Positions 1 through 30,437 of a stretch of 30,437 bases of DNA are shown here, piece after piece. The stretch's first letter is position 1, and the number at the start of each line of letters is the position of its first letter. The stretch is from a virus. Taxonomy: Duplodnaviria > Caudoviricetes. The position numbers were made by a program, and so were the translations under genes. The stretch covers positions 1 through 30,437 of the IMG/VR virus record IMGVR_UViG_3300030372_004564; one strand, written 5' to 3'. Below the pieces are notes generated by a model. It had not been told where the DNA came from. It saw only the letters and a list, made by a program, of their open reading frames with translations, and made no database searches.

Positions 1-98
1 GAGACGGCTTCAGCATCGAGAATAAACCTGTGATGGTGTACAAGTAGCGGTTGCTTTGATAGAGTGGGCGGGCTCATCTGTGGCAGCAGCTCAGCACC
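1..98. repeat. Terminal direct repeat, left copy (probably circular assembly overlap)
   Basis: 1-98 is identical to 30339-30436; the next base differs (T at 99, A at 30437). It contains the 3' end of the Gp157-like gene (stop at 45-47). Confidence 0.95.
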
Positions 99-100
99 TT

Positions 101-143
101 GAGCCCTCAGGTCATCACCGGCCTGGGGGCTCTTCTGCATTTT
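101..143 (+). terminator. Probable intrinsic terminator after the recombination operon
   Basis: 13-bp stem GAGCCCTCAGGTC / GGCCTGGGGGCTC (2 G-U pairs), 6-nt loop, followed by TTCTGCATTTT. Confidence 0.7.
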
Positions 144-284
144 GCGCCACTCGATCACAGTCGATCGATCGCCCTCTATTCGACGCGCTGCGCTGGATAG
201 GGGGTGTTTATGTTTGCTTATCATGTGCACAGCTAATAGAATCGAAGATGTCAGCAGGGGCATCCACCCCGAAGGAGCGACACC
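144..284 (+). promoter_or_regulatory. Promoter cassette P1 (sigma70-type promoter, operator, leader hairpin, GGAGCGAC RBS)
   Basis: GCGCCACTCGATCAC at 144; TTGCTT (214-219)-N17-TAGAAT (237-242); palindrome TATCATGTGCACAGCTAA at 219-236; GGGG-CATCCA-CCCC hairpin; GGAGCGAC at 274-281. Confidence 0.8.
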
Positions 285-635
285 ATGGTCTATTCATCCA
301 TCAACAAGACAACCGAAGAGATCAAGCAAGACCTGAAGCAAGAACTCGCCAGAGCGTTAAAGGTGTTCAGGTTTGCGAACAGATACACGCCAGGATGTAA
401 ATTCGGCGACGCGGCACAGGACGTGATTGGAGCAATGTTTGCTCCCGGATCAATCCTCTCCGCGTGGGGCTTTACGACCGACGATATCATGTTTCTTGTC
501 GAAGAAGACGATCTGCGGAAAGGTTCGTCTTATATCGACGAAAACGGAGATGTCCAGCCTGGAACGTGTGGAATTACTTACAAATCCTGGCGCCCGCACA
601 TGCTCGCGCTGAATGCAGCCCTTAAATCTGACTAA
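285..635 (+). CDS. Hypothetical accessory protein (116 aa)
   Basis: ORF directly after AAGGAGCGACACC-ATG; first gene behind P1. Confidence 0.85.
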   Translation: MVYSSINKTTEEIKQDLKQELARALKVFRFANRYTPGCKFGDAAQDVIGAMFAPGSILSAWGFTTDDIMFLVEEDDLRKGSSYIDENGDVQPGTCGITYKSWRPHMLALNAALKSD

Positions 636-640
636 ACACA

Positions 641-672
641 CACAGCCCCCGAAAGGGGGCAAGGAGCGACAC
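641..672 (+). repeat. Hairpin-RBS repeat copy 1
   Basis: CACA-GCCCCC-GAAA-GGGGGC-AAGGAGCGACAC; 31/32 identical to 903-934. Confidence 0.95.
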
Positions 673-673
673 T

Positions 674-898
674 ATGAGAACACAAGACACAGAGCAGCCC
701 AGCCATAAGCACCCATTCAGGGCGAACCGTTACCCGGGATTCTGCAAGCGCTGCATGAGCGCTGTAAAGGCTCAAGAGGGAGCCCTCATGGGCAGAGACC
801 AGCAGACCGGAAAGTGGCAAGTGGTCCACGCTGGATGCACCACAGAGGAAGAGTGGGAAGGTGCTGCAAACGATAACTACAGCCGGCGCGACTGGTAA
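674..898 (+). CDS. Small putative Zn-binding protein (74 aa)
   Basis: NRYPGFCKRC...W..VHAGC gives CxxC plus HxxC; GGAGCGAC RBS. Confidence 0.8.
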   Translation: MRTQDTEQPSHKHPFRANRYPGFCKRCMSAVKAQEGALMGRDQQTGKWQVVHAGCTTEEEWEGAANDNYSRRDW

Positions 899-902
899 CC
901 AT

Positions 903-934
903 CACAGCCCCCGAAAGGGGGCGAGGAGCGACAC
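903..934 (+). repeat. Hairpin-RBS repeat copy 2
   Basis: CACA-GCCCCC-GAAA-GGGGGC-GAGGAGCGACAC. Confidence 0.95.
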
Positions 935-935
935 C

Positions 936-1286
936 ATGAAGCATGATTACAGATTCAAGATAGTCGATGAAGCGAAATTTGAGTGGCGCGACTACACGAC
1001 TGACTGGAACGATCACGAGACCGTTAAAGCAGCAGAGGCTCGCATGCTTTATTGCGACGTCTTCGATGATGTTGCTCTGATGGTGCAGCTACAGTCGGGC
1101 GGCGCGTGGTCTGTGGTGACTGCGGGATCTGACCGGTCTGGGTACCCGTTGACCGTTCACAGAAGCGGCCTGAGCCGAGAGCGTGCCGAGGCATACTGCG
1201 TCGAGATTCTACATGAGGACCTAAACGAATATGTCTTTTACTATTTCCATCCAGATTGTGCGAGAAAGGGAGCGAATGATCCATGA
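936..1286 (+). CDS. Hypothetical accessory protein (116 aa)
   Basis: Start moved from 861 to ATG 936, which follows GGAGCGACACC. Confidence 0.85.
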   Translation: MKHDYRFKIVDEAKFEWRDYTTDWNDHETVKAAEARMLYCDVFDDVALMVQLQSGGAWSVVTAGSDRSGYPLTVHRSGLSRERAEAYCVEILHEDLNEYVFYYFHPDCARKGANDP

Positions 1287-1837
1287 GTGACACACGAGTA
1301 GGAAGGCCGAAACTCTCAATCGTTCCGTGCACTAGAGAGCAGGCTAAGAATTTCGTGAGGTTGAACCACAGACATCACAACCCATCAGTGATAGGTATAT
1401 TTTGCGTGGCATGCGTTGACGAGTCTGGACTCGTTAGGGGCGTTGCCATGGTCGGCAGGCCGGTTGCGAGGCTGTCTTGCGATGGTCGAACGGTCGAGGT
1501 CAACCGAGTAGCGACCGATGGCTGTCCTAACGCTTGCAGCTTCCTTCTCGGCGCGTGCAGGAGGATAGCCTTTGAGCTGGGCTATACGAAGATCCTGACC
1601 TATACGCTGCCCGCTGAGGGGGGGGCGAGCTTGCGAGGTGCCGGATGGAGCTGCGCTGGCGAGGCGGGCGGGGGTAGCTGGAAGAATCACCCACGCCCAG
1701 GTAGAGACAATCACCCCACATCAGTAAAAGTAAAGTGGGTGTCAATGAGCAGAAATCGAAGCGTTGAAGAAATCGTGTGGCCCGACATCAAAGAACAGAC
1801 AGATCAAATTCATCTCTTCGCGGGAGCGACATCATGA
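1283..1837 (+). CDS. XF1762-family / Mom-like GNAT-fold protein, possible DNA modification enzyme
   Basis: Motifs AKNFVRLNHRHH, GVAMVGRPVAR, EVNRVATDG.PNACSFL.GA, LGY.KILTYTL..EGGASLRGAGW match my recollection of this family. Confidence 0.75.
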   Translation: MSDTRVGRPKLSIVPCTREQAKNFVRLNHRHHNPSVIGIFCVACVDESGLVRGVAMVGRPVARLSCDGRTVEVNRVATDGCPNACSFLLGACRRIAFELGYTKILTYTLPAEGGASLRGAGWSCAGEAGGGSWKNHPRPGRDNHPTSVKVKWVSMSRNRSVEEIVWPDIKEQTDQIHLFAGATS

Positions 1838-2040
1838 GCGAGACACGAGTAGGAAGGCCGAAAGGCTACAGCCCCAGAGGCAATATCAAGGACAGGCGAG
1901 TCGTGATCTACCTCGACGAGTTTGAAGCCGCGAAGCTCCGCAAGCTATCCAGGCATATGGACGACAGCGGGAGCGAGGTCATGCGGCAAGCTCTGTCAGA
2001 GAAGTACAAGCGAACGCGCTTTGCTAAGGTCGAGAAGTAG
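1834..2040 (+). CDS. Ribbon-helix-helix (CopG/Arc-like) DNA-binding protein (68 aa)
   Basis: GRPK, then a beta strand RRVVIYLD and two helices ending in SEVMRQAL; start at ATG 1834 after GGAGCGACATC. Confidence 0.7.
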   Translation: MSETRVGRPKGYSPRGNIKDRRVVIYLDEFEAAKLRKLSRHMDDSGSEVMRQALSEKYKRTRFAKVEK

Positions 2041-2048
2041 GATAGAAT
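2021..2048 (+). promoter_or_regulatory. Promoter for the replication operon
   Basis: TTGCTA (2021-2026)-N16-TAGAAT (2043-2048). Confidence 0.6.
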
Positions 2049-2056
2049 GGCTTTGA

Positions 2057-2135
2057 TCTGTTGAGGTCACGCCCCCACGATCTCCCGGGTAGCTCCTGGG
2101 AGTAGGGGCACACCTCGAAGGTCTACCTCAACGGA
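2057..2135 (+). ncRNA. Structured 5' leader of the initiator gene
   Basis: Outer stem GTTGAGGT (2060-67) / ACCTCAAC (2125-32); GCCCC / GGGGC; inner stem CTCCCGGG-TAGCT-CCTGGGAG. Confidence 0.55.
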
Positions 2136-2142
2136 GATAGAT

Positions 2143-3180
2143 ATGGACTTCCACAAGGGACGCGCGACTGACGCCGTCCTTGAATCAAGCCTGCCGAGCA
2201 TGCAGCGGCTGCTATTGATCGTCTACATCAAGCACGCGAACTCTGACGGCATAGCGTGGCCTGGAGGCGATCGGCTTGCGAAGCTCTGCGGCTCCTCGCT
2301 GAAGTCCGTGAAGCGTCACAGGTCGGCGCTCATTGCCTGCGGAGTGCTGGACCTTGTAGAGGGCGGAGCCGGCAAGGTCTACCGCATCAGGATCAATCTC
2401 GAAGCTCTGCCAACTGGGGACACAGAGTCACCGGGGTCAGATTGTCACCGGGGTCAGAATGTCCCCAGTGGTGGGGTCAAATTGTCCCCGGTACTGGGGT
2501 CAGATTGTCCCCCTAATATACACAGTGAAGATCACACAGATGAAGATCACACAAACCCCCATAAGTCCCCCACGGGGGACGAGCCTATAGACGAGCCAGA
2601 AGAGCCCTCAGAGCCAGAGCCAGAGAAGGACGAAGAAGAGAAGATCGACAAGGTCGCTATCTGCTTCGAGAAGCTCTGCGAGATGCGCAGCAGATACGGA
2701 GGCTCAAGAGCGCGAGCCCTGAAACTCACAGCGAACAGGCGGAGGCAGCTCGGCTCGCGGCTGAAGGAATACTCAGAGGAGGAGATCCTCCATGCGTGGA
2801 AGTGGTGGCACACCTCACCGTCTGAGATGGCGATCACGCTCCGTCAAGGCTACGACCTCGACACCTTCATCCGACCGTCACGGCATGACAACTACCAGAC
2901 CCACGCCCAGAACGAGGCTGAGGCGCTCCAGGATGCCCCAGAGAGCACGAGGAGCGAGCCGCTGAGCCCAGAGGACCAAGAGCGCATTAGAATCGCCTGG
3001 GAGGCCGCACAGGCTGAGAAGGAGCGCAAGCTATGGGAGGACAAGGAGAGAGCTGAAGCAGAAATACGACGCATGACAAGCGAGCCACCACGGCCAGTCC
3101 TCAAGGTCGTAGAAGACGAGGAGCGCGCATACTGCTCGTGGAATGAGTACCAGAGATCTATCAAAGGAGCGACATCATGA
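2143..3180 (+). CDS. Phage replication initiator (N-terminal winged HTH, lambda O/DnaD-like organisation)
   Basis: LLLIVYIKHANSDGIAWPGGDRLAKLCGSSLKSVKR HTH pattern, internal iterons, and a C-terminal LTANRRRQLGSRLKEYS...YDLDTFIRP replisome-organiser-like segment. Confidence 0.85.
   Translation: MDFHKGRATDAVLESSLPSMQRLLLIVYIKHANSDGIAWPGGDRLAKLCGSSLKSVKRHRSALIACGVLDLVEGGAGKVYRIRINLEALPTGDTESPGSDCHRGQNVPSGGVKLSPVLGSDCPPNIHSEDHTDEDHTNPHKSPTGDEPIDEPEEPSEPEPEKDEEEKIDKVAICFEKLCEMRSRYGGSRARALKLTANRRRQLGSRLKEYSEEEILHAWKWWHTSPSEMAITLRQGYDLDTFIRPSRHDNYQTHAQNEAEALQDAPESTRSEPLSPEDQERIRIAWEAAQAEKERKLWEDKERAEAEIRRMTSEPPRPVLKVVEDEERAYCSWNEYQRSIKGATS
2416..2512. repeat. Five 17-bp iterons, probable replication origin
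   Basis: GGGGTCAGATTGTCMCC-like units at 2416, 2433, 2450, 2473 and 2496, followed by TGAAGATCACACA x2 (2526, 2541). Confidence 0.85.
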
Positions 3181-3755
3181 ACGAATATCACCCGACACGA
3201 GGCCCGCTAAGGCATGCCCTCAACCTCATCGCGCACAGCGTCAAGGGGCAAGGCAAGCCAGAGGTGTGGGTAGACCGCATCCTCGACACTTGGCACGCAG
3301 AGACCACGCACCTAAGCGTCGAAGCCATCAAGCTCGGCGCCCAGACCTGGATACGGTCTGAGAGCTTCCGGCCCAGCCTCGCAGACTTCCTCACAGTGTG
3401 CGAGATGACGCGAGGCACAGAGGACAAGGAGCGAGGCTTTAGGGGCTGTCCTGATTGCCAAGGTACTGGATGGCGGTGGCTATACGTGCACCACCACGCG
3501 CCCGGCAAGCTTCGCAAGTGCGACAAGCACACAGTCGCGTGCGTATGCCCGAAGGGTGAGCACTACGGACAGAGCCAGAAGGGCTACAACATCACGCAAG
3601 CAATAGCAGACGCGCGAAAGGTTCCGGGCTTCATTGCCGTCTACAGCACGGACCGCGAGAGCCCTCGCAGAACAGCGGAGGAGACGATGACGCCGGAAGA
3701 CTATGAGAGGCTAAGGTCGCGCGGCAGGCGTGCACACTTTGGTGCGGGGGTGTAG
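3177..3755 (+). CDS. Putative helicase loader/inhibitor-like protein with Zn finger
   Basis: Follows the initiator; W.....HLSVEAIKLGA..WIRSESFRPSLADF pattern; CPDCQGTGW and CVC motifs. Confidence 0.6.
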   Translation: MNEYHPTRGPLRHALNLIAHSVKGQGKPEVWVDRILDTWHAETTHLSVEAIKLGAQTWIRSESFRPSLADFLTVCEMTRGTEDKERGFRGCPDCQGTGWRWLYVHHHAPGKLRKCDKHTVACVCPKGEHYGQSQKGYNITQAIADARKVPGFIAVYSTDRESPRRTAEETMTPEDYERLRSRGRRAHFGAGV

Positions 3756-3756
3756 G

Positions 3757-4023
3757 ATGGAGATGATGTCGACACCGCAGCCACAGCAGCCCGAACAAGT
3801 GCGCGAGGTCTTAGAGTCTCGCCCTATCATGGATTATTCTGGCCTGTTCTCATATCTGGCCGACATTGAGGTCCTGCACTGGGGCGACCATCGGATGCCC
3901 TTTGACCTCGGCGTGACTCTCAACAGAGACGGCGAGATGTCGATCGTGGTCAAGAAGAGGCGCGGATATTATTGGCACACAGCATTGGAGATAGAAGATG
4001 CCTTCGAAGAAGAAGACAGATAA
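3757..4023 (+). CDS. Hypothetical protein
   Basis: Fills the gap between neighbours; exact start uncertain (3757, 3763 or 3766). Confidence 0.65.
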   Translation: MEMMSTPQPQQPEQVREVLESRPIMDYSGLFSYLADIEVLHWGDHRMPFDLGVTLNRDGEMSIVVKKRRGYYWHTALEIEDAFEEEDR

Positions 4024-4183
4024 CAAGCCTGCAGCCCCAAAACCGTTCATCGTCGCGACCTGTCAGGCTTGCGGCATGCAGTGGAAGCACTACGGGAAGA
4101 AGAAGCCGGACGCGATATGTGCCGGCTGTATCCAGAAGCAAGGAGCGACAACCAATGAGCCAGAGCCAGCCGCAGAAGAGTGA
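3998..4183 (+). CDS. Small Zn-ribbon protein (61 aa)
   Basis: CQAC...CAGC; GGAG upstream. Confidence 0.6.
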   Translation: MPSKKKTDNKPAAPKPFIVATCQACGMQWKHYGKKKPDAICAGCIQKQGATTNEPEPAAEE

Positions 4184-5711
4184 GGCCGCCGCCGTCTACG
4201 TAGACCCGTCGACGCTGACTCCGTGGAATCAGAACCCCCGGAATAATGAAGCGGCGATTGACGAGGTCGCGAAGTCCATCCAGAGATTCGGCTTCGCGTC
4301 GCCTATCGTCGCGAGGACTGCTGACGGTAGAGTCATAGCAGGGCATACGAGGCTCGCAGCGGCGCTCAGGCTGGGCTTGGAGGACGTGCCAGTGCGATTC
4401 CTCGACATAGACGAGCAACTGGCCTCAGCGCTCGCCCTGGCGGATAACAAGATCGGCGAGATTGCAACATGGGACGACGAGACCTTGGGGCAAGTCCTCG
4501 CAGAGCTTGAGCAGGATGGGATGGACCTCGGCGGGCTCGGCTGGGATGAGGACGAGCTTGATCGAATCCTCGAAGCCGCGAACCCTCCGCAGCCTGAGCC
4601 CATGACAGAGGATGAGGTCGACTGGGACTCGATGCCCGAAGACGTGCCAGCCATCACGCAAGCCGGAGACGTGATCGAGCTTGGCCGGCATGTCTTGCAC
4701 TGTGGCGACTGCATTGAGACTATGCGAGGCATGCCAGAGAACAGCATTGACGCCATCGTCACCGACCCGCCCTATGGTATCGGCTTCATGTCTAAGAATT
4801 GGGATGTGGCCGTGCCGGGTGAGGACTGGGCGCGGGAGTGTCTTCGAGTCCTGAAGCCTGGAGGGCATCTGATAGCCTTTGCAGCTACCCGGACAGTGCA
4901 CCGGCTCACCGTTGCAGTAGAGGATGCAGGCTTCGAGATACGAGACCAAATTGCCCACATCCAATATCAAGGATTTCCGAAGAGCCTGTCGGTACCAGCG
5001 CAGCTCGAAGGCTCTGACGCTCAGCGCTTCGAGGGCTACGGTACAGCGCTGAAGCCTGCATTTGAGCCCGCAGTTTTGGCACGGAAGCCGCTATCCGGCA
5101 CAGTCGCGGCTAACTGTCTGGAATGGGGAACGGGCGGGTTGAACATTGACGGGTGCCGGTATGCGTATGGGGATCCGGCATGGCCGGGGCCGGGGGATAG
5201 GCCTCCAGCGGTCCCGCAGCGGGATAACTTGAGATATTCAATGGGAGACGGGGCGGGCAGGAATGGGGAGCGGCTCGACGTTCCAGAGCTGGGCAGATGG
5301 CCCGCGAATATCTACGCTTGCCCGAAGCCCAGCCGGTCAGAGCGGGAGCAGGGATGCGAAGAGCTACCCGGCAGGACTGGAGCGGAAGCGGTAGAGCGCA
5401 AGGAGGGCACGGCAGGGCTTGACAATCCGAGAGCGGGAGCCGGTCGCACTGCGTCAGAGGTGAAAAACTATCACCCGACAGTCAAGCCGATTCGGCTCAT
5501 GCGCTGGCTCGTGCGGCTCGTGAGTCCTCCCGCGCTCGATGGCGTGCCGCCTGTAGTCCTTGAGACCTTCGGGGGGAGTGGTACGACGATAGTGGCTGCA
5601 GAGCTTGAGGGGGTGCGGTGTATCGGAATCGAGATGGAGCCGAGTTACTGCGATATCATCAGGGCAAGGCTCACCGATGCGATAGGGGGAGAAGATGGGA
5701 CGACCGACTAA
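4155..5711 (+). CDS. ParB/Srx N-terminal domain fused to N6/N4 amino-DNA methyltransferase (beta class)
   Basis: NPRNN...SIQRFGF..PIV...IAGHTRL...LADNK (ParB-N); TDPPY catalytic motif before HPTVKP and FGGSGT SAM-binding motif. Start at ATG 4155 after AAGGAGCGAC. Confidence 0.92.
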   Translation: MSQSQPQKSEAAAVYVDPSTLTPWNQNPRNNEAAIDEVAKSIQRFGFASPIVARTADGRVIAGHTRLAAALRLGLEDVPVRFLDIDEQLASALALADNKIGEIATWDDETLGQVLAELEQDGMDLGGLGWDEDELDRILEAANPPQPEPMTEDEVDWDSMPEDVPAITQAGDVIELGRHVLHCGDCIETMRGMPENSIDAIVTDPPYGIGFMSKNWDVAVPGEDWARECLRVLKPGGHLIAFAATRTVHRLTVAVEDAGFEIRDQIAHIQYQGFPKSLSVPAQLEGSDAQRFEGYGTALKPAFEPAVLARKPLSGTVAANCLEWGTGGLNIDGCRYAYGDPAWPGPGDRPPAVPQRDNLRYSMGDGAGRNGERLDVPELGRWPANIYACPKPSRSEREQGCEELPGRTGAEAVERKEGTAGLDNPRAGAGRTASEVKNYHPTVKPIRLMRWLVRLVSPPALDGVPPVVLETFGGSGTTIVAAELEGVRCIGIEMEPSYCDIIRARLTDAIGGEDGTTD

Positions 5712-6117
5712 GCTGACACCAGAGACACAGAAGCGGTTTATCGATGGACTGCGGCTGGGTCTGACTTACAAGCTCGCAGCGTCCTATGCGGGCATCGACA
5801 TCTCGACCTATACCCTGTGGATGAGAAAGGGAGCAGAGCAGGACGAGGGCATCTACTCCGCATTCTCCGCAGCGGTAAAGGCGGCAGAGGGTCTGTGTGC
5901 GGCTCAGTGTATGGGGCGAATTCAGAAGGCTGCGGAGGGCGGACAGTGGCAGGCTGCGGGCTGGATTATGGAACGCCGGTACGGGTACAGCCAGAGGCAG
6001 GAGGTCAAGGTCGGCGCGTCAGACGACAGCCTCGAAGGTGCTGAGGACTTGATTGCCAAGGTCGCAGAAGTAGCCGAAGCACTCAAGGCAGGCAAAGCGG
6101 GCGAGGATGGCTCCTGA
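5695..6117 (+). CDS. terS: Terminase small subunit
   Basis: MGRPTKLT, HTH (AASYAGI..STY..W), WQAAGWIMERRY; directly upstream of TerL. Confidence 0.8.
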   Translation: MGRPTKLTPETQKRFIDGLRLGLTYKLAASYAGIDISTYTLWMRKGAEQDEGIYSAFSAAVKAAEGLCAAQCMGRIQKAAEGGQWQAAGWIMERRYGYSQRQEVKVGASDDSLEGAEDLIAKVAEVAEALKAGKAGEDGS

Positions 6118-7486
6118 GCGCTCCGAGCTGATAGCCGAGGGGTATGAAGCTGCGATTAAGCTCCAGCGGCTTCTGGACCTATATCCGCTCGCCTTTCGCG
6201 CACTTTGGGACAGGCCAAGCCCCCGCACATCACAGAAGCGCTCGGTACAGGCTCTGATGGAGCGGCGGGTCAAGGTAGGTCTTCTCGTGGGTGGCAACCG
6301 CTCCGGGAAGTCGGAAGCAGGAGCCATGATAGCGGCGGCGATAGCTCTGGGGCGTGGGAATCCTGGCGTCGCTAAGTGGATGAGGGACAACGGCATCCCG
6401 GAGGAGTCGATCTACAAGAGGCCGGGCCGGGTGTGCTGCATCTCGCTGACTTCGAACGAATCGATCAGAGTACAGCGTCCTAAGGTTGAACAGTTCTTGC
6501 CGGTGGGCACCCACTGGAAGAACAGGCACGGAGCAGGCGAGGCAGTCGCACAGCTACCGAATGGGGGCGTGGTGCTCTTCAAGACGGTAGACCAGGGGGC
6601 TCGAAGCTTCCAGGCAGACGCCTGGGATGCGGCGTGGTTCGATGAAGATCCGGAGGATGAGGCCGTCTTCAATGAGGCTCGCATGCGTCTCGTTGATAAG
6701 CGGGGGCGGTGTCTGATTACGATGACACCTCTGAGGGGCTTGACGTGGATCTGGGATCGCTTCGTCAAGGACCCAGAGCCCGGAAGCCTGTGCAAGTGGA
6801 TCCACGGCGCAGATAATCCCTACATCCCACGCGATGAGCTTGAGGGCATTCTGGCGAGCTATGGCAGCCACGAGAGAGCAGCGCGCGCCCGTGGTGAGTT
6901 CACTCAGCTCGAAGGCCGCGTCTATCAGGACTGGAGCAGAGAGCTGCACGTAGTCGAGCCCTTCGAGGTACCAGAGCACTGGACGCGGATAGCCGGTATC
7001 GACTTCGGAACGCGCAACCCGTTCGCCTGTCTGCTCGCAGCGGTCGATCCTGCCGATGACGTGGTGCACATTATCGCCGAGCATCTACAATCTGAGTGGA
7101 CGCTATCGAGACACGTCACGGCGCTGCGCAAGATGTTCGCCGAGTACGGAGAGCCGTCTGTCATAGTGGCAGACCCAGAGGACAGGGGGTCGCGTATCTC
7201 GATGGCGAGAGACTACGACATGCCAACGGTGAAGGCTAAGAAAGAGATTCGAGCCGGCATCAGCTCAGTCGCTGAGAGGCTGGCACCGGACGCGGAGGGT
7301 AGGCCCCACCTTGTCGTCCACTCGAACTGTGTCAACGTCATCAGGGAGATCGAGGGCTACGTGTGGGACACGCGCCGCAGCAAGGCAGACCAGAAGGAGC
7401 GGCCTCTCAAACGAGATGATCACTGCATGGACGCGCTTCGCTATCTGCTGCACTATCTCAACCGCGCCACGTTCGAGACCGGATAG
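6107..7486 (+). CDS. terL: Terminase large subunit
   Basis: Walker A GGNRSGKS, Walker B AWFDE, ITMTP coupling motif, nuclease GIDFG...DDHCMDALRY. Confidence 0.97.
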   Translation: MAPERSELIAEGYEAAIKLQRLLDLYPLAFRALWDRPSPRTSQKRSVQALMERRVKVGLLVGGNRSGKSEAGAMIAAAIALGRGNPGVAKWMRDNGIPEESIYKRPGRVCCISLTSNESIRVQRPKVEQFLPVGTHWKNRHGAGEAVAQLPNGGVVLFKTVDQGARSFQADAWDAAWFDEDPEDEAVFNEARMRLVDKRGRCLITMTPLRGLTWIWDRFVKDPEPGSLCKWIHGADNPYIPRDELEGILASYGSHERAARARGEFTQLEGRVYQDWSRELHVVEPFEVPEHWTRIAGIDFGTRNPFACLLAAVDPADDVVHIIAEHLQSEWTLSRHVTALRKMFAEYGEPSVIVADPEDRGSRISMARDYDMPTVKAKKEIRAGISSVAERLAPDAEGRPHLVVHSNCVNVIREIEGYVWDTRRSKADQKERPLKRDDHCMDALRYLLHYLNRATFETG

Positions 7487-7659
7487 ACGCGCGCGCCGCG
7501 AATAAATGCCGATCGATCAGACACGATCAAAATAATATTAGAGCGCAGTGGTGCGATCAGCTCTCTCTGCCCTATATATTTCTTAGCTATAAGTTGTGCA
7601 CAGGTTACAGTGTATCCATGATGCGGGACACAAACCAGCCCCCTCCAAGGAGCGACACC
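7487..7659 (+). promoter_or_regulatory. Promoter cassette P2
   Basis: GATC x4; ATTAGAGCGCAGTGGTGCG (7537-55); operator TAAGTTGTGCACAGGTTA (7590-7607); -10 TACAGT (7606-11); GGG-ACACAAACCAG-CCC leader; GGAGCGAC (7649-56). Confidence 0.8.
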
Positions 7660-8031
7660 ATGAGCAAGGTCTACAGAGCACAAAACGGCTGCATTCTTCG
7701 AGTGAGCGCAGATGGCGAGAGCTACATCTTCTCCGGTGGCCGGACCGGTCAGTACAGCCTCAGCGTAGAGCACACCGATGAGGCGCGGCTCAATGCTCAC
7801 TGGGAGGGCTACCTCGCCGTCAACGAGCCCATCAAGTACCGGGTGAGCTACATCCGAGAGAACTGCTACCGAGAGTGGAACGCGAAAGGCGAGAAGGTCG
7901 CCAAGCGGCGCAGAGCCTCCAAGACGGTGATCGCAGCTAACGAGATCGACGCCGCAAACAAGGCGAGAGACTATTGCAGCAAGTTCTACCCACAGACTCA
8001 CTTTAGCCTTGTGTCTGTAGAGTCCGCCTAA
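7660..8031 (+). CDS. Hypothetical moron protein (123 aa)
   Basis: Start moved to ATG 7660 after AAGGAGCGACACC. Confidence 0.85.
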   Translation: MSKVYRAQNGCILRVSADGESYIFSGGRTGQYSLSVEHTDEARLNAHWEGYLAVNEPIKYRVSYIRENCYREWNAKGEKVAKRRRASKTVIAANEIDAANKARDYCSKFYPQTHFSLVSVESA

Positions 8032-8033
8032 CC

Positions 8034-8068
8034 ACCACCAGCCCCCGCAAGGGGGCAAGGAGCGACAC
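8034..8068 (+). repeat. Hairpin-RBS repeat copy 3
   Basis: ACCACCA-GCCCCC-GCAA-GGGGGC-AAGGAGCGACAC; 8039-8068 is identical to 27360-27389. Confidence 0.95.
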
Positions 8069-8069
8069 C

Positions 8070-8411
8070 ATGAATGCGTTGAATATCAATCGATGGACCC
8101 AAACCCTAATTTGTGGAGCCGTCTGGATTCGCATCTTTAGCGATGGCGAGGACATGGAGCCCAACCGCTGGAGCGTTACGATTAGGCAGAGAATTCCTGG
8201 GAGCCGTAATGCGATGGTCAGTGGTGTGGAAATCTGGGACGGCGAGCTGATGCTCTCTGGGCAAGAGGACGCATCAGTCCTTCGGTCGCTCTCCGAGCTT
8301 GAGCGGGTGCTCTCCGAAATGGTCATTCCGTACTGCGACGCGCCGGACATGACGACAGGACGCCCGCTGCGCTCAGAGGTGTTCGTCAGGTCCTGGCATG
8401 AGCCAGAATAA
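8070..8411 (+). CDS. Hypothetical moron protein (113 aa)
   Basis: GGAGCGAC RBS; flanked by a perfect 23-bp direct repeat. Confidence 0.8.
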   Translation: MNALNINRWTQTLICGAVWIRIFSDGEDMEPNRWSVTIRQRIPGSRNAMVSGVEIWDGELMLSGQEDASVLRSLSELERVLSEMVIPYCDAPDMTTGRPLRSEVFVRSWHEPE

Positions 8412-8420
8412 CAACTATCG

Positions 8421-8443
8421 ACCACCAGCCCCCGCAAGGGGGC
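8421..8443 (+). repeat. Hairpin repeat copy 4 (no RBS, ends the moron)
   Basis: ACCACCAGCCCCCGCAAGGGGGC, identical to 8034-8056. Confidence 0.95.
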
Positions 8444-8452
8444 GCCCTTCGT

Positions 8453-8499
8453 CCGTATAGAGAAATATACGGGACAGATCGTGCCGTTTCTGATACGGT
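8453..8499 (+). promoter_or_regulatory. Palindrome plus extended -10 promoter for the head operon
   Basis: CCGTATA-N6-TATACGG (8453-72); TG-A-TACGGT (8491-99) ending 6 nt before the portal ATG. Confidence 0.5.
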
Positions 8500-8505
8500 C
8501 CCCGC

Positions 8506-10785
8506 ATGGGCGAGGAGTACCTCACAGTTAGACCGTCTTGGTTCACCCGGCTGCTCCGTGGGGTGGGACTCTTGCCGTCTGGTGAGGTGGCCTTTGAGGC
8601 TGGCGCTGACTTTGCAGCGAGCCAGCCCGCGCACCCTGGTTACCCGAAGGGGGACGCGCTCTCTGCATACGCGGCCTTCCCTTGGGTCTATTCCTGCGTC
8701 GATGCCATTAGCTCAGATCTGGCTGGGCTCCCTTTGATGGCAATCCGTGGGACGGGGGCCGACGCGGAGAGACTCGATAGTCACCCAGTGCTGGACCTCC
8801 TCGCCCAACCCTCTACCCGCGTATCGTCTCAGCTCTTCCGGAAGCAGCTCATTACAGACTACATCCTGACCGGTGACGCCTACGCCTTGATCGCAGGAGA
8901 GCGCGAGCCCGTCGCACTGCTTCGCATGATCCCGCAGCGCGTCACCGTCAAGCCGTGGGCAGATGGTCAGCCAGGGCAGTACCTCTACGACAGCAGCGGC
9001 AAGACGCGCGCATATACCTTCGAGGAGGTGCTGCATCTTCGCTCGCCATCGTGGGAGGATGACCCCAGCAACCTATACGGAACAGGCGCTGTGCGGCCTC
9101 TGGACCACGACCTTCGCACAGAGCTGGCGAGCATCAAGAGCGCAGAGCAGACAGCCAAGACAGGGCGCCCAAGCGGCATCATCAGCCCGAGCGAGCCGGA
9201 CGCCGTCTGGGGCAAAGAGCAGATTGCACGCATCCGCAAGGGCTATGAGCGGCAGATGAGCGGCCAAAGCGGGCTCCTCATCCTCGGAGGTCCTGCCAAG
9301 TTTGACTCGCTCCAGATGACGCCGCGAGACCTTGAATTTAGCCAGCAGCGCGAGATGACGCGCTCTGCTACTCTCGCAGTCTTCAGCGTGCCACCCACAC
9401 GGGTCGGACTCCCAACTGCGAACTATGCCACAGCACGAGAACAGGCCAAGGTGTATTGGCAGACGCTACAGTCTCGGGCGGCCTTCATTGATGTGGAGCT
9501 GACGAGATTGGCTCAGATGTTCCCAGGTTCCGAATCGGTGAGGGTCGTCCATGACTTTTCAGCCGTCGAGGCGCTACAGGAGAGCCGCTCAGACCGTGTA
9601 CTCCGCGTGCGCCAGTGGTATGACATGGGGCTATCGCTCGCAGACGCTGCAGCCTTCGAGGGCTTCGAGGAGCTGCCTGAGCAAGAGTTCGCCGAGGAGC
9701 TTGACAGCATGGATGGGCAGCCGGAGCCAGAGGCAGACGAGGCAGAGGCCGAGAACCTGCGCGGGCTATTTGGCACCGTAGAAAAGCAGGTCGCAGAGCC
9801 AGCGCCCGCACCAGAGCCAGCGCTCCAGCCTGAGGAGGCCCGCTCTGTCTTTGCGTCCTGGTATGACGAGGACGAGGACGACGAGAAGCGGAGAGAGTAC
9901 ATCATCCCGCAGACGAGAGAGGAGCGCGTCGAGGTCTGGAAGGGCTACATCGAGCGGCTCCACGACCCAGCAGAGCGCAAGATCAATATCCTGATGCGGG
10001 GCTTCTTCACGAAGCAGAGCAAGCGCTACTCGTCAAGGCTGCGCCGATTCTACAACCAGAAGGGCATCACGAAGGCGCCCCCCACAGAGCAAGAACTGGC
10101 GCAGATCCTCGCATCTGAGAAGGAGAAGGCAGCGCTCAGGCAGCTGGTGCTGCCGATCTTCTCCTCGCTGCTGGAGCAGTCTTATCAGCTGGCTATCCGC
10201 CAAATGGACGCAGGCGATCGAGTCTTTGACCCTATCCGCCTCGACGGCGCCATCGCAGCCGCGACAGGCCAGATGGTTACAGACGTTAGCGAGACGACAG
10301 AGCGAGCCATCCGCAGGATCATAATCGAAGGACTCGCAGAGGGTCAGACAACGGCACAAGTGCAGCGTAGGCTGATGGATTCGAAAGCATTTGACGCAGC
10401 GCGGGCTCTCATGATCGCACGCACTGAGGCGACACGGAACACGAACGCGGGCGCCCTTGCAGCATTCGCAAGCGCAGCCGATGAAGGCGTCCCCGTGCAG
10501 GTGATGTGGATCACAGCTGGCGACTCTGGAGTCCGCGACGCACATAGAGAGCTTGATGGGGTCTATGTGCCAGAGGGCGAGGCCTTCAGCTCAAGCGCAG
10601 GCAGCCCTGTCGGTCCGGGCCAGTTCGGAAGCGCGAGCGAGGATATTAACTGCCGGTGCAATTTGATCCCGTTCATCGATAAGGAAGACGCGGAGGCACT
10701 CAGCAGCGAGCGCGAGCCCTTCAGGCTTCCAGAGGGCGACGACGCCCGCATAGACACATTCTTCCCAGAGGACGCAGATGGCTGA
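8506..10785 (+). CDS. HK97-family portal protein fused to a MuF/SPP1 gp7-like minor head domain
   Basis: N-terminal part: WVYSCVDAIS..LA.LPL, HPVLDLL..P, EEVLHLR, YGTGAV, VFSVPP..VG. Then an acidic linker. C-terminal part: RALMIARTE, WITAGD..VRDAH..LDG, EDINCRC. Confidence 0.92.
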   Translation: MGEEYLTVRPSWFTRLLRGVGLLPSGEVAFEAGADFAASQPAHPGYPKGDALSAYAAFPWVYSCVDAISSDLAGLPLMAIRGTGADAERLDSHPVLDLLAQPSTRVSSQLFRKQLITDYILTGDAYALIAGEREPVALLRMIPQRVTVKPWADGQPGQYLYDSSGKTRAYTFEEVLHLRSPSWEDDPSNLYGTGAVRPLDHDLRTELASIKSAEQTAKTGRPSGIISPSEPDAVWGKEQIARIRKGYERQMSGQSGLLILGGPAKFDSLQMTPRDLEFSQQREMTRSATLAVFSVPPTRVGLPTANYATAREQAKVYWQTLQSRAAFIDVELTRLAQMFPGSESVRVVHDFSAVEALQESRSDRVLRVRQWYDMGLSLADAAAFEGFEELPEQEFAEELDSMDGQPEPEADEAEAENLRGLFGTVEKQVAEPAPAPEPALQPEEARSVFASWYDEDEDDEKRREYIIPQTREERVEVWKGYIERLHDPAERKINILMRGFFTKQSKRYSSRLRRFYNQKGITKAPPTEQELAQILASEKEKAALRQLVLPIFSSLLEQSYQLAIRQMDAGDRVFDPIRLDGAIAAATGQMVTDVSETTERAIRRIIIEGLAEGQTTAQVQRRLMDSKAFDAARALMIARTEATRNTNAGALAAFASAADEGVPVQVMWITAGDSGVRDAHRELDGVYVPEGEAFSSSAGSPVGPGQFGSASEDINCRCNLIPFIDKEDAEALSSEREPFRLPEGDDARIDTFFPEDADG

Positions 10786-11458
10786 TCCTATCGTCAGAGA
10801 ATACCGCATCGAAGCCAGAGAAGCCGAGAACGGGCAGATCACAGTCATCGCAAGCGCTCCCACAGTGGACCGCATGGGAGACATCGTCGAGGCACCCTGG
10901 GACCTTCAGCGCTTTGCGTCAAACCCTGTCATCCAGTGGGCTCACCGTTACGACATCCCGCCCGTAGGTCGCGCCACATCTGTGACGGTAGACGCTGACG
11001 GCGTGCTGATGATGGATATTGAGTTTGACGAGAGCCCAGAGAATCCGCTCGGGCGCACTGTAGCCAGCCAGATGCGTCGAGGCTTTCTCAATGCCGTGTC
11101 GGTAGGCTTCGCCCCTGGTGAGTCTGTGCGCCGCTCATCGCTTCCGAAGGATGATCCGCGATATGGCGAGGAGGGATGGGTGTATCGCAATTCTGAACTC
11201 TTAGAGACCAGCGTTGTGCCTATACCAGCTAACCCCCAAGCGCTCGCCATTCGTCGCGCCCTCGAAGAGATGGAGCCGATCAAGCGCACCGCAGAAGAGC
11301 GCGCCGCCGAGGCGATGGCCGACCCAGAGGTCAAGGCCTGTATAGAGGCCTGGATCTTGTCCGAGCCTGCCGCGCCCGTCATCAAGGACGCTGCAGACGC
11401 GCTCTCAAACCTCTTCGGGCCTGACCCGATCTCTACCGTCTTCGGTCATAGTGACTGA
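10778..11458 (+). CDS. HK97-family prohead protease
   Basis: VDRMGDIV, NPVIQWAH, PPVGR, GFLNAVSVGF, ELLETSVVPIPANPQA. Confidence 0.93.
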   Translation: MADPIVREYRIEAREAENGQITVIASAPTVDRMGDIVEAPWDLQRFASNPVIQWAHRYDIPPVGRATSVTVDADGVLMMDIEFDESPENPLGRTVASQMRRGFLNAVSVGFAPGESVRRSSLPKDDPRYGEEGWVYRNSELLETSVVPIPANPQALAIRRALEEMEPIKRTAEERAAEAMADPEVKACIEAWILSEPAAPVIKDAADALSNLFGPDPISTVFGHSD

Positions 11459-11493
11459 GACAACCCGCAACCGTAGCCCACAAGGACACAGCT

Positions 11494-12942
11494 ATGGACT
11501 TTCTAGACAATAAACCGGATCTGTCCACCCCCGACGGGGCACGGAAAGCAATCCACGACGTACACAAGGCGGCGAAAGAACTTCGCGATGAGAACGGCAA
11601 GCTGCGCGCCAATATGGACGCGATGACGACCGACCTCAAGGCCGCACAGAAGAGCCTGCAAGAGGCCCGCGCTTCCCTTGCCGCACCTTCCAAGGGTGAT
11701 AGCGAGCTTGGCCGCTACATCACCGCCAAGGGCATTCGCACAGTCGGTAAGGAGAACGAGCACGGCGTATACCTGCCGGGTCTCCTCGATGACACCGCGC
11801 GGAATGATTGGCAGGAAGAGTTCCAGAAGGCCTGTGAGACCTACACCTTCGCATCCGCTGCACTGGGTCGCCCTCACAAGAAGGCTCTCTCTCACGTGCA
11901 CCACATCATGACTCAGGCGCCCAGCGCTGTCCGTCGTGCCTTCGACTCTCAGGCCGGTAGCGGTGGCGAGTTCATCCCCGCCCCAGTGCTTCCCCTTCTT
12001 GAGAAGGACGTAATCATTCGCGGACAGGTGATGAGCCTCTTCGATGAGATCGCCGTCTCTTCCAACTCTCAGACAATGCCCGTTATCAGCAGCGGCCTGC
12101 GTCCATACCTCAAGGGAAGCGTGACCAGCGACAACCCTGCACAGTTCGAGGCCTCCAGCCTCGGCACCGCAGAGCGCACCATCGCACCGAAGGGAATGGC
12201 TGTCAGGACCGTCCTCTCGGACGATGCTGAGGAGGACGCAATTTTCGACATGGTGCCTCTGCTGAGGTCCCAGGCAATCGAGGCACTCGTGCATGGTGTG
12301 GATGACTGCATCGTAAATGGAGACAGTGCCGCGACGCATCAGGACGCGCTTGCCTCTTGGAACACGCGCGGTCTCTGGGGCTCTTCTGGTCTCGGTACCT
12401 CGATCGATCATCGTCGCGGCTGGCTCGGCCTTCGTGCCCGTGCCTATGACCAGAGCGCAACCGTCGACCGTTCGACCTATAGCTATGCCAACTTCCTCGC
12501 AGACTTGGCAGACCTTGCCACGCCTCGCGGAATCGGCGGGACCGAGGGTAACTTGATCTACATGATCAGCCCCGAAGGCTATCTCGCTAACGTGGCTGGA
12601 CTCGATCAGGTCTCGCTAGTAGCAAACTACGGGCCCCAGGCGTCTGTACTTAACGGAGAAATTGCGAAGCTCGGGGGAGCCAGAGTAGTCCTCAGTGACA
12701 TGATTACAGCAGATCTCGCAGCCACCGGTCTCTATACCGGCAGCGGCTCGAAGACTGGTGCGCTCATCTTCAATGCATCAAGGCACAAGATGTTCATTCG
12801 ACGAGGTCAGCGCGTGGAGCTTTCGCGGGACGCCACCCGTGGGATCACCTCGATCATCACGACTTGGCGCGGCCAGTTCAAGGCTGTCTCCAGCTCTGCG
12901 ACCGTCAAGGATGTCATCTACGAGTTCAACCTCTCCAGCTAA
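11494..12942 (+). CDS. HK97-fold major capsid protein with N-terminal coiled-coil scaffold domain
   Basis: Follows the protease; N-terminal coiled coil, GSGGEFIP, VDDCIVNGD; 482 aa. Confidence 0.92.
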   Translation: MDFLDNKPDLSTPDGARKAIHDVHKAAKELRDENGKLRANMDAMTTDLKAAQKSLQEARASLAAPSKGDSELGRYITAKGIRTVGKENEHGVYLPGLLDDTARNDWQEEFQKACETYTFASAALGRPHKKALSHVHHIMTQAPSAVRRAFDSQAGSGGEFIPAPVLPLLEKDVIIRGQVMSLFDEIAVSSNSQTMPVISSGLRPYLKGSVTSDNPAQFEASSLGTAERTIAPKGMAVRTVLSDDAEEDAIFDMVPLLRSQAIEALVHGVDDCIVNGDSAATHQDALASWNTRGLWGSSGLGTSIDHRRGWLGLRARAYDQSATVDRSTYSYANFLADLADLATPRGIGGTEGNLIYMISPEGYLANVAGLDQVSLVANYGPQASVLNGEIAKLGGARVVLSDMITADLAATGLYTGSGSKTGALIFNASRHKMFIRRGQRVELSRDATRGITSIITTWRGQFKAVSSSATVKDVIYEFNLSS

Positions 12943-12963
12943 TAGCTAAAGGAATTAACTATC

Positions 12964-13347
12964 ATGTCAGTACAAGAGACAATTGTGATGATGGAGCAGC
13001 TAACGCAGGGGACTGCGGGCACTGATGAAGACCATTACCTGACCGTGCCATGCGCCGGCGAGTGGATGCTCAAGAAGGCTTACATCAACGTGAGCACGAC
13101 TGTGGCAACCGACTCCAGCCACTACGCGACGATCGCACTGAAGCAAGGAGCCACCACGGTTTCCAGCTTTGCGACTAACGACGGAGCACTGACCGCAGGC
13201 ACCGCGCAAGCGCTGACCAATGCGGCAGCAGGAGCTTCGGCGGTCTTCGGGCAGGGGGACACGATCCACCTGAGCGTTGCCAAGTCGGGAGACGGAAAGG
13301 CTGTGAAGGGGACTGTGACGGTCTCCCTGCAGGCCATCGTGAGCTAA
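12964..13347 (+). CDS. Probable capsid decoration/cement protein
   Basis: Small beta-rich Thr/Ala/Gly protein right after the capsid gene; AAGGA RBS. Confidence 0.65.
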   Translation: MSVQETIVMMEQLTQGTAGTDEDHYLTVPCAGEWMLKKAYINVSTTVATDSSHYATIALKQGATTVSSFATNDGALTAGTAQALTNAAAGASAVFGQGDTIHLSVAKSGDGKAVKGTVTVSLQAIVS

Positions 13348-13586
13348 TGAAGGAACGCCCCCAGGACCGGCCTGTGTCGGCTCTGGGGGCCTCCACCCCC
13401 CTCGCAGGTGGGATACCTGCCCCTAAGGTCCACAGGGCCATCCTGGCGCCTCTCAGGCGCTCTAACCTCGAAGACGAAGACACGACCGATGGCGATCTGC
13501 ACACCGGCACAGATGAAGCAGTATCTGAGGGTGATCACCGGGACAACCGAGGACAGCCTGCTGGACGCTTTGATCCTGCGCTTTGA
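13347..13586 (+). CDS. Possible small hypothetical protein
   Basis: TAATG coupling with the upstream gene, but overlaps the next gene by 98 nt. Confidence 0.3.
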   Translation: MKERPQDRPVSALGASTPLAGGIPAPKVHRAILAPLRRSNLEDEDTTDGDLHTGTDEAVSEGDHRDNRGQPAGRFDPAL

Positions 13587-14094
13587 CCGAATCGGTAGCA
13601 GCTATTGCGGGTTCCCTACGAACTCGAACCTCTCGACCTTCGAGAACAATACATACACGCATTATTTCGACGGCGATGGCACTGACGTTCTCCAGCTTCG
13701 CATCATACCGGCGAACACGATCACGAGTGTCTATGTAGACGTCGAGCGCCTCTATCCAGCCTCCACGCTCGTTGCGGCTTCCGACTATACGCTTGACAGC
13801 GACTTGGGCCTCCTCATCCTCGGCACTGACTCCAGCCAAGGCGCATTCGATAAAGGCTTCCGCTCTGTCAAGGTGACCTACACTGCGGGCTTCACGTCCA
13901 TCCCGGACGCCATCGTGCACGCATGCGGCGTCCAGGTCTCGCACTGGTACCGCAACCGGGACAACATCGGCTTCTCTAACGTAAGCCAGCAGGGCGGCTC
14001 TGTGGCTGTGGCAGACCTTGCACTCTTGCCGGCTGTGAAGGCGGCTCTGAACCCGTATAGATTCGCGGGTGAGATCGGGGGCTTCATTGGCTAA
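13489..14094 (+). CDS. Head-tail connector/adaptor (gp6-like)
   Basis: MAICT.AQMKQYL...EDSLLDALI, FDGDG, VKVTYTAGFTSIPDAI..AC...VSHWYRNR; start moved to ATG 13489. Confidence 0.85.
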   Translation: MAICTPAQMKQYLRVITGTTEDSLLDALILRFDRIGSSYCGFPTNSNLSTFENNTYTHYFDGDGTDVLQLRIIPANTITSVYVDVERLYPASTLVAASDYTLDSDLGLLILGTDSSQGAFDKGFRSVKVTYTAGFTSIPDAIVHACGVQVSHWYRNRDNIGFSNVSQQGGSVAVADLALLPAVKAALNPYRFAGEIGGFIG

Positions 14095-14674
14095 GTCCCG
14101 CACACTGCAGCAGTTTAGCGACGACCTTAAGAAGGAGGGCGCAGGAGGCCTGGAGAAGCGCCTGCGCACTCTTATGCAAGCGCTGAAGACTGACGCAGAG
14201 ACGCAGGCTAAAGACGCTTATAGGACTTCAGGTCTACGCATACGCAGCGGATCTCTATTCGGCTCCATCTCTGGCGGGGTTCTCGCAGAGGCGGAGGGTA
14301 TCGGTCTATTCGTCAAGGCTGGAGGGCTCGATAGGCACGGTCAGCCCATACGTTATGCAAGGCTTCAAGAGGAGGGGGGCACGGTCACAGCTAAGCGCGG
14401 ACGCTATCTGGCTATCCCTTTGGGTCCAGCAAAGACGCCCCGTGGAGTGCCCCGGTACGACTCTCCGCGCGTGCTGGGAGACCAGCTCTTCTTTCATATG
14501 AAGGACGGAAAAGCGTATCTGATCAATAAATCAACGGTGAAGGCTTGGTATAGGCTCAAAGAGAGCGTGACTATCAAGGCCAGACCCTATCTTCGTCCGG
14601 GTCTTAAAGAGGTTAGTCAGCGCATGCCGGATGACCTGCGCAGGATCGTGAAGCTCTCGATCGTGGGGATGTGA
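14087..14674 (+). CDS. Neck/tail morphogenesis protein (HK97 gp10 / Mu gpG-like)
   Basis: RSGSLFGSI, YARLQEEGG, YLAIP, IKARPYLRPGL; TTG start inferred. Confidence 0.75.
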   Translation: MAKSRTLQQFSDDLKKEGAGGLEKRLRTLMQALKTDAETQAKDAYRTSGLRIRSGSLFGSISGGVLAEAEGIGLFVKAGGLDRHGQPIRYARLQEEGGTVTAKRGRYLAIPLGPAKTPRGVPRYDSPRVLGDQLFFHMKDGKAYLINKSTVKAWYRLKESVTIKARPYLRPGLKEVSQRMPDDLRRIVKLSIVGM

Positions 14675-15156
14675 TGGGATCACGAGCGCGATCGATACTG
14701 ACCAAGATCAAGGCCGACATCCAAGGGATCAACGGGACCGGGTCTTATAACTACGATCTAAGCGGGTCAGATCAAGTCATCATCGGGTCACAGATGAACC
14801 CTGTGCGCGTGCCCTGCGTCTATGTCTATTGCGACACGGACACGGCATCGCAGATAGCAGGCACGACGCCTCTAACTATGTACTCGCGCACCATGCAGGT
14901 GATGGTTGTCGGCTATGTGGCGGGCACGGACGACAGCCCCGAGGAGCTACATCTGCGGACTTGGGATCTATTGGCTGACCTCAAGGTAGCGCTCGAAGCT
15001 GATCGCAGCCTGACGGTCTCGGGCGTCGACAAGTGCGACGACTTAGAGCTGAGCATGACGAGCACAGACGGAGCGCAGATCGGCCGGCCGTCTCTTGGAA
15101 TCGCCGTGGTATCGTTGACCGTGAAATATCGTCAGAACTCTGGGAGCGGGTCGTGA
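14671..15156 (+). CDS. Tail terminator/completion protein
   Basis: Position and size; R..ILTKIKADIQGI, PCVYVY, LLADLKVALEAD. Confidence 0.7.
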   Translation: MMGSRARSILTKIKADIQGINGTGSYNYDLSGSDQVIIGSQMNPVRVPCVYVYCDTDTASQIAGTTPLTMYSRTMQVMVVGYVAGTDDSPEELHLRTWDLLADLKVALEADRSLTVSGVDKCDDLELSMTSTDGAQIGRPSLGIAVVSLTVKYRQNSGSGS

Positions 15157-15905
15157 GCTGGTACAATTCAAGCTGGAACTATCGGCTCCCTGTCTCGGTA
15201 AACAATCTGAGCGGGGCCTCTACCATCGACGCGACTGTGAGCTTCGGCGCAGAGGTGGAGCTATTTTGGGACAACACCAGAGCCGACGGGTTTGACATCC
15301 GGTTTACTCAGGCGGATGGTGTCACCGAATGCGCCTACAATCGGCACACGTGGAACAGCAGCACCAAGACGGCACGCTTCGACATCGATGGCATCGCAGC
15401 AGGCAGCAGCGACGGCACGGTCGTGATCTTCATGTACTTCGGAAACCTGTCGACCACAGACGGCAGCACGAGCCCCACAATATCAAGCGCGAAGACTGGC
15501 ACGATTGAGCGCGCAGAGCCTGGAATCCCTCGCGTACTTGTGGCGCCCTTCAGGCCTGGGGAGACCATTGCACAGCAGAAGGTCACAAAATCCAGCGCGG
15601 GTCAGATCGACGTCTGGCTTGATTGTCGGACAATGCTACAGAAGCAGGCAAACCCCTTCAATGACTCGAAGCGCTACGAAGAGATCGCATGGGTGACAGT
15701 CCAGTCCCTGTCAGGGGGGAGCGATGACTCTGGCCGATATGACGAGTCCGTGACCACCATTAGCGATCCAGGATGGATCAAAGTCCGAATCAAGGCCGGG
15801 TCATCCGGCACTGACTACACTCTCGCCGTGACCATCGGCACATCTAACCAACGAGTAATCCAGGCACGCGCCATCGTGGACGTGCAAGATCTCGACGAAT
15901 CATAG
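15153..15905 (+). CDS. Virion protein with N-terminal DUF2341-like domain and C-terminal fibre-adaptor-like domain
   Basis: WYNSSWNYRLPVSV, DGFDIRFT..DG, IFMYFGN are DUF2341-like; C-terminal K......DVWLD...GSSGTDY.LAVTI.TS..R. GTG start overlaps the upstream stop. Confidence 0.65.
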   Translation: MSWYNSSWNYRLPVSVNNLSGASTIDATVSFGAEVELFWDNTRADGFDIRFTQADGVTECAYNRHTWNSSTKTARFDIDGIAAGSSDGTVVIFMYFGNLSTTDGSTSPTISSAKTGTIERAEPGIPRVLVAPFRPGETIAQQKVTKSSAGQIDVWLDCRTMLQKQANPFNDSKRYEEIAWVTVQSLSGGSDDSGRYDESVTTISDPGWIKVRIKAGSSGTDYTLAVTIGTSNQRVIQARAIVDVQDLDES

Positions 15906-15914
15906 GGGGCCGAA

Positions 15915-16868
15915 ATGGCTGTATATCTTGGAAGAAATAGCGCAATCGGCTTCGGCGAGGAGTCGACCTGGGGCACTGCCGTATCACGGTCTAACTGGCG
16001 ACCGCTTGCCAATGTCTCGCTCTATCGGAAGGTCACACAGGTCCCACGACCCGACCTCAAGAGCGACGCTACCAGCGCGATGCGCCGGGGCCACTTCGTC
16101 AGCGAGGACGCTACTGACGGTTCAGCCTCTCTGGTCTGTAACTATGGATCGATGGGCCTCTTCTTCAAGCATGCGATGGGCACCGCCGCCGCTCCGTCTG
16201 GCTCGGACCCATACACCCACGTCTACACCCTCGCAGCTTCTCAGCCGACCGGTTTGAGTGTCGAGGTCGTGCGCGGCACCTCTACCAAGTCTGAGGTCTT
16301 CGAGGGCTGCAAGATCAACACAGCTACCTTCTCCGTCAGCGCAGGCGATGCCCTCATGCTGGATCTGGACTTCATCGGCCAGACCGCAGCCGCACGAGGT
16401 AGCGCAGGAACGCCGAGCTATGCAGCCGAGGAGCTTCTGGTGCTGCACAGTCACGCGGGACAGTTGAACTTCAACTCTGTGAACTACGACCTGCGGAGCA
16501 TGACGCTCACGATCTCCAACAGCCTCGATCGACGTCAGCTCCTCGGCTCTGCTGAGACCAAAGAGCCCGTCCGGTCTGACTTCATGTCCGTTACGCTTGA
16601 TGTCGAACTCGAAGCGGTTGATACCCTCTACGCCGCACAGCTGGCCGGCACTCAGGGGGACGTCACCATCGCATTCACGCACCCCACAGTGTCAAACCGC
16701 AGCATCACGTTCCTAATCGAGAATGCCTACCTCGCGACCTGCGACGATAGCATCAGTGATGCGGGCGTGGTATCACTGTCCGGCCAGTTCGTAGCAGAGA
16801 GCGACGGCACCAACGAAGGCCTCAAGGTCACGGTGGTCAACGGCAACAGCTCGAACACCGGCAACTAA
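15915..16868 (+). CDS. Tail tube (major tail) protein
   Basis: GFGEESTWGT, YTHVYT, FEGCKINT, LTISNSL; 317 aa, upstream of chaperone and tape measure. Confidence 0.88.
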   Translation: MAVYLGRNSAIGFGEESTWGTAVSRSNWRPLANVSLYRKVTQVPRPDLKSDATSAMRRGHFVSEDATDGSASLVCNYGSMGLFFKHAMGTAAAPSGSDPYTHVYTLAASQPTGLSVEVVRGTSTKSEVFEGCKINTATFSVSAGDALMLDLDFIGQTAAARGSAGTPSYAAEELLVLHSHAGQLNFNSVNYDLRSMTLTISNSLDRRQLLGSAETKEPVRSDFMSVTLDVELEAVDTLYAAQLAGTQGDVTIAFTHPTVSNRSITFLIENAYLATCDDSISDAGVVSLSGQFVAESDGTNEGLKVTVVNGNSSNTGN

Positions 16869-16890
16869 TCACACACAAGGAGCGACAATC

Positions 16891-17403
16891 ATGAGTGTAG
16901 TTAAGCTAATCAGCAAGAGCGCGTGCAAGGTCATCGAAGCCGGCGGCCTGCATTGGAAGATTAAGCGTGTCCGGTCCCGCGACGTCCTGCGGGCCGGGCT
17001 TGCTACCATGATCCAATTTGCGCCTGAAGACCTCGCAGATGTGATGAAGGGCGACCCTGACGAGGACCAGATCCAGAAACAGCTTGCAGGCAGCTGGGCT
17101 CAGAAAATGGCCTCTATGACAGATGTGCAGCAAGCGAAGATGTCAGACAGCCTCGACGCTCTCGTGTGCGCGGGCGTCATCGAGGCCAGCGAGGACGGCG
17201 AGACATGGGAGCAGATCCGGTTTACCATGAACGAGCGAGAGGCCGACCCAGAGGCCTCAGTCCTCATGGTTGACACTCTGCCCTGGTCAGTCCGTCAGAG
17301 CCTGTCCATGGCTGTTCAGAGCCACTCCCGCGAGGGATTGGAGGCGGAGATCGAATCTGTCGCCACCTTTCGCGAGGGAGCCGAAAATAGTGCTGCTGGT
17401 TGA
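16891..17403 (+). CDS. Tail assembly chaperone (gpG-like)
   Basis: Between tail tube and tape measure; AAGGAGCGAC RBS. Confidence 0.8.
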   Translation: MSVVKLISKSACKVIEAGGLHWKIKRVRSRDVLRAGLATMIQFAPEDLADVMKGDPDEDQIQKQLAGSWAQKMASMTDVQQAKMSDSLDALVCAGVIEASEDGETWEQIRFTMNEREADPEASVLMVDTLPWSVRQSLSMAVQSHSREGLEAEIESVATFREGAENSAAG

Positions 17404-17596
17404 CCGGATAGCACGGCGCTACAATCGGACGCCCGGGGAGGTGCTCGACATGGACCCCTATGAGCTGAGCCTCTGCGTGGTCTGCGTCCAACACGCCGAC
17501 GCACATCAAGCGGAGCAGGTGAAGCGACTTCAAAGGCACAGCAAAGGGTCCATGATTCCGGCGCCCGTTCCCGTGCTCAACATAGGGGATATCTGA
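17372..17596 (+). CDS. Frameshift extension of the tail chaperone (gpT-like)
   Basis: Overlapping +1 frame (DRIARRYNRTPGEVLDM...) ends at the tape measure start; candidate shift site ACC TTT CGC at 17365-17373. Confidence 0.7.
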   Translation, partial: AREPKIVLLVDRIARRYNRTPGEVLDMDPYELSLCVVCVQHADAHQAEQVKRLQRHSKGSMIPAPVPVLNIGDI

Positions 17597-20019
17597 TGGC
17601 GTCTAATATTATTCGGATGGTCCTCAAGCTCGACGATCAAGCGAGCGATGAGCTAAAGGATGTCTCACAAGAGACAGAGAAAACCACAGACAAGACGAAG
17701 AAGCTTGCTATGTCGGCAGGCAAGGCCGCTCTCGGCCTCGCAGCGGCTGGAGTCGCAGCTGCCGCGATGGCTCGATCAATCATCAGCATGGGTCAAGAGG
17801 TAGCCGACAAGGTAAACCTGATATCAGACATGTCAGTGTCCACTGGACTGGCTGTTGAGAGCTTGGAAAATCTCCAGCTGATGGCAAGGGCTACAGGCGT
17901 CAACCTTCAGGGCATGGAACGCGGATTTGTAACGTTTGCGCGCAATCTGTCAGACGCTCGGAAGGACATAGGCCCGCTGTCGGAGGCGCTATCAGACCTT
18001 GGACTGGATGCGAACCAATTTGAGGACACTGATGATGCCTTCAGGTCTGTGATGCGTGCTATTTCAGGCGTCACGGACAAGGCTGAGCAGGCGCGCTTAA
18101 TGAACGATGCTTTCGGAATGTCCTCCAAGGATTTAGCGAAAGCGATGCAGACTCAATTCGGGAGCGCTGGTCAAGCGCTCGACAGGATGGGCCTCAGAAT
18201 TAGCGAAAGCGCAGAGAGCGCTGCGGAGGCTCAGCGAGGGCTTGCGCTGTACGAGCTTGTGCTGGACAAGATTAAGCGCTCTGCATTTGAGGCGTTTATG
18301 GGCAGCGGTGGATTTGCTCAGGGACTGTCGGTAGTGGTAGGAGTTGCGAAGGGGCTTGCTACTCTACTTGTCAACATTAAGGAGTTCACTGTCGGCCTCT
18401 TCATGGCTGTCGCTAAAGGCATCTATTCGATGCAGCTCTTGATTCAAGGCGAGCTTGAGAAGTCAAACAAGGCAGCCAAGGAAGCACAGGAGGAGATGGC
18501 TCGATACGGTGGCGCGATTGTCTCGGTTCTAAAGGCCGATTTTATCACTGACGCAGTAGATGGAGCGAAGTCCTTTCAAAAGAATTTGAAGGCGTTAGGC
18601 AATCAAATAGAAACAGACGTCGCGCTGATGACGGAGCTTGATAGGCTCCAGAAAGATGTTGCATCATCTGCAAGCGCGGCCGCTGATTCTACGCTCTCTT
18701 TGGCTGACGCGCTCAGCGACGAAGAGCAGCGATTGAAAGATCTGGGAGAGAGAACCTTCGCAGTCAAGAAGGACCTCGACGCCCTGAACGACACCATGGA
18801 GACGCACCTCGGAATCGTGACCAAGAAGGGTCGAGGCTATTACGACTTGGCCCAGAACATGGATGACATGCGCATAGGCGCTGAGGGCGTGTCGGAGTCT
18901 GTGAGGTCGATCAATAGTCTCGCAGAGGAGTTTGCGAGCATTAGCGGCGCCTCGTCAATGCTGCAGCGTCAGCTAATGGGCGACACTGATGCCTGGAAAC
19001 TGCTGAGGCACGAGAGCAGAGATTTGAGGCTTGAACTCTTCGAGCTGTCAGAGGGATACCGGCGGACAGCTGCAGCCTCGGAGCTTGACTTTGCGAAATC
19101 AGATTCCGCTTTGTCTTCACAGATTCAGCAGCTGCAGTCGATGCGTTTAGTGCTTGCTCAATTGATGATTGAGTTCTCTAAAATTGAGCCGGCTTTTGAG
19201 AACACGACATACGCTCAAAATATCAAGGCGCTCATCGATGACATCAAGTCACAGATCGAAGAGCTTGACGTTGAGGTGAAGTTTAGGTTCACAGATGACG
19301 ACCTTCGCGACATTCCTGGAGCCATATCGCTCGGGGCTGGATTGGCTCAGAGCGTCGCAGGTGGGGACGTGTCAGGAGCTGGGCTCTCGTTAGCTGACCA
19401 CTTTGGAGCGAGCCCTATGGTCAAGGCGATTATTGGGGGCATTGGTGCGATAGCTGAAATTGGGCAGATGACTGTAAAAGAGATCAAGCAGAACGCGAAA
19501 GCGTTCGCAGAGAACTTGTCGAACGGAATTAAGGTCATCGCGAAGGCGCTCCCTGAGGTCATTATCATACTGCTGAGAGAGCTTCCCGTCGCAATCCTGC
19601 AGGCTCTCATCACTTTTATACCCCTGCTCTATGCGTCGATTGTGAATGCCTTCAAGGAGTGGTGGAATTGGAGAGGCTCAGAGGAGGGTCAGGAGTTCAG
19701 GGAAGAGAGGCGAGACACCTTCTTTTCTAAGCTTAGAGATATCTCAAGGGCTGAGATGTTCGGCGCTCGCAGCTTTTCAAGCGGGGCGGCCAGGGTCAAC
19801 CGCACCGGAATGGCTCTCATTCATCGGAACGAGACAATCATTCCAGCAGGCGGAAGAGCTGCGCAGGACCAGCATCACCGCATGGGCGGAGCGTCTGGTA
19901 TTACGGTCAATATCTCAACGGCTGTAATGGACCGGGACGTGATACCGCGACTCGTGCGGGAGATCGACAGGGTCGTCGGCACGTATGGCCGCACGACTGC
20001 GGCATTCGCTGGGAGCTGA
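17596..20019 (+). CDS. Tape measure protein (807 aa)
   Basis: Long helical Ala/Gly-rich protein after the chaperone; C-terminal FSSG..RVNRTGMALIHRNETIIP. Confidence 0.9.
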   Translation: MASNIIRMVLKLDDQASDELKDVSQETEKTTDKTKKLAMSAGKAALGLAAAGVAAAAMARSIISMGQEVADKVNLISDMSVSTGLAVESLENLQLMARATGVNLQGMERGFVTFARNLSDARKDIGPLSEALSDLGLDANQFEDTDDAFRSVMRAISGVTDKAEQARLMNDAFGMSSKDLAKAMQTQFGSAGQALDRMGLRISESAESAAEAQRGLALYELVLDKIKRSAFEAFMGSGGFAQGLSVVVGVAKGLATLLVNIKEFTVGLFMAVAKGIYSMQLLIQGELEKSNKAAKEAQEEMARYGGAIVSVLKADFITDAVDGAKSFQKNLKALGNQIETDVALMTELDRLQKDVASSASAAADSTLSLADALSDEEQRLKDLGERTFAVKKDLDALNDTMETHLGIVTKKGRGYYDLAQNMDDMRIGAEGVSESVRSINSLAEEFASISGASSMLQRQLMGDTDAWKLLRHESRDLRLELFELSEGYRRTAAASELDFAKSDSALSSQIQQLQSMRLVLAQLMIEFSKIEPAFENTTYAQNIKALIDDIKSQIEELDVEVKFRFTDDDLRDIPGAISLGAGLAQSVAGGDVSGAGLSLADHFGASPMVKAIIGGIGAIAEIGQMTVKEIKQNAKAFAENLSNGIKVIAKALPEVIIILLRELPVAILQALITFIPLLYASIVNAFKEWWNWRGSEEGQEFREERRDTFFSKLRDISRAEMFGARSFSSGAARVNRTGMALIHRNETIIPAGGRAAQDQHHRMGGASGITVNISTAVMDRDVIPRLVREIDRVVGTYGRTTAAFAGS

Positions 20020-20020
20020 G

Positions 20021-20854
20021 ATGGGCAATCCTTCGATCTATTGGTATCCTGACCCGCTGCGGAGCCTGGAGCGTATTGACTTCGGCGAGTCGCTGTCAGA
20101 CCTTCAGATCACGCAGATCCGGGATGCCTCAGACGCATATAGCCGTTCTGGGCGCCTGTACCGCACTCTGGGCGCTTCGAGGCTGCAGATCCGGATCATC
20201 CTGGAGAACTTCACCAACGAAGCGCTGAGGCGCGACCTGGAAAGCTTGGTCGCTCACCTGAAGGCGGGAGGCCCTGTCGGCTTCAGCCTCGACCATGACA
20301 AGAGCTGGGCAGGATTCGTCAACCAGACGTCAAGGCTGCCGGTGAGAGGGTCCACCGGTTTACAGACTCACGGGTCCGAGTTCCGGAAGTGGTCCGCCTC
20401 CGCGTCTCTCGACAGCGGTGACGAGGTAGTGATAGCGAGCGCTCCTCTTGAAGGGCTGATGGAAAACCGCGCCCTGTCCGCATCTCTGGCATCGTCTGCA
20501 ATCAGTGCAAATATATCGTCGGACCCGCTTGTCTACACCTACCGGGCTGACACCGTGGTCGTTAGATATCGCGACTTCTACCCGTGCCTCGTGCTCCCGC
20601 AGACGAGCATCGACGATGCGATTGTAGAGACGAATCACCGAATCAGCTACACGCTCGACCTAACTCTCGACGAGGACTGGGGGACGCTGGCCGCGATGCA
20701 TCAGGGCGGGTATCAGCTGAGGGACACTGACAACTTCCCAGACAGCGGCCACTCTTTGCAGCAAATCAGAGATGAGTCGATCTCTACTATGAATGACGCC
20801 TTCATAGCCGCGCCATTCGATGGCCTACGGACACCCGGGAGCCGGTTTAGCTGA
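20021..20854 (+). CDS. Distal tail (Dit-like) protein
   Basis: Position directly after the tape measure; GGGAG RBS before ATG 20021. Confidence 0.65.
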   Translation: MGNPSIYWYPDPLRSLERIDFGESLSDLQITQIRDASDAYSRSGRLYRTLGASRLQIRIILENFTNEALRRDLESLVAHLKAGGPVGFSLDHDKSWAGFVNQTSRLPVRGSTGLQTHGSEFRKWSASASLDSGDEVVIASAPLEGLMENRALSASLASSAISANISSDPLVYTYRADTVVVRYRDFYPCLVLPQTSIDDAIVETNHRISYTLDLTLDEDWGTLAAMHQGGYQLRDTDNFPDSGHSLQQIRDESISTMNDAFIAAPFDGLRTPGSRFS

Positions 20855-22422
20855 TGACATGGTCGGACCAATTCAGCCGAGACCTGTCTTCCGGATCATC
20901 GTCTCCGATATTTCTGCTGCATGTGCTCAAGTATGCAGGCACGCCCGGGCGAGAGTTCTTTATATGCTCCTCACCCGGGTACGGAGTGCCTGAGGCCGTA
21001 GGGATTGAAGTGCAGATGTCAGGCAGCGCTGTAAGCCCTCAGGGCTGGAGATATACGCACGGCACATGCAGCGTTGAGGTAGTGGCTGAGTCGATATCGA
21101 ATCTCGCGTACTCTGCGATCAGAGGCTCCATCTGTGTCGTCAAAATGGGCTTCCCAGGCTACAGCCTCGGAGAGTTCGAGCCGATCTACTGCGGAGTAGT
21201 CAACAACATCACCGGCAGCGCTCCGTCGTGGAATATAACGCTATTCGATGCGACATACCTGCTTACCTCAAGGCTAAGCTTCGGAGCGGCCGATAGGTCG
21301 AATCAAAATAATCTTTTCTACAATGTCGGCGGCGGCACATCATACGCGACGACAGTGACAGGATCGACAGAATTCACAGCTAACAGCAGCACAGAGTTAG
21401 ACCTCACGGATGCCTCGGTCCTTGAGAAGCTCAGCGGGTCTGGCACGATCGGCGCCCTCGTCGCCGATGATGGCACTAATGATCCGTTCGTCCTGCTATA
21501 TGACACGATCGCAGGGAATCAGGTACAAGGCATTGAGACTTCAAACAAATTCGGCACGACTCAGCGCGACCTATCTGCGGGAATGGCTGTCTATAATGCC
21601 GCATATCTTGAGGGGGACCCGCGCGTCATCCTGCTGAGGCTCTTGATCAGCGCCTCAAATAGCTCGACTCTGTACGACAAATATCCTGACTCATGGGGCT
21701 ATGGATTACCGATCGACCTAATAGACGTCGATGAAGTTATCAATGTGCAGACAGTGCTTAGTAACGCCCTATCTTCAGGGAGTTATGTGCTGCAGTATGT
21801 GCAATCTGAACAAGTGACCAATAGCTGGCTCTGGCTGTCGTCGTGGTTCAAATCTCTGGGCATAATTCCAGTCCAGAGGCAGGGCCTAATCAGCATGCGG
21901 GCCATTCAGGACCCGTCCAAGCGGCTGTTCTGGTCTGGTTATCACATCTCAGACGATGACATCGAGAGCGTGTCAAATTGGAGCGCATATCACCCTGAGA
22001 TGGTCGCAGAGTATCAGCAGACAGAAGTATTCACCGGGCAGCACAATCCAGCCAGCTCAGCTGTTAGCTCTAAGACCTCTTATTCGGTCCCGGCCACGCT
22101 GCCGGTAGCGGACACCGTCAGCTATTTAGCGGCAGATAAGATCTACCAGAACCAGACCGCTATAGCGAACGAGATCAAATCAAGAGTCGGTCTCTGGGGT
22201 CCTAACATCGCCGAGGTTGTCACCCTGCAGTGTGCAGGATTGCGCCTCGCAGGGCTCGCGCCTGCGGATATGGTCTACCTCTCGACAGAGGCCCTCAAGG
22301 GAGGCCGAATCGATGCCACGCGGAGCGGATACTCGAATCAGCCTTGCATGGTGCTCAAGGTCGCGACTGACTTCGTGGGCGGCCGCGTGACATTAGAACT
22401 CGCCGCGATCGATCCACTCTGA
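20854..22422 (+). CDS. Tail tip hub/baseplate protein
   Basis: 522 aa after the Dit-like gene; C-terminal LAPADMVYL...CMVLKV..DF..GRVTLEL. Confidence 0.7.
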   Translation: MTWSDQFSRDLSSGSSSPIFLLHVLKYAGTPGREFFICSSPGYGVPEAVGIEVQMSGSAVSPQGWRYTHGTCSVEVVAESISNLAYSAIRGSICVVKMGFPGYSLGEFEPIYCGVVNNITGSAPSWNITLFDATYLLTSRLSFGAADRSNQNNLFYNVGGGTSYATTVTGSTEFTANSSTELDLTDASVLEKLSGSGTIGALVADDGTNDPFVLLYDTIAGNQVQGIETSNKFGTTQRDLSAGMAVYNAAYLEGDPRVILLRLLISASNSSTLYDKYPDSWGYGLPIDLIDVDEVINVQTVLSNALSSGSYVLQYVQSEQVTNSWLWLSSWFKSLGIIPVQRQGLISMRAIQDPSKRLFWSGYHISDDDIESVSNWSAYHPEMVAEYQQTEVFTGQHNPASSAVSSKTSYSVPATLPVADTVSYLAADKIYQNQTAIANEIKSRVGLWGPNIAEVVTLQCAGLRLAGLAPADMVYLSTEALKGGRIDATRSGYSNQPCMVLKVATDFVGGRVTLELAAIDPL

Positions 22423-22428
22423 TATTAT
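22420..22428 (+). promoter_or_regulatory. Extended -10 promoter candidate
   Basis: TG-A-TATTAT, followed by AAGGAGG and ATG 22450. Confidence 0.45.
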
Positions 22429-22449
22429 CCCGCCCAAGGAGGCGCTCTC

Positions 22450-22800
22450 ATGGCTGCTATTGACCTCTCATCCGTTACCAAGGTTCCGTTTGTCCACTCG
22501 CAGGCGTCCGTCCCTACGACTTGGCAAGAGGTGAAGCTTCCCGCTTGGACCTGTCGAGTCACGATTGTCAGCTCTGCGGCTGCCTGGGTGACTGTCCCTA
22601 ACGCAGAGACGCCGGCCGATGGTGGATCTGTAGGTACTCACAAGGTGGCGATTCCCTCAGACTCTGGTGCCGTCTTCGTCATCAGAGGGCCGGACAACAA
22701 GCCAGTGATTCCAGGCCTGACCTATGCGACCTCGATCTTCGTCGCCGCTCAGTCTGGCACAGCCACGATCAGCATTACCCTCGAAGCCGGGCGGCAGTGA
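22450..22800 (+). CDS. Small beta-rich virion protein
   Basis: Canonical AAGGAGG RBS; 116 aa. Confidence 0.75.
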   Translation: MAAIDLSSVTKVPFVHSQASVPTTWQEVKLPAWTCRVTIVSSAAAWVTVPNAETPADGGSVGTHKVAIPSDSGAVFVIRGPDNKPVIPGLTYATSIFVAAQSGTATISITLEAGRQ

Positions 22801-23882
22801 TGGGTGTCTGGAGATGGACGAAGAGCAGCGGGGGCGCGGCGTCTCAAGGCGTCCGGGCCAATGCGGGCAGCGATAGCTCTCAGACGAACAACAACAACGT
22901 CGCTTTGTCTGGCTCTGCGACTGATGGCTCTGGGGGTTACACATACGCTTGGAGCGTTGTCACTCAACCGTCAGGGGTCAGCTCTGCGAGCATCACGAGT
23001 GCCACCAGTGCCAGCGCGACCCTGACAGGGATTAGTGCCACAGTCAACGGCACCTATGTGTGTCGCTTGACGGTGACGGACTCGGCTGGATTCACCTCGA
23101 CCGACCGTGTAGCAGTAGACGTTCAGGTGGCCGCTGCTGGTGGCTGGACTGATATTGTGAACATGACCTTTGCAGGGATGTCGAACCAGTCTCTGACGGA
23201 TGGCCAGGAGAACACGATTGGATCGGATGTCTTCTGGCTCGATGGGCTCAGCGCAACGGGCACGGCGGCAATTGTGAACGGATCAGGGCTGGAGTTCTCC
23301 TTCCCAAATCAGAGCGGACAGTTTGCAGTCTTCCTTTTCAAGGGTACCGGGGTCGCGAAGGTTAATGGGTCGTGGCCAAGATTCAGGGTCGCAGCGGCGT
23401 GGGATGACATCGTCTATAGTCAGAACAACGATGCTGTCGGACTGTGGGCGTGCGGGATGCCATACGCAGGGACGCAGAAGGTGCCGCTGCTCAAGTACCA
23501 GTACAAGCGAAACAGCGCGAGCACCTTTGTCCTCAAGCCGGCGATCCGCAAGGGGACCCTGAACTCTACGGGCTCAGATGTCACGCACGCCGACGTTCAG
23601 ACTAACGAGTCCGACTCGATGGTTATGGACTGTCAAGAGGGCGCCTCAGGCATGTGGCAGTTCAGATACACCGAGGGCACGACCACGATCTATGCTCCCG
23701 GCTCTGGAACGAACGCTGGATCTGGAATCATGGCTCAGGGCTCATTCTCCACCGATGGATCTACCTACTGGGACGAGGGCTCAAATAACAGCGGGCCATA
23801 CCTCGGCATCATGCTGAGAAGCAACAGCAACGGCAGCCAGTCGGCAATCCTGAAGCAGCTCATCATCCAACAATTCCTGTAG
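22797..23882 (+). CDS. PKD/Ig-like domain protein, candidate fibre or receptor-binding protein
   Basis: ANAGSD.....VALSGS.TDG....TYAWS...GTYVCRLTVTD.AG....D.V.V.V is a PKD-like signature, followed by a beta-rich C-terminal domain. Confidence 0.75.
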   Translation: MMGVWRWTKSSGGAASQGVRANAGSDSSQTNNNNVALSGSATDGSGGYTYAWSVVTQPSGVSSASITSATSASATLTGISATVNGTYVCRLTVTDSAGFTSTDRVAVDVQVAAAGGWTDIVNMTFAGMSNQSLTDGQENTIGSDVFWLDGLSATGTAAIVNGSGLEFSFPNQSGQFAVFLFKGTGVAKVNGSWPRFRVAAAWDDIVYSQNNDAVGLWACGMPYAGTQKVPLLKYQYKRNSASTFVLKPAIRKGTLNSTGSDVTHADVQTNESDSMVMDCQEGASGMWQFRYTEGTTTIYAPGSGTNAGSGIMAQGSFSTDGSTYWDEGSNNSGPYLGIMLRSNSNGSQSAILKQLIIQQFL

Positions 23883-23891
23883 GGGGTCATC

Positions 23892-24104
23892 ATGGCAGAA
23901 CTTGCATACAAGCTTGAAGCATACAGAGCAGAGGTTCACCCCTATAATGAGTCTACAGGGCGCGATATCGAGGACCTTGGAGACGGTACGATCGTGTCGG
24001 TGTGGGTCGCTGATTCGCGCCGTGGAGACATCGACAGAAATTCGACTCTCCGTGCTGAGCTGTCACAGATTATAGACGAGCTAATCGCGACGACTGAGGG
24101 CTGA
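23892..24104 (+). CDS. Hypothetical protein (70 aa)
   Basis: Compact ORF with AGGGGG upstream. Confidence 0.7.
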   Translation: MAELAYKLEAYRAEVHPYNESTGRDIEDLGDGTIVSVWVADSRRGDIDRNSTLRAELSQIIDELIATTEG

Positions 24105-24106
24105 GC

Positions 24107-24355
24107 ATGTCGGAGGCGCAGATCGATAAAGTGTGGGCTGTTACGAACGGCATCAGGCGAGACGTCAGCGAGATCAAGATCTGCATGGCTCGCCTCGATG
24201 AGCGCTCAGCAGCCCGAGAGGCCCACGTCGAGCTTCAGTCCATCCGGCTCGACAAGATGGAGCACCGGCTCCAGCGTCTCGATCTGAAGGTAGCTGCCGC
24301 CATGGGCATGGTCGCCTTGATCTCGTATGGCCTGCAGCTGCTGGTGAGTGTGTGA
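24107..24355 (+). CDS. Coiled-coil protein with C-terminal TM helix (holin/XhlA-like)
   Basis: LARLDER-type coiled coil and hydrophobic C-terminus; precedes the lysin candidate. Confidence 0.6.
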   Translation: MSEAQIDKVWAVTNGIRRDVSEIKICMARLDERSAAREAHVELQSIRLDKMEHRLQRLDLKVAAAMGMVALISYGLQLLVSV

Positions 24356-24939
24356 GCTACCTCCCGCCACTGCTTCGATCTGTCCAGGCTCTCGGCTATG
24401 CCGTCTTCGACGGTCCGCGAGATTTTGATCTAAACCTGGTGGCCGTCCGTAGCAGGGAGACACATCGCTCTCCGGACAAATACCTGGACGATATGCATGT
24501 CATATGGAAGGAGGGCGGGCACTGGCGGCAATGGAGCGCTGCGTGTAGTACAAGCCCCGGAGCCTACTATCTCGCCCATCCTATGAGGCCCTCAGAGGGC
24601 TGCGCTGTCATGGCACCCCAGCAGGCGCGCGGAGCGTACAAGCGAGGGCTGCACAAGGGGACGGAGTGTCTACGCCAGCATCGGCCAGTGCTCTTCTATC
24701 GTGATAACGACAGGGACGGAGAGTTAGACCTCGACGAAAGCACGCTTAGAAAGGCTAATACGGGCCTCCATATACATCGTGGAGGTCGGAGCGATCGGGT
24801 CGGACGATTTTCCGCCGGCTGTCAGGTGCTACACCCTGACGACATGGCGCACCTGATCAAGCTGTGCGACGCGCAGATCTCCCACAATCCCGGGTGGGAC
24901 ACCTTTACTTACACCCTGCTCGACGAGGCCCAGCTATGA
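24352..24939 (+). CDS. Putative endolysin with L,D-transpeptidase-like His/Cys motif
   Basis: GLHIHRGG......FSAGCQV, YRDNDRDG; lies among membrane-protein genes. Confidence 0.65.
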   Translation: MSYLPPLLRSVQALGYAVFDGPRDFDLNLVAVRSRETHRSPDKYLDDMHVIWKEGGHWRQWSAACSTSPGAYYLAHPMRPSEGCAVMAPQQARGAYKRGLHKGTECLRQHRPVLFYRDNDRDGELDLDESTLRKANTGLHIHRGGRSDRVGRFSAGCQVLHPDDMAHLIKLCDAQISHNPGWDTFTYTLLDEAQL

Positions 24940-25175
24940 AGCTCACCAGAGAACAGCGCAAGGCGCGCCGACGCCGCATTATCCGCAGAGCTGTAGCCCT
25001 TGCGAAAGAGCTGCACAGTCAAGACGAGGAAGCCCAGAAGGAATTTATTGTGGGAATCGTCAACCGTGCGATCGATATTCCGGGCCTCGGAGAGGTGGCA
25101 GAGCGCAAGATCTTGATGGCTGTCGCTGAGCTACTGATCGATCTCGCTTCAGAGGATGGAGACAACAATGGATAA
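24936..25175 (+). CDS. Hypothetical basic protein (79 aa)
   Basis: ATGA coupling at 24936; VNRAIDIPGLGE..E..I. Confidence 0.7.
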   Translation: MKLTREQRKARRRRIIRRAVALAKELHSQDEEAQKEFIVGIVNRAIDIPGLGEVAERKILMAVAELLIDLASEDGDNNG

Positions 25176-25410
25176 GAAGACCAAAGGCGCACTCGCGGCG
25201 CTGGTGGGCTCGCTCTGCCTGGGTGGCGCTCAGCTGATGGACATGGAGAGCAGGATTGCAGCCCTCGAAGAGGCGGCAGGCATTGAGCCTGAGAGCGCCC
25301 CAGAGCCCGCTGGAGAGCCCGCAGAGCCTAAGCCTGAGCCAGAGGCCACAGAAGAGCCTGAGAGCGCTCCAGAGGCCACAGAGGAGCCCAAGAGCAGCGA
25401 GGAGGGTTAG
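25168..25410 (+). CDS. Membrane-anchored Pro/Glu-rich protein
   Basis: Basic N-terminus, hydrophobic stretch, EPESAPE repeats; GGAG RBS. Confidence 0.7.
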   Translation: MDKKTKGALAALVGSLCLGGAQLMDMESRIAALEEAAGIEPESAPEPAGEPAEPKPEPEATEEPESAPEATEEPKSSEEG

Positions 25411-25412
25411 TC

Positions 25413-25742
25413 GTGGATCTGTCGATGATCATGGAGCACATCGACGCGATCGGCCTCGTGCCGCTGCTGCTGGCTCAGTCCTACCACATGAACCAGAAGA
25501 TGGACGCGCAAGCCGCAGCGATGGAAGCTCAGCGCAAAGAGAACGACCAGCGCACGACGGAAATGGTGAAAGGCTGGGAGCGTCAGCTTGTGGCGATGGT
25601 CAACAAGTACGAAGACAGGGAAAGTGAGATCCGCGCTCGCTATGATAGAGTAGTTGAAACCTACAATACCGAGCGGGACCGGCTCTTCCGAGACATGGAC
25701 CGGAAGCTCGACGACGCTGTGCGCTTCTTCCAAGCGAGATAG
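25413..25742 (+). CDS. N-terminal hydrophobic plus coiled-coil protein (holin- or spanin-like)
   Basis: IGLVPLLLA followed by a long coiled coil; GGAGG RBS. Confidence 0.65.
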   Translation: MDLSMIMEHIDAIGLVPLLLAQSYHMNQKMDAQAAAMEAQRKENDQRTTEMVKGWERQLVAMVNKYEDRESEIRARYDRVVETYNTERDRLFRDMDRKLDDAVRFFQAR

Positions 25743-25751
25743 CCGCCCGAG

Positions 25752-25814
25752 CCAAGGTGCTCATCCAGAATTGATGAGCTTCTTGAGCTTCTTAAGCTTC
25801 TTGAGCACCTTTGG
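25752..25814. repeat. Inverted repeat enclosing 9-bp tandem repeats
   Basis: AAGGTGCTCA (25754-63) / TGAGCACCTT (25802-11); TGAGCTTCT-like units x4 at 25775-25810. Confidence 0.8.
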
Positions 25815-25833
25815 TCGTATGTCGTAACGACGC
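25809..25833 (+). repeat. 25-bp direct repeat, left copy
   Basis: CTTTGGTCGTATGTCGTAACGACGC, identical to 26254-26278. Confidence 0.97.
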
Positions 25834-25835
25834 CC

Positions 25836-26003
25836 GCGCCACTCGATCAGAGCCGATCGATCACCATTAGGATCACTTCCGATTAGAGCGCAGTAGTGCG
25901 TTTATGGATATTATTGGATGATCTTCTTGACGTAGTAAGGTGTGCACGTGTTATAGTTATTTCACCGAGGGGGACACAAACCCACCCCCCGAAAGGAGCG
26001 GCT
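25836..26003 (+). promoter_or_regulatory. Promoter cassette P3
   Basis: GCGCCACTCGATCA; GATC x4; ATTAGAGCGCAGTAGTGCG; TTGACG (25927); operator TAAGGTGTGCACGTGTTA (25936-53); TG-T-TATAGT; GGGGG-ACACAAACCCA-CCCCC; GGAGCGGC. Confidence 0.85.
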
Positions 26004-26192
26004 ATGAACTGCGTTTATTATTGGCAGCAAGACAAGCAACAGTGGAACAAGGCTACCCTTGTCCCACGCTATCTTGGCGGGACAGCCACTACGCTCGCCG
26101 AGCTAAAGGCTGAGTGCATTCGAGCCGGATATCCGGCTGTCATCGGGTCTACCAGCATCGGAGCCCCCGAGGGTGCGCCCGGTAGCATCTGA
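26004..26192 (+). CDS. Hypothetical moron protein (62 aa)
   Basis: Start moved to ATG 26004 after AAGGAGCGGCT. Confidence 0.8.
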   Translation: MNCVYYWQQDKQQWNKATLVPRYLGGTATTLAELKAECIRAGYPAVIGSTSIGAPEGAPGSI

Positions 26193-26205
26193 GACCCCAA
26201 GCCCC

Positions 26206-26236
26206 CGAAGCCCTCCCTTAACCCGGGAGGGTTTCG
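26206..26236. terminator. Hairpin between convergent transcription units
   Basis: CGAAGCCCTCCC-TTAACCC-GGGAGGGTTTCG, 12-bp stem. Confidence 0.6.
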
Positions 26237-26253
26237 CAATTCAGACCTTTGGA

Positions 26254-26278
26254 CTTTGGTCGTATGTCGTAACGACGC
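26254..26278 (+). repeat. 25-bp direct repeat, right copy
   Basis: Identical to 25809-25833. Confidence 0.97.
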
Positions 26279-26323
26279 GCGCTGAGTGTGGCGGTGTGGC
26301 GGATGTGGCGGCAAATACAGGTA

Positions 26324-26400
26324 GCCCCCGAACACCCCCGGAGCGACTCAGGGGCGAACGGAGGCAGCCCTGAAGGGCAGGGCGCCTATCCTTGACGCCC
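26324..26400 (-). ncRNA. Predicted small RNA antisense to the GGAGCGAC start motif
   Basis: Three consecutive hairpins. The last has 15 bp, a 2x2 U/U internal loop and terminal loop AGUCGCUC. Four G-U pairs form only on the minus strand. -10-like TAGACT at 26412-26407. Confidence 0.65.
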
Positions 26401-26409
26401 CGCGCAAGT

Positions 26410-26919
26410 CTACCCCACGGGACCCACGTGAGCCAGCCCGAACAGGGCAAGGCAGCCCGCGTCCGACAGCCCGTCGTGGGGCTTGCGGCGTCTACCCCAT
26501 GTAAGGCTAAGCTCCGGCAGCCGAGCGCCCACGAGGGCGACAGAGCGCGCCTTGCCTTCTCCCTGGATGCCTGCGTATACGCTCCGCGTCCATCGAGCCG
26601 AGGAGACCTCCAGCAGCGGCAGGCGGAGCGCGTGAACGATGCCGCTCCAGAGTCCCCAGCCGAATCCCGTAGTGAGGCAGCTCGACCTACCCTCGATAGG
26701 GCGAGCCTGCTGACGCTCAAGGACCACGAGGGCGACCTCTCCGCGCTCTGCTATCTCTTCGAGCACTTGGACCATTCTGCGGACGTTGTAGGCCTTGCCG
26801 GCTACGTAGCCCTCCTCTGGATGGTCGGCGGCTGTCCACTCTGTAGCTGTGGGCCTGCCTGTGATGTCGAGGGCTACGACGCCCCCCTTCTTGCCTGGGT
26901 CGATGCCTATGATCTGCAT
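26410..26919 (-). CDS. RuvC-like Holliday junction resolvase
   Basis: IIGIDPGKKGG, VVLERQ, GFGWG.W, W.R.V, HDGLSDA.CLA.FG; AAGGAGCGACA-ATG RBS on the minus strand. Confidence 0.9.
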   Translation of the reverse strand: MQIIGIDPGKKGGVVALDITGRPTATEWTAADHPEEGYVAGKAYNVRRMVQVLEEIAERGEVALVVLERQQARPIEGRSSCLTTGFGWGLWSGIVHALRLPLLEVSSARWTRSVYAGIQGEGKARSVALVGARLPELSLTWGRRRKPHDGLSDAGCLALFGLAHVGPVG

Positions 26920-26951
26920 TGTCGCTCCTTGATTAGATGTGCCCGCGTAGC

Positions 26952-26996
26952 GGTTCCAACTGATGTCGATTTGGTTACCATATCACAGTTGGAACC
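26952..26996 (-). promoter_or_regulatory. 11-bp inverted repeat enclosing an extended -10 box for the resolvase gene
   Basis: GGTTCCAACTG (26952-62) / CAGTTGGAACC (26986-96); minus-strand TG-A-TATGGT at 26985-26977. Confidence 0.6.
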
Positions 26997-27015
26997 ACCC
27001 CCGAAAACACCGCGC

Positions 27016-27181
27016 GCGCCACTCGATCACGGCGATCGGATCAAATGTGATCACTTTCTATTCGATGCACTGCGCTGTAATGTCGATATAAATGGTGCAA
27101 AAGTGGCGCACGTTAGCTGTGCACGGATTAAGCTATGGTCATGAGGCGGGGAGATAAACCAACCCCACCAAAGGAGCGGCT
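27016..27181 (+). promoter_or_regulatory. Promoter cassette P4
   Basis: GCGCCACTCGATCAC; GATC x4; TCTATTCGATGCACTGCGCTG; operator TTAGCTGTGCACGGATTA (27113-30); -10 TAAGCT; GGGG-AGATAAACCAA-CCCC; GGAGCGGC. Confidence 0.8.
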
Positions 27182-27352
27182 ATGACTAAGACCCAGACAC
27201 TCTCGAACGGAACTGCAATCACCTTCACTATCGTCAAGTGCTTTCCCGTCGATGGTAACCGCGTGAGTCACGACTACCGGGTCAAGGTCTCTCGTCCAGA
27301 CGGTGGCAGCTACACGGTCAACATGGCGCAGTCCGCCTGGAACCGCATTTGA
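27182..27352 (+). CDS. Hypothetical protein (56 aa, not in the ORF track)
   Basis: MTKTQTLSNGTAITFTIVKCFPVDGNRVSHDYRVKVSRPDGGSYTVNMAQSAWNRI after AAGGAGCGGCT; ends just before a hairpin repeat. Confidence 0.8.
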   Translation: MTKTQTLSNGTAITFTIVKCFPVDGNRVSHDYRVKVSRPDGGSYTVNMAQSAWNRI

Positions 27353-27359
27353 GCAATTA

Positions 27360-27389
27360 CAGCCCCCGCAAGGGGGCAAGGAGCGACAC
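27360..27389 (+). repeat. Hairpin-RBS repeat copy 5
   Basis: CAGCCCCCGCAAGGGGGCAAGGAGCGACAC. Confidence 0.95.
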
Positions 27390-27390
27390 T

Positions 27391-27591
27391 ATGCACTATC
27401 GAGCCATCATAACAGGCCGACACCCTCATCCATCAGTCAACGGTCTCAGCGCGTGCGCTGTCAAGTGTCCCGGCTGCGGCCTCCGTCGCGTCGTTACTTA
27501 TGGCGGATGGAGCGCTATCGGCTGTCGCTGCGGCGCTACGCTGCACCGCTTCCAGAAGCAGGTCGACGCAGCCCAGAAGGGTGAGGCATGA
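27391..27591 (+). CDS. Small Zn-ribbon protein (66 aa)
   Basis: CPGC...CRCG; GGAGCGAC RBS. Confidence 0.8.
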   Translation: MHYRAIITGRHPHPSVNGLSACAVKCPGCGLRRVVTYGGWSAIGCRCGATLHRFQKQVDAAQKGEA

Positions 27592-27863
27592 AGAATCCAT
27601 ACCAGGACATCTCGCGGCTCTTCCGTGAGCTTGCAGACGCCTTCGAGGCCCTGGACCAGCAGGTGACACGCCGGCAGGACTACCAGAGCCGGGGGTATCG
27701 CTCTCTGGCCTCTCAGATGGGGATTGGCACAGTGCACGATCACGGAGTCAAGCTCACCCCATCAGAGTATGCACAGCTCAAGCGCGAGGAGAAGAGGCGA
27801 GCCGAGGCAGGACAGCCAGAGCCAGAGCCTCAGACCTTCATCAGCTACGCGGAGACGACGTAA
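27588..27863 (+). CDS. Hypothetical protein (91 aa)
   Basis: ATGA coupling, GAGG upstream. Confidence 0.75.
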   Translation: MKNPYQDISRLFRELADAFEALDQQVTRRQDYQSRGYRSLASQMGIGTVHDHGVKLTPSEYAQLKREEKRRAEAGQPEPEPQTFISYAETT

Positions 27864-27991
27864 TGCGGACGAATCCTGACCTCATCCGCGAGGCTATCGC
27901 CTGTAGCATTTTCACGGCCGGAATCCTTGCGGCCATCATCGCAGCCCCGCGAATAGCGTACTGGCTGCACATCAACGGGGCGACACCATGA
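27863..27991 (+). CDS. Small membrane peptide (42 aa, not in the ORF track)
   Basis: MRTNPDLIREAIACSIFTAGILAAIIAAPRIAYWLHINGATP; coupled at both ends (TAATG, ATGA); GGAG RBS. Confidence 0.7.
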   Translation: MRTNPDLIREAIACSIFTAGILAAIIAAPRIAYWLHINGATP

Positions 27992-28686
27992 CAACCAAGA
28001 AGAAGACCACCCTTGCCACGGCGCTGGCTGCGGCTCAAGCGAGCGCGGACAGGATCGACAAGGACAGCCGGAACGACTTCGCGCGGTACGACTACACCAG
28101 CGCAGAGGCTCTGATGTCTATGTGGACGAAGATAGGCGAGGCTCACGGGCTCAGCCTGTACCCGGCAGCGCTCAACATTGAAGGGGGCGTCCTTCGCACA
28201 TGCTGGATTCTTGAGCATGCCGAGAGCGGAGGGGCGAGGGAGATCCGTATGGACTGGCCCATCGTCGAAGCGAAGGGAAAGCCGATGGACAAGGCAGTCG
28301 CCAGCGCTCGCACATCGAGCCTCGGCTATCTCATCCGCGACCTACTCATCGCGCCCCGCGTCCATCCCACAGACGACATGGATCACCCCCGATGGAGCAT
28401 GGGCGACAAGGAGCCCCAGAAGGCCCAGAGACAGCCCGCAGCCAATAAGGCGAGCCCTACACCTCCAGCGGGCAACGGATGGCCACACAAGTACGTAGAG
28501 GCGCTTCTATCGGCTCCAGGCCAGCCCACGCCTGACGAGGTCGCGCAGATAGTGCGAAAGGTGAGTCGAGGCGGCGACGATGTCGCTACCCTGCCGGCTA
28601 ATCGGGTGCAGCGCTTGATCGCCAAGTTCATTCCATCTGAAGCAGGGCAAGAGATGCTCGCGCAAGTCCGAGGAGGTGCGGCTTGA
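27988..28686 (+). CDS. erf: ERF-family single-strand annealing recombinase
   Basis: LATALAAAQ.....IDKDSRNDF.RYDY.S.E, HGL, LEHAESG, AVASARTS...Y.IRDLL, DDMD. Confidence 0.85.
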   Translation: MTTKKKTTLATALAAAQASADRIDKDSRNDFARYDYTSAEALMSMWTKIGEAHGLSLYPAALNIEGGVLRTCWILEHAESGGAREIRMDWPIVEAKGKPMDKAVASARTSSLGYLIRDLLIAPRVHPTDDMDHPRWSMGDKEPQKAQRQPAANKASPTPPAGNGWPHKYVEALLSAPGQPTPDEVAQIVRKVSRGGDDVATLPANRVQRLIAKFIPSEAGQEMLAQVRGGAA

Positions 28687-28865
28687 TTCCCAGAGAAGAC
28701 GAGAGCACCAAGATCATGAGGATTGGCGGCGCCTGGATTGTTGTCGAGCTTGAGAACGGGATCGCCACAGTGGTTGCGGGGCATGACCTCGCGGCCCACG
28801 ATGGGCAGGTAATGTTCTCTATTGACACAGAGACCGGCCTTATTCTCAAGCAGGGGGAGTCATGA
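28683..28865 (+). CDS. Hypothetical protein (60 aa)
   Basis: AGGAGGT RBS; TTG start overlapping the erf stop. Confidence 0.6.
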   Translation: MIPREDESTKIMRIGGAWIVVELENGIATVVAGHDLAAHDGQVMFSIDTETGLILKQGES

Positions 28866-29053
28866 GGACGCACAAGGCATCGACTACCCTGAGCGATACG
28901 GAGGCTTACCGCCTCGACGGGATGTGCCGAAAGCTCGGCGTCACCCGGTCAGAATTCATCCGTCAGCTCGTGCTCATCGCCATAGGGGCGCCAGAGCTTC
29001 GAGCGACAATCAAGGAGGCCATGAAGGCCCATCTAAGGAGCGACACACCATGA
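28862..29053 (+). CDS. Ribbon-helix-helix (CopG-like) DNA-binding protein
   Basis: KASTTLSD.E..RLD.MC.KLGVTRSEFIRQLV. Confidence 0.8.
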   Translation: MRTHKASTTLSDTEAYRLDGMCRKLGVTRSEFIRQLVLIAIGAPELRATIKEAMKAHLRSDTP

Positions 29054-29394
29054 ACACCACCCAGGGCACTGTCTACCTGATCGAGGAGACCCGTAAGGTC
29101 TCAGAGCGATTCAGGGTCAGAGAGTTTGTCGTCGAGATAGCCGACAATTCCAAGTATCCGCAGCTGGTCAAATTCCAGGTCACTAACGACCTCTGCGGAC
29201 TGCTCGATAACTGTCAAGCGGGCGACATTGTCGCGCTTGAGTTCAACCTCAGAGGGCGCGAATGGACGAGCCCGAAGGACGGAAAGGTTAAATACTTTAA
29301 CTCTCTCGATGTGCGGGCTCTTGACGTTATCGCAAGCGGCCCGAATGCCGCAGCGCCCGCCACCAATGACCCACTTGAAGACATCCCTTTCTAA
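29050..29394 (+). CDS. DUF3127-family OB-fold protein, SSB-like
   Basis: FRVREFVVE....KYPQLVKFQ...GDIV..EFNLRGREW...KYFNSL and acidic EDIPF tail; start moved to ATG 29050. Confidence 0.88.
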   Translation: MNTTQGTVYLIEETRKVSERFRVREFVVEIADNSKYPQLVKFQVTNDLCGLLDNCQAGDIVALEFNLRGREWTSPKDGKVKYFNSLDVRALDVIASGPNAAAPATNDPLEDIPF

Positions 29395-29405
29395 GGAGCG
29401 ACACC

Positions 29406-29891
29406 ATGTCCACAACTGTTGAAGCCAAGATCCAATTCTACGCACAAATCCAGGCCACAGCATCCACACTGATGGAGCTACACGCCCGCATGGATTCATT
29501 TGCTGACGCATTCGCAGAGCTGAACAGAACGCGCATTGAGACGCGCGAGCACATCAAGACGCTCACCGCCAACCTTGAACAGATGATGAGCAGCGCGAAC
29601 GGCAAGGAATACCAGCTATGGAGCGAACTCAGCTTAAAGCCAGAAGTCGAGCCAAGAGGATTGAAGTCTGAGGCTGCCGGGCTCCAGATTATAGCCAGCG
29701 ATGACCGGCGCTCGTATATCAGGAAAGACGCTGCCTGCGAGATGATGGGCTTGTCTATGCATGCTTTCGAGAAGCTCTACAAGTCCGGCCGTCTACAGGT
29801 CCACAAGAAGCAGATCGGCAATAAGTATCCGTATCTCTTCCTCCGTCGAGACATCGAAAACCTAATCGAGCTTGAGCGGGCGGCATCATGA
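29406..29891 (+). CDS. Coiled-coil protein with C-terminal Xis/MerR-like HTH
   Basis: YIRKDAACEMMGLS...FEKLYKSGRL...YLFLRRDIENLI. Confidence 0.7.
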   Translation: MSTTVEAKIQFYAQIQATASTLMELHARMDSFADAFAELNRTRIETREHIKTLTANLEQMMSSANGKEYQLWSELSLKPEVEPRGLKSEAAGLQIIASDDRRSYIRKDAACEMMGLSMHAFEKLYKSGRLQVHKKQIGNKYPYLFLRRDIENLIELERAAS

Positions 29892-30385
29892 GCACAACGA
29901 TCCAGCTACACCAAGAAGCGCGCAGCATCCTCGATCGAATGATGGACCGGGACGGGGCTCTCGATGACGAGGACGAGGTCATCCTTGAGCACTGGGCGAA
30001 TGCGTCAGGAGATAAGATCGAAGCCCTCAGGGCTGTCTATCACCGCGCATCCGCTGAGGCTGAGCACTGGAAGCGCGAAGCAGACAAGGCGGCAGCTCTG
30101 CGGAAGCGGGCCGAGTCGCTGATGGTCTGGACGAAGGCCTCAGGGCTTGATCTAATGCTCGATCGGCTTGAGCTTGGCGAGAGCACATCGATCAAGGGTG
30201 TCGGATACATGCGCTCCTCACCTGCCCTTGTGGCGCCAGAGGACCCCCTGGACTGGCCTGTAGCCTATCTGAGGGAGCAAGCACCCAAGCCAGACAGGCG
30301 CGCAGCCCTGCAGGCCCTGAAGGACGGCAAGGACATAGGAGACGGCTTCAGCATCGAGAATAAACCTGTGATGGTGTACAAGTAG
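29888..30385 (+). CDS. Siphovirus Gp157-family protein
   Basis: KIEAL......AEAE.WKREADK...LRKRAE coiled coil; P.AYLREQ.PKPDRRAALQALKDGKDI. Confidence 0.8.
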   Translation: MSTTIQLHQEARSILDRMMDRDGALDDEDEVILEHWANASGDKIEALRAVYHRASAEAEHWKREADKAAALRKRAESLMVWTKASGLDLMLDRLELGESTSIKGVGYMRSSPALVAPEDPLDWPVAYLREQAPKPDRRAALQALKDGKDIGDGFSIENKPVMVYK

Positions 30386-30436
30386 CGGTTGCTTTGATAG
30401 AGTGGGCGGGCTCATCTGTGGCAGCAGCTCAGCACC
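30339..30436. repeat. Terminal direct repeat, right copy
   Basis: Identical to 1-98. Confidence 0.95.
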
Positions 30437-30437
30437 A

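What the first reader, a model, noticed from the sequence alone, without database searches (positions are those of the whole stretch)
26324..26412. Candidate small RNA whose loop is complementary to the start motif of at least 16 phage genes
Seen: read on the minus strand from ~26400 (6 nt after a TAGACT -10-like box), the intergenic DNA folds into three adjacent hairpins: GGGCGUC-AAGGAUA-GGCGCCC, GCCC-UUCA-GGGC, and GCCUCCG-UU-CGCCCCUG-[AGUCGCUC]-CGGGGGUG-UU-CGGGGGC. Four stem pairs are G-U, so the fold works on the minus strand only. The loop plus the next base reads GUCGCUCC, the exact reverse complement of GGAGCGAC. This is the only copy of that 8-mer I spotted away from a start codon. The motif variants GGAGCGGC (25995, 27173) and GGGGCGAC (27977) are A-to-G changes opposite the two U's, which G-U wobble tolerates. 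The 3' arm could extend pairing: GGGGGUG matches CACCCC(C) in the P1/P3 leaders, and UUCGGGGGCU matches AGCCCCCGAA of the hairpin repeats at 644 and 906. Known analogues: P1/P7 C4 and P4 CI antisense RNAs, which pair with short targets at a few sites. Inference: one trans-acting RNA controls translation of a genome-wide regulon by RBS pairing, for example an early-to-late switch or RNA-based immunity.
Basis: partly seen in the sequence, partly recalled or inferred. Interest (0 to 1): 0.92.

Follow-up and report, generated by a model that had tools for sequence, protein, structure and literature searches.

The report
Phage RNA loop mirroring start tags
An uncultured phage puts one private 8-base tag in the ribosome-binding site of 16 genes and keeps its exact mirror image in the loop of its strongest predicted RNA hairpin; related phages keep matching tag-and-loop pairs of different sequence, so the RNA likely turns down translation of this gene set together, though no transcript has been seen.

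Summary
Confirmed. The window is a near-complete tailed-phage genome. GGAGCGAC occurs 14 times: 13 just before an ATG, one as the antisense loop of the genome's most stable local hairpin (rank 1 of 3118). The hairpin is on the minus strand, just 3' of the ruvC-like gene. With three A-to-G variants the tag marks 16 genes, nearly all non-structural. Two diverged relatives keep the loop behind ruvC in unrelated stems. More distant phages carry three other tags (GAGGCAACC, AAGGACCA, GGAGACA), each with its own complementary loop; one class has compensatory stem changes and a promoter-like site. Best reading (0.6): a trans-acting antisense RNA that blocks the ribosome site of a tagged gene set. Transcript, direction of effect and timing are untested. 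The TAGACT box overlaps the ruvC stop; 3'-arm extension is unsupported. The tag resembles the unexplained start-associated sequences (SAS) of Cluster K mycobacteriophages. Adephagia's single reversed SAS is also a hairpin loop, where late transcription is reported to start, but the fetched parts of TM4, Pixie and AnnaSerena show no such loop. My paper searches found no report of such an RNA; this scan noted the same anatomy before on other phages.

The parts
26324..26365 (-). Main hairpin (15 bp with a 2x2 internal loop, 3 G-U pairs) presenting the anti-tag loop
   Evidence: (rank 1 of 3118 local hairpins)
26340..26347 (-). Anti-tag GUCGCUCC (7 nt in the loop plus the closing C)
   Evidence: kept in L001, L002, L089, L304
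26380..26400 (-). 5' hairpin 1; a hairpin of changed sequence sits at the same place in L089, none in L304
26367..26378 (-). Small hairpin 2; not seen in L089 or L304, probably dispensable
26407..26412 (-). TAGACT: ruvC stop codon and possible -10 box; the -35 is weak here
26410..26919 (-). RuvC-like (MOC1-type) Holliday junction resolvase gene, 169 aa, directly upstream of the RNA
   Evidence: phrog_1770 E 3.6e-14; MOC1 structures E 2.6e-12
26921..26928 (-). Tag GGAGCGAC of ruvC itself (possible cis target, 574 nt from the loop)
274..281 (+). Tag before ORF 285 (unknown; first gene after a promoter-like site)
663..670 (+). Tag before ORF 674 (unknown)
925..932 (+). Tag before ORF 936 (unknown)
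1823..1830 (+). Tag before ribbon-helix-helix gene 1834
3166..3173 (+). Tag before ORF 3177 (follows the replication initiator)
4142..4149 (+). Tag before ParB-methyltransferase gene 4155
7649..7656 (+). Tag before ORF 7660 (small cassette between terminase and portal, with its own promoter-like site)
8059..8066 (+). Tag before ORF 8070 (same cassette)
16879..16886 (+). Tag before ORF 16891 (probable tail assembly chaperone, by position); the only tagged gene of the structural/lysis block
25995..26002 (+). Variant tag GGAGCGGC before ORF 26004
27173..27180 (+). Variant tag GGAGCGGC before ORF 27182
27380..27387 (+). Tag before ORF 27391
27977..27984 (+). Variant tag GGGGCGAC before ERF recombinase gene 27988
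29037..29044 (+). Tag before SSB-like gene 29050
29395..29402 (+). Tag before ORF 29406 (weak HTH_17 match)

Best explanation
The hairpin behind the ruvC stop is likely the working part of a stable phage RNA whose open loop would pair in trans with the GGAGCGAC tag in the ribosome-binding sites of 16 mostly non-structural phage genes and so probably blocks their translation together. Shown: tag, loop, fold, strand, and co-variation of tag and loop in relatives. Inferred: the transcript (the ruvC 3' UTR, or a short RNA from the TAGACT box), the pairing, and repression, inferred because the duplex covers the GAG of the Shine-Dalgarno core plus the spacer. Most likely the RNA builds up with delay and damps early/middle gene translation; a role in a carrier or immune state is the alternative timing.
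For: Tag enrichment: 14 copies against 2.2 expected, 13 at ATGs. The tag is on 14 of 21 non-structural plus-strand genes but 1 of 24 structural/lysis genes. The lone non-start copy is the loop of the most stable of 3118 local hairpins; 0.04% of 7-mers are displayed as well. Opening the loop costs 0.5 kcal/mol; 15 of 16 tagged start regions give -7.6 to -10.4 kcal/mol, against a mean of -4.1 for 25 untagged ones (circular as to sequence, informative as to accessibility). L089 (77% RuvC identity) and L304 (74%) keep GUCGCUCC in unrelated 15-18 bp stems with G-U pairs on the ruvC strand; chance is about 0.003-0.004 each. Three other tag/loop classes occur in more distant phages, with a near-diagonal count matrix. 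Class B has an invariant loop, 5 of 8 pairs changed on both sides with 0 of 500 shuffles as high, and promoter-like and terminator-like flanks. No ORF across the loop is conserved. In Adephagia the reversed SAS is a hairpin loop between genes 92 and 93, where late transcription is reported to start.
Against: No transcript or effect has been observed. The pairing is only 7-8 bp. The automatic loop test was significant in just 7 of 66 RuvC loci (three near-copies; L020 rejected on inspection; L314 not inspected). It missed L304, and class B/C loci scored only p 0.07-0.17 each or were missed. Classes were assigned after looking at the data. L021 has the class C loop but 0 class C tags, and L098 has 2 class C tags against 1 class B tag. 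Unassigned loci gave up to 7 hits to a loose class A pattern with no loop sought. The window's promoter lacks a good -35. SAS-bearing TM4, Pixie (right halves) and AnnaSerena (50 of 56.7 kb) show no clear anti-tag loop, and SirPhilip and Keshu keep the Adephagia scaffold with an unrelated loop.
Confidence: 0.6

Rival explanations
1. Cis autoregulation only: the ruvC 3' UTR loop folds back onto ruvC's own tagged ribosome site, and the other tags have another purpose or were spread by leader duplication.
For: ruvC carries the tag in the window, L001, L002 and L304; in L304 the loop matches 12 nt of the ruvC leader.
Against: Class C ruvC leaders lack the tag. In 7 class B loci the RNA lies 2.5-3 kb from ruvC on the other strand with its own promoter-like site. 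It does not explain 15 other tagged genes.
Confidence: 0.1
2. The tag is a site for a phage or host protein (a RegA/RegB-like repressor or nuclease, or an activator; names recalled), and the extra copy is a decoy read on the plus strand or a DNA site.
For: Tags on single-stranded leaders suit an RNA-binding protein; Pope et al. left RNA or protein open for SAS. Class C hairpins show no strand preference by energy.
Against: G-U pairs and energies favour the antisense strand in the window, L089 and L304 (-34.0/-22.7, -28.4/-23.0, -36.6/-26.5). Promoter-like sites point along the antisense strand in 12 of 12 class B/C loci.
Confidence: 0.1
3. The RNA pairs with the tags but activates or stabilises the messages, or triggers termination as recalled for P4 CI RNA, instead of blocking ribosomes.
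For: Four tagged leaders follow a GC hairpin resembling a terminator, and tags often sit near probable transcript 5' ends.
Against: The duplex covers the Shine-Dalgarno core and spacer, which should hinder 30S loading. No structure that hides the ribosome site and is opened by the RNA was found.
Confidence: 0.1
4. The hairpin is just the ruvC terminator or a decayed gene leader, and the loop match is a relic.
For: It sits at the end of a convergent gene, and its plus strand shares AGCCCCCGAA and the tag with real leaders.
Against: There is no U-run after the stem and the terminator scan did not list it. The 8-mer survives total stem turnover, never has an ATG behind it, and switches with the tag in other clades.
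Confidence: 0.1

Closest known systems
Start-associated sequences (SAS/ESAS) of Cluster K mycobacteriophages and Cluster EF Microbacterium phages (PMC3203893, PMC7302621, PMC11373665, PMC12699233; passages read)
   Same: A private, asymmetric tag containing the Shine-Dalgarno core plus extra conserved bases, a few nt before ATG, on 10-19 mostly non-structural genes. Four K1 phages have one copy not tied to a gene start. Function was still called unknown in 2024-2025.
   Different: Different sequence (8 nt vs 13 nt) and unrelated phage. The passages read name no complementary RNA; here a partner loop is identified and co-varies with the tag.
c4 antisense RNA of phages P1/P7 (PMC12197685, PMC8198154; passages read) and P4 CI RNA (recalled)
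   Same: Phage RNA that pairs through loop sequences with short sites near a ribosome-binding site and blocks expression.
   Different: c4 acts on the icd/ant message of its own operon. This RNA has one loop and about 16 dispersed targets, has no Rfam match, and no antirepressor operon was found.
Multi-target bacterial trans-encoded sRNAs with anti-Shine-Dalgarno loops, and 3' UTR-derived sRNAs (general knowledge, recalled; CisR seen as a search listing)
   Same: Short seed in an unpaired region pairing with many ribosome-binding sites; possible origin from a 3' UTR.
   Different: The targets are the phage's own genes and carry an identical lineage-specific tag that changes together with the loop.

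Membership tests
c4 / P4 CI immunity RNAs | Match to an Rfam model (C4 or any other) | tested here: not met
   only a chance mir-929 hit elsewhere (E 0.17); no such hit in 8 related loci
c4 / P4 CI immunity RNAs | Lies in an operon with its targets icd/ant (antirepressor) | tested here: not met
   Neighbours are ruvC and small unknown ORFs; no antirepressor, CI-type repressor or integrase among 47 ORFs scanned
c4 / P4 CI immunity RNAs | tRNA-like fold matured by RNase P (recalled) | tested here: inconclusive
   Predicted fold is three adjacent hairpins; ARAGORN finds nothing; processing cannot be tested
c4 / P4 CI immunity RNAs | Loop sequence complementary to a site at the target ribosome-binding site | tested here: met
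SAS-type start tags | Asymmetric repeat with SD core plus extra conserved bases, a few nt before ATG, ten or more copies | tested here: met
   13 exact and 3 variant copies, 1-5 nt before ATG
SAS-type start tags | Confined mainly to non-structural genes | tested here: met
   14 of 21 vs 1 of 24
SAS-type start tags | Cluster K consensus sequence and 17-bp ESAS inverted repeats | tested here: not met
   The tag is GGAGCGAC; upstream promoter-like sites share a GTGCAC core instead
Trans-encoded base-pairing sRNA | Discrete transcript that changes target expression by pairing | not testable with these tools
   No RNA holder was listed; needs experiment
RNA-guided RuvC nucleases (TnpB/IscB-like) | Large RuvC protein with RNA-binding lobes, always linked to its RNA | tested here: not met
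   169-aa stand-alone MOC1-like resolvase; RNA uncoupled from ruvC in 7 class B loci and L141

The most novel reading that the evidence does not exclude
Tag and loop form an interchangeable RNA address code used across unrelated phages. One small RNA shuts off a whole tagged regulon at the early-to-late switch, or defines superinfection-immunity groups without a protein repressor, and the same mechanism explains the Cluster K SAS, with the hairpin at the start of Adephagia's late transcript as the switch.
Probability: 0.35. Interest if true: 0.92.

Novelty: new variant of a known kind. Interest (0 to 1): 0.8.

Why it matters
It would be a phage regulon controlled by one short RNA seed instead of a protein, with specificity re-coded by paired changes in loop and tag. 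It gives a concrete, testable partner for start-associated sequences, unexplained since 2011, and points to a cultured phage (Adephagia on M. smegmatis) where the idea can be tested directly. It would also offer a compact way to co-regulate many genes.

Tried and rejected
Rfam: no match in the window or 8 related loci. Sequencing runs: no RNA holder listed, so nothing could be laid; this is not evidence either way. Conserved ORF across the loop: none. RuvC as an RNA-guided nuclease: rejected. Host 16S variant as the source of the tag: unlikely, because the tag differs among related phages; the host was not identified (searches gave only distant RuvC hits). 3'-arm extension: never chosen with accessibility costs; in cofolding it appeared for 6 of 11 tagged leaders at -4.7 to -11.6 kcal/mol, overlapping an untagged control at -7.2. 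L020/L014/L019 hairpin with a GGACAGAUG-complementary loop: dropped, because the hairpin's own antisense was counted as a leader. The scan for the full start tag (120 loci, about half the collection) gave mostly single hits in unrelated phages. Lysis-gene relatives L388-L395 have neither ruvC, tag nor loop in the fetched 10 kb flanks. One paper search was uninformative. The careful RuvC tree did not finish; only the quick tree was read.

Full report
Setting. The window is a 30.4-kb virus record, 97% complete, with a 98-nt terminal repeat. It encodes terminase, portal, capsid, tail, lysis, replication-initiator, ERF, SSB-like and Gp157 proteins; no integrase, CI-type repressor or antirepressor was found among 47 ORFs scanned. 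Gene starts are my picks from the ORF list, not a gene caller's. The only minus-strand gene I could recognise is a 169-aa RuvC-like resolvase at 26919-26410, related to plant MOC1 structures. The host is unknown.

Observation. The minus strand of 26400-26320 folds as described (z -4.38, 0 of 200 shuffles as good; plus strand z -1.27). GGAGCGAC occurs 14 times (shuffle mean 2.18, maximum 6). Thirteen copies lie 1-5 nt before an ATG, one of them before ruvC, and only 26340 does not. With GGAGCGGC (25995, 27173) and GGGGCGAC (27977), 16 genes are tagged: 14 of 21 non-structural plus-strand genes, 1 of 24 structural/lysis genes, and ruvC. Two hits of the looser pattern there, 22797 and 29888, were set aside as not matching the 8-mer. 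The hairpin ranks first of 3118 local hairpins on both strands, and 0.04% of the genome's 7-mers sit in so stable a loop. It starts 10 nt behind the ruvC stop, whose TAG is the first half of the proposed -10 box.

Close relatives (class A). L001 and L002 (97-98% RuvC identity) keep the main hairpin with one U-G/C-G exchange, even though L002 diverges right after it. L089 (77%) and L304/L305 (74%) have hairpins of unrelated sequence behind the ruvC stop, with 15 and 18 enclosing pairs and 2-3 G-U pairs on the ruvC strand. They still display GUCGCUCC, extended to GUCGCUCCUGG and GGUCGCUCCUUC, which match their own leaders. The chance of the 8-mer within 130 nt is about 0.004 and 0.003. No reading frame over the loop is shared.

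Co-variation. Among 66 de-duplicated loci with at least 37% RuvC identity I assigned 18 to four classes by inspection; 48 stayed unassigned, many being fragments. Class B (9 loci): tag GAGGCAACC, loop GGUUGCCUC. Class C (3): tag AAGGACCA, loop UUGGUC(C). Class D (L141): tag GGAGACA, loop GUGUCUCC, rank 2 of 833 hairpins. Counts of each tag before ATGs are near-diagonal: own tag 2-20 in A (loose pattern), 1-8 in B, 4, 4 and 0 in C, 3 in D; foreign tags 0-1, except 2 in L098. In eight class B RNAs the loop is invariant while 5 of 8 stem pairs change on both sides (0 of 500 shuffles; slid controls lower; the structure was derived from this alignment). A model built on them recovered three further copies, L097, L101 and L107, all close to training rows. 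All 12 B/C loci have a TTGACA-like hexamer, 16-17 nt, and a TANNNT box just before the hairpin, and class B has a GC-rich terminator-like stem after it. Seven class B RNAs lie 2.5-3 kb from ruvC on the other strand, so the link to ruvC is not obligatory. Against: the blind per-locus test passed in only 7 of 66 loci, missed L304, and gave p 0.07-0.17 or no hit for B/C loci. L021 has a loop without exact tags in the fetched DNA. L034 and L137 had 7 and 4 hits to the loose class A pattern that I did not follow up. The quick RuvC tree groups class A (support 99) and intermingles B and C.

Pairing. Opening GUCGCUC costs 0.5 kcal/mol. Net energies are -7.6 to -10.4 for 15 of 16 tagged start regions (-3.1 for 26004), against a mean of -4.1 for 25 untagged ones. 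This is circular in sequence but shows both partners are predicted accessible. The 3'-arm extension was never chosen there, appeared in cofolding for 6 of 11 tagged leaders with energies overlapping a control, and is not kept in L089 or L304.

Transcript. The window's TAGACT equals the -10 box of four class B loci, and L089 has TAGGAT at the same spacing, but the -35 matches 2-3 of 6, the scan found no promoter, and L304 and L141 have no box. Own promoter and ruvC 3' UTR are both open. No RNA run was listed.

Mechanism. The best reading is trans-acting translational repression of a tagged gene set (0.6). The duplex covers GAG of the Shine-Dalgarno core and the spacer, so occlusion is the expected result (established behaviour of base-pairing sRNAs; inferred here). 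Timing is inference: resolvase expression and the non-structural nature of the targets suggest a delayed shut-down of early/middle translation, while host-type promoters in classes B/C would also fit a carrier or immune state. Rivals are cis-only autoregulation, a protein-binding tag with a decoy, a non-repressive outcome of pairing, and terminator or relic (0.1 each).

Known systems. The tag behaves like the SAS of Cluster K mycobacteriophages. Pope et al. (PMC3203893, passages) describe a 13-bp repeat 3-7 bp before ATG, leave open an RNA or protein partner, and note one reversed copy in four K1 phages. SAS are still unexplained in PMC11373665 and PMC12699233 (passages), and a similar tag occurs in Cluster EF (PMC7302621, passages); PMC4351075 (passages) was not informative. 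I found that Adephagia's reversed copy is the 10-nt loop of a 20-pair hairpin between genes 92 and 93, the interval where late transcription is said to begin (figure not seen). The region matches 135 records. Of 8 divergent ones fetched, 4 keep the loop with changed stems, 2 have a near match with one base missing, and 2 have an unrelated loop. TM4 and Pixie (right halves) and AnnaSerena (50 of 56.7 kb) show no clear equivalent. This extension is a lead, not a result. The RNA works like c4 of P1/P7 (PMC12197685, PMC8198154, passages) but fails membership (no Rfam match, no ant operon, one loop, many targets). P4 CI features are recalled. Searches that found no paper on a phage RNA complementary to a shared start tag; the library lacks most subscription journals.

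Earlier scan notes. No note exists for this genome or look-alike DNA, but word searches returned 16 notes on other genomes with the same or related anatomy. They are unchecked and are not counted as evidence; my comparison with SAS preceded them.

Verdict. The feature is real, conserved and co-varying. The mechanism is well motivated but untested. It is a new variant of antisense translational control; interest 0.8.

Noticed in passing
L372:30661-30713 (Adephagia record about 58660-58712): The single reversed SAS is the loop of a 20-pair hairpin between genes 92 and 93; the scaffold recurs in K1, K3 and K6-type phages with a variable loop.
   Followed up: partly
L374:30800-30850 and L378:18760-18826: A second strong hairpin in Pixie and Ekdilam, matched in 15 mycobacteriophage records; its minus-strand loop in Pixie has a 7-nt complement to SAS.
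   Followed up: partly
window 215-245, 7590-7654, 25936-26000, 27105-27185: Four promoter-like sites share a GTGCAC core in the spacer, and three share a leader ending in the tag; possible operator for one of the two ribbon-helix-helix proteins.
   Followed up: no
window 144-173, 25836-25865, about 27018-27045: Repeated imperfect palindrome (GCGCCACTCGATCA...GATCG) upstream of promoter regions; a similar site occurs in L089.
   Followed up: no
window 25809-25837 and 26254-26282: 29-nt direct repeat flanking the small ORF 26004 unit, which is replaced in L002 and absent in L304: a probable exchangeable cassette.
   Followed up: no
window 643-660, 905-922, 8039-8056, 8426-8443, 27360-27377: GC hairpin with a GNRA loop directly before four tags; the same layout with different sequence occurs in L141.
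   Followed up: partly
window 7590-8440: Two small tagged genes with their own promoter-like site inserted between terminase and portal.
   Followed up: no
window 2413-2515: Short direct and inverted repeats inside the replication initiator gene, a likely origin with iterons.
   Followed up: no
L188:5000-5035 and L216:10260-10310: Unrelated phages where the anti-tag lies within about 20 nt of a tagged start, i.e. a cis-sequestering arrangement.
   Followed up: partly
L012, L014, L017, L019, L094, L095 just after the ruvC stop: tRNA-like sequence abutting the ruvC stop; L014, L019 and L020 also share a long conserved hairpin elsewhere.
   Followed up: no
window 1283-1837 and 4155-5711: Mom-like DNA modification gene and a ParB-methyltransferase fusion.
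   Followed up: no
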